Positions 1-64,000 are shown, numbered from the stretch's first letter. The stretch: DNA of 64,000 bases from Candidatus Bathyarchaeia archaeon (GCA_050015395.1 JBEKBM010000014.1:1-64000); one strand, 5' to 3'. Made by a program: numbers and translations. The notes: generated from the letters alone by a model not told the origin.

Positions 1-100
1 CGATGCTGAGTTGCCACCAGGGCACGAATAAAGAAACTGCTGCCAAAATAAGGGCGGCGATGCCACCCGCGATTCCAAGCAAGTTGATTTTGCGTTCCAT
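1..100 (-). CDS. Membrane protein, 5' part only (runs off window start)
   Basis: Own translation from ATG at 100: MERKINLLGIAGGIAALILAAVSLFVPWWQLSI..., hydrophobic. Lies 19 bp downstream of the 120..911 gene on the same strand. Confidence 0.7.
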   Translation of the reverse strand, partial: MERKINLLGIAGGIAALILAAVSLFVPWWQLSI

Positions 101-119
101 TCATATTCACCTGTTCAAT

Positions 120-911
120 TTAAGGTGCAATCTCCATTGTTGCCGAGGTAGGTTGAGTCATCTGTACCGTAATGCCGCTTATATCAACAGTCAGATTTAC
201 CAAGTTTACGTTTATACTAGTGGCTGCGGGGTTTTGAGCTTGGAAGGTGCTTTCAGCGCTCGGCGCCCAAGTAAAGACGAGGTCTACGTTAACCGTCTGC
301 GCGGCACCTACACTGACGGAGCCGACGAATATAATGGTCCCCAACGGGGTATTGTTGTTTCCTGAGTTATTATTGTTATTATTGTTATTATTATTGTTGT
401 TATTTGAATTATTGTTATTGTTGTTATTGTTGTTGTTGTCTGGGTTTGGTGTCGCCGCAGTTGGGGCATTGTTATTGTTGTTGTTATTATTGTTATTTGA
501 ATTATTGTTATTATTATTGTTATTATTGTTGTTGTTTGAGTTGTTGTTATTGTTGTTATTGTTGTTATTGTTGTTGTTGCTGCCGGTCGTGACGGTGGCG
601 TTCACAGAGTACAATGTCACAGTGAAATTAAACGGATTCGTGAATTGGATGGCAAAAGTGCTTGTGGACGAAGCGCTGGAGATTGCCATGTTACCTGAGA
701 AGAAGTTGCCGTTTCCTGAACTGCTATTGCTTGAACCGAACGATCCAATTATCTGTTTTATCTGCGGAGGGACAACCAATTGAACGGGATTGTTTCGGTA
801 AGTTATTCCGACAACCACAAACGGCGTCAATAATGTGAGGACGCTGACTAAAATCAATATAATCCTGACCTTCTGCATGTCTACATGTACCCCCCCGTTA
901 TGCATATGCAC
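120..911 (-). CDS. Membrane-anchored/secreted protein with long poly-Asn insertion
   Basis: N-terminal hydrophobic helix (RIILILVSVLTLLTPFVVV), beta-rich body, about 60 Asn in interrupted tracts. True start probably MQKVR (about 878). Confidence 0.8.
   Translation of the reverse strand: MHMHNGGVHVDMQKVRIILILVSVLTLLTPFVVVGITYRNNPVQLVVPPQIKQIIGSFGSSNSSSGNGNFFSGNMAISSASSTSTFAIQFTNPFNFTVTLYSVNATVTTGSNNNNNNNNNNNNNSNNNNNNNNNNNNSNNNNNNNNNNAPTAATPNPDNNNNNNNNNNSNNNNNNNNNNNNNSGNNNTPLGTIIFVGSVSVGAAQTVNVDLVFTWAPSAESTFQAQNPAATSINVNLVNLTVDISGITVQMTQPTSATMEIAP
351..578 (-). repeat. AAC/AAT trinucleotide tract encoding poly-Asn
   Basis: Visible (ttg/tta)n runs on the + strand, interrupted by Ser codons and a PTAATPNPD spacer. 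Confidence 0.95.
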
Positions 912-971
912 AAATATTTAAAAGGGTTATGGCTGTCTTGAAAACTTTTATGGTCGTTTGCGGTGTCAAAT

Positions 972-1352
972 TCAACCTTTATAAGCGGTTAAATTCTTTG
1001 ACGCAAGGAGGGATAAAGAAGATGGCAAAAAACGAAAGGAACCCGTTCGATTTCTTCCAGACGATAATGAAGCGTATTCATCGAATCCCGCATAAAGTTT
1101 CTCATTACCCTTGTTTCGAAGGATTCTGAAAATAGCAGCTTCAGAATAGTGATCCTTAAAATTTTTCTCATAATCTTTACTGTTTTGACCTTCAATAAAC
1201 TTCTTTTGTCTTGAACTCTCCTTAATCCTCTTTAGTTTCTGGTCAATTTCTATTATAGAAATGTCTTCATCGGCCAGAGTGGGAGCGGGCAGAAGTTTCT
1301 CAGGGCTTTTTTCTTTGTAGTTTTCCTGTAAGTTTAATGTGTATCGGCTTAG
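972..1352 (-). pseudogene. Start-less internal gene fragment (charged protein, ...KLYAGFDEYASLSSG...)
   Basis: Own translation: 126 open codons in frame after the kinase stop, with no canonical start codon near the 5' end and protein-like composition. Confidence 0.45.
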
Positions 1353-2546
1353 TTAGGGCTTTCTAATGTGATAGTTGTCTTTTCCATTAGCGTTCGTCTT
1401 GGGTATGGTGATCATGAATTTTGCTCCCTTACCTTCAGTTCCAGCTTCTTGTACCTGCCAACCGTAAAAATCTACTGCTTTCTTGATGAGAAAAAGCCCC
1501 AAACCAGTGCCTTTGCCAAAACCTCTTGTAAACAGTTTTTGCTTCATCTCTGAGGGTATCCCCACTCCATCGTCTTCGAAAACGAGCTTTAGCTGCCCAC
1601 CCATATCTTCGTAGCTAATTTGGATCTGAGTGGTTTTCTCACCATACTTCAAAGTATTGTCTATCAAATTATGGAAAACCTCCCTGAGAAGAGAGTCAGC
1701 CAGAACGGACAGACCCGAGCAATCATTTAGGACGCAGACGCCTTTCATATCTGATGCCAAACTAACCGCTTCTCTAAGCGCCCAATCTACATCGATGTAT
1801 TTCAGCTCTTCCACGCCCAGCATTTCGAAGTCTCTGGAAAACTCAAAGATACTTCTTATTTGCTTAATAGTATTCTCAATTGCCTCAAAAGCTTGGGTAT
1901 ATCCGCCGTTCTTCTTAGATAGGAAAAGGTTGCTGTTGATGATTTGCAGTTTGTTAAGGATATCATGACGAGTTAGCCCGCCTATAACACGGAGTTTTTC
2001 ATTCATCAACTCCATTTTTTGATTGCTATTTTTCAGCTCCTCTTCGTTCTTCTTGAGATTGGATATGTTTCTGATGATATCTACAAAGCCAATGTTCTCT
2101 CCATTTTCATCCCTTATAAAAGCTACAGTTACCTCAACGGGTACTTCCCCACTTTTTGAAAGGGCTCGATACTCACTTGTCCTACCCTGACCCAATAATA
2201 TCGAATCCAAAGAATCACGCAACGCACGCTCTCTGTCGCTTTCAACCAAGAACTCAAGTACATGCTTGCCCACAAATTCGCTTTTTTCAGCGGCACCATA
2301 CATTGTGACTATCGCATCGTTTACCTCAGTGATGTAGCCATTCAAGTCTCCAATAACAATGCCGTCAAGAGACATCTTTACAGCGGCAGAAAACAATTCT
2401 AATTCCCTTGCGGCTTTCTGAGAAAACTCAGCCTCTTGAGCTACTTTAGTCTTAGCTTTCTCATCTTTGTTGCCTACGCAATCGACTTGTTTTTCCTTAA
2501 TCGTAATATGTCCACTCCCGCGCTTGCGACAAGTCGCTTCCTGCAA
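1353..2546 (-). CDS. PAS-domain sensor histidine kinase
   Basis: PAS (SLDGIVIGDLNGYITEVN), H-box (LTRHDILN), HATPase boxes (NLIDN, DDGVGI, GTGLGL). Start uncertain. Confidence 0.92.
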   Translation of the reverse strand: MQEATCRKRGSGHITIKEKQVDCVGNKDEKAKTKVAQEAEFSQKAARELELFSAAVKMSLDGIVIGDLNGYITEVNDAIVTMYGAAEKSEFVGKHVLEFLVESDRERALRDSLDSILLGQGRTSEYRALSKSGEVPVEVTVAFIRDENGENIGFVDIIRNISNLKKNEEELKNSNQKMELMNEKLRVIGGLTRHDILNKLQIINSNLFLSKKNGGYTQAFEAIENTIKQIRSIFEFSRDFEMLGVEELKYIDVDWALREAVSLASDMKGVCVLNDCSGLSVLADSLLREVFHNLIDNTLKYGEKTTQIQISYEDMGGQLKLVFEDDGVGIPSEMKQKLFTRGFGKGTGLGLFLIKKAVDFYGWQVQEAGTEGKGAKFMITIPKTNANGKDNYHIRKP

Positions 2547-2780
2547 ATTTACGATTCGAAGATAAAAAAGTTGTGGATTTCAACTATTTACCTCGCCTCA
2601 ACAATAAATGCGATGTATTTATCAAGCCGCAAGGAGAAAAACAAAAGCAATTTCGCTTCTTTAACCCATCAGTTAAACGCCTACCTGCCCTCCTTAAGGA
2701 AATACAGTGCTATTTAACTGCTCATTATCAGCGCAGAGACCAGTCTTGCCGCATAAGGGGTTGAAAAGCTTAGCTTTGGG

Positions 2781-3332
2781 CTAAAAAGGGAACCTTCTAC
2801 GGCTGAATTGCCGCTGCTGGTCTGGTTGTCTTTCTCCGGGGAACCTGGAGAGGTGCTCATGAACCAGTTTCCAAGATGAATCTTGTTTTTTCAGGACAGC
2901 GGTAACACGTGAAGTCACGTCAAACTGTTCGTTTCTCATATTTGCTTGATAATGTATGGTGAAAGTGGCTAAGGCTACCTCGCCCAAAACTGTGTCTTTA
3001 AAATCTTTCAGCTCGTACGAATAGTTGGAGAGCACCTTGAATGCGGAGAACTCGTTCTTCAAGGCTTCTGCACGCTCCTGTCTTTGATAAGGAGGCCAAT
3101 CGTCAAATTTACTATAGCTCTCATCCAAGAGCGCTGTAACTGCTTTTTCGTCTTTATTCTTTATTCCATCAAACCTCTTAACAATAACGTTCCTGACTTC
3201 GTCCTCAACATTAGATACCGGCTGGTTTTGAGAAGCAGACTGGCTTTGGGTTGAGCCCGCCATTTTGCTTCCACACTGGTTGCAGAAAGCGTTTCCATCT
3301 GGATTTTCAGTTCCGCATGTTGGACATTTCAA
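2781..3332 (-). CDS. Zinc-ribbon plus NTF2/SnoaL-like (DUF4440-type) protein
   Basis: CPTC...CNQC zinc ribbon; C-terminal WKLVHEHLS typical of SnoaL-like folds. Confidence 0.85.
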   Translation of the reverse strand: MKCPTCGTENPDGNAFCNQCGSKMAGSTQSQSASQNQPVSNVEDEVRNVIVKRFDGIKNKDEKAVTALLDESYSKFDDWPPYQRQERAEALKNEFSAFKVLSNYSYELKDFKDTVLGEVALATFTIHYQANMRNEQFDVTSRVTAVLKKQDSSWKLVHEHLSRFPGERQPDQQRQFSRRRFPF

Positions 3333-3488
3333 CTTTCATTTCTCCATCCTGAGCGGCTTTTCTCGCTTATAATTCAAAGCAGTCTTAAGTCTATTTCCCC
3401 TCGCTAAGATAAACAAAACCATGCCGTTTAGCTTTGGGTTTGCAAAGCGAAAAGTGGGGGCTTTGTCCGTTTCGCATATTAATGGGAA

Positions 3489-4322
3489 GTGCTACATGAA
3501 ATTGCAATGAAGAAGTCGTTAGTCACAGCAATCTTGCTTATAGTGGTCATTATTGTTTTGAGCGCTTCAATACTGGTTATCTTTAACGGCATTAACGCTT
3601 CAGCAAAATCCACTGCAACATATTACACTTACAATATAGTTAACACGTATCCGCATGATACAAGTGCCTTCACAGAGGGGCTCGTGTACTCGGATGGTTT
3701 TCTGTACGAGAGCACAGGACTTAATGGTGCTTCATCTCTACGACGTGTGGACCTGACCACAGGCAACGTACTGCAAGAGGTTATGTTGCCAGATCAGTAT
3801 TTCGGCGAAGGCATAGTCGTCGTCAACAACACCATCATACAGCTAACTTGGCAGTCAAACATAGGCTTCATTTACAACAAAACTACGTTTGCGGTGCTGG
3901 GAAATTTTACTTACCCCACGCAGGGTTGGGGCTTAACCTTTGACGGCAAAAACCTGATCATGAGCGACGGCACAGATCACCTGTATTTCTTGAATCCAAC
4001 AACGTTTCAGCAGACAGGACAAATCCAAGTCCATGACGGAGACACGCCCGTATTAAACATCAACTCGCTAGACTACATCAACGGTGAAGTTTACGCCAAC
4101 ATCTGGCTAACAAACACAATCGCCATAATCAACCCAGAAACTGGACAAGTCAAAGCTTGGATAGACCTCACAGGATTACCAGACGAAAACAATTCAAACC
4201 CGAACGCCGTGTTAAATGGCATAGCATATGACCAACAAAACGATAGACTTTTTGTAACAGGCAAAGATTGGCCAAACCTCTACCAGATAAAACTAATACC
4301 ACAAACTAACCAAACAACCTAA
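3489..4322 (+). CDS. Glutaminyl-peptide cyclotransferase (secreted)
   Basis: YPHD..AFTEGL, LYESTG, YFGEGI, GWGLT, LNGIAYD motifs; signal peptide. Confidence 0.92.
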   Translation: MLHEIAMKKSLVTAILLIVVIIVLSASILVIFNGINASAKSTATYYTYNIVNTYPHDTSAFTEGLVYSDGFLYESTGLNGASSLRRVDLTTGNVLQEVMLPDQYFGEGIVVVNNTIIQLTWQSNIGFIYNKTTFAVLGNFTYPTQGWGLTFDGKNLIMSDGTDHLYFLNPTTFQQTGQIQVHDGDTPVLNINSLDYINGEVYANIWLTNTIAIINPETGQVKAWIDLTGLPDENNSNPNAVLNGIAYDQQNDRLFVTGKDWPNLYQIKLIPQTNQTT

Positions 4323-4362
4323 AATTAACTGGCTTCGCCGAAAAATAAGGAAAGGAAGGTTG

Positions 4363-4491
4363 TTAATGCGGGTAGGATGTGGGTTTGCGGGTTCTTGCCA
4401 TAATGAACAGCACTGCGCCCAATACAATGAATATGATTGCGCCTATTATTAGGAAGCCTTCTAAGGAGTCCCAGTTGAACGCTAAGCTGCG
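4363..4491 (-). pseudogene. Orphan C-terminal membrane-anchor fragment
   Basis: Own translation RSLAFNWDSLEGFLIIGAIIFIVLGAVLFIMARTRKPTSYPH*: TM helix plus basic tail, no start before the helix. Confidence 0.5.
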
Positions 4492-5310
4492 TTAACGTTG
4501 CGCCATGCAGTAAGATAAAATTGCTAATGGAACCACAAGGGCGTAGGAAACCAAGGTTCCAAGCCAGATTCCAAAGCTCGGATACAAATATCTCACGGCT
4601 ACACTGAAGGGAATAATCGTTAGAATACCAGACAACACTAATGGCTTAGTCACAGCTCGCGAGAATTCCGTTCCTCTACTCCTGTTCAATATTATCAAGG
4701 TTGAAGTGAAAACCGCTGGAAACGCGGCTGCAATGCCGCCTAGCACAGGACCCCCAATTTGGCTCAAAAGCACTGAAATCAAAACAAGTGATCCTGCACC
4801 GACTCCACGCAAGATAACCTCACGAATCTTGTATAGTCTCGCTTCTCCCTTTAGGTTTTGGAGTTTTAGCTTTTTAGTGAAAGAATAATAGGTTAAAAGC
4901 GAAATCGCAGCTCCCCCGACCAAGGAAAACGCGAAATCCCTCAGACCAGACGCAACAATTAAGCCAGAAAATGCGAACCATATAAGAAGAGAAACGTAGA
5001 TTCCGCGGCTAAACCCTTTCTGGGCGAAAAAAGCGAAGAAGAAAAGATAAGCACTTGTAATGCCGAATGCTAATGGAAAAACTGTGGTCGCTTGAACCGC
5101 AGCGGCTGAAGATTGATTAATCCCGATGAAGAAAAACGAGAAAGCTGATGTAGAGGGAAGACCACCAAGGATTCCGCCTAAGACACTTCCTTTCTTTTCT
5201 GCAATGATTGTGATTATAGTTACCCATAAGCTTCCAATAGCGAATGCCAGAAAAAGATGCAAGAAAAAAATGTCTGAAACCATGTTTTGAACCCTTGCAT
5301 CATATGGCAA
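4492..5310 (-). CDS. Multi-pass membrane protein (DUF3147-like, internal duplication)
   Basis: Two repeats, GSVLGGILGGLPS and GPVLGGIAAAFPA; highly hydrophobic. Confidence 0.75.
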   Translation of the reverse strand: MPYDARVQNMVSDIFFLHLFLAFAIGSLWVTIITIIAEKKGSVLGGILGGLPSTSAFSFFFIGINQSSAAAVQATTVFPLAFGITSAYLFFFAFFAQKGFSRGIYVSLLIWFAFSGLIVASGLRDFAFSLVGGAAISLLTYYSFTKKLKLQNLKGEARLYKIREVILRGVGAGSLVLISVLLSQIGGPVLGGIAAAFPAVFTSTLIILNRSRGTEFSRAVTKPLVLSGILTIIPFSVAVRYLYPSFGIWLGTLVSYALVVPLAILSYCMAQR

Positions 5311-5465
5311 ATTGGAGATTAATTAATTCTTCCAATGAATTTAAAAAAAATAAGTTAACCTTACTGATTTTTCTAGTTTCAGAGGACACAATCTTTGCGC
5401 CGAAGAGTGAAGAAAAAGGAAGGCTGATGCACTTGGCGCGTTTAAGGTCGATTTCCTCTTTAATC

Positions 5466-6608
5466 TCAATGCTTCCTCTGCTCTCGGTCCACTTCCCTTT
5501 TTCTAAAGACTAATACGGCAATGCAAGATGTCATGGCTATGGCCAAGACAGCCATGAGAGTGATCTGTAGCATGTTATACGACGGACTTGGCGAAGAGGC
5601 GGCAGACGACGCTGTTGCGGATAAGGCAGCAGTCGGGCTTAAGGAAGAAGTTGACGTTTGAGAAGGTGAAGTGAGGGTTATGTTTTGGATGGTGACGGGT
5701 GCTATGAGTGGGTATCTATCAATAACAGTTGGGTTAATGCGGATTAGATAGGGCGTGTCGCCTATGCCTGTGTTTCCTATTTCGGTGGCGTTTGGATATT
5801 TAGCGGCATAGTCGCTCCAGTAGTTGCCTGTAGTACCGTTATCCCACGGAGACAGTGTTCCTCCCCCGCCGAAACCCAAAGCATCCGACGTTACGGAAAC
5901 AATCGTAGCATTTGCGCCAATGATGAAGTTGTTGAGGTAGATTTGGAAGCTGCTTGGCGGCATGTTGTCAGTGTTTACTGCAATGTTATTGTTTGCAATA
6001 TTATTCGCTGCTATGATGACTCCTGAGCTGTAACTGATCAGAAAGCCGCAGTAGTTGTTTACTATCTGGTTTTGCTGGATGCTGGTGTCGTTTCCTTGTA
6101 TGCAAACGCCGTAGATGCTGTTTGCCAAATAGTTTCCAGTGACATTGTAGTTGTCGGCGTAGATGGCTATTGCGCGCTCTGTTTCGGTGATGTTGCTGTT
6201 AGTGATTGTGTTGCCGTTGTAGGAGCCTAAAACGCCTACTTCCCAACCTAAGATGTTGAAGTTGTAGACTGTTACGTTGCTGCATGTGAGGTTTATGGCG
6301 GAAGTAGCCTCTAGTTCTGCTACGCCTGGGGTTCCCCACCCGCCTGCGCCCTGAAGAACAAAGCCTTCACCATCAATGACTATGTTGTTACGTAATACCA
6401 CAATGGGTGAATCGTAAAGGTCGGCGGTGAGGCGGTAAAAGTTTCCGTCCCGCTGAATGTTAGTAGTGCCTGAAACCGAGCCATCAGAGTTAATTAAGAT
6501 GGCTCCAGCTGTCTGCGATTTGACTCTGGGCACAACGGCTAAACTGACTAAGCATACGAAGACGAAAACGCAAACGAAGACTGCCTTCATGTTCAAATTC
6601 TTGTTCAC
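5466..6608 (-). CDS. NosD/right-handed beta-helix surface protein with C-terminal TM anchor
   Basis: Signal peptide, parallel beta-helix repeats, WDNG..GNYWSDY...GIGDTPY...DRYPL motif, Ser/Thr linker, TM tail. Confidence 0.9.
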   Translation of the reverse strand: MNKNLNMKAVFVCVFVFVCLVSLAVVPRVKSQTAGAILINSDGSVSGTTNIQRDGNFYRLTADLYDSPIVVLRNNIVIDGEGFVLQGAGGWGTPGVAELEATSAINLTCSNVTVYNFNILGWEVGVLGSYNGNTITNSNITETERAIAIYADNYNVTGNYLANSIYGVCIQGNDTSIQQNQIVNNYCGFLISYSSGVIIAANNIANNNIAVNTDNMPPSSFQIYLNNFIIGANATIVSVTSDALGFGGGGTLSPWDNGTTGNYWSDYAAKYPNATEIGNTGIGDTPYLIRINPTVIDRYPLIAPVTIQNITLTSPSQTSTSSLSPTAALSATASSAASSPSPSYNMLQITLMAVLAIAMTSCIAVLVFRKREVDREQRKH

Positions 6609-6650
6609 GTTAACCTTGACCTCATTCCGTCATCAAGCACATAATTAGCA

Positions 6651-6700
6651 AGTGCCCTATAGCTCTCCCTGAAGAACAGCACTGTTCTTGAATGAGAACG
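6651..6700 (-). promoter_or_regulatory. Conserved promoter/operator block GTTC-N8-GAAC-N6-GTTC...GGAGAGCTATA
   Basis: Minus strand reads cgttctcattcaagaacagtgctgttcttcagggagagctatagggcact and aligns with 9736-9784. Confidence 0.7.
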
Positions 6701-6806
6701 GACCTGCTGAAATCGTTGAGGGTAAAGTCAGGCTGAGCTTCTAAGCTGAGCGAAAAATAGAAATCTTGGTAAGATAGTTTTAAGGAAGTATTCTGGAGAC
6801 TTTGGT

Positions 6807-7274
6807 TTGTCGGACGACGGCAGTGTGGAACGTGAGGGGACTACCTTCAGCGTATATTTGTTTGTGGCTAAAGAAGGCAAGCCTGTTGGCCCAAGGGATG
6901 TGATGCGTGGTGTGCATCTTAGCAGTCCAAGCGTGGCTTATCGGCATCTTCAGAAACTTGAAGACTCGGGACTATTAAAGAAAAACGAGTATGGTGAATA
7001 CTTACTCAGGAAGAAAAGGAGTGTCAATGGATACCACTGGATTGGTCGACGCCTCTTGCCTAATGCAATGTTCTATTTCTATTTTTTCCTCGGACTCTTC
7101 ATTACCGTGATTGTGGTTTTCGCAATTCATTACGCGGTTGAAACCTACGACTTCAAGGTCTTCTTCGCGTTAGGTCTTTCAATAACGGGAATTGCCATGA
7201 TCCTCTTCCTTAAAGAGGGCTTATCGTTGACCAAGAGAATAGGGAAAACGTCAGCACGTAATCAAGATGAATAG
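6807..7274 (+). CDS. Winged-HTH transcriptional regulator with two C-terminal TM helices
   Basis: GPRDVMRGVHLSSPSVAYRHLQKLE..GLLKKNEYGEY wHTH followed by two hydrophobic segments. Confidence 0.8.
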   Translation: MSDDGSVEREGTTFSVYLFVAKEGKPVGPRDVMRGVHLSSPSVAYRHLQKLEDSGLLKKNEYGEYLLRKKRSVNGYHWIGRRLLPNAMFYFYFFLGLFITVIVVFAIHYAVETYDFKVFFALGLSITGIAMILFLKEGLSLTKRIGKTSARNQDE

Positions 7275-7483
7275 TTTCTGTTTCAAAAAGTTCCCATTGA
7301 GATGGTGAGAATCTCATTTTTAGAGGGTGACAAAGGTGATAAAGAAGGATTGGCGGGTCTGAGAGTTTTGGTGAAGGCATAAAAGGCAAGATAATAGCGA
7401 CCAGCCGTTAGACGAGAGTTGAATGCCAAACGCACTTCGGTTCTAATTCCAAGTTCTCACATGGTCTAATTTCAGAGTTATAT

Positions 7484-7651
7484 CTAGAGCAGTGTGGGAT
7501 TAAGCACTGGATTGCCTGTTCCTGTACCATCGTAGGCCACATCCGCATGGAACATCGGTCAATCTCCAGAAGGCTGCTGAGCCATTACATTTGACGCGGA
7601 GGCAGCTAACATCAATAAACACAAAATGACCATAACCGCAATCGCCGACCA
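7484..7651 (-). pseudogene. Relic 5' end of a PQQ-like beta-propeller secreted protein
   Basis: Own translation WSAIAVMVILCLLMLAASASNVMAQQPSGD*PMFHADVAYDGTGTGNPVLNPTLL*. Stops fall where Trp is expected (D-W-PMF, LL-W). Confidence 0.55.
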
Positions 7652-7871
7652 TGTCGGTAGGTACGTATAATCGTTAATTTCGGGTCATTTTTTCAGCCCA
7701 TAGTCGCAGATGACCATAATTTTCGGTTAGGTATGGGCGCATGGCTGGGTGCAGGACGAAAAAAACGTGCAACTGCTGTTTCTGAACGCGTTCGTGAATT
7801 TTCGGGGCGTGCCAAAAAGAACTTATTTAACCTTTACCTGCATTTTCCTCGCGCATTGGGACTTGAGGCGT

Positions 7872-7915
7872 GTTCCAGCAGTGGAACAAAGTGTTTCATG
7901 GCGAGAGTAATATAC
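7872..7915 (+). promoter_or_regulatory. Conserved promoter/operator block GTTC-N8-GAAC-N5-GTTT...CGAGAGTAATATA
   Basis: Same spacing as the block at 9737, immediately upstream of the 7935 ORF. Confidence 0.65.
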
Positions 7916-7934
7916 ATTTGAGGTCATAGTTTAG

Positions 7935-9401
7935 TTGGGGTTTAGCGTGTACAAAAAGGCAATATTGATATTTTCCGCAGTTATCCTGCTGTCAAGTTTG
8001 TATCGGATTCACGGTGCTTCAGCGCTCTTGGATCCTGTTTCTGTCAATGCTGAGGGTTTGGTTGTTGGCATATCGGTAATTGTTATCGTAAGCGCAGGAT
8101 TAGCCGTGTACTTCGGAAAGAGAAAACCTATGAGCAAGGTTTTTTCGGCGTTTCTGATAGTGGTACTCTTGGTTTCGGCGTTATCCGGAGTAGCGCTCGC
8201 GGTTTTAGGAGCGGAGATTCCCGTCACGTTGTCATCTCCTGTTGAGTTGCAGACTAATTTGACGGGCGAAATGGGGTGCTGTGTCTTTCAACTTGCGGAT
8301 GGAAGTTTGGTTTTGAACACGGCCAACCAATCCTGCACGTTTCTCATTAAACTTGACTCTTCGAACCATGTGTTGTGGACGAGAACAATTCGTATCGGTC
8401 AAGAAATCACGAATCTCACTCGTCTTTTGCCTACAAGCGATGGGGGCTTCGCTTTGGCGGGGCTCGTTGATAACATGTACGTGTTGGTGAAAACCGATTC
8501 TCAGGGCAACATTCAATGGACCAAAATGTTCAGTTCGGGAGCTCCGATAAACTATTTTATGTCGATTATTCAAACCAGTGATGGTGGTTTTGCCATTGCT
8601 GGTTTCGGCGAGAAAGTGTTAGAAGGCTTGGGCGCGATTTGGTTTGCCAAAACAAATTCATCCGGAAACCTGGAGTGGAACGAGACGCTTTCGGGGCAGG
8701 TGGCTGCTTGCCCATCGACTATCATCCAAACGCCGGATGGCGGATACATTATGTCTGACGTCAGCTATTCTTTTGTTCCAATTCAGGGTTTCTTCACGCT
8801 TACCAAAATGAACGCGACTGGAGATGTACTTTGGAGCAAAAATTACGGCGGCGAAGGCTACTACTTTCAACCCGAATGCAACTACGTCATAACCACGAAA
8901 GGCGGCGGGTACTTAATGGCGGGTTACCTTTGGGACAAGTGCGCGTGGGTAGTCAAAACCGACGCTGAAGGCAATATGCAGTGGAACCAAACATACGGCG
9001 CCAAAGACAGCTCAATAACTTGTGCCCTTGAAACCCAAAGCGGAGGATATATGCTCCTGGCCATTTCAAACCTAACGGATGTCGGGTTAATCATGATCGA
9101 TAAAGTCGGCAACGAACTTTGGAACATGACCTTTCCAGGAGTCACCTTGCCATGGGGATTGGAGGCAAACTATAATTCCCTTATCCCTGCAAAAGACGGC
9201 GGCTATATCGTGGTGGGTTCAAAAAATCAGTCCGTATGGCTTGCAAAACTTAACTATCAGGATAACAGGTCGATTGCGCTTCAATTACTATCGATTGCGG
9301 ATGTAGCGTTGGCTGTTGCTGCGATTATGACGCTTTTGATTGCGCCGAGGAAAAAAAAGACAATCCGACGATCAACCGACCTAAAACAAGCAGCATATTA
9401 G
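7935..9401 (+). CDS. Secreted/membrane beta-propeller repeat protein
   Basis: Repeated (Q/P)TSDGGF.lAG...vKtDs.Gn.qW.k units; N-terminal hydrophobic segments and a C-terminal TM helix. Confidence 0.85.
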   Translation: MGFSVYKKAILIFSAVILLSSLYRIHGASALLDPVSVNAEGLVVGISVIVIVSAGLAVYFGKRKPMSKVFSAFLIVVLLVSALSGVALAVLGAEIPVTLSSPVELQTNLTGEMGCCVFQLADGSLVLNTANQSCTFLIKLDSSNHVLWTRTIRIGQEITNLTRLLPTSDGGFALAGLVDNMYVLVKTDSQGNIQWTKMFSSGAPINYFMSIIQTSDGGFAIAGFGEKVLEGLGAIWFAKTNSSGNLEWNETLSGQVAACPSTIIQTPDGGYIMSDVSYSFVPIQGFFTLTKMNATGDVLWSKNYGGEGYYFQPECNYVITTKGGGYLMAGYLWDKCAWVVKTDAEGNMQWNQTYGAKDSSITCALETQSGGYMLLAISNLTDVGLIMIDKVGNELWNMTFPGVTLPWGLEANYNSLIPAKDGGYIVVGSKNQSVWLAKLNYQDNRSIALQLLSIADVALAVAAIMTLLIAPRKKKTIRRSTDLKQAAY

Positions 9402-9736
9402 GTTGACTACCGATAATAAAAAAGCTCATACCACATGCGTTCTCGCAACAGAACTAAGTGTTCCGAAGGGCAGAAAAGTGTTCCCGAACAAGGTTCGTTA
9501 TGCGCTGTTGGCGTATACACTAAAGCGGGGTGTGTAACATATAATGGGACATAACTATGTTTTATGGGTTTTCGCCCTTATCCAGAAGTTTGCTCTTAGG
9601 AAAAAGTTTGCCCCAGACTGAAGAAATAAAAAGTCCGTTAATTGTGAAATTAGAAAAAAAGGACACCGGCCGCTTTTGGTTGCCGCTATTTCTTGCAACA
9701 GGGCAAAACCGAAACACAGAAAGCATGCTAAAGGCT

Positions 9737-9784
9737 GTTCTTCTTGCGGAACACTCTGTTCTCTGGGGAGAGCTATATAGCACG
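9737..9784 (+). promoter_or_regulatory. Conserved promoter/operator block GTTC-N8-GAAC-N5-GTTC...GGAGAGCTATATAG
   Basis: gttcttcttgcggaacactctgttctctggggagagctatatagcac, about 40 bp upstream of ATG 9822. Confidence 0.7.
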
Positions 9785-9821
9785 TGCGTAGCAATATCAT
9801 TGGTGTGGGAGAGGAAAGTTT

Positions 9822-11762
9822 ATGAAATCCGACAAAAAACGGTTCGTCCCTGCTCTTCTTCTTGCAGTTCTGATCATGATGATGGTTCTACCAGAATGCG
9901 CGACAGCGTTTTCTAACGTTCCTCTTCTTGTCTCTTCGGTTCCAAACGTTTCAATGGTCTCAACGAACCCTCTGACAGCTACAAAAACAATAATTGTTCC
10001 TGACGACTACCCGTCCATAAACGATGCCATCGGAAACGCCTCGGCAGGCGACACAATACTGGTTCGAAGCGGAACTTATTTTGAAAACCCGATAATTGAC
10101 AAACCATTGACGCTGCAAGGCGAAAACAGCGCGAACACTATAGTGGTGGGAACAGGCGACTCTGTAGGAGCCAGCGTCTTCACGATTGCAGCAGACGACG
10201 TGAAGATTTCAGGCTTCACCATCACAAGCGTCAACTATTCAGCCTCTGCCAACTACGCTTACGGCGTTATGATTAAAGGAGACAAGTGCACAATAACCGG
10301 CAACAACATAGTGAATACGTTGTCGGGAATCTTTTGTTCGGCGCAGTCTTCTGCCGTAGTCTCCCAAAACAACATAACTGGGAATCACAAAGACGGCGTC
10401 CGATTCTACGGCGGCTTCAACAACACCATCTCAACAAACAATATAACAGGCAACGCAGCTTCCGGCATCGCCATTGAAGGCTATTCAGACAATATAACAG
10501 GAAACAACCTATCCCAAAACACCATGGGCATCGGGCTGGCTGCGACTTACTCAGTAATCTTCAGAAACAACATGACTGAAAACAGCAATTCAGGCATTTA
10601 CCTCCCAGGCTCCAACAACATCATATCCGCGAATTATATCGCCAACAACAAATACGGCATCTATTCAGTCCCGAGTTTCGGCGTATCCACCAATAACACG
10701 ATATTCCATAACGACTTCGTCAACAACCAGAAAAACGCGTACTCCACCTCGCCCTACAACATCCAAATTTGGGACGAAGGCTATCCTCTTGGAGGAAATT
10801 ACTGGAGCGACTACTCAACGGTTTACCCTAACGCAACAGAGATTGCTAATTCTGGAATAATGAATTTGCCTTACTCGATTTGCGCCAACAACACTGATAA
10901 GGATCCGCTCATGGCGCTTTTTGACGTCTCAAACGCGTTCGCTCCGCCGGGCGAAAAAACTCCTCCAGTTACCGGCTCCGACCACGTTGCCGGTTTATGG
11001 AGTTTTGACAGCGTTGAACCCAACTATGTCACAGCCGACTCGACGGGAACTAACCCAGCGGTTTTAGGGACCGTGGCCGCTAACATTTCGTACACTCCTC
11101 AGCTGGTTGAAGGCAAGTTCGGCAAAGCCCTATACTTTAATGGAAATGCGTACGCGTACGTTCCATCCTCGCCCAGCTTAACAATTCCGGCTGACATCAC
11201 CATTGACGCGTGGGTTAAAGTGAACCAATTCAAAAACGTGACTTACAACAACATTGTGATCGAATACGTGAGCACGACCGCCAAATACCCAACCAGGATC
11301 CTTGGACTTGCCATAAACGGAGTCGCACCCAGCAACAGCAGCTCCCCGGCGTTGGGAGCTCTGCGCGGCTACGTAACAACCGACGCGTCAGGCTTCAACG
11401 AAATAGACACTATCCAACCAATTTCTCTAAATGAGTGGTATCACGTCGTGTTTACTCGTAGCACCCAAACAGGCATGCGCATCTATGTTAACGGAGTAGA
11501 ACAGAATGTGACTGTCTTTGCCGGAACGCAGAATCCCGCCGGCTCAATAGAACAGACTTCAGGCTTATTCATGGGGCATGACTCAATAACCACTTTAGAA
11601 AATGTCCAAATACTTAACGTTGCCGCAGAACCAACAAGCACACCTATCTGGCAACAATGGTGGTTCTGGACCCCAATAGCCGCCGCTTTCGCAATATTAG
11701 TGGGAACGGTTTACTATGTGAAGAAGAATGGCATCAGACGAAACACTGCATTTTCCAAGTAA
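9822..11762 (+). CDS. NosD beta-helix plus LamG/concanavalin-like surface protein
   Basis: IIVPDDYPSINDAI, beta-helix repeats, GGNYWSDY, LamG motifs (GKFGKALYFNG, WYHVVFT, IYVNG), TM tail. Confidence 0.9.
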   Translation: MKSDKKRFVPALLLAVLIMMMVLPECATAFSNVPLLVSSVPNVSMVSTNPLTATKTIIVPDDYPSINDAIGNASAGDTILVRSGTYFENPIIDKPLTLQGENSANTIVVGTGDSVGASVFTIAADDVKISGFTITSVNYSASANYAYGVMIKGDKCTITGNNIVNTLSGIFCSAQSSAVVSQNNITGNHKDGVRFYGGFNNTISTNNITGNAASGIAIEGYSDNITGNNLSQNTMGIGLAATYSVIFRNNMTENSNSGIYLPGSNNIISANYIANNKYGIYSVPSFGVSTNNTIFHNDFVNNQKNAYSTSPYNIQIWDEGYPLGGNYWSDYSTVYPNATEIANSGIMNLPYSICANNTDKDPLMALFDVSNAFAPPGEKTPPVTGSDHVAGLWSFDSVEPNYVTADSTGTNPAVLGTVAANISYTPQLVEGKFGKALYFNGNAYAYVPSSPSLTIPADITIDAWVKVNQFKNVTYNNIVIEYVSTTAKYPTRILGLAINGVAPSNSSSPALGALRGYVTTDASGFNEIDTIQPISLNEWYHVVFTRSTQTGMRIYVNGVEQNVTVFAGTQNPAGSIEQTSGLFMGHDSITTLENVQILNVAAEPTSTPIWQQWWFWTPIAAAFAILVGTVYYVKKNGIRRNTAFSK

Positions 11763-11935
11763 CCTTCCTCTTTTACGAAAACCAACGATTCCTTTCAGCG
11801 AGAGTTCGTTTGTTGTTTGAAAATTTACTTTCCTTGGCATAATGCTCTAGTAGAGCCATTATGTGCGTGTGCTTAACGTCTCTAACAAACCACAGATAGT
11901 CTGAACAGCCATGAGCACTAATAGATTAGATTTGC

Positions 11936-12892
11936 TTAATCTTTGGAAGGTAAAGTAGAATTTGGCTTATAACTGTCCGCCATTTTTCTTGAGTTGACAA
12001 GCATCGCCAATCCTAAACCAAGCAGCGGCACTGTCCAAGCATCCACCAACGGCAAGGTGTTTAACGAATTCACATAGTACAGGTAATAAACAAAAACCGC
12101 GTAGTTAAGCCCTATAACTGCCAGAGATGCCCCCAACCATCTAAACGCTGATTTTTCCTTCCCACGGACTAACCGATACGCCCCCAACGCGGCAAAGACT
12201 ATTGCGAAAGGCATGAAAGCTATCGCGTTTAAAAATCCAATCAATCTTACACCCTGCGAAAGAAACTGTGAGCCACCCATGAAAATCATGCTGATCCATC
12301 TGGCGCCTTCGTTGACAACTAAAGCCGAGACGTAACCCACAAACGCAACAGACGCCCAAACAACTAAACTGCGCTTGTTTGTGGCATCGTACTTTGCAAC
12401 TTTGACCGCTAGTATTGATAGAAACGGAACGATTAGGAGTATCTCCAGCAGATAATCAATGCCTAAAGGTTCATTGTAAAGTAGGCCAGGTCTAAGCAAC
12501 CATGAAACTGAAGGAACTAAACTGATAAAGTTTACTGCCTCCAAAGCTATGGCGGCGGCGACTAAGCCTTTAACTTTAGATAAAGGCCATGCCTTCACCC
12601 AAAGCAGCAAAAGTATGACAATTCCCAAGGCAACTTCGATGAAACGTCCCGTAAGCCCTATGAATGATGCCCAATAAGCAAGCCCCAACATGTGAACATA
12701 CCCAACCGACGCGGGGTCGTTATTAATGTAGCCAAGTAAAATAATGTAGCCGCCTCTGGTAACGTAAGCCACATAGATGAATAGGGAAATTAGGCTTGCC
12801 GTTATTCCTACTTTGACGCTTCGACTTAACGCTACCATACTTGTCCATTTCCAACGAATGTTAACAAAGCTAAGATAGCTATGTTTATACAT
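11936..12892 (-). CDS. Multi-pass membrane protein of unknown function
   Basis: About 8 hydrophobic segments over 300 aa; likely start MVALS. Confidence 0.75.
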   Translation of the reverse strand: MYKHSYLSFVNIRWKWTSMVALSRSVKVGITASLISLFIYVAYVTRGGYIILLGYINNDPASVGYVHMLGLAYWASFIGLTGRFIEVALGIVILLLLWVKAWPLSKVKGLVAAAIALEAVNFISLVPSVSWLLRPGLLYNEPLGIDYLLEILLIVPFLSILAVKVAKYDATNKRSLVVWASVAFVGYVSALVVNEGARWISMIFMGGSQFLSQGVRLIGFLNAIAFMPFAIVFAALGAYRLVRGKEKSAFRWLGASLAVIGLNYAVFVYYLYYVNSLNTLPLVDAWTVPLLGLGLAMLVNSRKMADSYKPNSTLPSKD

Positions 12893-13259
12893 TTATGCAA
12901 AGAAAACAGGTTTTTAACGTGAACTGCATGTCCTGCACGTTTGCGTGGAAGTTAAGAACAAAATATGTGAAGGATTATAGCCATAGTTTTGATATTAAAT
13001 AAACCGTCTTGACTCATTTTGTTCTCAACTCTAACCTTCACCTATCACACGTGTGATATCTCTCTGTGTGAGATATATGTGAGAGTGATGAAGAGAGAAA
13101 GAAAGCTTAAGCGTGTGAAATGATGGAATAGGAAGTGTATTAGTGGGTATATAAATGGGTGGATGCATAGGGAATTAATTTAAACGTTTCGCATTTTTGG
13201 CTTAAAATGAACGCGAATAAAAATTTGATAAAAAAAATAATTTGTCTCTTTTTACTCTG

Positions 13260-14333
13260 CTACTTTTGTGGCTCGCAAGGCCAATATTTTGGTTGAATAG
13301 ATTCATTTTCAAGCAACGAAGGGAACAAGTTTAGAGGCCAGGAAGGAAGCATTTTTGTTAGAAAAACTTCTGTTGTTTCTATACCGTTGATTGTTCTAAT
13401 TTTCTCATAAGCCTCAAACATTTTCTCGAAATCTTCTAGAGCAATTGCAGAGTATAAATCGTAAGATCCTATAAATCTTATAATAACTATTAAGTTTGGA
13501 ATTTGAAGCAGTTGAGAATATATCTCTGGTATTTTGCTTCGGTTTGAAACTTTTATGTATAGATGCGCAAGAGCCTTGTATCCAAGTTTGTCAAGGTCAA
13601 GAGCTATTGTTGAAAGGGTCAACAAGTTTTCTCTGAGTTTTTTGTATCTTCGAATTACCGTTTTAGTTGATATGTTCAGTTGCTCAGCAATTTTCTTAAA
13701 TGGAGTTCGAGATTTTTTCGAAAGAATCTTTGCAATTTTTCTATCTATTTCGTCAATTTCTAATGGTGCTTGATCAAGATTAGTTAAAGCTGAAATGTGA
13801 TTGTTTTTTCGTTCATTTTCACGATCTAGTGGTTTGATAATTAAGTTTTGAGGGTATTCTATGTTTACTGCCTCTGCCCAGATTAAAGCATCAACATGTT
13901 TGATATTGCGGTTTGACTCTAAATCTTCAATTATCTCCCCTAACTCATTGAGGTCTCTTAACGCTACTTTTCCATAAAAGTTGTATTTACCTAATGGACC
14001 CACCACTTCGGACATGTACGGTTTGCTTTCAAGAAACTTGGCGACTTCTTTTTCATTTTCCACAGCAGTCATGATACCTAAATCTATTATGTGGCGATAC
14101 CCCAAGCAATGAGGGTTCACAAGCATCTCTTCGCCGTTGATTACGCCATCTCTCCATAAGCGTTTATAGCGCATTCTAACCGAGGTTACCGTAATTTTAC
14201 ATTCCTTAGCGATAGCGGTGAAACTGGTGCGAGATTCCGATAACAGCCTCTTCAAAATTTTCGCGTCAATTTCATCGATTTTTATTTGTTCTCTCAAGTC
14301 AATAACCTTGAACCCTAAAATCTTAAGAGGCAA
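13260..14333 (-). CDS. Tandem (duplicated) Lrp/AsnC transcriptional regulator
   Basis: Two IDEID.KI...L....RT.F..IA HTH units, each followed by a RAM domain. Confidence 0.9.
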   Translation of the reverse strand: MPLKILGFKVIDLREQIKIDEIDAKILKRLLSESRTSFTAIAKECKITVTSVRMRYKRLWRDGVINGEEMLVNPHCLGYRHIIDLGIMTAVENEKEVAKFLESKPYMSEVVGPLGKYNFYGKVALRDLNELGEIIEDLESNRNIKHVDALIWAEAVNIEYPQNLIIKPLDRENERKNNHISALTNLDQAPLEIDEIDRKIAKILSKKSRTPFKKIAEQLNISTKTVIRRYKKLRENLLTLSTIALDLDKLGYKALAHLYIKVSNRSKIPEIYSQLLQIPNLIVIIRFIGSYDLYSAIALEDFEKMFEAYEKIRTINGIETTEVFLTKMLPSWPLNLFPSLLENESIQPKYWPCEPQK

Positions 14334-14392
14334 GCATTATCTTTTATATAAGATTTCTCATGAATGAATAGAATTTTCAGCTTCGCGAGCGC

Positions 14393-14518
14393 AGAGAAAA
14401 AACAATGAGAGGATTAAAGACAGATGATACAGTCATGCTCTCAGGATGTCAAATCTTTCACAATTACATAAGAGAACATGAAGGCTTAAACGGAAAAACC
14501 CCAGCTCAAGCTTGCGGA
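14393..14518 (+). mobile_element. Relic C-terminal fragment of an archaeal DDE transposase/integrase-core gene
   Basis: Own translation REKTMRGLKTDDTVMLSGCQIFHNYIREHEGLNGKTPAQACG, containing the HNY.R.H.gL.gKTPA signature of DDE transposase C-termini. Confidence 0.75.
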
Positions 14519-14720
14519 GCGCGCTGCCTTGTTCCCAAAATTGGTGTAAAATGGTTATAAGATTTTTTCTACCCGCATGTCATAAAAAGTTATGATAATT
14601 TAATGAAATTCTGCTTGGCTGAGAGGTAATTTTTGAAAAAATTTGTTGGAAATTTTGTTTTAATTTTGTTGAAAAGCGTTAAATACTGATAGCGCTGACG
14701 TAGAGAGCAAGGGGATTCAT

Positions 14721-15425
14721 TTGAGTGGGGAAAAAAAGACAGTATCTAATACAAAAAATAAGTATCCTTGGAGCAACTACACTTTAAAATGGGGCAGGGG
14801 AGAACCGGTCTCAACAACGCAGTACGTGCTGTATGCCATGCAGATCGCGGCAGTAATAGCGCTGTCCTATCTAAGCGTCACAGTGTTCGGTCCGTTAAGC
14901 TACGCTGGTATTTCACTATTCTACTTCGTGTACCCCTTCTTCCTAGTATTCACAATGTGGTGGGGAATCTGGGGTCCGATAGGTGCATACATAGGCTGTG
15001 TAATCGGAGCAGGACTTTTGGTCGGTACCGGCATCGTTCCATCGCTGGCTTACGCGGTAAGTGACTTCGTGCCACCGTTCTTCGCATTTGTGCTCTACCG
15101 AGGGCTTCTTGCAAACAAAGGTTATGACCCATTATGGAGAGACTTAACCGACAAAGAAGTTGCAGGAGTCAAAACGAAGAGAACAGGTGCGTGGTTCTGG
15201 TTTGTTCTAATTAACGGAGTCATATTAAACTTAATCAGTGGAGTGATCGGCGTTGGAATTCTATGGGATATGAAGATAATCGCAACCAATGCTTTCTGGC
15301 CATGGTTTATAGGATGGATCGTCGGCGACTTGGTAGCAATGGTAATAATAACTCCAGTGCTGGTCAAAGGACTGACATCGCTAGTGGAAAGGCAAGGACT
15401 CGTCAATCACGGCTGGATAACTTGA
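14721..15425 (+). CDS. ECF transporter substrate-binding (S) component
   Basis: Small hydrophobic multi-TM protein, first gene of an operon with T and A components. Confidence 0.75.
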   Translation: MSGEKKTVSNTKNKYPWSNYTLKWGRGEPVSTTQYVLYAMQIAAVIALSYLSVTVFGPLSYAGISLFYFVYPFFLVFTMWWGIWGPIGAYIGCVIGAGLLVGTGIVPSLAYAVSDFVPPFFAFVLYRGLLANKGYDPLWRDLTDKEVAGVKTKRTGAWFWFVLINGVILNLISGVIGVGILWDMKIIATNAFWPWFIGWIVGDLVAMVIITPVLVKGLTSLVERQGLVNHGWIT

Positions 15426-15465
15426 AAGCAACTATTCCTTGAAATAACAGATTTAAAGGGGAAAG

Positions 15466-16530
15466 TTGTTGGCAAGTTCAGACGTGGAAGCACGTGCTTC
15501 CAAGAAGTACGTGCGCACCTTTATTTTTTCTATGAGAACGGGAACACCTGTCGAGAAGTTGCATGTAATTACTAAATTTTTCATGATTGTGGCGATGTCA
15601 ATTTTAGCTCTTTACATGTTTAGCATACCAGTTTCACAAGGCGGTCCAGACATCATTGGCCTAGCCTTATTGCTGCTTCTTACGTTTGTCCTCCTAGCAA
15701 TCGCAAGAACTGCAAAATACTTAGCAAACTCTTACTTAGTACTGGTTTTGCCAGTTCTTTTAGGACAATTTTTCTGGTGGCTCTTCTTTAATTGGTCTTT
15801 GCCCGGAGCCAGAATGCTTTTTTATTTCTGGCCTGGGTTTCTGCCGATAGGTGTATCAACAGTTGTTCTTGTAGGCGTTTTTGGTCTTGTTTATTATAAG
15901 ACGCGAAGTGTAGTTTTGTCTTTGGTGCCTTCAATCCTGCTTTGGTGGTTCACTGTGATGCCTGGCGTATTTAGCTTTTCGTCATTATTTACGTGGGTAA
16001 GAATTCCTGTTGGCGTGGTCTTTTCTTTTTCGTTGCCTCAGTGGTCGGCGACGGTTGCGTTCTCAAAAGTTTTAGGGTTTGGAGTATTAATTTATACCTC
16101 GTTTCTCTTTCTGCTCACGACAAGAGATACTGAGATCGGAGGAGCGTTGAAACAATTGCGCCTTTCATTTCGGAAGTCGTTCTTTGTCATGCTTATGTTC
16201 AGAAACCTAAACACGATACTGATGGATTATGAGAACATCAGAAGCGCTCAAATCGCCCGAGCCGCCAATGTAATGAGGAAAAATGTGTTTTCAAGGATTA
16301 TAGATCTCGCGTACGTGTCTGTGCCGCTTGTTGCTACCATGATAAGAAGGTCTACCGAGATGGGCGTGGCGTTGTACGCTAGAGGTTTTGAGGCTTCACA
16401 TGGAATTACGGATTATAAGGAAACAAGGCGATTTAGTTATGTTGACTTTACGATAATTGCCATATTAGCCGCGTTCTTAATATACGAGGTTATCCTTGGG
16501 CACTCCATCACTTCCTTGTTAATGAGGTAA
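15466..16530 (+). CDS. ecfT: ECF transporter transmembrane (T) component
   Basis: AQIARA and ALYARGF X-Arg-X motifs. Confidence 0.88.
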   Translation: MLASSDVEARASKKYVRTFIFSMRTGTPVEKLHVITKFFMIVAMSILALYMFSIPVSQGGPDIIGLALLLLLTFVLLAIARTAKYLANSYLVLVLPVLLGQFFWWLFFNWSLPGARMLFYFWPGFLPIGVSTVVLVGVFGLVYYKTRSVVLSLVPSILLWWFTVMPGVFSFSSLFTWVRIPVGVVFSFSLPQWSATVAFSKVLGFGVLIYTSFLFLLTTRDTEIGGALKQLRLSFRKSFFVMLMFRNLNTILMDYENIRSAQIARAANVMRKNVFSRIIDLAYVSVPLVATMIRRSTEMGVALYARGFEASHGITDYKETRRFSYVDFTIIAILAAFLIYEVILGHSITSLLMR

Positions 16531-16536
16531 AAGAAC

Positions 16537-18327
16537 ATGTCGGTATTGGAAGTCAACGATTTCTGGTGGAAATACCGATCTTACGTAGGAGCAGAGAATC
16601 CTTTCACGCTAAAGGGTTTATCCTTCAAGGTAGACAAGGGAGAATTTTTCGGAATCATCGGACCCAGCGGAGCAGGCAAAACTACACTTTGCTACGCTTT
16701 GACAGGAATAATCCCTCACGTTTTCACTGTTCCCTACGGCAAAGAGCGCGAGCATATAAAGGGTGAAATAAAATTATTTGGGCAAACACTGACTAAAGTC
16801 GAGGCTGTTACCGATGAGAAGACAGGCAGAGTAGTTGATAAAATTGTCGGCATAAAACAAACGGCGCCAAGGGTTGGATTGCTGCTTCAAGATCCTGAGA
16901 ACCAGTTTTTAAGAATGGACCTCCTGCACGAAATCGCCTTCGGCATGGAACTTCTCGAACTGTCTAAAAGCGAAATTGAGCAAAGAGCCAAAGAAGCGCT
17001 TGAAATAGTCGGTCTGGGCTCGTTGTGGCCAATTGCAGACCTTGTTCACCCAAGCGAATTGTCAGGCGGGCAGAAGCAGCGAGCAGCAATTGCTTCCTTC
17101 ATTGCCTTGCGGCCTGAGCTTTTGGTGTTAGATGAACCAATGTCTGATCTTGATCCCGAAGGTAAGCTTAGCATAATAAAAGCTATTGACAGCATAAGAG
17201 ACAAGTATGACATAACAATAATCGTTGTTGAGCATAATCCTGAGGTAATTCAAAAATACGCTGACAAGGTACTTGCCATAAACAACGGAGAAACAATTGC
17301 GTATGGAACGACTGAAAAGGTTTATTCACAGTGGAAACTGTTCGATGAAAATGGACTTTATGCGTCAGACATAGCAAGGATTGGGTGGCAAGCAGGCTTA
17401 ACCTACAACGGAAGAGTTCCTTTTACTGTCGATGAAATGATGGAAGCGTTCAACGGCAGAAAACAAAAAAGTCTTGCAGATGACTTAAAGGATGACCCAA
17501 TTGATGAAGCGACTGAGGAAATAATAAGCGTCAAAGACCTCAACTTCTGGTATGACGATGGAACTCATGCTCTTAGAGGGGTAACTTTTGCCATAAAAAA
17601 AGGAGAGTACGTGGGACTCATAGGGCAAAACGGCGCGGGCAAATCGACGATATCCAAGATTATCAGCGGTTTGTACAAGAAGTTTCAGGGCGAAGCAAAA
17701 GTAATGGGGCTTAACTTGCGAGACAGGAAAGTGATTGAGAGAATACCCTGTTACGTTGGATACGTATTTCAGAACCCTGACAACCAGATTTTCATGAGAA
17801 AAGTCTACGACGAAGTAGCTTACGGCCTGAAAAACCTAAAGATGCCACTGCAGGAAGTAGATCAAAGAGTCAAGGAAGCGTTAAAGAGCGTTGGCTTACT
17901 CTCAAAAATTGATGAGGACCCAATGTTCTTGGGAAAAGGCGAAAAGAGAAGACTAACCGTAGCTTCTATTCTTGCCATGAACCCGAAAATAATGATAGTT
18001 GACGAGCCAACAACAGGTCAAGACTTCAGAATGTCCGAAGACATAATGAACCTGCTTGAAGAACTAAACAAAGCTGGCACCACAATCTTAGCCATCACTC
18101 ACGACATGACACTAGTCTCCGAACACACGAAAAGAGTCATAGTAATGCACAACGGAGCCGTAACCTACGATGGATCCACAAGAGGCTTCTTCTCAAATGC
18201 AGAATTACTTGACAAAGCCGGCATAATCCCCCCCATGGCAGTGAGACTAAGCCATGAATACAAGAAAAAGAACCCCTCTTCCCCCTGCCTAATGAACGCA
18301 AAAGAGTGGGTCGCAGCATTAAAGTAA
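16537..18327 (+). CDS. ecfA: ECF transporter fused double ATPase
   Basis: Two Walker A motifs (GPSGAGKT, GQNGAGKS), LQDPENQ/FQNPDNQ Q-loops, LSGGQKQR. Confidence 0.93.
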   Translation: MSVLEVNDFWWKYRSYVGAENPFTLKGLSFKVDKGEFFGIIGPSGAGKTTLCYALTGIIPHVFTVPYGKEREHIKGEIKLFGQTLTKVEAVTDEKTGRVVDKIVGIKQTAPRVGLLLQDPENQFLRMDLLHEIAFGMELLELSKSEIEQRAKEALEIVGLGSLWPIADLVHPSELSGGQKQRAAIASFIALRPELLVLDEPMSDLDPEGKLSIIKAIDSIRDKYDITIIVVEHNPEVIQKYADKVLAINNGETIAYGTTEKVYSQWKLFDENGLYASDIARIGWQAGLTYNGRVPFTVDEMMEAFNGRKQKSLADDLKDDPIDEATEEIISVKDLNFWYDDGTHALRGVTFAIKKGEYVGLIGQNGAGKSTISKIISGLYKKFQGEAKVMGLNLRDRKVIERIPCYVGYVFQNPDNQIFMRKVYDEVAYGLKNLKMPLQEVDQRVKEALKSVGLLSKIDEDPMFLGKGEKRRLTVASILAMNPKIMIVDEPTTGQDFRMSEDIMNLLEELNKAGTTILAITHDMTLVSEHTKRVIVMHNGAVTYDGSTRGFFSNAELLDKAGIIPPMAVRLSHEYKKKNPSSPCLMNAKEWVAALK

Positions 18328-18691
18328 ACATCACCGGAAATATTACTTATTTGCAGATTGGAACATGTCATACATCGTTATTCGCGATTCCGAATCTATT
18401 CCATAGTTCTCAATGACCCGATAACAAAAAGACGTTGACTAAATTTTCGCAAATCAAAAGCAATGCCCCTAATGAGTATAAATTATATCCCAAACCCAAA
18501 ACGTGCATGAATTTTGTGGCTTATTCCTTTCACAGACATTCTACGGGATTTTAAATGTTGCTAATTAAGCGTATAATTTGTCCAGATATATTTGAACAAA
18601 TTATAAATATTCCGATTATATATGTTTGATTTGAAATTGTAGCTCAAAAAGTAACAGACATGGGAACTAATGCTTAAAGTGAGATGATTAG

Positions 18692-19324
18692 TTGAAAATT
18701 GTAGTTTTTGGAGCAAGCGGGAACACAGGCAAGCAACTTGTTGAGCAGGCACTGGCAGCGGGATATGAAGTTGTCGCCTATGCGCGTAACCCCTCAAAGC
18801 TCAACGTTAGCCATGAGCATCTAACGGTTATTAATGGCGAGTTGTCTGATGCTGCGTTAATTGAAACTGCTGTAAAGGGTACCGACGCAGTTCTTAGCGC
18901 GTTGGGTCCACGGGGAGGCTCAAAAAACAAGCCGCTTACACAGGGAATGCGGAACATTATTGCAGCCATGAATAACCAAGGCGTGCGCAGACTAATCATG
19001 ACATCGACGTTGAGCGCCAAAGACTCAAAGGACAAACCAGACTTCAGAACCAAGGCCATGGTGAATCTTGTAAAAACCACCATGCACGCGGCTTACGAAG
19101 ACATCGTCAGCGTCGCCGAAACCGTTCGTGCGTCAGACCTTGAATGGACAATTGTGCGGTTGGCAATTCTAAATAATAAGCCGAAATCTGGAAAAGTCAA
19201 AGTGGGCTATGTAGGCTCAGGAGAAGTTGGAACACAGATTAGCCGTGCAGACATTGCCGACTTTATGCTCAAGCAAATAGAAGACACGAAATATCTGCGA
19301 GAAGCACCTGCAATAAGCAACTAG
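18692..19324 (+). CDS. NAD(P)H-binding oxidoreductase (flavin reductase-like atypical SDR)
   Basis: VFGASGNTG Rossmann motif, LEWTIVR, ISRADIADF. Confidence 0.9.
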   Translation: MKIVVFGASGNTGKQLVEQALAAGYEVVAYARNPSKLNVSHEHLTVINGELSDAALIETAVKGTDAVLSALGPRGGSKNKPLTQGMRNIIAAMNNQGVRRLIMTSTLSAKDSKDKPDFRTKAMVNLVKTTMHAAYEDIVSVAETVRASDLEWTIVRLAILNNKPKSGKVKVGYVGSGEVGTQISRADIADFMLKQIEDTKYLREAPAISN

Positions 19325-19355
19325 TGCATGATTTAAATGAAGAAGAGGTGGAAAA

Positions 19356-19685
19356 ATGGTTTTTAAAAAAGTCGCGGAAACCCAAGAGATATCTCTTGGG
19401 CAAATGAAAGCAGTCAAATTTGGGGCAGAAGAAGTTTTGCTTGCAAACGTAAATGGCGTATACTACGCTATCAGAAACGTCTGCACTCATGAAGGCGGAA
19501 ACCTTTCAAAGGGAACACTGCAGGGAAACATTGTATCTTGCCCCAAGCATAAAGCACAATTCGACGTAACAACAGGCAAAGTAGTTTCTCCTCCAAAAGT
19601 GCTCTTCATGCATCCTAAAATCAACAACGAATCTACATACGCAGTCAAAGTTGAGGGAACAGCCATTCTGCTTGAACACAAATAG
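19356..19685 (+). CDS. Rieske-type [2Fe-2S] ferredoxin
   Basis: CTH...CPKH ligands, FDVTTG. Confidence 0.92.
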   Translation: MVFKKVAETQEISLGQMKAVKFGAEEVLLANVNGVYYAIRNVCTHEGGNLSKGTLQGNIVSCPKHKAQFDVTTGKVVSPPKVLFMHPKINNESTYAVKVEGTAILLEHK

Positions 19686-19847
19686 CACCCGATGCGTTCA
19701 TGTACCAAGCCCAATTTAGGCGACTATGGATAAGCTAGCTCTCTCTGAAAAAGAAAATTGCAAGGAGACTTGTTTGGGTTTGGGGTTTAAATTATGTTTC
19801 AAAAAATTCTCAACGGGGCAACACAAGATGCTCTCAAATCATTCAAA

Positions 19848-19907
19848 GTGACAGGTAACCATGAAGATGAGTGACAGGTTACAATGAACATGAGTGACGG
19901 GATAACT
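19848..19907. repeat. 23-bp tandem repeat, 2.6 copies
   Basis: gtgacaggtaaccatgaagatga / gtgacaggttacaatgaacatga / gtgacgggataact. Confidence 0.85.
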
Positions 19908-20128
19908 AAGCTTGAAACAGGCTCTATTCATCCAAAAAAGCCCAAAACACATGCTGAAGCGCTCACGAAAATTCTTTAGCAAAATCCTCGAGTTAGAGCT
20001 AAAGATAATCCAGTAAGCTTTCTGATTTCCCCGCTTTCTTTTGTCTTCCTTGAGAGTTTAAATTATATATAATGGTTGTTATAGTTCTCTTGGGAGCATA
20101 ATTACCGTTAATTTGGGGGAGAAATGGG

Positions 20129-20560
20129 TTGGATGAAGTATTAGACATGTTAGATAAAACTGCAAAGCGTATACAGAAAGTTGCTGATGAAACAAAAGAG
20201 GCAACTTGGAAACAATCAGCCGTTTACGACCAAGTTATGCAGTCACCTGAAGCGTCACAAGAGCAAAAAATCAAGGCCTTTATTCGGAAAACTCGTTATT
20301 TAGACCAGCTAGAAGCCTTAAACTCCCAGCTTAGTTTGCTCTATACTCTTCAGATTTTTGCGTTTAAAGTTAAAGTGCTTGAGGTAACGGTTGGGAACAT
20401 CAATGAACAACTTGCAAAGACGGGGATTCTCCTCAAAACGGCTGAATTAGAAAATATAAAGACAAATATTGACGCCCTCAAAATCCTAATTGAAGCTCAA
20501 TATGAATCCATGAAAGAAATACATGAAACGCAAAACAAAACCTTAGACTACATCCATTAA
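20129..20560 (+). CDS. Hypothetical coiled-coil protein
   Basis: 143-aa helical ORF with SD-like GGGGGAG and an upstream TATA. Confidence 0.75.
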   Translation: MDEVLDMLDKTAKRIQKVADETKEATWKQSAVYDQVMQSPEASQEQKIKAFIRKTRYLDQLEALNSQLSLLYTLQIFAFKVKVLEVTVGNINEQLAKTGILLKTAELENIKTNIDALKILIEAQYESMKEIHETQNKTLDYIH

Positions 20561-20644
20561 AAAATTAAATAAAAAGGGCAGCCTGGTGGTTTTCACCACT
20601 AATCAGGTTGTACTGCCTGCAATGCATCGTTTTGTTCTGAAGGC

Positions 20645-21568
20645 TTATTCTACGACTTTTTCCCAGCTTGTAACTAAGTCAAGAACTTCTTGACCTCGTT
20701 TGCCGCCATAACTCTTCAAGCGCTCTCGAACATCAGTCTGAGCTATTGCCGCTTTCTGGAAATCCTGCATTTGCTTTGCTTTGTCGGTTAAGTAAAGAAT
20801 GTTGTCTACTCCTGCTCTTGCCATGCGGACTGATGCTGTTAAGAGTTCACTTGTGGTTGGCGTTTCTCTCGGGTCGTCGCCTGGACCGATAACGTACAAT
20901 GCAATGTTGAGAGGTACGTCTTTTAAGAGTTTCTTGAAGTTACGGGTGAGCATTTCCCAATACCAAGGTGTAGCATAGTTTTTGCTAAACATGACTACGA
21001 GAAATTCGTCAGTCAGTGGAGCAAGATCATCAAAGTTAACTCCGAAACGTTCATAGTTGGTAACTGGGTCTGGAAGGACACCGATGACAAATTTTTTCTT
21101 GGCTCGGTCGCGTACTCGTTCGCTTACTTGCGCCATGTAATCGGTGATTTCTTTTCTTCGCCATTCATACCAGCTTAAGCCGCTTTTTGCGTGGAGTTCC
21201 TTGCAACGCGGGCATATGCAGTGTCCATGTTCTGCGAAGTGGATGCTGTTTAGCCATATTCCTGGGCTTTTTCTAGCGACGTCCTCGATGTAATCTAGTT
21301 GTTCCGCACGGTGTTCTGGTTGGGTTGCACAGAGAATATCCCAGCGAACATTAAAGTTGTCGTTTGTTCTCCATGCTGGACCTAGGGCTGACTGTGAAAT
21401 CCAGTCTGGATGATTACGGGCAGTAACGTTGTCTCCGAAAATCGCAATGTTGCTGTACATATCAGGTTGCGGTGGTAATCGTCTGCCTACTTCTGGTTTA
21501 ACGCGGAAAAGGTCAAAGTCGAAGCCTGAAACTTTTTTTGCTTCAAACATGTATGTGCCGAATTTCAA
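20645..21568 (-). CDS. Hypothetical protein, glycoside-hydrolase-like TIM barrel with CxCxxC
   Basis: HPDW, CICPRC, W.EWRR..IT pattern resembling GHL/DUF187-type barrels. Confidence 0.6.
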   Translation of the reverse strand: MKFGTYMFEAKKVSGFDFDLFRVKPEVGRRLPPQPDMYSNIAIFGDNVTARNHPDWISQSALGPAWRTNDNFNVRWDILCATQPEHRAEQLDYIEDVARKSPGIWLNSIHFAEHGHCICPRCKELHAKSGLSWYEWRRKEITDYMAQVSERVRDRAKKKFVIGVLPDPVTNYERFGVNFDDLAPLTDEFLVVMFSKNYATPWYWEMLTRNFKKLLKDVPLNIALYVIGPGDDPRETPTTSELLTASVRMARAGVDNILYLTDKAKQMQDFQKAAIAQTDVRERLKSYGGKRGQEVLDLVTSWEKVVE

Positions 21569-21783
21569 TTTACTTCTACCTTTTTAGAATCCAAAACGTT
21601 CGGCGCTGTAATAAAGTTTTGCATAATTAGCGCAGTATCGGTTGTGAAAAATAGTTCCCTGTTTTTGCTATAGCTTATGCGGATTCATTGCGTATTTTTG
21701 GTTTGTTATTAAGCATTAAACCATGTTTTTTAAGAAAATCCTCCAGAGAGGCATGTAACTTTTAAACCCAAACAGCTCTATAC

Positions 21784-22218
21784 ATGCCATTAGGAGAGAG
21801 CGAGACCGTGCCGATAAAATACTTTGAGGCCCCAGAAATTAAAAAGCAAGTAGACCAGTTAGCCCAGGAATGCGAGTTCTACCATGTTGTTCCACAATTC
21901 GTTTTCTGCGTAAGAAGCAAAGGCTCCAAAGCCAGACGCACAATTGCACGCATTCACGGTTTAGGCAAAATTTGGCAAGGAGTCCTAAACCTGCCGCCTT
22001 CATACACGATTGAGGTTATTTCTGAGGTGTATGATAGAATGTCTAGTGAGGATAAAGAGAGAACTTTGATTCATGAACTCATGCATATTCCAGGAGGGTT
22101 CTCCGGTGGTTTCCGTCCGCATAAGGGGTATGTTGAGAGAAAAAATGTTGAGGCGGTTTATAAGAAGCTTCAAAGTGATCGGGCTGCGAAAAAGCAAAAC
22201 ACGCTTTTTTTCCAGTAA
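21784..22218 (+). CDS. Putative zinc metallopeptidase
   Basis: LIHELMHIP HExxH motif; ARIHGL. Confidence 0.8.
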   Translation: MPLGESETVPIKYFEAPEIKKQVDQLAQECEFYHVVPQFVFCVRSKGSKARRTIARIHGLGKIWQGVLNLPPSYTIEVISEVYDRMSSEDKERTLIHELMHIPGGFSGGFRPHKGYVERKNVEAVYKKLQSDRAAKKQNTLFFQ

Positions 22219-22376
22219 TTTGTATGGGTTATTGGTGAATCTTTTTAAGCCTCAGAAAAGAGGCAATGGAAAGTTGCAGCTTTAACAGCGAAAAGTAAAA
22301 AAACCATGTGTGAGCAAGTATTGCAAAGACTTAAACGAGTTAAAGTCGTTTGCCATGGAATATTGAGGTTTAGTTA

Positions 22377-24023
22377 ATGAAGCACATTATGAAAAGTTTA
22401 AAGCATAACGGTATATTCGTTCCAATTTATGATTATAAAGGCTTCAGCATAAAGCTTAACGGTCAGACGGTGAAGCTGACGCCTAAAAGCGAGCAGATGG
22501 CGGTTGCATGGATAAGAAAATCATTATCAACCGTTTCTCCGCCAGATAATGTCTTTAAGAAGAATTTTATGAAGGAGTTCCTTGGGCAACTCAAAAAAGA
22601 AAACCCTTCAGCAAGTTTCTTGGATGCTTTCTGTTCAAAATACTTAACCAGCTTAGATGCTCCTGCAACCTTAAACAACGGAAACCACCCGCTCAGTGAA
22701 GAAATTGACTTTACCAAAATTATTAACTTCGTTGAACAAGAAAAAGCAAAAAAAGACGCCCTAAGCAAAGAAGTGAAAAAGCAACAAGCTGAAGAGCGCA
22801 AAGCTAAACGCTTAGAGTTCAAAGAAAAATATGGTTACGCCGAAGTTGACGGACAAAAACTTGAGATCGCTAACTGGACTTCTGAGCCATCCTGCCTTTT
22901 CGCTGGACGCGGTGACCATCCGCAGCGGGGAAAATGGAAAGACGGCCCAAACGAAGAAGACATAATCCTTAACCTTCCGCCTGATGCACCTGTTCCATCG
23001 GGACATTGGAAAGGCGTTGTTTGGGAACCTGACAAGATGTATGTGGCAAAGTGGGAAGACAAGCTAACAGGCAAAATCAAGTACGTCTGGTTCTCTGACA
23101 CAGCGTTCCTTAAACAGAACCGGGAAAAAGAAAAGTTCCAGAAAGCCGAAAACCTTGGCAAGCAAATTAAGGCAATTGAACAGCACATCCTCAGAAACCT
23201 TAACGATAAGGATGATGCAAGACGCAAAGTCGCGACGGTGTCGTGGCTTATTTTGGTGCCGAACATGAGGGTTGGCGACGAAAAGGACCCAGATGAAGCC
23301 GACACCGTAGGTGCAATAACGCTTAGGGCAGAGCACATCAAAATAGAAGGCGACACCATACGCTTCGACTTCCTTGGCAAGGACAGCGTAAGATGGATAA
23401 AAAACGTTAAAGCCCCGCCAGAAGTCATCCGAAACATACAGCACTACATGGAAACAAGCAAAGAATACCTCTTCGAAGGCGTTGACTCCAAGAAGGTTTC
23501 CCGTTTCCTCTCCGAAAAAATGCCGAAGCTAACCGCCAAAGTTTTCCGCACTTGGAGATGCACAAAAACAGTCAAAGAAGAACTCGAAAAAAGCGGAATA
23601 GTAAAGGAAGACCCCGATTACAAAAAGACCTACGCTGCAAAAATGGCTAATTATAAAGTCGCTGAAGTGGCAAACCATAAAAGAAAGATTCCGCCAACCT
23701 TTGACCAGCGCTTAGCCAAAAAAGAAGCCAACCTCAAAGCACTTGGGGTACAGCTTGAAGTAAAAAAGACCGCGGGCAAAAAAACCCAATCGCTCGAGAC
23801 CAGAATAGAGAGAACTAAGCTTGACCTTGAGTTGACAAAGCTAACCAAAGAGTACAACTTGGGCACGTCGCTCAAATCGTACATTGACCCGACCGCTTAC
23901 GTGAAATGGGCTAAAAAAGTAAAGTTTGACATCGAAAAATTCTACCCCAAAACCCTGCGAAACAAGTTTAGCTGGGCACTACAAAGCAGCAAAGCACAAG
24001 TAGCCGAGTGCATAACCGCATGA
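22377..24023 (+). CDS. top1: DNA topoisomerase IB (eukaryote-like)
   Basis: GRGDHP.RG, MRVGDEK, FDFLGKDS, AKVFRTW, NHKR, GTSLKSYIDP catalytic motifs. Confidence 0.95.
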   Translation: MKHIMKSLKHNGIFVPIYDYKGFSIKLNGQTVKLTPKSEQMAVAWIRKSLSTVSPPDNVFKKNFMKEFLGQLKKENPSASFLDAFCSKYLTSLDAPATLNNGNHPLSEEIDFTKIINFVEQEKAKKDALSKEVKKQQAEERKAKRLEFKEKYGYAEVDGQKLEIANWTSEPSCLFAGRGDHPQRGKWKDGPNEEDIILNLPPDAPVPSGHWKGVVWEPDKMYVAKWEDKLTGKIKYVWFSDTAFLKQNREKEKFQKAENLGKQIKAIEQHILRNLNDKDDARRKVATVSWLILVPNMRVGDEKDPDEADTVGAITLRAEHIKIEGDTIRFDFLGKDSVRWIKNVKAPPEVIRNIQHYMETSKEYLFEGVDSKKVSRFLSEKMPKLTAKVFRTWRCTKTVKEELEKSGIVKEDPDYKKTYAAKMANYKVAEVANHKRKIPPTFDQRLAKKEANLKALGVQLEVKKTAGKKTQSLETRIERTKLDLELTKLTKEYNLGTSLKSYIDPTAYVKWAKKVKFDIEKFYPKTLRNKFSWALQSSKAQVAECITA

Positions 24024-24292
24024 GCATCAACGAAACCAAAGACGGCACAATAATCACAATTTTTGTTAAACCAAACTCCCCCAAATTCAAAATAGAATTC
24101 GACTCCAATGAAATTGTCGTCTACAGCACTGAAGAACCTGTTAAGGGCAAGGTAAACAGGGAAATCATCAAAGAATTCACCAAACTTTTGCACACAAAAG
24201 TCGAAATAGCGTCTGGAGCAACCTCAAGACAGAAAAAGCTACTCATAAAAGACAAGGGAAAAAAAGAAATTGAAGATCGCCTTAGATATTGA
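24020..24292 (+). CDS. DUF167 (UPF0235/YggU) family protein
   Basis: VKPNS, P..GK.NREII, SGATSRQK; ATGA overlap with the top1 stop. Confidence 0.88.
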   Translation: MSINETKDGTIITIFVKPNSPKFKIEFDSNEIVVYSTEEPVKGKVNREIIKEFTKLLHTKVEIASGATSRQKKLLIKDKGKKEIEDRLRY

Positions 24293-24307
24293 AGTAAGGG
24301 AGCGCCA

Positions 24308-24589
24308 TTGGAAGAAACTAAAGCTCTAGTAGATGCATACCTAAAGAAGCAATTTAAAAAGAAAAAACAAGTTTACCCCAGCGATGTTGCAGATGCATTA
24401 GGTTTAAGGTATGAAACGGTGCGTCAGGTTTTTGATGATCTAGAAAGAGACGGCAAGATAAGGGAAGAACTAAAAGATCTCTTTAGCGAAGTCAATGAGC
24501 AAGACAAGCGAAAGAAGGTTTCTGAGGCAGCAATTTTAAGAGAGATTCAAACTTATAGACTTGAGAAGCGAGCCAAAAAAGCTGCATGA
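24308..24589 (+). CDS. Small HTH/antitoxin-like protein
   Basis: VYPSDVADALGL HTH; C-terminal SEAAILREIQTYR resembling antitoxin tails. Confidence 0.5.
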   Translation: MEETKALVDAYLKKQFKKKKQVYPSDVADALGLRYETVRQVFDDLERDGKIREELKDLFSEVNEQDKRKKVSEAAILREIQTYRLEKRAKKAA

Positions 24590-24824
24590 CCAAAGCGAAG
24601 CGGAGCCGTTCTTGAGCCAATAGTTTATTTGTACAACAGGATATATTACGAGAACCGAAATATCCCTTTTAAACCAAAAAAGCGCTTAAGACAAGTGGAA
24701 AGAATTGTAATTTAAGGGAGAGGGGCAAACCCCCTTCACCTTACCCCGAAAAACTACCCGCCCCATAGTTCTCAACATCAAATCATTCACAAAATTTTCG
24801 TTTAACGTTCTTCACAGCTGTTAT

Positions 24825-24848
24825 ATGGGTTCAATTCCCATCCCCAAC
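24825..24848 (+). other. tRNA T-arm/3'-end-like fragment (possible att relic)
   Basis: ATGGG-TTCAATT-CCCAT perfect 5-bp stem with 7-nt loop, followed by CCCCAAC. No 5' tRNA half upstream. Confidence 0.5.
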
Positions 24849-24926
24849 TTTTTAGATAAATTCTAACTTTGCGTGAAAAGTTAAAGACGTGCATGCAGTA
24901 AGCGAACTGGATCTTTGACGGCAAGT

Positions 24927-24968
24927 CTGAATATATTCACTTACTGAATAATTCACTAACTGAATATA
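24927..24968. repeat. 16-17-bp tandem repeat with internal palindromes
   Basis: ctgaatatattcactta / ctgaataattcactaa / ctgaatata. Confidence 0.8.
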
Positions 24969-25104
24969 AGCTAAAGTCCAAAAGTATTCCTCTTCAAGGC
25001 TTACCCAATATTCAAGATGACGCTTTTTGAGTAAGTCTCCACATTACGGTAGCCCTATCTAAGAAAACAATTTGCTCCGCCTCCGGGAACAGCAAAGGCA
25101 ACTG

Positions 25105-25485
25105 TTAAGAGGTCGCGTTGCCAAGGTTTTTTCGAATGTCCTTGATTTTACCAAGCATCTTCGTTTCAGCACTTTCAGCCGGCAAAGCGTCATTGGAGCC
25201 TCCTGCTGGGCTAATGGTTACTTCTAGGATTGTGCCTGTGAGGTTTTTTCCTTCTCTTTTCTTGAGGATTTCCATGGTTAGTTTTGGGATTGTTAGGCGG
25301 CCGTCGCTGGTCATTTTTGCGAGGAAGGTTTCTTCTTCGTAGTTTTCGGAGTCGAATACTCTTACGTTTGCTTTTAGGAGTTCGCCCTGCTCCATTTTGT
25401 AGCGCCAGCGTAGAAGATTTGGAATTTGGGTGCGGTTTCGGTTTTCCAGTTTCGCTTTGAATGATGCAAGCTCAGTTAGAGGCAT
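25105..25485 (-). CDS. Tandem AbrB/SpoVT-domain DNA-binding protein ('MPLT' paralog A)
   Basis: Two swapped-hairpin motifs, LENRNRTQIP and MTSDGRLTIP; clear paralog of 41262..41543. Confidence 0.8.
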   Translation of the reverse strand: MPLTELASFKAKLENRNRTQIPNLLRWRYKMEQGELLKANVRVFDSENYEEETFLAKMTSDGRLTIPKLTMEILKKREGKNLTGTILEVTISPAGGSNDALPAESAETKMLGKIKDIRKNLGNATS

Positions 25486-25490
25486 GTTAT

Positions 25491-25585
25491 CTTACCCTTT
25501 TTTACCCTTAATTACCCTTAAATTCCCAAAAATACCCATAGAAAAACCAAAATTTAAACCCTGCCCCAAAAAAGCAACCCAAAAC
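25491..25585 (-). repeat. Element A: conserved leader plus 5 x 10-bp phased GGG(T/A)A array
   Basis: Minus strand: gttttgggttgcttttttggggcagggtttaaa...tatgggtatt tttgggaatt taagggtaat taagggtaaa aaagggtaag ataacATG. Confidence 0.85.
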
Positions 25586-25664
25586 ACAAACACCACAAAG
25601 GAGGAGGGATAGTTTTTTACAACCAATCTTCCATAAACATAAACTCGAATGTAGACAAGCACTA

Positions 25665-25883
25665 ATGGAGGGCTTAGAGTTGAGTTATAACAGGGGCATC
25701 TTAGAAATCCTTGAAGAACTATTGAAAGAAATCCGCGAAGAACTACAAGAAATCAAGCTACGATACAAAGAGCTAGTAGATAAACTGGTTCCTATCGAAG
25801 AGGCAACGGAAGAAGAAAAGAAAGCGATAGAAGAAAAAGACGAAATAGCTGATGAAAAAGAATTAATGCATACTTTAGGCTAA
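25665..25883 (+). CDS. Small acidic protein, putative solo antitoxin
   Basis: 72 aa, very acidic, LVPIEEATEEEKKAIEE...ADEKELM pattern; no toxin gene follows. Confidence 0.6.
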   Translation: MEGLELSYNRGILEILEELLKEIREELQEIKLRYKELVDKLVPIEEATEEEKKAIEEKDEIADEKELMHTLG

Positions 25884-25934
25884 AGTAGAGAAAAAGCCTA
25901 CAGTTAACATTTCTCAAAACTAATTTGCCAAATT

Positions 25935-27203
25935 TTAGGTTTGGAGTTTGAATCTGAGCATTGCTGCGATGCCGCCGAAAGCGTTCTTTAGCATTTGCCC
26001 CTCTTCCGTTTCACCCGAAATAATCTCTACATCCGTGTTTGACATTTCCGCCAGTTCAGCTAAATCGTCTATGACATCTTTTTTCTCCAACACTGTCATG
26101 GATGGCGCGTTGCATTTTGGGCAAGGTTTCCCGACTAAGCTTTGCTCAAAACTGGTTACCTCTTGGCTTTTGAGGGTGTGCTGTTCTTCGTAGCCGCAAG
26201 CGCTGCATTTAACCGTGACACGAACCAAATCCAAACTCTCAGACATGATGAGCAAGCGGACTGCTCCTGCCTGCAGAAGCCGCCTCACTTCAGCTTCGCC
26301 GTAAGTTATCATTCCAGTGTCATGGCCAACTTCGTAGAGGAATTTTTGCATGATTTCTTTTTCTTCGATGTAGCGGACTTTGCGCATGATTTCAGGCGCT
26401 TTAGCCACTACTTCTTTAACGCCTTGCTCTTCCACGTAAGCAGTGTCAACGACATCAAGAATCTTGTTTTTCAGCTGGTAGTTGAGGTAATCGCCTTTCT
26501 CGAAATCGTATTTTGTCGGTCCAGGTCCACCTAAAATAATACCTTTTAACGTGTCAATGGGCAGGAAAGCTTCGTTCGCGTGCACGCCTACTCGGGTAAA
26601 ATACTCGTTTAGCTGCATGTCCCTTAAACGTTCATATCGCCTAGCTGATTGCCCACCTGCCTTAGTTTTGCCCGTAACACCAGAGTGCATTTGCCTAACA
26701 ATCTCTAGGTGTTTGCCCTGCAGGGTTGCAATGGTAGCGTTATTGGCGTCCACCAGCAGAATGCCGTAGGTTTCTTTCTCCCGCAACATCTCCTGCAGAT
26801 ACTCGGTGTGGAACCGTGAATCACAACGATAAAGAAAAATCCTAATCGGCTCAGGCGGAACAATCACGTAGGATTCCATGCGTTCGGTACCTGGCGCGCC
26901 ACCTTCCTGCAGAAGAGCACCAGTAAAAATCACTATGCCCTTTTCGCCCGGATCCTTGAAGAGCTTGAGTTTCTGCTGGGCTTTAGTGATAGCATCTAGG
27001 ACGTTTTTGCGTGTAACGTTTGATTTAATGTTGCTGGCTGTTCCATACTCGTTACGCAGAAGGTTTAAGGCATCGCTGATTTGTTTGCCCGGCGGAACAT
27101 AGACAGTGATGAGTTCAGTGTGGCTGCCCTCTTTGCTGGCTAGGGTGTTGAGTGTTTTTCTTAGCCTGAATAGTTCAAGGGAAGATTTTTTCGCTGTACT
27201 CAA
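25935..27203 (-). CDS. prf1: Peptide chain release factor aRF1
   Basis: TASNIKS, YRCDSRF, GGQSARR, zinc-finger insertion, FGGIAA. Confidence 0.97.
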   Translation of the reverse strand: MSTAKKSSLELFRLRKTLNTLASKEGSHTELITVYVPPGKQISDALNLLRNEYGTASNIKSNVTRKNVLDAITKAQQKLKLFKDPGEKGIVIFTGALLQEGGAPGTERMESYVIVPPEPIRIFLYRCDSRFHTEYLQEMLREKETYGILLVDANNATIATLQGKHLEIVRQMHSGVTGKTKAGGQSARRYERLRDMQLNEYFTRVGVHANEAFLPIDTLKGIILGGPGPTKYDFEKGDYLNYQLKNKILDVVDTAYVEEQGVKEVVAKAPEIMRKVRYIEEKEIMQKFLYEVGHDTGMITYGEAEVRRLLQAGAVRLLIMSESLDLVRVTVKCSACGYEEQHTLKSQEVTSFEQSLVGKPCPKCNAPSMTVLEKKDVIDDLAELAEMSNTDVEIISGETEEGQMLKNAFGGIAAMLRFKLQT

Positions 27204-27287
27204 ATAACTTCACTAATTACTACGTTTAATCGGATAACTAACGCTAAAAAGAATCAAATAAAAGTTCCGTATAAAAAACGGAAACTG

Positions 27288-28304
27288 TTACAATTTCGGC
27301 TTGACTGGCGGTGTCTGCACTGGCTCTGGAGCTGGTGCACCTATGGCGTCTCTGAGGAAAGCCTTGAACGGACCTAGCTTCCCACCATAATTACCAGACG
27401 AAATCTTAACGACACCAGGCACGGCGATTGCTGCTGTCACGCCTTCTTTGATGCCCTTTTTGACTGCGTCCAAGGTTAAGCCGTTCATGACTATTTCGTA
27501 AACGCTTTGAACGCCTTCTGGAACAACGGAATCGGGCACAAGCGTGCGTAAGGTTGGGCAGTAAGGATGATTGGTTGAAGCCTTCATCTTGTACTTGAGT
27601 GAGCCAGCTTTGCTTCCTGATCGGCAAATTCCGCCTGGAAACGGCATAATTACATCAGGAGCGTTTGCGCGAATTGCGTCTGCCGCCGCCTCAGCCGATT
27701 TAAGCCCTGATTGCTGGTCTTCTGCGAAAATCATAAAGTTGCCGCCTGCAACAGCTTCCATGGCGCCGAAGCCGTTTTCAACAAAGAAGTTGCCTTCCAT
27801 AACTGGGATTTTCCAGCATTTTCTTCCGCCAACCATGGCTTTTTTCTGGAAGCCATCACCAAAATAGCGCAGGCTGTTGCCAACGTCTAATGTTCGTTTA
27901 GTTCGGTCCATGCCGTTGAAGGCTGCAGTTGTCGGGCAAGTCATAATGCATTGGCCGATGCGCTCCATAAGCTGGTGCTTGAGTTCAAAGCGGTCACGAT
28001 TATAAATTTGAATAAGCATTCCCGGACGCTTATCAGGGGTCTGGTCTGCTGGAACAGGACGTTCGATTGCTGCTTCTGCAGGTGCCATGATGACGCTTGT
28101 GGCGAAACCTGTGGTTACGCTTGCGGCGATTTGTGCCCATTTCTCATTTTGAGCCGTGATTAAAATTCTTCCTGCCCAAAGAGTGAACATTTCTGCAAAA
28201 GTATCTTGAACCTTCACGACGTTTCCTCTGGGTGATTTTACGAGGAACATTTTTTCTTTATCGTCATAGCTTTGGATTTCAAGCGTGTTAGTGTTTGATG
28301 ACAT
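27288..28304 (-). CDS. ftr: Formylmethanofuran:tetrahydromethanopterin formyltransferase
   Basis: DTFAEMF, TGFATSVI, RIGQCIMTCPT, YFGDG, AGGNF, PFPGGICRSGSK, GNYGGKLG. Start taken at MSSNT. Confidence 0.95.
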   Translation of the reverse strand: MSSNTNTLEIQSYDDKEKMFLVKSPRGNVVKVQDTFAEMFTLWAGRILITAQNEKWAQIAASVTTGFATSVIMAPAEAAIERPVPADQTPDKRPGMLIQIYNRDRFELKHQLMERIGQCIMTCPTTAAFNGMDRTKRTLDVGNSLRYFGDGFQKKAMVGGRKCWKIPVMEGNFFVENGFGAMEAVAGGNFMIFAEDQQSGLKSAEAAADAIRANAPDVIMPFPGGICRSGSKAGSLKYKMKASTNHPYCPTLRTLVPDSVVPEGVQSVYEIVMNGLTLDAVKKGIKEGVTAAIAVPGVVKISSGNYGGKLGPFKAFLRDAIGAPAPEPVQTPPVKPKL

Positions 28305-28513
28305 GAAAGGGACCTTGCAGTTCAGTTGGGAATTGTATAATTTAAGAGTTTTCGTGAATGACCAAGGTTTTCTCAATTTCAAAGGCTAATTTCAAACTGC
28401 AAAACGCAACTTTAGAGGCTTGCTTCAGGAAGCCTTAAAGGACTGGGCGTGTGAAAAAGCTATGGCCTCCCTTATCCTTCTCTCTCCACTTAGCCGCGAG
28501 TTTCGGAAAAATA

Positions 28514-28741
28514 GTATGTATTTAGCTCTCGTTTTTTGTTTTAGGGTATTTGTGTGTGCTCAGCCTACCTACCCGGTCTACTAGATGCTTCTAATATGCT
28601 TCAAATATGATTCAACATGGATGTGCATAGAACGAAGACCGCGCACTTTGCATGCAGAACGGTGCTTTTCAACATAGAAAAGTCTGTTTTTTGATGTAGA
28701 AAAAAGCACTAAAGAAGAAAAAACAAGAGCTAAATATACAC
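28514..28741. mobile_element. 228-bp MITE-like element, copy 1, with 8-bp target site duplication
   Basis: 24-bp imperfect TIRs (gtatgtatttagctctcgtttttt / aaaaaacaagagctaaatatacac, 21/24). GAAAAATA flanks both sides (28506-28513, 28742-28749). Second copy at 34813. Confidence 0.88.
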
Positions 28742-29097
28742 GAAAAATAAAATGTAAAGGCTTTGCGAATGGAGCGTAGTAAGAGATTTTGGCATACTTG
28801 CTCCTCATGTAAACCAGATATCCAACGAGTCCACACCCATTATGGAATCTTGGTCGGTATTTTCGCAGAAGTATTTCTGAATCGCCTTTTTGCGTCTGAT
28901 GACAGACATTACTCACACGCGCGCGACCATGCGCGTTATAAAAATGGATTTTTGCCGGCATATATCTGATGCTTTTTTGGCTGGACGGCTGATGTTTTGA
29001 GTAATAGAGGCTGAAAAACAAGGAAAATAGCCCACGCAGTTTAGGGCTTTAAAAGAGAAAAAGGAGGGTAGATATAGATATATAATTTAGGAGTGTG

Positions 29098-29316
29098 CTA
29101 CGGAGTAGTTTTCTTTGGTGTTTCTTTCTTCAGTACGCTCCATACTGCTAGTATGATGCCTATGATTCCGATTATTGCCACGGCGCTATAGAAACCCCAC
29201 TTGTTTCCAGCCGCCCCATAGATGTTGTATGCGTGTGAGATTTGTATTCCGCCAAGTATCACCGCTATAACGATAAGCACCGCGCCCAGAATCAACGCTA
29301 TCATTTTTGTTTTCAA
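29098..29316 (-). CDS. Small two-TM membrane protein
   Basis: Two hydrophobic helices, basic tail, SD-like GGGGG. Confidence 0.75.
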   Translation of the reverse strand: MKTKMIALILGAVLIVIAVILGGIQISHAYNIYGAAGNKWGFYSAVAIIGIIGIILAVWSVLKKETPKKTTP

Positions 29317-30015
29317 ATAACAGCCCCCCTTGTTCTCTATGAGAAGAGGAGCTATTTAAGGTAAAGGACTGCAGGGTTATCACGGAGCCGCCCATCTTTA
29401 ATCCAAAACAGCCTATTGTGCTGTCTCCGACTTTCATGATGACCATTGTTTCTCCCACATTTGAGGCATTCTACTCTTGGTTTTCCACACTAATTATCAC
29501 TTCCTAATCTGAGCGTAGCGCAAAATTAGATTTGGAACGGAGTTGGGTATAATTTTGAAAAACCGTTTAATAAGCGTGTGCTTTAGTTTTTGCGGGTGAT
29601 GTGAAGAAGGAGGATTTTGGCATAGCTACTGTAGTTGCAGTGTTATTCTTGGCGTTGGCACCATCATGTTCCCGTTCGCAAACTCCCTGAATAAAATGTC
29701 AAAACTAATGATGGGCAGCATACAGGCGAAACATGCAATTTTTCTAATAGAACAACATTATGTTACCCATGAATACTACGACATATTACCGAACAATTTC
29801 ATATCGCACGCGCAAAGCCAAGGTCAGAACGCGATACTCAACGTGTTAGAAAGCTTCCCGTTCAGCAGCGCAAACCTCATCAACACCATGATGGGTGTGA
29901 AACAACCAACGTAACGGGTACACAAGCAAACGCGGTGCTGCTCTTCAATAATCAGCCCAGTAGCTAAAACATCCTATCTTTTCAAAAAACTCTCTGCTCA
30001 GATGAATTGTAGCAC

Positions 30016-31032
30016 ATGTACACTATCTCTCATCGTCGAAAAGGTAAAAGCCATATGAAGACTCAAAACGTACTGGCAACTGCCAGAAGCGTGGAAAAAA
30101 ATCGTGATTTCGTAGCAATGCTCAGAATCTTAGATGAGGAATGCCGGAAGTGCACCCCACTAACTCCGCTCGAATGCATCTCAAGCTGCAAAATCTGGAA
30201 GTTGAAGAACGAGCTTAGAAGACTCCACAAGACCATCGAAAACCCAGACTTCATGAAAGACCTAATGAACGTACTGAAAAACGACACGCGACTGCACATT
30301 CTTATGACGATCGCTAAAAGCCACTATTCAGTGCGCAAGCTTCAACAAGAACTCAGAAAGGCGGGTCACTCACACAGTCAAGACACCATAGTTGAAGAGT
30401 ACTTGCGTCCATTGCTAGAAGTTGGGCTTGCCGTCGAGGCTCAAGACCGGTACTACGCGACAACGTTCGGTGGCAGACTCACAGAATTGATCGAAGGTTC
30501 AGCTAACATAGTGAACTTTTTGCCGGCTCATTCCGAGTGCTACGAAGAAACTGTACTCAAAGCTTTGCTCAGCGGACCCAAAACCTTTGAAGACATAAAC
30601 GGGCTTGTCTCCCAGAAGATTGTCTCGCGAATCCTAAGGAGACTGAAAACGGTGAACCTGGTAGAAACGCCCAGGGAAAGAGCTTACATATTCTTCTTCA
30701 GATCAAAACGCGACCCTGCAAAGGAAACGTTTTCCTCCACTGAGAGCAAGGTTTACAACGGCATACCTGACGAGGGAATTTCTGCCCAGAAACTCGCCGA
30801 AAAAACAGGACTTACCACGAGGACAACCTACAAGTACCTGAGAGGACTGAAGGGAAAGAAGCTAGTGTTCACGAGAAAAATGCCTAAAACCTATTGCCTA
30901 ACTGCTAAAGGCGAAAAGTTGGCTTTGCTGCTGGATGAACTCTACACTCTGGTTGAGGAAACTCTGAGCTCTTCTGAACAAGTCTTCAAAGGCAACGAAA
31001 ACATAGCCCCACAGGTTTCCGGTGTATCTTAA
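30016..31032 (+). CDS. Multi-winged-HTH protein with Cys-rich N-terminus
   Basis: C..C.P..P..C...C motif and several wHTH-like segments (YYATTFG, YCLTAKG). Confidence 0.75.
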   Translation: MYTISHRRKGKSHMKTQNVLATARSVEKNRDFVAMLRILDEECRKCTPLTPLECISSCKIWKLKNELRRLHKTIENPDFMKDLMNVLKNDTRLHILMTIAKSHYSVRKLQQELRKAGHSHSQDTIVEEYLRPLLEVGLAVEAQDRYYATTFGGRLTELIEGSANIVNFLPAHSECYEETVLKALLSGPKTFEDINGLVSQKIVSRILRRLKTVNLVETPRERAYIFFFRSKRDPAKETFSSTESKVYNGIPDEGISAQKLAEKTGLTTRTTYKYLRGLKGKKLVFTRKMPKTYCLTAKGEKLALLLDELYTLVEETLSSSEQVFKGNENIAPQVSGVS

Positions 31033-31247
31033 TTTTCCTCGTCAAAGGAGACCTGCTACTGTGCGGCTAAAAAACTCGCCGCCTCGGAGACCCTAAAGGC
31101 GTGTATCCGACCTTCAATAAAGCTGGAAGTTCCAATATAAAAAATCTGTGTTTGTAAAGATCATCAGCCGATAGGAGAGACTATGACTTCACTATTTTGT
31201 GTAACCAAAGCAATTAGACCTCGGGCTCCAATTTCACGTGTCCTACG

Positions 31248-31961
31248 TTATTTTTTCCCTGAAATCATCCTTTCGGTCATTTTAATGAACTGGATAGATG
31301 GCTTAGCTGTTCCAGCTGTGCTTTTATCTATGGCATCGGCAATTCCCTGTATTTTCTCCACTGGAACTGAGGCGAACATTGTATTCTTGTCCCATCCCAC
31401 CATCCTCCTTGCGCTTATATCACCGGCAGTAACGTTGAAGTTACCTGACACAACCGGGTAGGTTATGCTGCTCCAGCAAAGCGACCCCTTCATCTCAAAT
31501 GCTGGGGTCTTGCCATCCCAGAACTGAGCCAGCGTAATAAGTCTTGATACCTGTTCTGCATTCACGAGGAAGATGATTAAATCAGGCACGAAAATGTCTT
31601 TGCTAACTGGATATAGATAGACCTTGCTGGCAATACCGAGAGGTGGTTTAGCAATCTTCTCAGATTCAATGAACGACCTCGTCGCCGTCTTAACATCGCA
31701 CCACAGCTTCTCCCCTTCCACAAGCAGCCTAAGTGGTACTTCTCTTCTTTCAGTAAGCCCAATAAGGCTCTTTCCTCCGGGGCAAGAGCAGGTCTCCTTG
31801 GAGAGCATTATCACTTTGCCACCAGCAGCCTCTAGGATGCCATCACACACGGTGTATTGGCCCTCAGCCAGCTTGGCTATAGGGGACTCATCGGTGTATT
31901 TCACTCCCACTGCTTCCCTTTCTATACCCAGCGCCTCTCTTATTTTTTCAGCAGACTCCAC
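31248..31961 (-). CDS. DUF169 family protein
   Basis: LGIEREAVGVKY, CPGG...G, PDLIIFLVNAEQ..RL, DISARR. Confidence 0.88.
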   Translation of the reverse strand: MESAEKIREALGIEREAVGVKYTDESPIAKLAEGQYTVCDGILEAAGGKVIMLSKETCSCPGGKSLIGLTERREVPLRLLVEGEKLWCDVKTATRSFIESEKIAKPPLGIASKVYLYPVSKDIFVPDLIIFLVNAEQVSRLITLAQFWDGKTPAFEMKGSLCWSSITYPVVSGNFNVTAGDISARRMVGWDKNTMFASVPVEKIQGIADAIDKSTAGTAKPSIQFIKMTERMISGKK

Positions 31962-32101
31962 CCTTAAACCTCCTTCAGAGATGACAAAGAAATCCTCACT
32001 TAATATAGTACGCTTATGGCATCGCTTATTAAAATTTGGCTATTAAGTTACTCCTCCCAGTGCAGGTATTTTTTTTTTGGTAAGCCGTGTTTTGCTTATT
32101 T

Positions 32102-32806
32102 TTATGGTTCCACTTTGATTATTTGTGGGATTTTGCCTGCGGTGCCCACTTGGCCTTTGTAGATTATGAGTATGCCTTCCACGCCTTCAATTGATAATCC
32201 TTTGCTGATTCCTGCTTTAATAGCGGCTTCTGCGTTTTCGCCTTTAACAACGTTGCCTACGGCTGTGGCTGCTGCATCGGCTAAGGAGGCGTTTTTGCAG
32301 AAAACCGTTGCTGCCTCCGCATCACCAAAACTTAACGCGTGGCTAAATCGTCCTGAACTGGTGGCGATGCCGATTGGGAATTCTGTTAGCCGAAAGCCGA
32401 ACCGTTTTGATAGGGGCTCGTCTCCAGCGGCAACTGCCACGTCAACGGGCGTGTTTGATGTTGCTGAGATTTCTCCGCCGTCTTCCACCACTGCCACTTC
32501 ACAGCCTTCACGGGTCATGTCGTTTACTGCTAAGTCCGCTATGACTCCAGCTACGGCTGCCATGGGTCCAACGCCTGCTTTTTCTGCAGCTAAAGCCATC
32601 AATCTAGCCACAAGAGGTTTTTCTGGTGCAGGGATTGGCGTTAGCGTGTACAAGAATTTGGGGTTTGCTCTGATGTAAATTTCGAGTTCTTGCCTGTTGC
32701 GTTTGATTGATTCTATGGCTACATGGATGGCTTGCTGTTTATCTGAAATTAATGTGCATTGTGTTTCTTTTAGGGTGAAGTTTTCTTTGAACAGGTTTCT
32801 GGTCAA
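32102..32806 (-). CDS. UPF0280/ApbE-like protein (MA1715-type)
   Basis: GVGPMAAVAG, GGEI, TSSG...HALSFGDA.AAT, ADAAATAVGN. Confidence 0.92.
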   Translation of the reverse strand: MTRNLFKENFTLKETQCTLISDKQQAIHVAIESIKRNRQELEIYIRANPKFLYTLTPIPAPEKPLVARLMALAAEKAGVGPMAAVAGVIADLAVNDMTREGCEVAVVEDGGEISATSNTPVDVAVAAGDEPLSKRFGFRLTEFPIGIATSSGRFSHALSFGDAEAATVFCKNASLADAAATAVGNVVKGENAEAAIKAGISKGLSIEGVEGILIIYKGQVGTAGKIPQIIKVEP

Positions 32807-32809
32807 CTT

Positions 32810-33241
32810 TTACTTTTTCCTGTTATTCGCTGGTTGCTCTGTGTTAGTTTGTTTAACTGATTTTATTGCTCTGGCTGGGCACGCGTCTACGCAGATGCTG
32901 CAGGTGCTGCCAACGCATTTTTCCTTATCGAACTTTACTGATAAATCCTTATCTATGCTTATGGCTTCCACTGGGCAAAGAGCCACACAGGAGCCGCAGC
33001 TAAAACATTTCTCTGCGTCAACTTCGATAAGTTTCGGTATTGTAACTGTTACGCCTCTTTTTCGGAAAGCTTTTATTATTTTCTCCTGTGCCTCATCTGG
33101 AACTTCAGCAAGTATTTCGCCGCCTTTAGAGTTTATGTGGGCTACTAAAATGGCGATTGGCACTTTGTACTCAAGAATTACTTGGCTGGTTATTGGTTGA
33201 GGTACCTGTTCTTCAGTGAATCTTAAGAGAAGTCTTACCAT
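32810..33241 (-). CDS. NIL domain plus 2x[4Fe-4S] ferredoxin (MA1822-type)
   Basis: N-terminal NIL domain, CFSCGSCVALCP, CVGSTCSICVDACP. Confidence 0.9.
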   Translation of the reverse strand: MVRLLLRFTEEQVPQPITSQVILEYKVPIAILVAHINSKGGEILAEVPDEAQEKIIKAFRKRGVTVTIPKLIEVDAEKCFSCGSCVALCPVEAISIDKDLSVKFDKEKCVGSTCSICVDACPARAIKSVKQTNTEQPANNRKK

Positions 33242-33245
33242 GCTT

Positions 33246-34748
33246 TTACCGTCCTAACAGTTTAGACACATCTTCAGAGGTAACTATGCCCAGCACTTTC
33301 TTTTCTATATCAATTACAGGCAGCGCTGAAATGTTATGCTGAGCCATCCGTTTAGAAGCAATCTCCAACGGCTCATCAGGTTTGGCAGTCACCACGTTAC
33401 GCGTTTCTATGTCGGCTAACGCTTTTTTGCCTTCAGCCATAGCCCGAGTGATATCCCACGATGTAACTATTCCCCGCAGCTTCCCAGCATCATCAACTAC
33501 CACGATGTGGTTAACCGATTTAGTAACAATCCGCTCGGCAATAGCACGTATCTCCTCATTCTCAGTACACGTAACCGCTGGATGCATAACGCTCATGACG
33601 AACGGGATTTCCTGAGTCTGCCTCATCGGCTTAAACACGGTGTCATTTGGCAACCGCTCAACAGGCGAAGTTAAGAAAAACGTGCCTTCCTCAATCCAAG
33701 ACTTCAGTGTCTGTGAGACTTTCTTAGCCATCTTTAGGCTAGACAGGGAGCTGACCCTGACTTTCTTATCATTAATCATTATTGAGCCAGACTTTAGCTC
33801 TTTATAGCTCACTTGCCTTAGCTTCGGGCGGTCTCTACGGGGCACGCTGTAATCGACCACGTCTGTCATGATTTCGCTGTCACGAATCGCTGTCTTCTTT
33901 GCTAAGCCTTCATTCAAGATGGGAATGGGAACGCCTAGACCAACATACATTGAAGTGCCATACCGCGTGAAGGCAGCGCCCTGCAAGAATTCAGGTGACA
34001 TCTTCTTGGCATCCCCTTTCACCATCAAGGTGCCGTTTAGGTTTTTGGGGCTATGTTGCGTTCCCTCACCAATAACGTAGCCTTGCGCTCCGCCAAGAAA
34101 AATCCTTGTTCCCATACCAATCGTTTCGTAGTCTGGGTCGTTCATGAGCGGGTTTAATTCGCCTGCCCCAGAAAATGTCGCGTTTCGCAGTCGTGGCAAA
34201 AGTTTGCTCATGTAAGTGTAAATGGTTTCGTCACTAGTGTTTACTGCGCAGTTGTAGCGTTGGTAGCAGTTGCGGAAGTTCAATAGGTAAAACTGGTTTA
34301 AATCGTCTTTTGTTATGTTTGTTTTAAGCTGAGTCCTTGGGTAACAGTCAGTTCCGTAAGCTGTGGCGCGGAGTTCAACCTCTTTGCCTGCTATGAGGTC
34401 TTGGATTACGTGTCCGCCGCCATATTCGAAAGGCTGCTTCTGGGACATGTTAGTTGCTCCAATAAACAGGTCAACCGCTGCGCCAGGATGGCAAACTTCA
34501 ACATCATTCATCCAAGCATGGTCAATCTTTATCGGCGGGTCAGAGTGCCCAAGGTTAATAACTGCGCCAGAGGAACACATAGCGCCAAAAGTTCCTGTTG
34601 TTACAACATCAACCTCTTTAAAGGCAACTTCTACACCGCTGCTTTCCACTAGTTTTTTCATTTCTTCAGCGGTTAAAACCTGAACGTCGCCTTTGCGGAT
34701 TTTCTCGTTAATCTCTTCTACACTGCGAGTTTTCGTAGGTTTGGACAA
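33246..34748 (-). CDS. L-aspartate semialdehyde sulfurtransferase (homocysteine biosynthesis, DUF39 plus CBS; MA1821-type)
   Basis: VDVVTTGTFGAMCSSG, YGGGHVI, GTDCYP, RNCYQRY, GTRIFLGG, C-terminal CBS pair. Confidence 0.93.
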   Translation of the reverse strand: MSKPTKTRSVEEINEKIRKGDVQVLTAEEMKKLVESSGVEVAFKEVDVVTTGTFGAMCSSGAVINLGHSDPPIKIDHAWMNDVEVCHPGAAVDLFIGATNMSQKQPFEYGGGHVIQDLIAGKEVELRATAYGTDCYPRTQLKTNITKDDLNQFYLLNFRNCYQRYNCAVNTSDETIYTYMSKLLPRLRNATFSGAGELNPLMNDPDYETIGMGTRIFLGGAQGYVIGEGTQHSPKNLNGTLMVKGDAKKMSPEFLQGAAFTRYGTSMYVGLGVPIPILNEGLAKKTAIRDSEIMTDVVDYSVPRRDRPKLRQVSYKELKSGSIMINDKKVRVSSLSSLKMAKKVSQTLKSWIEEGTFFLTSPVERLPNDTVFKPMRQTQEIPFVMSVMHPAVTCTENEEIRAIAERIVTKSVNHIVVVDDAGKLRGIVTSWDITRAMAEGKKALADIETRNVVTAKPDEPLEIASKRMAQHNISALPVIDIEKKVLGIVTSEDVSKLLGR

Positions 34749-34812
34749 TTAGCTTACCTTAATGCCAATCGGAAAGGTGTCGCACGTTAATATTTTTTGT
34801 GTAATAACCAAT

Positions 34813-35040
34813 GTATGTATTTAGCTCTCGTTTTTTGTCTTAGGGTATTTGTGTGTGCTCAGCCTACCTGCCTAGTCTACTAGATGCTTCTAATATGCTT
34901 CAAATATGATTCAACATAGGTGTGCATAGAACTAAGACCGCGCACTTTGCATGCAGAACGGTGCTTTTCAACATAGAAAAGTCTGTTTTTTGATGTAGAA
35001 AAAAGCACTAAAAAAGAAAAAACAAGATCTAAATATACAC
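34813..35040. mobile_element. 228-bp MITE-like element, copy 2
   Basis: Same length and orientation as 28514-28741, about 9 substitutions by eye; no 8-bp TSD. Confidence 0.88.
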
Positions 35041-35216
35041 AATCTTTTCAATTTAACTGCACTCTTTCCACAGTATTAGACGCGCGCTGCCTTGTCCCGA
35101 AATTAAGTTAATGCTTATTTTAGTAGGTGCGGGCACCGCCTATTTTGCGCATGTTAACTGCAGCATGCGCCAACACAAACGAGATCGCTTCTTAAATACT
35201 TCAAGTACGATAGGTT

Positions 35217-36035
35217 TTGTTCATGGGATACCAACCGCAACATGAAAAGGTCAAAGCTAGAGGACGGAAGCATAGAACTGTCGGTAATTCCATGCGAGAG
35301 GAGAAGCATGTTGCTACTATGAAAGAGGTTTCGGACAGAACCCTCAAGCAACTACGTAATCTAGGAAGACAGAGATTTGGTTCTTCCCCGTTCAGTGAGC
35401 ACTTCGACCGTTGGCTAGTGAACCTAACAGATGTCCTGTCTGAGTTTGAGTTAAGTCCAAACATAGGCGCAGATGATCAATTCGTAAAGGAGCGCTCACA
35501 AATACTCTCCATTGTTAAGATTGAGCTTGAGGAAAGACGCCGTAAGGAGGCTTCTCTGGAGGAGGCTATCAAAAGTCTATCGAATAGCAAAAATCTTCTT
35601 GAACGAATCAACGAAGAATATGCTACCAGGGTAAGGGAGATTAAAGGGCAAAAAAATAGTGAAATCAAACGTCTGAATAACAATATTGGCTGTCTCAGAG
35701 AAGAACTGGATTATATAATTCGGATGAAAACTGGCCTCTTCAGAGGCATCTCCAAGAAGGCTAGGGAACAGAAAGAGATAGAGACAACTCAGGAACTGAA
35801 CACTGGACAAAGGGAGCTTGAATTAGCCATGCTGGATTTCACTGAAGTACAAGAAAGGCTCCGAGACGAGTATGAAAGAAAGAGGCAGCCAGTCATCGAG
35901 CAGGTAAGAGATTGCCAGAAAAAGATTGAGAACCTGGAGACCGATGGTTCTCTAGAAGACAGATGGTTTGCTTGCGAAGCCCTCGTAGATGCAGTGAATG
36001 CACTTCTCCAAAGAAAAACGCTCCAGCTTCATTAG
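35217..36035 (+). CDS. Hypothetical coiled-coil protein
   Basis: 272-aa E/K/R-rich heptad ORF. Confidence 0.75.
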   Translation: MFMGYQPQHEKVKARGRKHRTVGNSMREEKHVATMKEVSDRTLKQLRNLGRQRFGSSPFSEHFDRWLVNLTDVLSEFELSPNIGADDQFVKERSQILSIVKIELEERRRKEASLEEAIKSLSNSKNLLERINEEYATRVREIKGQKNSEIKRLNNNIGCLREELDYIIRMKTGLFRGISKKAREQKEIETTQELNTGQRELELAMLDFTEVQERLRDEYERKRQPVIEQVRDCQKKIENLETDGSLEDRWFACEALVDAVNALLQRKTLQLH

Positions 36036-36108
36036 CCCGCTTAATGCTGCCCATTCCAGTATTTTCTGAGTCGCTGACGATTTTTTCAGTTCTTGGACCC
36101 GAACCCAT

Positions 36109-36134
36109 TTGGGTTCAAATCCCATCGGACCCGC
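36109..36134 (+). other. tRNA 3'-end-like fragment (possible att relic, Arg-like acceptor strand)
   Basis: TGGG-TTCAAAT-CCCA-T-CGGACCC-G; no D or anticodon arm upstream. Confidence 0.55.
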
Positions 36135-36364
36135 TTTTGAAGGATAATTCTTAACATTTTTATTAGCAGAGTTGTCAGCTTCTTTTTCGCCCGCTTCTAT
36201 TTGAAACGAGAATTATCCTTTCTTATTTGAATAAGGGTTTTGAACCCTTTTGGGTTTAAGGATCTCCAGCCCCATTGAAGCCTTCTAATTCGCCTTTTGT
36301 CTTAAGCCAGTTTTGGAGAGACTATTCCAGTTGAATTTATTTAACTCCTTGCCTACCGTATCTA

Positions 36365-37375
36365 TTGAGGTTGCACGACACGAGTAACGGCGACACAGGT
36401 AAACTATCAATAGACGACGCCATCATAGATTATCTGTCTAAGAAAGGCATAACTGATCAAACAGAAAAATTGGCACTTGCTCGAATCAGCAGCAAAATGG
36501 AAATCAGTAGCGGACAAGTAGAAATGAGCATCAACAGACTGAGCGCAAAAAACTTGATACGCAAAGTTTACTTGCACGGCAAAGTTGGTTTTGAGCTGAC
36601 TCCAAGAGGAAAATCAGCAATCGAAGTTTTAGCAAAAGCCGAAACCGCCCGTATTACCAGACAACTGCAAGAAGCAATACACCAGGAACGAAAAGCAAAG
36701 CTAAGATCGGGTACTGTTAATAAAATGAAATCAATTGAAGATGAATGGCAAAACTACCAAATGCCTGATAGAAAACTGATTGATAAAATTGAGCAAGAAG
36801 CCACAAAATTTCTTGCAGCAACAAAAGAAACTGAAGACAAGCAACCTTTTTGTCATATAGACCCTCAAAACTATGACCAAAAATTCTCACAGTACAAACC
36901 TCAAATAGAAAACCTGACTGAACAAAACAACAACCTGACCAAAGCAGTAAACAACTATGCAAAAATCAAAAATTACCTACTATCAATATCGGCTGACATT
37001 GAAAACATCAACAAAACCATTAACCGGTATGAACCCATGGCAGAAGCAACAGCGCAGGTAAGTCAACTGAAAACCTCTCTTTGCAGACTAAAATCAATTC
37101 AATCTCAACTAGAAAACTTTGATAAGGATCAATTAACTCAATTCGAAGAGCTCAAGACCCAACTTGGAGATAATTCCAGACTTTTAGAAATGCTAAAGAG
37201 ACCTACTCACGAATTTACGCCAATAAAGAGGGAAAACTTAGCAGAAAAGACAACTCTGTATCCAGACCCTGAAGGTCCAATCAAATATGGCCGCAAAACA
37301 AGTGGGTACCCATTAGAGGAAAAATGTAGCAGGTGTGGAACAAAGCGAAGGTTGACAACTGTTGACATCGGATAA
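36365..37375 (+). CDS. Hypothetical protein: N-terminal wHTH, coiled coil, C-terminal CxxC
   Basis: INRLSAKNLIRK...FELTPRG wing; CSRCG near the end. Confidence 0.75.
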   Translation: MRLHDTSNGDTGKLSIDDAIIDYLSKKGITDQTEKLALARISSKMEISSGQVEMSINRLSAKNLIRKVYLHGKVGFELTPRGKSAIEVLAKAETARITRQLQEAIHQERKAKLRSGTVNKMKSIEDEWQNYQMPDRKLIDKIEQEATKFLAATKETEDKQPFCHIDPQNYDQKFSQYKPQIENLTEQNNNLTKAVNNYAKIKNYLLSISADIENINKTINRYEPMAEATAQVSQLKTSLCRLKSIQSQLENFDKDQLTQFEELKTQLGDNSRLLEMLKRPTHEFTPIKRENLAEKTTLYPDPEGPIKYGRKTSGYPLEEKCSRCGTKRRLTTVDIG

Positions 37376-37457
37376 ATACTTGCTTTCCCTTAAACAGAAT
37401 TAATTTCGTTCAAGCTCACGGTCTTCCCTCATTGAAGACCAAATTCGTATCCACTGT

Positions 37458-38324
37458 TTAGCTTAAAGAAATAAGTGCTAGACCAGTCAAGATAGCTGCT
37501 ATGCCGATTTTCTGATTGTTAGCTACTCTTTCCTTCAAGAAAACGTATGCAAGCATGACGGTTACGGCGGGATATGTGGCAGCAATGGGGCCAACTATAG
37601 ATACAAATTCTGTTGTTAGGCTTAAGTTGAAGGTTAAAAATCCCGAAAAATCTAGCAAACCAGCTATGATTATGAATAGAAAGATCAATCTAGCTGGAAG
37701 AGAAATTTTTGTTTTCGTAACTCCAACCCAAGAAAACAAAGTCAGTATTGCAACGGCCCTAAAAAGCAAAAGCGCCATAATTGGTCCTGCCACAGCGACA
37801 ATGGGTTTAATTAAAGCGTAAGTAATTCCCCATGCAATCATGCATATTATGCCATCCATAACTCCGTTATGCCTCCAATATTTCATGCTCTTTCTCAGTT
37901 CCGCTAAATTTGTAGATGCAAGAAAGACACCGACAAAAACAACTACGACGCCAATAATTTGTAACAGCGTCAGTTGTTCTTTAAAGAGAAAAACAGCCAA
38001 CAAAGTTGTTATGATCGCCCAGCAGGCGGAAATAGGTGACACTACGGATACGTTACCTTTTTGAAATCCCCTATACAAAAAAATATAGCCAATAATTCCA
38101 AAAACCCCAGTCAATAATATTGTGAAAACCAAGTCGACTGTAAAAGAAGGAACTCTAAAGAATAGAATTACACAAATGAAAATAGGAACAAGCGATACAG
38201 ACTGATTAATTACCAAAGAAGCCCTGTAACCCGTTTTATCTATTGCTTTCTTTGCGAAGAAGTCTGCCACTCCCCAACTTAACATTGTTGTGATTGCAAA
38301 AAGAATTCCTATCTCCAAGGTCAT
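37458..38324 (-). CDS. EamA/DMT family transporter
   Basis: Two EamA repeats (SVVSPI...LFKEQL; SIVGPI...FLKERV). Confidence 0.92.
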   Translation of the reverse strand: MTLEIGILFAITTMLSWGVADFFAKKAIDKTGYRASLVINQSVSLVPIFICVILFFRVPSFTVDLVFTILLTGVFGIIGYIFLYRGFQKGNVSVVSPISACWAIITTLLAVFLFKEQLTLLQIIGVVVVFVGVFLASTNLAELRKSMKYWRHNGVMDGIICMIAWGITYALIKPIVAVAGPIMALLLFRAVAILTLFSWVGVTKTKISLPARLIFLFIIIAGLLDFSGFLTFNLSLTTEFVSIVGPIAATYPAVTVMLAYVFLKERVANNQKIGIAAILTGLALISLS

Positions 38325-38647
38325 AATTTATTAGACTCCAATTGCCATCAATTATCCAACTGACCTCAATTTAAAGCTTAAATCATAGAATTCAACCAGC
38401 TAATTTTAGGAATCGACTCGATCCTTATCGAAGAAATATAGATTATGGGCTTGTGCAAAAGAACACTTGAATGTCCATGCATAGAAACTCAAATGGTGTA
38501 CCTGAACGTACTCTCTAATAAGCCGATGAGAACAAAAACTACCAAACAGAATTGCATTAAAATCAACGTTTGGTTGAACCAATTGATTTTATGAATTAAA
38601 AGAAGTCACAAAAAAAATCTGGGGCTTAATCATAAAACTGAGATGCA

Positions 38648-39058
38648 CTAATTTTCGGTGCTATCGTTTGTGCTTGTTAAACTTGCTTCTGCTGAACCTT
38701 GTTTCTCAGCACTTCCAGCTTGAAGCTTCTTGATCTCATCCATTAGCTTCTCCAACTCTGCCAAATCTTCATCGATCTGCCTCTCATCATATCCTTTTGC
38801 CAAATTACCCATAACCAATCCAATATTTGCAGATACTTGAGCCCACATCTGCCGCTCCTTAGGAGTTATAGACTGCAACTTATCACCAACTTGCTGCTGC
38901 CCCACTTTGCCTTTAGCAATGGAAGTAGCCATGTCAAATAAGTCATCAAGTTCGCTAATCCACTTATTTCTCAAACCTTGCGTGTCAACCCTAACTGTTT
39001 GCTGAAGCCGACAAATACGCCTCTCAACCTGAACAGTAAAACCTGAATTACGCCTCAT
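38648..39058 (-). CDS. Hypothetical helical protein, possibly mobile-element derived
   Basis: 136 aa with strong SD (GGAGGTGA); lies in an accessory patch next to AbiE. Confidence 0.7.
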   Translation of the reverse strand: MRRNSGFTVQVERRICRLQQTVRVDTQGLRNKWISELDDLFDMATSIAKGKVGQQQVGDKLQSITPKERQMWAQVSANIGLVMGNLAKGYDERQIDEDLAELEKLMDEIKKLQAGSAEKQGSAEASLTSTNDSTEN

Positions 39059-39469
39059 TTCTTTTTCACCTCCCGAATTTTTTATCTGTCATTTGATTAT
39101 TCTCTTATTCGAGAACCCAACTCAAATTCCCAAGATTTCATACCAAAAAAATCAAGCAAAAAAACCTCAATGTTCCAAAGATAAATGACCTGTCGCGTCT
39201 AAACCGCCAATCACAAAAATGGACTTAACCATCGCCAACCGTCGAAGATACCGCTAAAAAGCTAGAAATCCTTTGCCTCCATAATTTCTAATCTGTTTCT
39301 ATGCAGAACATCTGCTAAACGCCACTCTAAGGCGGCAACAGAAACCAAACGAGCCTGACACAAAAAAGCGCATGCTCACTGTTTTATTGGATTCAATGAT
39401 GCTAAGACTTAAAAGGATTCTGGCACCGCCAAAGAGATGCATCAAAAACGGACATATTACGGTTCTATT

Positions 39470-40393
39470 TCAGGTTAGTCCGTCTATGGCTTTCTTCAGG
39501 AACGTTTTTAGTTTTTCAAGGAATTTGTAGAAGTCCTTCTCGTCAATATCCTTAAGCAGGAGCCCTTTCTCTTCACCCCAAGTGAAGGGTGCTGACGTCA
39601 CAATGTCCTTCTTTTCCTCAAAATTCTTCCTGTACCGCTCATAGAGACTAAACGTAAACTTTGTCTTTTCCACACTACAGACAGAGACATCTTCCAACTT
39701 AATCCCGAAGGTCTTGCAGATTAAGTAAACATCAAGGAAATCGCGCGCCTTTAGGCCTTTGCGCGTAAGTATTGCCCGGATCTTCTCGCACAGAATCTCG
39801 CGAATATCATACACATCGAAACAGATTTTCTGAGTATATTCCTTATACTCTGGAAACAACAAAATGAGCTCTTCCTGCTTCTCAGACAGCAGACTCCCTA
39901 ACTCCGCACTCTTCAAAGGGAAAAGCATTGTTTCTACGAAGTTCATCTGAACTTTCAAGAAGCTCTTGCGCCCAAAAACTTCAGATTCATACCAGACCTT
40001 GAACGTGCAGGTCTTATTTCCGCCCCCAAGCTCAACGTAGTTTCTGTTGGCCTTCGCGCATTTGAAGTCCAGCCCACGCTTCTTTGCTATCTCTTCAAAA
40101 ACTTCTCCAATGTCGTCTATGATCTTTGAGAGTTGCTTTCGTATTTCCTTCTGGGACTTGCCTTCGAAGTCTTTCTGGTTTTTCCATGTGAAGTCGATAT
40201 CTTCAGAGAACCTGAAATAGTCCAGATAGCATTTTGCCAGGCAGGTTCCGCCTTTGAAAGCAAAGTTCTCGCGGAAGAAAGGGTTTCTTGAAAGTTCAAA
40301 GAGCACCTGATGTAGGATGAGGTCTTTCTCTATCAAATCGGTCCTTTTGACATGCTGAACTCTGGCTACCTCGTTCACAAAGTCTTTTCTCAT
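39470..40393 (-). CDS. AbiEii-family nucleotidyltransferase toxin (type IV TA)
   Basis: IEKD, FKGGTCL.K.Y..YFRFSEDIDF, EKIRA, RDFLD. Confidence 0.93.
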   Translation of the reverse strand: MRKDFVNEVARVQHVKRTDLIEKDLILHQVLFELSRNPFFRENFAFKGGTCLAKCYLDYFRFSEDIDFTWKNQKDFEGKSQKEIRKQLSKIIDDIGEVFEEIAKKRGLDFKCAKANRNYVELGGGNKTCTFKVWYESEVFGRKSFLKVQMNFVETMLFPLKSAELGSLLSEKQEELILLFPEYKEYTQKICFDVYDIREILCEKIRAILTRKGLKARDFLDVYLICKTFGIKLEDVSVCSVEKTKFTFSLYERYRKNFEEKKDIVTSAPFTWGEEKGLLLKDIDEKDFYKFLEKLKTFLKKAIDGLT

Positions 40394-41025
40394 CCCATCA
40401 CCTCGTCGGCAATCTCCCTGACTGTATTTGGATAGTTAACGGCGTATTTTCGGATTTTTTCGCCTGATAAATCCCGGGCCCACTCGGAAACATCGAGGAT
40501 AATCTTTTCCTTGGGAACTCCGTTGTATCTCCACGTGTAAATGAAGTCTAGGATCGTCTTTTCAGCATCCGAATATCTCAGTTCATTTGCGGTTATTCCG
40601 AAGTTTAGGAGCTTGGGTGCAAGTTTGATGAATCTGAATTTGTAGCCAGCTATGGTCATTGGTTTTGGGCGGAACAGCCGATCGTTAATCACGTAGTCAA
40701 CTGCAAAGTGCTCATGTGTTACGTTGTTCAGTTTCAGTGCTGTGTACAATCCGAAGTACCAGTTCTTGACGCCTTTGAGTTCGAGGCCTTTGGCGACGAG
40801 TTCCAGATGGCTGTATCGGGATTTGCCAAGCTTGATTTCGTCTAGGGGTTTGACGTAGAAGATTCCTTTGAAGATTCGCGTGAGGTAACCACGGTATACG
40901 AAATATTTGATCGCTTTTTCGTAGTTTAGATCCATCGCTGTGCAGTACTGCTTTAGCTCAATTGAAGTCACAAACTCTTTTTCGTCTATGCGGAGCTTCT
41001 TGAGTAAAAGACTCGTCTTCCCCAT
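40390..41025 (-). CDS. AbiEi-like antitoxin (type IV TA)
   Basis: RIFKGIFY wHTH, YFGLYTAL, YSDAEKTILD; overlaps the toxin start. Confidence 0.88.
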   Translation of the reverse strand: MGKTSLLLKKLRIDEKEFVTSIELKQYCTAMDLNYEKAIKYFVYRGYLTRIFKGIFYVKPLDEIKLGKSRYSHLELVAKGLELKGVKNWYFGLYTALKLNNVTHEHFAVDYVINDRLFRPKPMTIAGYKFRFIKLAPKLLNFGITANELRYSDAEKTILDFIYTWRYNGVPKEKIILDVSEWARDLSGEKIRKYAVNYPNTVREIADEVMG

Positions 41026-41261
41026 TCATATCACAACATCACATATTATACGATATTATTATATGAATAACAAAGTCACTATTTAAAACTATGCGCAATC
41101 CGCAGGGCACAACAAAGAACCCAAAGACCATCTATGCACAAAATTTCAAAATTTTCACTCGCACCCTCTCAGAAAAAAAGAAACACGTTTCCCTAACCCA
41201 TCAAAACAATGATTGAAACCTGTTAACCAAACCTTTTGCTTGGAAGTTCACCATCACAGGG

Positions 41262-41543
41262 TTACGCTGGTTCAAGCATTACCTCTAACGCGTAGCCGGA
41301 TAGGCGCGTCTTTTTTTCATCTTCAAAGAGGCTTAGCACCAACTTTGGAACATATATACGTCCATCCTTACGCATCTTTGCATAAAAAAATTGCCAGCCC
41401 TTATGCATCCCCAAAAAATTTACACCCACCTTCAACACTTGACCACTTTCCATTTTGAACCGCCACCGAATCACCTTTGGAACTTGCACTTTATTGAAAC
41501 TCTGAAGCATCGTAGTAAAGGTAACTTTCTCAGTTAACGGCAT
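41262..41543 (-). CDS. Tandem AbrB/SpoVT-domain DNA-binding protein ('MPLT' paralog B)
   Basis: MPLTE start; LQSFNKVQVP and MRKDGRIYVP hairpin motifs; RWRFKME shared with paralog A (RWRYKME). Confidence 0.8.
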   Translation of the reverse strand: MPLTEKVTFTTMLQSFNKVQVPKVIRWRFKMESGQVLKVGVNFLGMHKGWQFFYAKMRKDGRIYVPKLVLSLFEDEKKTRLSGYALEVMLEPA

Positions 41544-41580
41544 ACAGATTCTTGCTTTTAACACTTATACTTAAGCGTTT

Positions 41581-41719
41581 AGAGTCGGGAAGAGTCGCGA
41601 GCAGTCGCAGAAAGTCGCAGGGAGTCGCAGAAGGTCGCGTATAGTCGCTAAAAGTCGCAGCCTGCAAACACTTCAAACCCTGAATCAAAACAGCAACCCA
41701 AAACAACCTGAACAAAATT
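41581..41719 (-). repeat. Element B: conserved leader plus 8 x 10-bp phased GCGACT array
   Basis: (a/g)gtcg cores at 41583, 593, 603, 613, 623, 633, 643 and 653. Leader attttgttcaggttgttttgggttgct...gtttgcagg on the minus strand. Confidence 0.92.
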
Positions 41720-41759
41720 CAGGGATAAGAGAAAAATTAACTCAGAAGCATCCTAAGGT

Positions 41760-44700
41760 TTACCAAAGTTTCCAGGGCAAGTCATCCATGTACTCGTTTA
41801 ATGAGCGGATTGAGTTGCCGTTTTGATCTTTCTGCTTTAACACTTCCACTAGCGCAGCGGCTAACTGCAAGTTCGTTATGACTGGCACGTTGAATTCTAC
41901 TGCTTGGCGTCGGATGATGTAGCCGTCGGTTAAAATTTCTGAGATACTATTCTGCCTATTAGCTATGGGCACGTTAATTACTAAGTCGATTTTGCGCTCC
42001 TGCAAGTAATCCAGAATGTTAGGGTTAGCTTGAGCTTCCTTAACCTTATGGAGCACAGTAGCATTAACGCCCGCTTCATTGAGCACCTTAGCGGTGTGTG
42101 CAGTTGCGTAGATTTTGAAGCCCATTTCAGCAAAAGCCTTTGCTATTGGCACAACTCGCTTTTTACGTTCTTCATTGCCACCAACACTTATGAATACTGT
42201 ACCGTTTTTTGGTGGAATGTTGAATTCTGCAGACTGCAATGCCTTGGAGAAAGCGTCTGAGAAGTTTTCTCCTAAACATGCTACCTCTCCAGTGCTGAGC
42301 ATTTCAACTCCGAGAACTGGGTCAGCACCGCTTAAGCGCATAAAGCTGAACTGCGGAACCTTAACACCAACGTGAGGTGCAACAGTCATCGGTGACAGCT
42401 TAACGCCATCAATTTTTTTGCCTAGCATCGCCAAAGTAGCTAGCTCAATGAGGTTTATTCCGCGTGTTTTGCTGACAAACGGCATTGAACGTGATGCTCG
42501 CAGATTGCATTCAATGACATTAACTACGTCATCTTTAACAAGGTATTGGATATTGTAAGGTCCGTGAATTTTGAGAGCCTTAACTATTCTTTGTGTGCAA
42601 TCCTCAATCTTCTTCTGAACCTCAACCTTTAATGCTTGAGGCGGGATGGTCATGGTTGCGTCGCCGCTGTGGACGCCAGCGTTTTCAACATGCTCCATTA
42701 TAGCGCCAATTAGCACGGTTTCGCCGTCAGAAACGCCGTCTACCTCAACTTCTTTGGCACGATTTATGAATTTGCTGATAACTACCGGGTGATCAGGTGA
42801 AACTTTCGCAGCTAAGTTAAGGAAATTCTCAAGTGATGTCTCGTTGTAAGCTACACGCATCGCTGAACCGGATAGCACGTAGCTTGGGCGTACAATAACT
42901 GGGTAACCGATTTTTTCTGCAAACCGTTTTGCATCGGCGATTGATAGGAGCTTGCTCCAGCTAGGCTGAGAAATTCCCAACTGGTCTAAAAGTGCGCTAA
43001 ACTTTGAGCGGTCTTCAGCCAAATCAACGTTTTCAGCGGAAGTACCGAGCAGTTTGACTCCCGCGTTAGAGAGTTTCATGGCTAAATTGTTTGGAATTTG
43101 ACCGCCGACGCTTGTGATGACGCCTAAGGGATTCTCTTTCTCGTAAATATCTAGAATTCGTTCAATTGTGAGTTCTTCAAAGTACAGTTTGTCAGAAACA
43201 TCGTAGTCAGTGGAGACTGTTTCAGGGTTGTAGTTAACCATTATTGCTTCTTGAATACCGTTTTTCTTGAGCGCCCAAATTGTGTTAACGCCACACCAGT
43301 CAAACTCCACGCTTGAGCCTATTCTGAAGACACCTGCGCCTAACACGATAACTTTGCTTGTGTTACTTGTTAATTCAATGTCATCTTCATCTCCACCGTA
43401 AGTCAGGTAGAGATAGTTTGTTTTCGCCGGCCATTCAGCTGCCAACGTATCAATCTGCTTAACTACTGGCAGAATGTTTGCACTTTTTCTAAACGTTCTA
43501 ATCGTAGATTCATTAGTGCATTGGCACTTGGCGATTTGCTCATCAGAGAATCCTAAGCGTTTGGCTTCACGAATCACTTCCGCTGCGTAGCCCTCTGCAA
43601 GGTTTAGCTGTCGCAGATCTGTCTCCATGTTAATAATATTTTGAATCTTATGCAGGAAAAATGGGTCGACACCGCTTAAGCGGTAGATTTCCGCGATGGG
43701 TATGCCCATTTTTAAGGCTTTAACAATCGTGTAGAGCCTCTCGTCGGTTGGGTTCGCAAGCACATCACGTATTCTCTCTTCAGGCTCAGGCTCTGAATCT
43801 TCAGGGTTGCAAACTAAACCTATCTTGCCAGTGTCCAACATGCGCACAGCTTTCTGCAATGCCTCTTCAAAGCAGCGGCCAATAGCCATCACTTCCCCAA
43901 CTGAACGCATCTGCGGACCGATGTGGCGGTCGGCGTTTTTGAATTTCTGTAAGTCCCAGCGTGGAATTTTCACGGTTATGTAGTCTAAGGCTGGTTCAAA
44001 ACATGCTGTGGTGACTTCTGTTACTTTGTTTATGAGTTCTGGAAGCAAATAGCCCAAGGTTAGTTTTGTTGCTATGTAAGCCAAGGGGTAACCAGTTACT
44101 TTGCTTGCGAGAGCCGAACTTCTGGACATGCGTGAATTAACTTCGATTACACGATACTCTTCTGATTTCGCATTCAATGCCCATTGGATGTTGCATTCGC
44201 CAACAATGCCTAAGCTGCGTATAGCGTTTATTGAAGTTGACCGAATAAGGTGGTACTCACGATTTGATAGGGTTTGCGAGGGAGCTACGACTATTGAGTC
44301 TCCAGTGTGGATACCCATGGGGTCGAAGTTTTCCATGTTGCAGACGGTTAAGCAGTTGTCTGCGTAGTCGCGCATGACTTCATATTCGACTTCTTTCCAG
44401 TGCCCAACGTACTCTTCAATGAGGATTTGGCTTATTCGGCTTTGAGCTAAACCACGAGTTGCTATCGTCTTTAATTCTTCAGGGTTGTGAGCTACGCCTG
44501 CACCTTTGCCGCCAAGAGTATACGCAACCCTAATCATGACTGGATAACCAATCTCATCAGCAACATCCAAAGCTTGCTTGACACTTGTTGCTGACTTGCT
44601 TTTTAATGGAGGCACGCCTGCTTTGAGCATTGCTTGACGGAAACGTTCACGGTCGCCCGTATCCTCTATCGCCTGAACAGGCGTACCTAAAACCTTAACA

Positions 44701-45035
44701 TTGTACTTTTGCAGGATGCCTTTTTTCTCAAGTTCCAAACCGCAGTTTAATGCGGTTTGTCCACCGAAGCCCAAGAGGATGCCGTCGGGGCGTTCTTTTT
44801 CAATAACTTTCTCGACATATTCAGGTGTGACTGGAAGAAGATACACTTTTCCTGACAACCGCGGGTCAGTCTGAATAGTGGCAATGTTAGGATTAACCAG
44901 GACGGTTTCTATGCCCTCTTCCCTCAGAGCTTTAAGGCATTGGCTTCCCGAGTAGTCAAATTCGGCTGCTTCACCGATTTTTATGGCGCCGCTGCCAAGA
45001 ACTAGCACTTTCTTTATCCAGTCAAACTTTGGCAT
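41760..45035 (-). CDS. carB: Carbamoyl-phosphate synthase large subunit
   Basis: EFDYSGSQ, duplicated ATP-grasp domains, HTGDS/HSGDA, MGS domain. Confidence 0.98.
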   Translation of the reverse strand: MPKFDWIKKVLVLGSGAIKIGEAAEFDYSGSQCLKALREEGIETVLVNPNIATIQTDPRLSGKVYLLPVTPEYVEKVIEKERPDGILLGFGGQTALNCGLELEKKGILQKYNVKVLGTPVQAIEDTGDRERFRQAMLKAGVPPLKSKSATSVKQALDVADEIGYPVMIRVAYTLGGKGAGVAHNPEELKTIATRGLAQSRISQILIEEYVGHWKEVEYEVMRDYADNCLTVCNMENFDPMGIHTGDSIVVAPSQTLSNREYHLIRSTSINAIRSLGIVGECNIQWALNAKSEEYRVIEVNSRMSRSSALASKVTGYPLAYIATKLTLGYLLPELINKVTEVTTACFEPALDYITVKIPRWDLQKFKNADRHIGPQMRSVGEVMAIGRCFEEALQKAVRMLDTGKIGLVCNPEDSEPEPEERIRDVLANPTDERLYTIVKALKMGIPIAEIYRLSGVDPFFLHKIQNIINMETDLRQLNLAEGYAAEVIREAKRLGFSDEQIAKCQCTNESTIRTFRKSANILPVVKQIDTLAAEWPAKTNYLYLTYGGDEDDIELTSNTSKVIVLGAGVFRIGSSVEFDWCGVNTIWALKKNGIQEAIMVNYNPETVSTDYDVSDKLYFEELTIERILDIYEKENPLGVITSVGGQIPNNLAMKLSNAGVKLLGTSAENVDLAEDRSKFSALLDQLGISQPSWSKLLSIADAKRFAEKIGYPVIVRPSYVLSGSAMRVAYNETSLENFLNLAAKVSPDHPVVISKFINRAKEVEVDGVSDGETVLIGAIMEHVENAGVHSGDATMTIPPQALKVEVQKKIEDCTQRIVKALKIHGPYNIQYLVKDDVVNVIECNLRASRSMPFVSKTRGINLIELATLAMLGKKIDGVKLSPMTVAPHVGVKVPQFSFMRLSGADPVLGVEMLSTGEVACLGENFSDAFSKALQSAEFNIPPKNGTVFISVGGNEERKKRVVPIAKAFAEMGFKIYATAHTAKVLNEAGVNATVLHKVKEAQANPNILDYLQERKIDLVINVPIANRQNSISEILTDGYIIRRQAVEFNVPVITNLQLAAALVEVLKQKDQNGNSIRSLNEYMDDLPWKLW

Positions 45036-45037
45036 GC

Positions 45038-46183
45038 TTATGTAACCTCCAGCATCTTTGCAAACTTATCAAACAGCAATTCGGTGTCGTATGGTCCTGG
45101 CGAGGCTTCTGGGTGCCATTGTACAGCAAAGACTGGCTTGTTTTTGTGTTTGATGCCTTCAGTGGTTTTGTCGTTGGCGTTTATGAACCAAGTTTCCAAC
45201 GGGGTTTTCTTTAGGGATTCTATGTCTACAGCGTAACCGTGATTTTGAGTTGTAATATAGCAACGTTTGCTGTTGAGGTCTAGGGCTGGTTGGTTCTGGG
45301 CTCGGTGACCAAACTTTAACTTATAAGTATCTCCACCCAACGCCAGCGCCAGTATTTGGGCGCCAAGGCAAATGCCCATAAATGGAACCTTATCAACCAC
45401 TTCGCGCACACACTCGATTGTTTTCACGCATTTTTTGGGGTCGCCTGGACCGTTGCTTAAGAAAACACCGTCAGGATTGTAAGCCATGACTTCACTGGCT
45501 GAAGTGTCATAGGGCACGCGTACGACGTTTATGCCTCGTTTAAGCAGGTTGCGGATGATGCTGTATTTGGCTCCGCAGTCAAGTAGGACAACAGTTTTTT
45601 TGCCATCCACGCTGTATCTAATTGGTTTTTTCACTGACACTTCCTTAACCAAATCAGTCAAGTTAGGGTCAGCAATGTCTTTGCCCATCTTTAAGAGAGC
45701 ATCCAAATTAAGTTCTTCATTAGCGTCAAAAACCTGCAAAATCCCCAGCATGACACCGTGAGTTCTAAGCTTCTTTGTTAAGCGTCTGGTGTCAACGCCG
45801 TATATTCCTGGGACGCCTTCGTCTAATAGCCACTTGTCTAGGGTTCTCGTTGACGCCCAATGATACGGTTCATGGCATAACTCGTGAATTACTAAGCCTT
45901 GTACTTGTATGTGGTCTGACTCGAAATAGAGCGGAAGGCCTAGGTTTAATTCGTTTGATGGAACGCCATAGTTGCCTATAAGCGGGTAAGTCAGGGTTAA
46001 AACTTGACCTTTATACGATGGGTCAGTAAGCGCTTCTGGATAACCAACCATCTGGGTTGAGAATACTACTTCGCCTGAGATTTTTCCTGTTGCTCCAAAA
46101 CCGTTACCGATAAATGACGTTCCGTCTTCAAGAAGCAGAATCGCTTTTTTATTTTTGTTGGACGTGCTATGTTGTGGGACCAA
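45038..46183 (-). CDS. carA: Carbamoyl-phosphate synthase small subunit
   Basis: TDPSY.GQ, SNGPGDP, GICLG, QWHPEASPGP. Confidence 0.98.
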   Translation of the reverse strand: MVPQHSTSNKNKKAILLLEDGTSFIGNGFGATGKISGEVVFSTQMVGYPEALTDPSYKGQVLTLTYPLIGNYGVPSNELNLGLPLYFESDHIQVQGLVIHELCHEPYHWASTRTLDKWLLDEGVPGIYGVDTRRLTKKLRTHGVMLGILQVFDANEELNLDALLKMGKDIADPNLTDLVKEVSVKKPIRYSVDGKKTVVLLDCGAKYSIIRNLLKRGINVVRVPYDTSASEVMAYNPDGVFLSNGPGDPKKCVKTIECVREVVDKVPFMGICLGAQILALALGGDTYKLKFGHRAQNQPALDLNSKRCYITTQNHGYAVDIESLKKTPLETWFINANDKTTEGIKHKNKPVFAVQWHPEASPGPYDTELLFDKFAKMLEVT

Positions 46184-46196
46184 AGCCCTATTCTAC

Positions 46197-47708
46197 CTAT
46201 AAGTTTGGATTTTTAAGTCTTACGTTTGATGGAGAGTTTGAAAGAGAGTAAGATTCTACGATGGAGTTGAGGGTGCTTTGTGCGTTTGCAAGGTTCTGTT
46301 TGAGTTTAGCTATGTTGTTTTTGAAACTTACCATGTTCTTTTTTCGTGTTGTGATGGCTCTTTCAACCTCGACGGGTGAAGGACCGCCTTGCACTTTATA
46401 TGTTTCGATTATTTTGCGTGGATTTGTGCATTCAAACATGTCCTGTTTCTTAACCATTAATTTGATTCCAACCGCTTGCTGAGCTACCTTTTGCAGCAGT
46501 TCAGGCGTCGCATCCACCAAAGTTTGCTTTGAATCAATCAGCGATTTGACAAGAGCGCCAACTATCTTGTGCGAGGTTCGGAAAGCAACATTGTATTTGC
46601 GCACAAGCATGTTAGCAAGTTCCGTTGCGCCTACAAAGCCTGCTGCGGCTTTGCTTTCAACGTTTGTTGACACTTTCAAGTTAAGCACAAGCTGTGAGAA
46701 TATGCTCAGTGAGCTGGCTAAGTTGTCTGTTGAAGCCCAAAGTTTCGGCGTTACCTCTTGGAAATCAAGATTATACGTTGTTGGCAGACTTTTCAGGGCA
46801 GCAGCCGAAGCCACGAAATCGCCGAGCGCATAGCTGGCTCTTGCACGGATAACTTCAAGCACTTCTGGATTCTTTTTTTGCGGCATGATGCTGCTGGTTG
46901 ATGTAAAATCGTCTGGCAACTCGACTGTGCCGAACTCTTGCGAGCTCCAAATTATCAGATCCTCAGCTAAGCGGCTTAAATTCACTGCAAGTAACGTTAG
47001 TACCGCTTGGGTTTCGAGTATGAAGTCTCGGCTACCAACTGCATCAATCGAATTTTCTAACACCGCTTTGAAGCCTAAGAGCTCAGCGGTTCTTTTGCGG
47101 TTTATTGGGAAACTTGTTGTCGCTAATGCTCCAGCGCCGAGAGGGCACAGGTTAACCCGTTCATAAGCGCCCTGAAGTCTCTCTAAGTCGCGGTCTAACG
47201 CTTGAACATGTGATAGCAAGTAGTGGGCAAATGTGACGGGTTGTGCAGGTTGCAGGTGAGTGTATTCCAAAATTACCGTGTCGAGGTGTTTGCTGGCTGT
47301 GTATAGGAGGCTTTCTTGCATCTCCAGAACCTTAATCATAAGTTCGATGAGTTCGTTTCGGAGTTGCATGCGGATGGCGGTTGTGACTTGGTCGTTTCTG
47401 CTTTTTCCGATGTGCAGGTTGCCGCCGACTTCAGATCCAGTTTCCTTAAGTACGGCTTCTTCAACTGCCATATGAACGTCTTCAGCGGCAGGGTCAAGCT
47501 TGACGTTGGACAGCTTAGAAAGAGCTTTTAGGATTTTTGCTCCATCTTGCCGCTGTATTATTTTCTGCTCCATCAGCATTACAACGTGGGCTTTGTTGAT
47601 GTCAACTACAGCCATGGCTAAGCGCTCATCATCTTTTCGTGAAGAAGTAAACTTAGCAACATCTTCACGCACAGACGTTAGCCGTCCGCCATGCAGTATC
47701 TTTGACAC
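46197..47708 (-). CDS. argH: Argininosuccinate lyase
   Basis: SRNDQV, YTHLQPAQP, SSIMPQKKNP. Confidence 0.97.
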   Translation of the reverse strand: MSKILHGGRLTSVREDVAKFTSSRKDDERLAMAVVDINKAHVVMLMEQKIIQRQDGAKILKALSKLSNVKLDPAAEDVHMAVEEAVLKETGSEVGGNLHIGKSRNDQVTTAIRMQLRNELIELMIKVLEMQESLLYTASKHLDTVILEYTHLQPAQPVTFAHYLLSHVQALDRDLERLQGAYERVNLCPLGAGALATTSFPINRKRTAELLGFKAVLENSIDAVGSRDFILETQAVLTLLAVNLSRLAEDLIIWSSQEFGTVELPDDFTSTSSIMPQKKNPEVLEVIRARASYALGDFVASAAALKSLPTTYNLDFQEVTPKLWASTDNLASSLSIFSQLVLNLKVSTNVESKAAAGFVGATELANMLVRKYNVAFRTSHKIVGALVKSLIDSKQTLVDATPELLQKVAQQAVGIKLMVKKQDMFECTNPRKIIETYKVQGGPSPVEVERAITTRKKNMVSFKNNIAKLKQNLANAQSTLNSIVESYSLSNSPSNVRLKNPNL

Positions 47709-47739
47709 TTACTCACCCTCCAGCTTACTCACCATTTAC

Positions 47740-49029
47740 TCAGGCTTTCTTGGTTTTCTCAGCCGCTTTTTTGCCCGACTTTTTGAGAGCATTGTACATT
47801 CTTGTTTGGAGTCCCCACAATTCAATGAAGCCTTTAGAGTAGGACTGGTTGAACGTGGTTTTGATGTTGTAATTGGCAAGGTTTTTATCGTAGAGTGACA
47901 TTGGCGAGGAGCGTCCGATAACTTGCATGCCGCCTTTGTAGAGTTTAAGTTTGACTTCCCCCGTGACGTTTTCTTGTGACTTGTTGATGAAAGCGTCAAG
48001 GTCATCTTTTAGTGGGTCAACCCATAAACCAGCGTAAGCTAAGAAAACCCACTCTGCGTCGATTTGCTGTTTGAACAGGACTTGGTGCCGTGTCATCACC
48101 ATTTTTTCAAGGTCTTTGTGAGCTTCCAAAACTACTGTGGCTGCTGGGCACTCATAGACTTCCCTTGATTTTATTCCTACTAAGCGGTCTTCGATGTGGT
48201 CTATGCGTCCAACGCCGTGTTTGCCAGCGATTTTATTCATTGCTTCTATAAGTTCGAGTGGCTTCATGCTTTCATTGTTAACGGCTACTGGCACTCCACC
48301 CTCAAATTTTAAGGTGACCAGTTCTGGCGTGTTTGGCGCTTTTTCAGCTGAAACCGTCCATTCGTAAGCGTCTTCAGGCGGCGCTTGGCTTGCGTCTTCA
48401 AGCAGCCCGCATTCGATTGCTCTTCCCCAGACGCTTGCATCTATGCTGTACTTTTTGGCTGCGTTGGAGACGGGGATACCTTTGGCTTTAGCGTAAGCAA
48501 TTTCTTCTTCACGTGTCATGCCCCACTCGCGTACTGGAGCAATAATTTTTTTGTCTGGCGCTAAGGAGCCAAGTGTCACGTCAAAGCGTACTTGGTCGTT
48601 GCCTCTTCCTGTGCAGCCATGAGCTAGGGCTGTGGCGCCTTCTTTTTCGGCAACTTCAACCATCTTTGACGCGATCAATGGACGCGAAAGGCTTGTGCTT
48701 ATCGGATACTTACCCTCGTACAGAGCGTTAGCTTTTATGGCTGGAAAAATGTAGTCTTTTGCAAATTCGTCTTTGGCATCGATTGAAAAATGTTTGAGAA
48801 CTCCGAGTTTTTTGGCTTTTTCCTCAGCCGCTTTCAGATCTTCTTGTTGACCAACATCTACGGTTACGGTTATTACTTGTGCGTTGTATTTTTCTTGGAG
48901 GTACTTGATTAATACGGATGTGTCTAATCCGCCTGAGTATGCTAACACGATTTTTTCGGTTATTTTTTTGCTCCCCCGTTTTTTGCTGTGAATTATTCCC
49001 CTAACCTTCAATGCTGTATTTTTAAACAT
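47740..49029 (-). CDS. argG: Argininosuccinate synthase (true start possibly ATA at 48963)
   Basis: LAYSGGLDTS, HGCTGRGNDQVRF, GIKSREVYE. Confidence 0.97.
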   Translation of the reverse strand: MFKNTALKVRGIIHSKKRGSKKITEKIVLAYSGGLDTSVLIKYLQEKYNAQVITVTVDVGQQEDLKAAEEKAKKLGVLKHFSIDAKDEFAKDYIFPAIKANALYEGKYPISTSLSRPLIASKMVEVAEKEGATALAHGCTGRGNDQVRFDVTLGSLAPDKKIIAPVREWGMTREEEIAYAKAKGIPVSNAAKKYSIDASVWGRAIECGLLEDASQAPPEDAYEWTVSAEKAPNTPELVTLKFEGGVPVAVNNESMKPLELIEAMNKIAGKHGVGRIDHIEDRLVGIKSREVYECPAATVVLEAHKDLEKMVMTRHQVLFKQQIDAEWVFLAYAGLWVDPLKDDLDAFINKSQENVTGEVKLKLYKGGMQVIGRSSPMSLYDKNLANYNIKTTFNQSYSKGFIELWGLQTRMYNALKKSGKKAAEKTKKA

Positions 49030-49060
49030 TGTGACTTTTTTGTTACTTAATAAAATTTAA

Positions 49061-49669
49061 ATGTGCCATTTGATACAATCAGTAGCCATTATGACAATAG
49101 CTCAAAACGTAAGAAACCACCTGCGAAACAAACCATACCTGCTGGAAGCACTAGAAAAAGGCATAGTAAACCTAAGCGAGTTATCAAGACAAATACAAGA
49201 AGATTTGAAAACCGATGACATAAGCGCCATAAAAGCCGCCTTGCGCCGTTATTCAGAAGAACTGCAAAAGCACAAGCAGAAAAGAGAAGAAAAAGTACTC
49301 CAACTCCTTAAACGAAGCAGCATAGCCGTTTATGACCGAAAATCCGTCATGATAACAGGTAAAGAAATTAACTCGAAAACTGGTATGAAAGTTGATTTAA
49401 TGGATAAATTCGTTTACTTGCTTGACAGGAGCGATTTGCCTGAACGCATAAGCGCCCTCGTTAAACATGACAACTGCACCATGATCGTTGTCCATTCACC
49501 TGAGGAACTGGAGGTAACGCCGGGAGTTGTCGCGTTCCTAGCCACATTGCTGGCAGAACAGAACGTAAACATTATTGAGTTCATTTCCTGCTGGACGGAA
49601 ACAATTATTGTGGTTGAGAAAAAAGACAGCCTAAAAACTTACGAAACTTTGTCTAATATGGTGGGTTAA
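49061..49669 (+). CDS. HTH plus ACT-domain protein, putative amino-acid-responsive regulator
   Basis: GIVNLSELSRQI N-terminus; TPGVVAFL...LAEQNVNIIEFISCWTE ACT motif. Likely start 49091. Confidence 0.8.
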   Translation: MCHLIQSVAIMTIAQNVRNHLRNKPYLLEALEKGIVNLSELSRQIQEDLKTDDISAIKAALRRYSEELQKHKQKREEKVLQLLKRSSIAVYDRKSVMITGKEINSKTGMKVDLMDKFVYLLDRSDLPERISALVKHDNCTMIVVHSPEELEVTPGVVAFLATLLAEQNVNIIEFISCWTETIIVVEKKDSLKTYETLSNMVG

Positions 49670-49760
49670 GAAGCGTCATGGGAACAACAAAATTAATAAT
49701 GTCACAGTTGATACTTCAGCTACAGCTTGCGTTGCCAAGCCATGAAAAGACGCTTACCCA

Positions 49761-51029
49761 ATGGAGATTGAAACCATGACACATCAAGAATGCATAAACT
49801 GCAAAGCAAAATACGATATTGATGAGATTATTTATTTCTGCAAGAAATGCGGAGACATCCTTGAAATAAAATTCGACTTTAAAGAGTTAGCCGAAACCCT
49901 CAAAAGCAGCGACTGGAAAACAAAGCCCTTATCCGTTTGGCGATACCGCGACTTCATGCCCATCCACGAAGCCGCACGCATAGTCACCCTAAACGAAGGT
50001 GGAACGGGTCTGCTCCGTTCCCAACGCTTAGGCGACGAACTAGGACTAAAACAACTGTACGTTAAGAATGAGGGCGAAAACCCCACAGGCAGCTTTAAAG
50101 ACCGAGGCATGACCGTGGGCGTCACAAAAGCCGTTGAGCTCGGCGCAAGGCATGTAATCTGCGCTTCAACAGGCAATACTTCTGCGAGTTTGGCTGCTTA
50201 TGCTGCGAGGGCTGGGTTGAAATGCACAGTTCTTATCCCCTCTGGCAAGATTGCCTATGGAAAATTGGCGCAAGCCATGATTCACGGCGCCAAAGTTTTG
50301 CAGGTTCGCGGCAACTTTGATCAATCCTTAGAATTTGTGCTTAAACTGGCTGAGAAGCACAAGAGCATTTACCTTCTTAATTCGATTAATCCGTTCCGTA
50401 TTGAAGGACAGAAATCCTTGGGTTATGAAATTTGCGAGCAACTAAACAATGAGGCACCTGACAGAATCATCGTGCCCGTTGGCAACGCTGGAAACATAAG
50501 CGCCATCTGGAAAGGCTTAACCGAATTCCACAAACTCGGCTTCATAAAAACACTGCCAAAAATGACAGGCATACAAGCAGTCGGCTCCGCGCCCATAGCG
50601 CAAGCAATCAAAACTAACAGCAACCAAATCATCCCCGTTGAAAAGCCTGAAACCGTCGCCACAGCCATCCGAATCGGCGCTCCAGTAAGCTGGAAGAAAG
50701 CCGTTAACGCCATTCGCGAATCTCATGGAACCGCTGAAACCGTGACTGATGAGGAAATTTTGGATGCCCAGAAATTGCTTGCACGAATTGAGGGCATTTT
50801 TGTGGAGCCTGCGAGTGCATCTTCCGTTGCTGGACTGATGAAGCTTGTTAAGAACGGCGTTATCGGCAAGGATGAGCGAGTAGTCTGCGTAACCACGGGT
50901 CACGGGCTCAAGGATCCGGACACGGCAATCAAGCAATGTGAAAAACCGATAGAGGTTGATGCTGACATATCCGCTATAGAGCAGGCTTTGGGCTTAAAAG
51001 CGCAAAGAGCACCCATTCTCGCAAGGTGA
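49761..51029 (+). CDS. thrC: Threonine synthase
   Basis: NPTGSFKDRG PLP lysine, ASTGNTS, PVGNAGN, VEPASA. Confidence 0.96.
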   Translation: MEIETMTHQECINCKAKYDIDEIIYFCKKCGDILEIKFDFKELAETLKSSDWKTKPLSVWRYRDFMPIHEAARIVTLNEGGTGLLRSQRLGDELGLKQLYVKNEGENPTGSFKDRGMTVGVTKAVELGARHVICASTGNTSASLAAYAARAGLKCTVLIPSGKIAYGKLAQAMIHGAKVLQVRGNFDQSLEFVLKLAEKHKSIYLLNSINPFRIEGQKSLGYEICEQLNNEAPDRIIVPVGNAGNISAIWKGLTEFHKLGFIKTLPKMTGIQAVGSAPIAQAIKTNSNQIIPVEKPETVATAIRIGAPVSWKKAVNAIRESHGTAETVTDEEILDAQKLLARIEGIFVEPASASSVAGLMKLVKNGVIGKDERVVCVTTGHGLKDPDTAIKQCEKPIEVDADISAIEQALGLKAQRAPILAR

Positions 51030-51032
51030 GAC

Positions 51033-52079
51033 ATGAAGATGAGGATTATCCTGATTGGTTACGGCGTAGTTGGGCAGGGCTTAACCAGTATTCTCCAGCG
51101 TAGGCACGCTGAAACTGTTAGGGATTATGGCTTTAACCCAAAAATCGTTGCTGTCGTCGATAAAGATGGTGCAGCCATAAACCCAAGAGGCTTAAGCCTA
51201 GCGAAGTTGGAAGCGCTGAAGAAAAAGGGTTCAGTGTCAGAAGATACAGAGTTTGGTCACCCTAAAATGTCTGCGTTGGACGTTATTGAGTCGGTTGAAG
51301 CTGAAGTGGTGGTTGAAGCCACACCCACCAACGTGAAGAACGGTGAACCAGCATTATCGCACATTACTAAAGCATTCAAAACGGGAAAGCATGTGGTCAC
51401 CACCAACAAAGGACCACTAGCCTTAGCCATGCCTGCCCTGACAGAGTTAGCTGATTATAACCAGGTTTACCTGCGGTTCAGCGGTACCGTCGGCGGTGGA
51501 ACACCCATGTTGGAGTTTGCCAAGAAGTGTCTTGCAGGCGACAAAATACTTGCTATAAGAGGCATACTAAACGGGACAACCAACTATATTCTTACAGAGA
51601 TGGCTGAAAAACACGTGACTTTTCAGCAAGCACTTTCAAGTGCGCAGAAGCTGGGTTATGCGGAAACTGATCCTTCTATGGATGTTGACGGGTTAGATAC
51701 AGCCTGCAAAGTAGTTATCATGGCGAACTGGATAATGAACAAGAAATTAACGCTTAAAAACGTGGAAATAAAGGGAATTCGTGATGTGTCCTTGCAGGCG
51801 CTTGATGAAGCTGCTAAGAGAGGTAATACAATCAAGCTTATCGGGTCAATAGACGGCGATAAACCATCGGTTAAGCCAGTGGAAATAGCAAAAAATAACC
51901 CATTATGCGTAAGCGGGGTTCTTAACGCAGTAACTTTCGTTTCAGAATTCGCTGGCGAAGAGACAGTTGTCGGTCGGGGCGCTGGTGGAATGGAGACTGC
52001 CAGTGCAGTTTTAAGAGACCTCTTAGATATAAGACATAAGTTAGCAAATCGACTGCTGAATAATAATCCGGAGTACTAA
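51033..52079 (+). CDS. hom: Homoserine dehydrogenase
   Basis: GYGVVG, VVTTNK, GILNGTTNYIL, GYAETDP, GRGAG. Confidence 0.96.
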   Translation: MKMRIILIGYGVVGQGLTSILQRRHAETVRDYGFNPKIVAVVDKDGAAINPRGLSLAKLEALKKKGSVSEDTEFGHPKMSALDVIESVEAEVVVEATPTNVKNGEPALSHITKAFKTGKHVVTTNKGPLALAMPALTELADYNQVYLRFSGTVGGGTPMLEFAKKCLAGDKILAIRGILNGTTNYILTEMAEKHVTFQQALSSAQKLGYAETDPSMDVDGLDTACKVVIMANWIMNKKLTLKNVEIKGIRDVSLQALDEAAKRGNTIKLIGSIDGDKPSVKPVEIAKNNPLCVSGVLNAVTFVSEFAGEETVVGRGAGGMETASAVLRDLLDIRHKLANRLLNNNPEY

Positions 52080-52082
52080 AAA

Positions 52083-53495
52083 ATGAAAAAAATAGTGATG
52101 AAGTTCGGCGGGACCAGCGTAGCCACAGGCGAAAACATCCGTCATGTAGCCGATTTAGTTACCCTAAATGCCAAAAATGATTGCAGAGTTGCTGTAGTGA
52201 TTTCGGCGTTAGCAGGTGTCACAAACGAGCTCATAGAGATTGCTGAGCAAGCCAAAAAAAGCGATGAAAAACACATTCAAGCGTTCACGAAAGAGCTGTT
52301 GGGTAATCATTTGGCAGTGATTTCAACGGCTATAACCAGCAAGCAAATACAAAAGGAAGTAACGCAAGTCACCGAGAAAACTATGGTTGAGCTAGAGAAG
52401 GTTCTAACAGGCATATGCTATGTTGGTGAGCTTACGCCGAAATCTAAAGATTACGTTTTATCCTTTGGCGAAAGGTTATCTGCACCCATCGTTTGGGGCG
52501 CCATAAAAGACCGCAAGCTCGAAACGCAATGCTTCACAGGCAAAGAAGCAGGCATAGTAACAGACTCAAACTTTGGCGAAGCAGATCCACTCATGAACTT
52601 CACCACTCACCTGATCCGCGAAAGGCTCGGGCCACTGATTGAGAAAGGCGTGATCCCAGTTGTGACAGGGTACATTGCTGCTAATCAGGATGGGATAGTG
52701 ACCACTGTTGGACGCGGCGGATCAGACTACACAGCCACGATTTTAGGCGTGGCATTAGGCGTTGACGAAGTATGGATATGGACAGATGTGGATGGCATAA
52801 TGACGACTGACCCAAAAATAGTTCCCTCAGCCAAAATGTTACCACAACTCAGCTATCAGGAAGCCGCAGAAATGGCGATTTTTGGTGCAAAAGCCATGCA
52901 TCCACGCGCTTTAGAACCAGTAATCAAAGAGAATATTCCTGTTAGAATACGCAACATTTTCCACCCAGAAAACGAAGGCACACTCATAACCAAAGAGCCA
53001 AATGCAAAGGTCACGGAAGTTGTGAAAGCCGTAGCAATGATAAAAGACGTAGCCATGTTAAACGTTAACGGTGCAGGAATGGTAGGAGCCCCTGGAAGCT
53101 ACGCTAAAGTGTTTGATGTACTGGGCAAAAACAACATTAACGTCATGATGATTTCCACCGCTGCTTCGGAAGCCAACATCTCAATGATTATCCGCCGAGG
53201 ACTTTTAGGCAGGGCTATTAGCAACCTTGAAATTGCACTTTTAGACAGAGGCGGCTTAGTCAGCGAAGTTACAGCAGAAGACGACGTTGCCGTAATAGCT
53301 GTTATGGGAGCCAACATGAAGGGAACCTTAGGCGTAGCCTCAAAAATATTCACCACAGTCGCCAAAAAAGGCATAAACATCCGCATGATTGCCCAAGGCA
53401 GCTCAGAACTCAACATTTCATTCGTTGTCAAAGAGAAAGACGGAGAAGCTGTAGTCCGAGCCATCCATGAAGAATTCAACCTTGACAAAATATAG
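52083..53495 (+). CDS. lysC: Aspartate kinase
   Basis: KFGGTSV, GRGGSDYTA, WTDVDG, two ACT domains. Confidence 0.96.
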   Translation: MKKIVMKFGGTSVATGENIRHVADLVTLNAKNDCRVAVVISALAGVTNELIEIAEQAKKSDEKHIQAFTKELLGNHLAVISTAITSKQIQKEVTQVTEKTMVELEKVLTGICYVGELTPKSKDYVLSFGERLSAPIVWGAIKDRKLETQCFTGKEAGIVTDSNFGEADPLMNFTTHLIRERLGPLIEKGVIPVVTGYIAANQDGIVTTVGRGGSDYTATILGVALGVDEVWIWTDVDGIMTTDPKIVPSAKMLPQLSYQEAAEMAIFGAKAMHPRALEPVIKENIPVRIRNIFHPENEGTLITKEPNAKVTEVVKAVAMIKDVAMLNVNGAGMVGAPGSYAKVFDVLGKNNINVMMISTAASEANISMIIRRGLLGRAISNLEIALLDRGGLVSEVTAEDDVAVIAVMGANMKGTLGVASKIFTTVAKKGINIRMIAQGSSELNISFVVKEKDGEAVVRAIHEEFNLDKI

Positions 53496-53551
53496 CGCTT
53501 TTCCAACATACTCATGGCAAATTTTATTAGAATCTACTGTGGGATATTTAT

Positions 53552-53827
53552 GTGGGAAAAAGCATGTCAACATCAAGAGTTGACCAAAGACACAGAATAG
53601 TTATAGATAAACAAACTAGAGCAAAAACTCACATTAAAGCAGGAGACATAGTAGTCATCGAGCCAATTGATGATCACAGTTTTAAAGTCAACGTTTTAGA
53701 CTTCACGTCAGAAAAGCTTGAGGACGATCCAGCGTGGCAGGTAATTCATAAACCAGCTAAACTTAGAAAGTACATTCCTCCAGAAAAACTCGAAGAGATA
53801 ATGGAGGAAGCGGTTTGGCAAGAATAA
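53552..53827 (+). CDS. vapB: AbrB/MazE-type antitoxin
   Basis: RVDQRHRIVIDK...IKAGD hairpin; overlaps the PIN gene. Confidence 0.8.
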   Translation: MGKSMSTSRVDQRHRIVIDKQTRAKTHIKAGDIVVIEPIDDHSFKVNVLDFTSEKLEDDPAWQVIHKPAKLRKYIPPEKLEEIMEEAVWQE

Positions 53828-54282
53828 GCAGTATTGAATCGAAACCTCTTGCGATAGTTGATTCAAACGTGATAGTTTACGCGATGATTAAGGATTATCC
53901 AGATAAGGTGCGGCATGAAACGTGTCTTGCTCTTTTAGAGAGAGGCCTCAGAGGAGAATTAAACTATATTCTAACGGTTAATCCAATAATAATAGTTGAG
54001 GTTTTTTCAGTTCTCAGAAAGCTCTTAAACTGCAACGAAGCGGAATTCAGAGTAACCGCTCTTCTTCGTTCAAGACGCCTCGGATTCTTATCCATTTCAA
54101 AGGAAGCTTGTCAAAACTCTGTGCAATGGGCAAAAGAAAAGAACATCCCAGTAAACGACGCCATAATAGCTGCAAGCATGGTAGAACACGCCCAACTGAT
54201 ATACACTATTGACGAAGACCATTTCAAAGAACTCGAAGGATACAACGTCAAAATCCTCAACCCAACAACATCAATCTTTTGA
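53815..54282 (+). CDS. vapC: PIN-domain toxin
   Basis: IVDSNVIV, NDAIIAA, TIDEDHF. Confidence 0.88.
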   Translation: MARISSIESKPLAIVDSNVIVYAMIKDYPDKVRHETCLALLERGLRGELNYILTVNPIIIVEVFSVLRKLLNCNEAEFRVTALLRSRRLGFLSISKEACQNSVQWAKEKNIPVNDAIIAASMVEHAQLIYTIDEDHFKELEGYNVKILNPTTSIF

Positions 54283-54537
54283 TAAAGCAAATTGAGGTAA
54301 CCTCTTAGCATAGTCAAAGTCAAGCCCAACAGCAAAGTTATCAACTATTAAGCCGTCTGCGGTAGTTCCGAAAGTGTCTGGCACCTGCTTGGGTATAACT
54401 TTTTTTACTTGCTAAGCATAGTTGCAAGCCAGTTTAAGGCTGCTTGAAAGCCTTCAACGACGCCTAAGAGCGTTTTACTTGCATAAGCCTGAGCAATCCA
54501 AGCCAAGAAACCACTCAAACTTTACCGCCAGCCCAAC

Positions 54538-54563
54538 TGTACCGTCAAAATGTACCGTCAAAA
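54538..54563. repeat. Perfect 13-bp tandem duplication TGTACCGTCAAAA x2
   Basis: Seen directly; related TACCGCCA at 54524. Confidence 0.85.
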
Positions 54564-54654
54564 CGTATATAACTACGCCTACCTGGTAGGCAGTAGAGCA
54601 CACAAAGCTTAACCCACTTACGGATCTACTGGTCTGCGACTCAGATCATCAAAT

Positions 54655-56730
54655 CTAATGTTTTTCTTGTTTTACTCCGAGTTGTTCAAGCATCGACATT
54701 GGGCTGTTGGTTGGCGGTAGGCAGGTTTGGTCTCGGCATATGTAGGCGGTTGCTTTGCCTTCGATCTGCTGGTAGCCTAAGCCTGCTTTGCTGGGGTGCT
54801 TAAGTGCGATAACGGTTGATGGTAGATAATGCTTCCTTAGTGCATTTAACATGTCTGATGTGTCTTTTTGCTTTAAGTCGCCTACTAAGATTACGCTGTA
54901 AGATGGGCCTATTAGAAAATCAGTTGCAGAAAGGAAGAACGTGCACGCTTCAGGCGCGCCCTCTATTTCTTGTGCGAATGTTTTGGTCATTTGGGCTGCC
55001 AATGTGTTGTATGTGGGTTCGTCTGCTAAGCGGCTGAGCCATAGCAGATCCTGTAGCGCTACTGAGTTGCCTGAGGGAACCGCACCATCATAGAGTTGCT
55101 TTATTTTTGGCATGGCAGCTTCGCTGTTTTGAGTTTGGTAGAAACCGCCGTTTTTGTCATCCCAAAACTTAGTCACCATAGTCTTCGTTAAAGCGGATGC
55201 GGCTTGGAGATATTTGTCTTCTAAGGTTGCCTGGTAGAGTTCGATTAGCCCATATACGAAGAAGGCGTAGTCGTCCAAGAAGCCTTCCACGGCAGTTTCG
55301 CCTTTTGCGTAGCGGTGATATAGCACGTCATCTTTGAGCATTTGGTTTAGGATGAAGTCTGCCGTTTTCTTTGCAGCTTCCACGTACTTCGCTTCGTTGA
55401 GAACGTTGCCTGCTTTTGCTAACGCTGAGATCATTAAGCCGTTCCAGTCGGTTAACACTTTATCATCTATCGCTGGAGGCGCCCGTTTTTTTCTTGCCTC
55501 AAAAAGTGCTTCTCTTATGCTGTGCAGGCGGGTGATGAGTTCTTGGAGTGTTAAGCCTTTGTATGGTGCAAGTTCCTCTAAGGGTTCGGCGATGTGGAGT
55601 ATGTTTTTGCCCTTTGGGTGCCCAGAAGCCTCAGTAAAGTTGCCTTCTGGCTTTAGCCCGTAGATGTGGACTGCCAATTCAGCGTCGGCAGGAGGCAGCG
55701 TGTCGAGCACTTCGTCTATGGTCCAGAGGTAGAATTTGCCTTCTTCGCCTTCTGTGTCAGCATCTTGCGCTGAGTAAAAGCCCCCGTTGAGCGACGCTAA
55801 ATCGCGTAATGCGTAGTCTAAGGTTTCTTTTGCTGCAAGTGCATAGCGTCTGGCGCCTGTTGCCTGAAAAGCTTCTGTGTAAGCTATTACCATTAGGGCT
55901 TGGTCGTAGAGCATTTTTTCGAAGTGCGGAACCAGCCATTTCTCATCGGTGCTGTATCGATGGAAGCCGAAGCCTATCTGGTCGTATATGCCGCCTAGGC
56001 GCATTTGCGTGAGCGTTTTTTCAACTAAGGATAGAGCGTTTTTTTGGCCGGTTCTCGCATAATAGCGTAGCAGAAACAGGAGGTTGTGGGGTCTTGGGAA
56101 TTTGGGTGCAGTGCCAAAGCCGCCGTTTTCCTTGTCAAAATCCAGTGTTAAGCGGTCGTAGGCGTCTTTTAGGGCTTCTTTGCCGAGTCCTTTTTGAGGT
56201 GTTCTTTTTTCCATTGCTTCTATGCGGCTTTTGATGTCTGCTCCCACAATTTCTAATTGCGAGCGTTGCAGTTTCCATATTTGCATGACTTGAGGAACAA
56301 GATCCAACATGCCCGTCAAGCCTCGACCACTGTGTTTAGGTATATAGCTTGCGGCAAAAAAAGGGTTAAGCTTAGGCGTCATGAGTATGTTGAGTGGCCA
56401 ACCGCAGTTTCTGCCCATAGCTTGACAAACAGCCATATACGCTGCGTCTAAGTCGGGCCTTTCTTCACGGTCAACCTTAATGCACACAAACGATTGGTTT
56501 AGCAGGTCTGCGACTTGCTGGTCGCTGAAGCATTCCTCTTCCATGACGTGGCACCAGTGGCAACTGGCGTAGCCTATGCTGAGGAAAATGGGTTTGTCTT
56601 CAGCTTTAGCTTTATCTAGGGCTTCTTGACCCCATGGGTACCAGTCTGCTGGGTTGTAAGCGTGCTGGAGAAGATAAGGACTTTTTTCGTTAATCAGCCT
56701 GTTTGGCTTGTTTTCTTGTTTTGGCTGCAA
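54655..56730 (-). CDS. Thioredoxin-domain DUF255 (YyaL/SPATA20-like) protein
   Basis: [45 protein letters not shown]. Confidence 0.95.
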
Positions 56731-56874
56731 AAATTGGAGACCTTCCTGTTACAATTATTACTGTGCGCGTTTTTATTAAACTGTTCGAGTGAGAAAATTC
56801 CACGTAAGATAAATTTTTGTTTTTGTCGTCGTTGAAGTGTGTGCTCTAAAGTTCTATAGAGTAAAAGACGGTTT

Positions 56875-57207
56875 TTATTTTTTTGTTAAGGTTTGGGGGT
56901 CGATTGGGTTGAGTTTTCCGTTTTTGCCTATGGCATATAAGTGAAAGTCGTATTCTTTACAGTAGTTTTTAAAATCTCTGTATTGTGTTTTGTTGCCTTC
57001 AAAATCTTTTTCGCTTACTATTTGGCAAATTCGTTTTAGGCAACCTTTATGTGCCTCAACATCCGGAATGACACCGCCGATCTCGGAAGGTTTTTCCCAG
57101 CCTTGGGTGTTCGCCTTTACCAGCCAGTTGTCTTTTTTGAGGTCTTCAGCAATAGTTCTTACGCATTCGTCATGAGTGTTTGGTTCTTCAGATTTTTTCT
57201 TTGTCAC
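56875..57207 (-). CDS. Small hypothetical protein (possible PD-(D/E)xK-like fold)
   Basis: HDECVRTIA..L...W.VKA...P..IGG.IPDVEA; SD-like AGGTG. Confidence 0.65.
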   Translation of the reverse strand: MTKKKSEEPNTHDECVRTIAEDLKKDNWLVKANTQGWEKPSEIGGVIPDVEAHKGCLKRICQIVSEKDFEGNKTQYRDFKNYCKEYDFHLYAIGKNGKLNPIDPQTLTKK

Positions 57208-57370
57208 TGTCTACACCTATTGATTGTTGTTGTGAGTGTTTATTTAAAGATTTAAACAGCCAACTTGCCTTTTTCCGAATTAAGCTGCAAAAAGGGCTTT
57301 CCTACTTCCATAATGAGTCTACCGTTTTATTAAACTGTTATAGTTAGTGAGAAAATTCAAGGGCAGACTA

Positions 57371-57510
57371 AATTTTGTTCTAGTTGTTTTGGGTTGCTGT
57401 TTTGATTCAGGGTTTGAAGTGTTTGCAGGCTGCGACTTTTAGCGACTGTACGCGACCTTCTGCGACTCCCTGCGACTTTCTGCGACTGCTCGCGACTCTT
57501 CCCGACTCTA
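57371..57510 (+). repeat. Element C1: conserved leader plus 8 x 10-bp GCGACT array (inverted near-identical copy of element B)
   Basis: About 4 differences in 170 bp versus the reverse complement of 41550-41719. Confidence 0.93.
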
Positions 57511-57544
57511 AACGCTTAAGTACAAGTGTTAAAAGCAAGAATTT

Positions 57545-57622
57545 ATCTTCCCTTAACCGGGAAGGTTATCTTTACAGTAATCTTCAAAGCTTCAATAAAG
57601 TGTAAATTCCAAAGGTGATTCG
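57545..57622 (+). pseudogene. Decayed 5' fragment of an MPLT tandem-AbrB gene
   Basis: Aligns to the first 26 codons or so of 41262..41543; start lost, 1-nt deletion, CAA>TAA in ..FNKV*IPKVIR. Confidence 0.8.
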
Positions 57623-57705
57623 TTTGCAGGTTACGTCATTATTCGTCAAAAATCGTCAAAATTCGTCAATAAACGTCAATGGGCGTCAAAAAATTCTATA
57701 TGCCG
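57622..57705 (+). repeat. Element C2: GTTTGCAGG anchor plus 6 x 10-bp CGTCA array plus ATGCCG relic
   Basis: CGTCA at 57634, 644, 654, 664, 674 and 684. Confidence 0.9.
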
Positions 57706-57825
57706 ATGCCCATAATTTTGGTTTTGTAACTTTGAAGGTTTTAGCTTGGCGGCGAGAGGGTGAGAATGCCTGAAGGCGCTGTAAATTTGATGATGTTTCT
57801 TTTTTCTTGGGGTTAGCGATGATAT

Positions 57826-58245
57826 TTAGGGAGATAGTAGTGTTGTTATGGTTTGAACGTCAACGTATTTCTGAGCTTTCGCTTTGAGTTGTTTATCTTC
57901 GGTTATGAGTTTGAGGTCTTTTTCTTTGGCAAAATAGATGTAGCTGGAATCATAAAAGGAGAGTTTCTCGTTTTTTGCGATTTCGAGGATTTTCTGAAAG
58001 GTTACTGCTTCGCTTGTTATCCAGTCAGTCTTCATTAGGATAGTCTGTGCGACCTTTTCCAGTGTCTTGGAATCTTCGGGCGTTAGGAACTTTGTTAGGG
58101 TGCTTTCCTTCCAAATCGCGTTTCCAACTTCGTAATAGGTCAAATCAAGAACTATGGAGTCTTGCAAGCATTCGATCACACTTTTGGCATTGGACTTCTT
58201 GATTAGAAACATGAATGCGCTTGCGTCGAGTAGGTAGCGCTTCAT
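57826..58245 (-). CDS. vapC: PIN-domain toxin
   Basis: YLLDASA, YEVGNAIWK, SFYDSSY, LITED. Confidence 0.92.
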   Translation of the reverse strand: MKRYLLDASAFMFLIKKSNAKSVIECLQDSIVLDLTYYEVGNAIWKESTLTKFLTPEDSKTLEKVAQTILMKTDWITSEAVTFQKILEIAKNEKLSFYDSSYIYFAKEKDLKLITEDKQLKAKAQKYVDVQTITTLLSP

Positions 58246-58466
58246 CGCTGGTCTCTTGATTCTCTTATGGCTCTTACGATTTCGTCGTCAGGGATTTTAT
58301 CTAAGATAATTTTCATTTCGTTAATCGCTTGGGCTAGTTCTGCGTCTTCTCGCTTCTTGACTTCGTCTTCTAGAGCTTCTCTGACGGTTTTGCTGACGTT
58401 TATTTTGTGCTTTCTTATCTTTTCTTTCAGGGACTTTTTAACCCTGACGGCGATTATCTCTGACAT
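58242..58466 (-). CDS. vapB: RHH/CcdA-like antitoxin
   Basis: IIAVRVKKSLKEKI...INVSKTVREAL, IRESRD; ATGA overlap with the toxin. Confidence 0.9.
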   Translation of the reverse strand: MSEIIAVRVKKSLKEKIRKHKINVSKTVREALEDEVKKREDAELAQAINEMKIILDKIPDDEIVRAIRESRDQR

Positions 58467-58607
58467 ACGCCATATTGTATAACAATTTTTGTATATAACA
58501 GTATTGCTGAGTAGTTTAGAAGCAGAATTATAACCATTTTACACCAATTCGGAACAAGTCAGCACGCGCTTATTAGTCTGTTTCCGGGATTATTATGAAG
58601 AGGAAAG

Positions 58608-59645
58608 TTGACGCTTCTGGATAAAAAACTCGTGGTCGTTGGTGCGGGCGCTATTGGGTCAAGTGTGGTTGGGTGGGTCGCGCCTCAATATGAAAGGTTA
58701 TGGTTGTTGGCTCGAGGCGAAAGCGCAGCAACGATTAAAAATCAAGGGTTGAAATTTTACCTTAAAGGTGAAGAGGCTAAGGCTGTTCCTATATCAGTCA
58801 AGGTCATCGAGTCATTAAGTGAGATCTCCCTCCCTGACATAATAATTGTCGCCGTGAAAAACTATGACCTTGATGCGACAGCGCGGATGTTGCGGGAGCA
58901 GCTGGGGACTCATCAGCCTGTCGTTGTAGCGCTGCAAAATGGTGTTGAAAATCAGCGGGTTCTTCCCAAATATTTTACGAAGGTAATTTATGGCGTGGTG
59001 TGCTTCAATGCGTGGCGGGATGCTCCGGGGAGGGTGGGGCACCAGAAGCGTGGATATATAATTCTGGGCACGCCTGCGAATGATCTGCAGTCTGAGCAGC
59101 GGGAGGTTGCAGCTATTCTTCGGCGGGGGTTGGATTGTTCGCTCACGGACCGTTTGGAAGATGCGGTTCATTGTAAGTTGGCGGTTAACCTTACGAATGT
59201 TTTGACCACTCTTGTCGGTTTCCCGAACGTCCCTGACAGGTCCTTCAGTGAGGTTGCACGAATGTCGGCAAGAGTTATTTGGGAAGGGATTCAGGTTCTT
59301 CAGGCAGCGGGGTTCAAGGAGCATGAGCTCGGCAGTATCCCTTCTTGGAATACGATTAGAATGAGCGTTAGGCTTCCAGCATCAGTCATTAAAGTTTTTT
59401 ACAGATTTAGTGTGCGGGAAGAACTTGGCATGAATAGCACGGCGCAGGATATTTTCGCGGGGAAAGCCACTACTGAACTTGAATCTTTAAATGGGTACAT
59501 GTTGAGTCTTGCCCAGAAAGCGGGGGTGCCAATGCCCATCAACCAGACCATTTATGAAATCGCGAAGGAACGGTTTAGTCCGGATTTCGAGCCGATGGCG
59601 GAGAAGGAGTTGTGGGCTGCGATTCAAAATCGACTTAAACGGTAA
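58608..59645 (+). CDS. Ketopantoate reductase (PanE/ApbA) family protein
   Basis: VVGAGAIG, VKNYD, LQNG, KLAVN, STAQD...TELESLNG. Confidence 0.88.
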   Translation: MTLLDKKLVVVGAGAIGSSVVGWVAPQYERLWLLARGESAATIKNQGLKFYLKGEEAKAVPISVKVIESLSEISLPDIIIVAVKNYDLDATARMLREQLGTHQPVVVALQNGVENQRVLPKYFTKVIYGVVCFNAWRDAPGRVGHQKRGYIILGTPANDLQSEQREVAAILRRGLDCSLTDRLEDAVHCKLAVNLTNVLTTLVGFPNVPDRSFSEVARMSARVIWEGIQVLQAAGFKEHELGSIPSWNTIRMSVRLPASVIKVFYRFSVREELGMNSTAQDIFAGKATTELESLNGYMLSLAQKAGVPMPINQTIYEIAKERFSPDFEPMAEKELWAAIQNRLKR

Positions 59646-59772
59646 GGCAGTCGGCTGAGCTGAATATTCTTTAATTTTTCTATTTTTTATTCAATGCAAG
59701 CTTGAAAGGATTGTTTGGTTCTCTGAGGAAGTTAAGTTAATATAGCCGAGGGAAATAATTGCTTTCGTCTTC

Positions 59773-59810
59773 GGTAGTTTCCGTATATAACCTACCTTAA
59801 AAAACCCGGG
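59773..59810 (+). ncRNA. Candidate preQ1-I-like riboswitch (H-type pseudoknot)
   Basis: P1 GGTAG/CTACC, loop TTTCCGTATATAAC, tail TTAAAAAACCCGGG, P2 TCCG/CGGG. Directly upstream of queT. Confidence 0.6.
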
Positions 59811-60311
59811 TTGAATGAAATGAGATTAAATACTAAAAAATTGGCAGTTGTTACTGTTTTTGCCGCTTTGTATGCGGTTGGAGTTATTTTTTTGGCGCCG
59901 ATAAGTTTTGGGATCGGTCAAGTGAGGGTTGCTGATGCGTTGTTGCCGTTGTCGATGATTTTTGGGCTCCCAAGCGCCTTGGGCTTTAGTTTGGGCTGCA
60001 TAGTTTCTAATGTTTATGGCGGGCTTGGAATGATTGATATTGTTGGCGGTGCAGGTGCAAATCTTGTTGCTTGCACTTTAGCTTGGTATATTGGACGTAA
60101 GGGGAGGGGTGCTCAGCGGTTTCTGGGAACTGTTGCAGAAACAGTAGCCGTTGGTTTGATTGTTGGAGGATACCTCTCACTGATATTTCAGGTTCCTGTG
60201 GAAATCAGTCTCTTAGGATTATTTATTGGCGAAACGATAGCGATAAACCTTATAGGTTTTCCCCTGGAAGAAGCTATAAGGCGTAGCAAAATTTTTAGAA
60301 AATACAGCTAG
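59811..60311 (+). CDS. queT: QueT-family queuosine-precursor transporter (ECF S component)
   Basis: AALY......APISFG..QVRVADAL, LGC.VSN..G..G..D...G. Likely start ATG 59820. Confidence 0.9.
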   Translation: MNEMRLNTKKLAVVTVFAALYAVGVIFLAPISFGIGQVRVADALLPLSMIFGLPSALGFSLGCIVSNVYGGLGMIDIVGGAGANLVACTLAWYIGRKGRGAQRFLGTVAETVAVGLIVGGYLSLIFQVPVEISLLGLFIGETIAINLIGFPLEEAIRRSKIFRKYS

Positions 60312-60338
60312 AAGCTTAATTGTTCGAGAGAGAATGGG

Positions 60339-60457
60339 ATTTTGTTCAGGTTGTTTTGGGTTGCTTTTTTGGGGCAGGACTTGACGTGTTTGCAGGTTAC
60401 GTCTAGATTCGATTCTACGCGTCAGGGGGCGTCAAAGAACCCATTATGATGCGATTA
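60339..60457 (+). repeat. Element D: conserved leader plus degenerate 4 x 10-bp CGTCA array plus start relic
   Basis: attttgttcaggttgttttgggttgcttttttggggcagg...gtgtttgcaggttacgtc. Cores at 60400, 410, 420 and 430, then atgcgattaa (compare atgccgttaa). Confidence 0.85.
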
Positions 60458-60754
60458 AGGGCGAGCAGTCAAGAGAAAAATGCTGTATTAGAAGCCGTGT
60501 AAAGCATTGTCCATTGAGCCGACTAAAGTATTCAAGGAATAATAGATAGACAAGCTTGCAACTTGTTAGGGCATTAGTTTTGTTTTTTTGGTTACAAAAA
60601 TTGGAGACTTCTTGTTGATTTCATTATGAAGCCGCACTTTATTACTGTTGTTTGAGAGCTATAGCAAATTGCTGCTGTTGAGAATAGTTGGTAATGTGCA
60701 TAAGGTTTATGTATGTATTCAAAATGTATACAGATATGTTGGTTGAGTATCTGC

Positions 60755-61027
60755 ATGGAAGAAGTAGTGACATCCCGGGTTTCCGAAGAACTTGTAAAGA
60801 AGGTTGATCAAGCAGTTTCCAGAGGCTACTTCAAAAGCAGAAGTGAGGCTCTAAGAATAATTATAGAAGAATACCTAAAAGAGCATCCTGAACTATTTTT
60901 AGGCGACAAGGTTCAAGAATTGATCATGAAGGCGCCTGCCTTGGGCGATGAGGAGCTGGAACAAGTTGGCGCTAAACTGTTCAAAGGTATCAGCGTAGCT
61001 AAACTTGTGGCTGAAGGACGAGCTTAA
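60755..61027 (+). CDS. vapB: Ribbon-helix-helix antitoxin
   Basis: VVTSRVSEELVKKVD..V..G.FKSRSEALR; VAEGR tail; overlaps the PIN gene. Confidence 0.85.
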   Translation: MEEVVTSRVSEELVKKVDQAVSRGYFKSRSEALRIIIEEYLKEHPELFLGDKVQELIMKAPALGDEELEQVGAKLFKGISVAKLVAEGRA

Positions 61028-61554
61028 TGCTGCTCTATTTGGACACCAACGTTATCTTGGCAAGGTATGCCCCAAATGAATCGCAGCATGACAAAGCGAA
61101 AACGCTTCTCAGTAAAGTAGAGACGGGAGAGCTGTCTGCTGTGACTTCTGTATTAACTTTAGTGGAAGTGGTTTGCGCTACAGGCAGGGCTTATGAAAGG
61201 TTCGGTGACAAAGCGGAAGCGTTAGGGCGAGAAGAGGTAGCTGGAGCTTTCCTTCGAAGAGTCATAAATATCAAAAAGTTGGAGTTTATTCCCATGGGCG
61301 GCGAAGCCTCATTTAACGTTAATGATCGACGTGTGAAGCTTCCAGCATTATTTGCGTTGGCTCTGGAGATAGGTTCAAAGACGGGTCTCAAAACCTTGGA
61401 TACACTCCATCTGGCTTCAGCCTCTATAGCGTCGCGGATTTATGGAAGCAAAATTGATTATTTTGTAACTTTAGACGAGGACATGTTAAAACGACGCGAA
61501 GATATAAGCAGCTTGATAGAAAGCAGAGTTGTTTCACCAGCTGATAAGTTTTAA
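61027..61554 (+). CDS. vapC: PIN-domain toxin
   Basis: LYLDTNV, TSVLTLVE, KTLDTLHLASA, FVTLD. Confidence 0.9.
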   Translation: MLLYLDTNVILARYAPNESQHDKAKTLLSKVETGELSAVTSVLTLVEVVCATGRAYERFGDKAEALGREEVAGAFLRRVINIKKLEFIPMGGEASFNVNDRRVKLPALFALALEIGSKTGLKTLDTLHLASASIASRIYGSKIDYFVTLDEDMLKRREDISSLIESRVVSPADKF

Positions 61555-62001
61555 AAATCATTTTTTTAGATTTAGTCAATGCAAGCCATGCCTGCAACAA
61601 GCATTATAGTTTAATTTGCTCCTCAGCCTTTTCAAGAGAACTCTCGGTTTTCCATCGTGATTAAGGCAGAGATTAAAATGGTGGTATCAATACCGGCAGG
61701 GTAAGATCAAAGTTGTACGGTGGAACCGCTTCAATCTTAACGGAATATGCTTCTTCCAAGTTCAAAATGAAACCCTCTAGCAATGTTAATTCAAAGAGGT
61801 TTCTGACATAAAAAATTAAACCTACAATGCCTGTATCAATTTCTGTGGAAGGAAATTTTTGAGTAAAAAGTGATTAAGAATTTCAATAGTAGTTCTGAAT
61901 AATGCGTAATGCTTTTAAGAATGGCGCGTTTAACTGCAAAATATACTGATCAGTCAGTCGAAAGTCTGGTAGTTTAGACATTTATCAGGGGCGTTTGAAA
62001 A

Positions 62002-63210
62002 ATGCAATATAGAACAGTTCCAAAAAACGGCGATAAGTTGTCAGTTCTAGGATTTGGAACCATGCGGTTACCTTTAAAGGGACAAAACATCGATGAAGAA
62101 CGCGCAATAAAACAAATCCGCTATGCAATCGACAACGGCGTAAATTACGTTGACTCAGCCCCACCGTATCACAATGGCGAAAGCGAAAAATTGCTTGGAA
62201 AAGCTCTATTAGGCGGTTACCGTAAAAAAGTGAAAATCGCCACTAAACTTACGCCTTTTCTGCTAAATAAAGCCGAAGACATGGATAAAATGCTAAACAT
62301 GCAACTGAAAAAACTCCAAACAGATCATATTGACTATTACCTCCTACACGGGCTCGAAGAAGAATTTTGGAAAAAACTGCAAGGTTTTGGCGCTTTAGAA
62401 TTCTTAGAAAAAGCGAAAGCTGATGGAAAAATCATCAACATGGGTTTCTCATTTCACGGATCACTTAAAACTTTCAAAGAGATCATTCTTGCTAATGACT
62501 GGGCGATGTGTCAAATATTATACAATTTTCTAGATGAAAAATTGCAGGCTGGAACTGTAGGTCTAAAGTATGCTGCTTCAAAGAATCTTGCGGTTATGGT
62601 TATGGAGCCGCTTAGAGGCGGAACATTAGCTGGTAAGCTTCCAGATGAAGTTAAGCAATTTTATGATAACGCTAAAATTCAAAGATCTCCAGCTGAATGG
62701 GGTCTTCGCTGGGTCTGGAATCATCCGGAAGTAACGGTTGCTCTTTCAGGAATGAACGATGAAAATCATGTTGCCGAAAACATTAAAATCGCTGAGACCG
62801 CCCTGCCAGGCTCAATGAAAGCTGATGAAATAGCTATAATCAAAAATGTAGCTAAATCTTATAGGCGGCTCATGAAGGTTCCATGCACAGGCTGCCAATA
62901 TTGTATGCCTTGTCCTTCCGGAGTGAATATTCCCGCCAATTTCAGAATCTATAATGATTATTACATGTTCGGCGAGGAACAAAAATCACGTGCAATGTAT
63001 GCGATGATGTTAATGGGTGGCCTGAGTGGTAAACGGTCTGATGCTTCATTATGTAAAGAATGCAAAAAATGTATGGACCGCTGCCCACAGCATATTGCAA
63101 TCCCTGAACAACTTAAATCGGTTTTAAATGATCTTGGTGGCCCTAAAACAGAGGCGATGCTTGCCATGCGAAAAAGCGGGCATCCACAAAACCCAGCGAA
63201 ACCTGCATGA
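62002..63210 (+). CDS. Aldo/keto reductase with C-terminal 4Fe-4S dicluster
   Basis: LGFGTMRLP, DYYLLH, GFSFH, MEPLRGG, CTGCQYCMPCP, CKECKKCMDRCPQ. Confidence 0.93.
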   Translation: MQYRTVPKNGDKLSVLGFGTMRLPLKGQNIDEERAIKQIRYAIDNGVNYVDSAPPYHNGESEKLLGKALLGGYRKKVKIATKLTPFLLNKAEDMDKMLNMQLKKLQTDHIDYYLLHGLEEEFWKKLQGFGALEFLEKAKADGKIINMGFSFHGSLKTFKEIILANDWAMCQILYNFLDEKLQAGTVGLKYAASKNLAVMVMEPLRGGTLAGKLPDEVKQFYDNAKIQRSPAEWGLRWVWNHPEVTVALSGMNDENHVAENIKIAETALPGSMKADEIAIIKNVAKSYRRLMKVPCTGCQYCMPCPSGVNIPANFRIYNDYYMFGEEQKSRAMYAMMLMGGLSGKRSDASLCKECKKCMDRCPQHIAIPEQLKSVLNDLGGPKTEAMLAMRKSGHPQNPAKPA

Positions 63211-63760
63211 ACAGCGCGCGTTTGAGTGAATTGTTAATGGGTAATAATCGCATAGACGTTGCTTTCACTAAAGATATGTATGGTTCAAAGAGTAAAAACC
63301 GCATTTGGAGGCTGCACTGTTAAATCTGAGAAGAAATGACAGCTTTCTGTTCTATTTCTAAATAATTTTTCATTTGGAGGCATTTTGTGAGAGGCGAGGT
63401 TTTAGTTGGTTCTCGTGGAAGGAGAGCTTTTCAGTAGTGAAAATTTTGTAGGGGGAGGATAGAAAATACTGAGCAGAATAGCCGTATTATTGAATCCTAT
63501 CGTTTTTTTCAATGAGATAACCGAAAAAATAAACCAAGAGCGTAGAAAAAATCGTAGCATTAATCAATGTGACATGTTGATTACTCTCGCGAAGTAATAG
63601 TCGATCAGATGTTTTCCTTGATTTTGCAAAGTTTTGCGTGCGCGGCGGCGCTGAGAAATGAAATGGGAGAAAAAGATATTGCTTGAGCTAATGCAAAGAA
63701 TCGCTTCAGTAAACGTTAAATTTTGGTTAAGAGTGTCATTTTCTGTTAGGTGAAAAGGTA

Positions 63761-64000
63761 ATGCCGCAGGTTGAAAAGGCGCAGAGGTCTAAAGGAGCAA
63801 AAAAAGCGAACCTTAATACTGTTTTGGATGTTGCGAAAAAACGGGCGGAGGAGCTGGGAATCAGGTCGGTCATTGTAGCTTCCACCAAAGGAGAGACCGG
63901 GGTTAAGGCGGCGGAGATGTTTAGAGGCTATAATGTTGTGGTGGTAACGCATAGCACGGGTTTTAGTGGGCTGGACGTTCAGGAATTGACGCCGGAGAAT
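63761..64000 (+). CDS. Pyruvate-kinase C-terminal-like (COG1751-type) protein, partial
   Basis: Own translation MPQVEK...AKKRAEELGIRSVIVASTKGETG...VVVVTHSTGF; runs off the window end. Confidence 0.85.
   Translation, partial: MPQVEKAQRSKGAKKANLNTVLDVAKKRAEELGIRSVIVASTKGETGVKAAEMFRGYNVVVVTHSTGFSGLDVQELTPEN

Follow-up and report, generated by a model that had tools for sequence, protein, structure and literature searches.

A conserved leader motif upstream of queT in Bathyarchaeia that may act as a preQ0 riboswitch

Do archaea control the uptake of 7-deazaguanines by means of a riboswitch? The question is raised by a short sequence block that stands directly upstream of queT in peat-soil Bathyarchaeia, here in a Candidatus Bathyarchaeia genome, and resembles class I preQ1 riboswitches in its layout. 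According to the portion of a 2017 survey available to us, archaea use very few riboswitch classes, mainly TPP and fluoride (PMC5473149), and the available text of a review of the preQ1 family names bacterial phyla only, the word "archaea" being absent from it (PMC11625349). We found no archaeal preQ or queT riboswitch in the full-text literature; supplementary lists of representatives could hold some. A preQ-type riboswitch in archaea would be new with respect to this literature, which, in the parts available, places preQ1 riboswitches in bacteria alone.

The DNA analysed is a stretch of 64,000 nucleotides (GCA_050015395.1 JBEKBM010000014.1:1-64000), hereafter called the window, to which all coordinates refer. 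The following features were read or predicted in 59400-60700, all on the plus strand:

59737-59744, plus strand: TATA-like TTAATATA, by direct reading
59737-59745, plus strand: TATA-like box TTAATATAG, probable archaeal promoter of queT
59766-59773, plus strand: predicted transcription start zone, 0-7 nt before P1, from a TATA box centred near 59741 and the usual spacing
59773-59777, plus strand: 5' strand of P1, GGUAG (GGTAG in the DNA)
59778-59791, plus strand: loop TTTCCGTATATAAC, 14 nt, first base T and last bases AAC, by direct reading
59778-59779, plus strand: L1, UU, by direct reading
59780-59783, plus strand: proposed 5' strand of P2, UCCG, complementary to 59807-59810
59784-59791, plus strand: L2, UAUAUAAC, which includes TATATAA at 59784-59790
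59791, plus strand: candidate ligand-specifying cytosine, last base of L2
59792-59796, plus strand: 3' strand of P1, CUACC (CTACC), by direct reading
59797-59806, plus strand: L3, UUAAAAAACC, the A-rich tail plus CC
59797-59804, plus strand: A-rich tail TTAAAAAA
59805-59810, plus strand: CCCGGG
59807-59810, plus strand: proposed 3' strand of P2, CGGG, overlapping the SD-like GGGU(UGA)
59808-59814, plus strand: SD-like GGGTTGA, 5 nt ahead of the ATG at 59820
between CCCGGG and the queT ATG at 59820, plus strand: TTGAATGAA
59820-60311, plus strand: queT, substrate-binding component of an ECF-type 7-deazaguanine (preQ0/preQ1) importer (Pfam PF06177)

All the motif elements listed in the original prediction (GGTAG, loop, CTACC, tail, CCCGGG and ATG) were found in their places when checked base for base. 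The second helix that it had proposed, between the UCCG of the loop and the CGGG of the tail, also has its basis in the sequence, as TCCG at 59780-59783 and CGGG at 59807-59810 are complementary, with one U.G pair, and the overlap with GGGTTGA is there, the SD-like GGGU having three bases in common with the proposed P2. The SD of the window is weak. An out-of-frame mini-ORF (ATGAAATGA, Met-Lys-stop, 59815-59823) overlaps the queT start codon; it is found in some relatives (e.g. L013 and L015) and is missing from others (L012 and L016).

The ORF at 59820-60311 matched the Pfam QueT family (PF06177) with 95.5 bits, the cut-off being 33.7, which confirms that an archaeal queT lies downstream of the motif; it is the sole QueT match in the genome. 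The upstream neighbour is a ketopantoate-reductase-like gene ending at 59645, and T runs (tttaatttttctattttttatt) at 59668-59692, about 25 nt past its stop, look like an archaeal oligo-T terminator that may separate this gene from the queT promoter. On either side of the locus lies a putative toxin-antitoxin pair, at 57826-58466 (minus strand) and 60713-61554 (plus strand), the genes of each pair overlapping or abutting; one consists of a PIN protein (29.2 bits) and a CcdA-like antitoxin (26.8 bits), and the other of an RHH protein (26 bits) and a PIN protein (34.6 bits).

The motif is almost certainly functional. A pattern in which loop and tail were fixed and the stem was left free matched the window once and none of 100 shuffles. 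When 185,579 species genomes (one per species, bacteria and archaea) were scanned with this stem-free pattern, 25 loci matched, 17 of which have a complementary stem and a queT-like ORF; 16 of the latter are labelled Bathyarchaeota or Bathyarchaeia, and one belongs to a bin labelled Chloroflexia. The eight bacterial genome matches have no complementary stem and were rejected as chance, and so were five of the 60 matches to metagenomes; the remaining 55 carry the stem, in the same block before the same gene. The contig of the uncultured Chloroflexia bin (L041) has a leader and a queT start of Bathyarchaeia type, which differ by few bases from those of L011 and L051, and it is probably mis-binned. 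Of 81 related genomes searched for QueT, 67 have the gene, and seven loci whose QueT is 66-100% identical to that of the window, retrieved through the protein and with no pattern used, have the same leader block. Once duplicates were removed, the block, which we call type A, was counted before queT in 19 distinct genome loci, and all stem-bearing copies, in these loci and in the 55 metagenome contigs, are of Bathyarchaeia type. This conservation of one block before one gene, in 19 genome loci and in 55/60 metagenome matches, indicates that the motif is not a product of chance.

The conservation of the block is extreme. Mean pairwise identity among the 19 loci was 0.41 in the 40 nt upstream of the motif, 0.99 in the first 12 nt of the motif, 0.93 in its last 22 nt, and 0.73 in the first 150 coding nt (0.83 at codon positions 1+2 and 0.53 at position 3). 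Variation is limited to three places, namely the middle of L2, the base after CGG and the bottom stem pair. GGTAG is kept in 18/19 genome loci and 51/55 metagenome copies (variants AGTAG, TGTAG and GGCAG), and CTACC varies in its last base only (CTACA, CTACT). The middle of L2 appears as TATATAAC, TATTTAAC, TACATAAC, TAGATAAAC, TAAAAAAC, TAATAAC, TAAATAAC and others, and the loop is A/T-rich in every copy, from genomes and metagenomes alike. L2 ends in AAC, and L1 is UU, in 7/7 of the loci found via QueT, where no pattern forced the AAC; the constancy of the L1 UU in pattern-found copies carries no weight, because the search pattern fixed those bases. In several relatives the tail reads CCGGTGA or CCGGTGAT (in RNA, CCGGUGA or CCGGUGAU), which provides a better SD, 4 nt before the ATG, with the first two G of this SD within the proposed P2. 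The tail CC lies 9-14 nt from the ATG in 18/19 loci; the spacer of the other (L050) was scored as 3 owing to an extra upstream in-frame ATG and is about 12 nt when counted from the second ATG. By these data type A is a strand-specific element under strong selection, lying between the start of queT and a TATA-like box that is itself conserved.

The box that had been predicted ahead of P1, TTAATATA, is present at 59737-59744, and similar ones are kept in the relatives: a TATA-like element (TTAATATA, TAATATA, AAATAG or TATATA) starts 27-36 nt before GGTAG in 16/19 loci, while the sequence surrounding it diverges among the 19. Archaeal TATA boxes usually lie about 26-27 nt from the transcription start. 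By this geometry a promoter role of the box is probable, and since it is conserved 27-36 nt upstream, the motif would open the queT mRNA.

RNA data came from two peat metatranscriptome runs of one study, as contigs only, with a 0.06 share of the stretch. Each run yielded a contig that is 95-99% identical to the window (a close relative) and runs from 59784 into queT; one of the two ends in adapter sequence. Both begin exactly at 59784, that is, 11 nt inside the motif and within the loop. With a depth of only 3.7-5.7 these contigs are unfit to define start site, strand or expression level, and their shared start could be a real RNA end, a lost 5' terminus or an assembly break. If 59784 were the true 5' end, P1 could not form. 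For the same reasons of depth and of contig nature, this start is retained as a caution only, and the absence of RNA cover upstream of 59784 does not count as evidence.

Known preQ1 families were then compared with the motif. At the gathering level no Rfam 15 family was found anywhere in the 64 kb window. The Infernal search with the Rfam PreQ1 model (RF00522, gathering score 39 bits), by which the original prediction could be checked, did not pick out the motif, either at the gathering level or at E<=10 on 59640-59900; over the whole genome, with 150 of 623 candidates scored, RF00522 listed 14 weak matches, the best reaching 16.7 bits, and the motif was not among them. PreQ1-II (RF01054) and preQ1-III (RF02680) likewise matched neither the window, at gathering or at E<=10 on 59640-59900, nor the type B leaders described below. 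What Rfam returned for the window and the type B leaders in the gathering and E-value modes (snoRNA, CRISPR repeat etc.) was discarded as junk.

The same RF00522 model matched 44 of 121 bacterial genomes, all from the class to which an Alicyclobacillaceae genome belongs, 24 of them over the cut-off, and true bacterial members scored 29-55 bits. From an alignment of 28 bacterial aptamers we built a covariance model and ran it with filters off on 59650-59900. Its best hit was 59773-59805 on the plus strand, in the correct register (stem, loop, stem, A-run), with only 5.9 bits. The 28 aptamers are invariant at G.GGUUC, CCC.C and AAAAACU, where the window has GGUAG-UUU, C-CUACC and AAAAAACC-CGG; in L3 the window holds UUAAAAAA, with one or two C before CGG, and in the 28 aptamers this part reads AAAAAACUA and contains no spacer. 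The length of the loop is no hindrance, because bacterial members with loops of 14-15 nt ending in AAC or AC exist (L159, L164).

Several features of RF00522 are nevertheless found in the window, namely a 5-bp stem with a G:C pair on top (GGUAG/CUACC), an AAC at 59789-59791 directly 5' of the P1 3' strand, and a position upstream of a 7-deazaguanine gene (QueT). In the accessible part of the family review, UU adjoining the P1 5' strand marks types I and III, AC before the P1 3' strand marks types II and III, and the specificity cytosine adjoins the P1 3' strand on its 5' side, after an A in types II/III or a U in type I (PMC11625349). Because the class I layout is there and the family model failed, we set the motif apart as an archaeal variant and not as a member of RF00522.

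Folding energy and covariation were of little help for type A. By predicted energy the motif folds no better than its shuffles (z from +0.6 to +0.9), and two true bacterial aptamers also fall inside their shuffle distributions (z of -0.07 and -0.99); minimum-free-energy folding is uninformative, as neither the motif nor true aptamers stand out. Covariation across Bathyarchaeia queT leaders, named as a check in the original prediction, is almost nil inside the motif. The upper four pairs of P1 are identical in every copy except a single one from a metagenome, in which GGCAG:CTACC gives a C.A mismatch. Of the 55 metagenome copies, 50 have G:C at the bottom of the stem, one has A:U, one U:A and two a mismatch there, and overall the compensated variants, AGTAG:CTACT and TGTAG:CTACA, stand against four mismatched ones (L046, L058 and two metagenome copies), so that mismatches are at least as many as compensations. 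CCG and CGG are complementary but invariant, and the fourth pair of P2 is U.G, U:A or U.U. The prediction of a preQ1-I-like riboswitch therefore stands in part: selection, the class I order of parts, the SD overlap and an arcTGT without full QueC (see below) speak for it, and the family models and covariation do not.

More distant QueT genes, in the same order as the window's organism, are preceded by a longer and G+C-rich leader, here called type B. Its core is GCGGGUG...CCGUUCCGC...AAACCCCGG...GGGAGG, and its consensus is UUGGCGG-GUGAG...CUCCYA-CCCG-UU-CCGCCAA-(A-rich)AAAACC-CGGG-AUA-GGGAGG, followed by the start codon. It was found in 59 of 63 other archaeal queT loci (L018-L039 and L065-L138; e.g. 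L023:1974-2062, minus strand), which gave 58 distinct sequences. A strict type B pattern (GCGGGUG...CCGUUCCGC...CCCGG) matched 160 of 401 genomes of the class, the reversed control matching none, and beyond the class it occurs in the same phylum, for example in 19/32 genomes of one family; the window's genome gave 0 matches, and the loop of the window has no anti-SD segment. Gathering and E-value searches found no Rfam family for these leaders, and we found no publication on them.

The structure of type B is supported by compensatory change. In the 58-leader alignment the stem and the CCCG:CGGG helix are 91.7% paired, as compared to 86.8% in shuffles (0/500 reach the observed value) and 36-60% with slid partners, and 26 cells are changed on both sides vs. 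7.3 in shuffles. The bottom stem pair is GC in 51 leaders, AU in 3, GU in 2 and UA in 2; the top stem pair is GC in 54 and CG in 4; the outer P2 pair is CG in 39, UA in 8 and unpaired in 11. The CCG of the loop is invariant (58/58), and the linker before CGG reads AAACC or AAAACC, with three C invariant (58/58). The loop's pyrimidine segment and the SD form a duplex whose mean energy is -11.4 kcal/mol vs. -7.0 for shuffled tails, and in 21/58 leaders at most 5 of 200 shuffles match this duplex; the duplex-energy figures are approximate, the tail being mis-parsed in 6/58 rows (L038, L066, L076, L077, L079 and L088). Across the class the loop covaries with its downstream partner (UCCGAC:GUCGGA, CCUUCC:GGAAGG, CCCUCU:AGAGGG), even where the partner is not SD-like. 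An alternative hairpin, CGGGU:ACCCG, was rejected, as it is 96% paired with no compensatory change and is broken in four GGCGC variants; it is kept only as a possible ON-state fold.

Among 29 ORFs that follow pattern-found copies, 25 are QueT, one is a weak radical-SAM match and one a weak ECF S-component; two have no family, probably because the wrong frame was chosen. One copy, L109 (G378:C27), has an ORF of 104 aa after it in place of QueT; the radical-SAM match of this ORF is weak (27.4 bits, under the cut-off), and it may be a QueE-like gene. In G013, G039 and G064, queC (209-214 bits) lies directly after the type B-led queT, and type B often stands at the head of queT-queC operons, as end-product feedback would lead one to expect.

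The QueT of the window is 54-59% identical to those in other families of the same archaeal order. The closest one outside the type A group (L017, from G066; 59%) has neither leader type; in its long upstream region a GGCGG...CCGCC hairpin lies some 100 nt from the start codon. Bacterial QueTs are at most 38% identical to that of the window (22 with QueT among the 121 genomes of the class holding an Alicyclobacillaceae genome). A transfer of gene and leader from that class was considered and rejected, as there was no sign of it: its QueTs reach 38% at best, vs. 54-59% in archaeal relatives.

Which ligand the motif would sense is suggested by the genome, which is 98.9% complete. It encodes an archaeosine-type tRNA-guanine transglycosylase (arcTGT, 274 bits) and a PTPS/QueD-like gene. 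Full QueC is absent from it, only N-terminal PP-loop matches of 21-26 bits being found, which cover the first 61-64 of 210 model positions and lie inside long unrelated ORFs. Four genomes with a type A leader on their sole QueT (G019, G003, G026 and G034) likewise have no full QueC; in G030 and G047, where another queT accompanies the one led by type A, a full QueC lies next to that other copy. The presence of arcTGT together with the absence of full QueC fits preQ0 salvage, and the window's organism appears to depend on preQ0 import. In the available part of the literature, preQ0 is the base that archaea insert into tRNA (PMC5372724). Leaders of types A and B that head preQ0-supply genes, together with this apparent dependence on import, fit an end-product repression by preQ0.

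For these reasons we favour, with somewhat better than even confidence, the explanation that the motif is a translational OFF riboswitch for preQ0 at the 5' end of the queT mRNA. The aptamer would span 59773-59810 (38 nt) and, if transcription starts where the TATA-like box suggests, would open the message. It would fold as an H-type pseudoknot, as in class I preQ1 riboswitches, with P1 GGUAG/CUACC, L1 UU, P2 UCCG/CGGG and an L2 ending in AAC, and the A-rich L3 would lie along P1. Binding of a 7-deazaguanine between P1 and P2 would lock P2 and so hide the first bases of the RBS (GGGU in the window, GGUGA in relatives), with the result that less QueT importer would be made. In the window's organism the ligand would be preQ0, the archaeosine precursor to be imported.

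A conserved leader RNA that senses no metabolite, such as a protein or small-RNA site or a constitutive element for mRNA stability or ribosome loading of queT, is an unlikely alternative, to which we nevertheless give some weight. Conservation with no covariation suits any sequence-specific recognition, and the failure of the Rfam and bacterial models as well as the unremarkable folding energy would agree with it. It leaves unexplained, however, why the motif agrees with a known ligand pocket in the order of its parts and in its bases at three junctions, why the bacterial queT family stands under preQ1 aptamers at the same distance, and why the sister leader heads queT-queC operons, as end-product feedback would have it. 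Reading the block as DNA, with GGTAG-N13-15-CTACC as the operator of a dimeric transcription factor at the queT transcription start, is quite improbable. The arms do form a perfect 5-bp inverted repeat just downstream of the TATA-like box, both are invariant as a protein site would be, and a dimer would also keep two-arm changes symmetric in the palindrome; but conservation peaks outside the repeat, at bases that lack its symmetry (TTTCCGT, AAC, TTAAAAAACC), the distance to the start codon is fixed, and the proposed P2 includes a U.G pair. Moreover, the type B stem passes via G.U (2 cells) between G:C and A:U, and its loop covaries with an SD far downstream, both of which are sensible in RNA only.

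The block could also be promoter DNA, either with the TATATAA of the loop as the TATA box of a near-leaderless queT mRNA, the scenario named in the original prediction as its possible refutation, or with a start at 59784. All loops are A/T-rich, the window has another such stretch, AAATAATT, at 59753-59760, about 27 nt ahead of 59784, and two RNA contigs start exactly at 59784. On the other hand, these contigs include 59784-59819 joined to queT, upstream of any start that a TATA box in the loop would direct, and thus disfavour the leaderless mRNA. The TATA reading is weakened by loop variants, TACATAAC and TAGATAAAC among them, and of the two upstream A/T-rich sequences relatives have kept TTAATATAG, 27-36 nt ahead of GGTAG, but not AAATAATT. 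As to a start at 59784, contigs from two runs of one study, at their low depth, cannot define RNA ends, and a promoter has no need for flanking complementary arms or for a CC-CGG tail. We regard this explanation as highly improbable.

The window motif and type B share the QueT family downstream and the place between promoter and start codon. Their 5-bp stems are at the same position and differ by two pairs changed on both sides (GGCGG:CCGCC vs. GGUAG:CUACC), and both have CCG in the loop and an A-rich linker ending in CC, then CGG. Type B differs in a long 5' loop segment with an anti-SD that pairs to a strong SD, which the window motif does not have, and in having only UU before the stem 3' strand and no AAC, where the window has UAUAUAAC; it is G+C-rich and widespread, whereas the window motif is A/U-rich and minimal. 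A tentative idea, which we hold to be doubtful, is that the two are architectures of one archaea-specific class of preQ0 riboswitches. On this view, lineages of Bathyarchaeia that lost QueC would have shed the anti-SD module of type B, leaving the minimal A/U-rich form, and the likeness of this form to the preQ1-I fold would be due to later convergence and not to descent from bacterial aptamers. In both forms the A-rich linker closes on its 3' side with an invariant CC, placed at the helix junction, and this shared element might be what reads the ligand. Should the riboswitch prove true, a 38-nt archaeal preQ0 aptamer would tie riboswitch control to archaeosine rather than to queuosine, and types A and B would be a natural pair for studying aptamer shrinkage or convergence.

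As regards known systems, preQ1-II (RF01054, the COG4708/queT motif of Streptococcaceae) is similar in that queT is controlled through an SD buried in a pseudoknot, as described in the available text of the review (PMC11625349). It differs in being about twice the size, with an HLout pseudoknot and P1-P4, in being confined to Bacillota, and in matching neither the window nor type B.

PreQ1-I (RF00522), types II/III especially, comes closer. It differs in being bacterial and binding preQ1, the window motif being archaeal, with preQ0 as its likely natural ligand, and in scoring, since the motif lies below every model threshold. UUC is invariant in the 28 bacterial examples and is UUU in the window; the second stem pair is G:C in bacteria and A:U in the window; P2 is (C)UAG:CUA(G) in bacteria and CCG:CGG in the window; and the bacterial AUAAAAAA runs straight into the P2 3' strand, where the window has one or two extra C. 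Size is alike (about 34-38 nt), and so are the 5-bp P1 with G:C on top, the U(U) after its 5' strand, the loop ending in AC, and the run of six A, then a short 3' strand overlapping the SD, for which pairing back into the loop is proposed in the window. The motif also lies directly before queT, as in bacteria, where comparison of RF00522 and QueT coordinates placed preQ1-I directly upstream of queT in G829, G877, G834, G808, G847 and G783. If it is indeed a riboswitch, the smallest riboswitch fold known would gain a fourth solution at the level of sequence.
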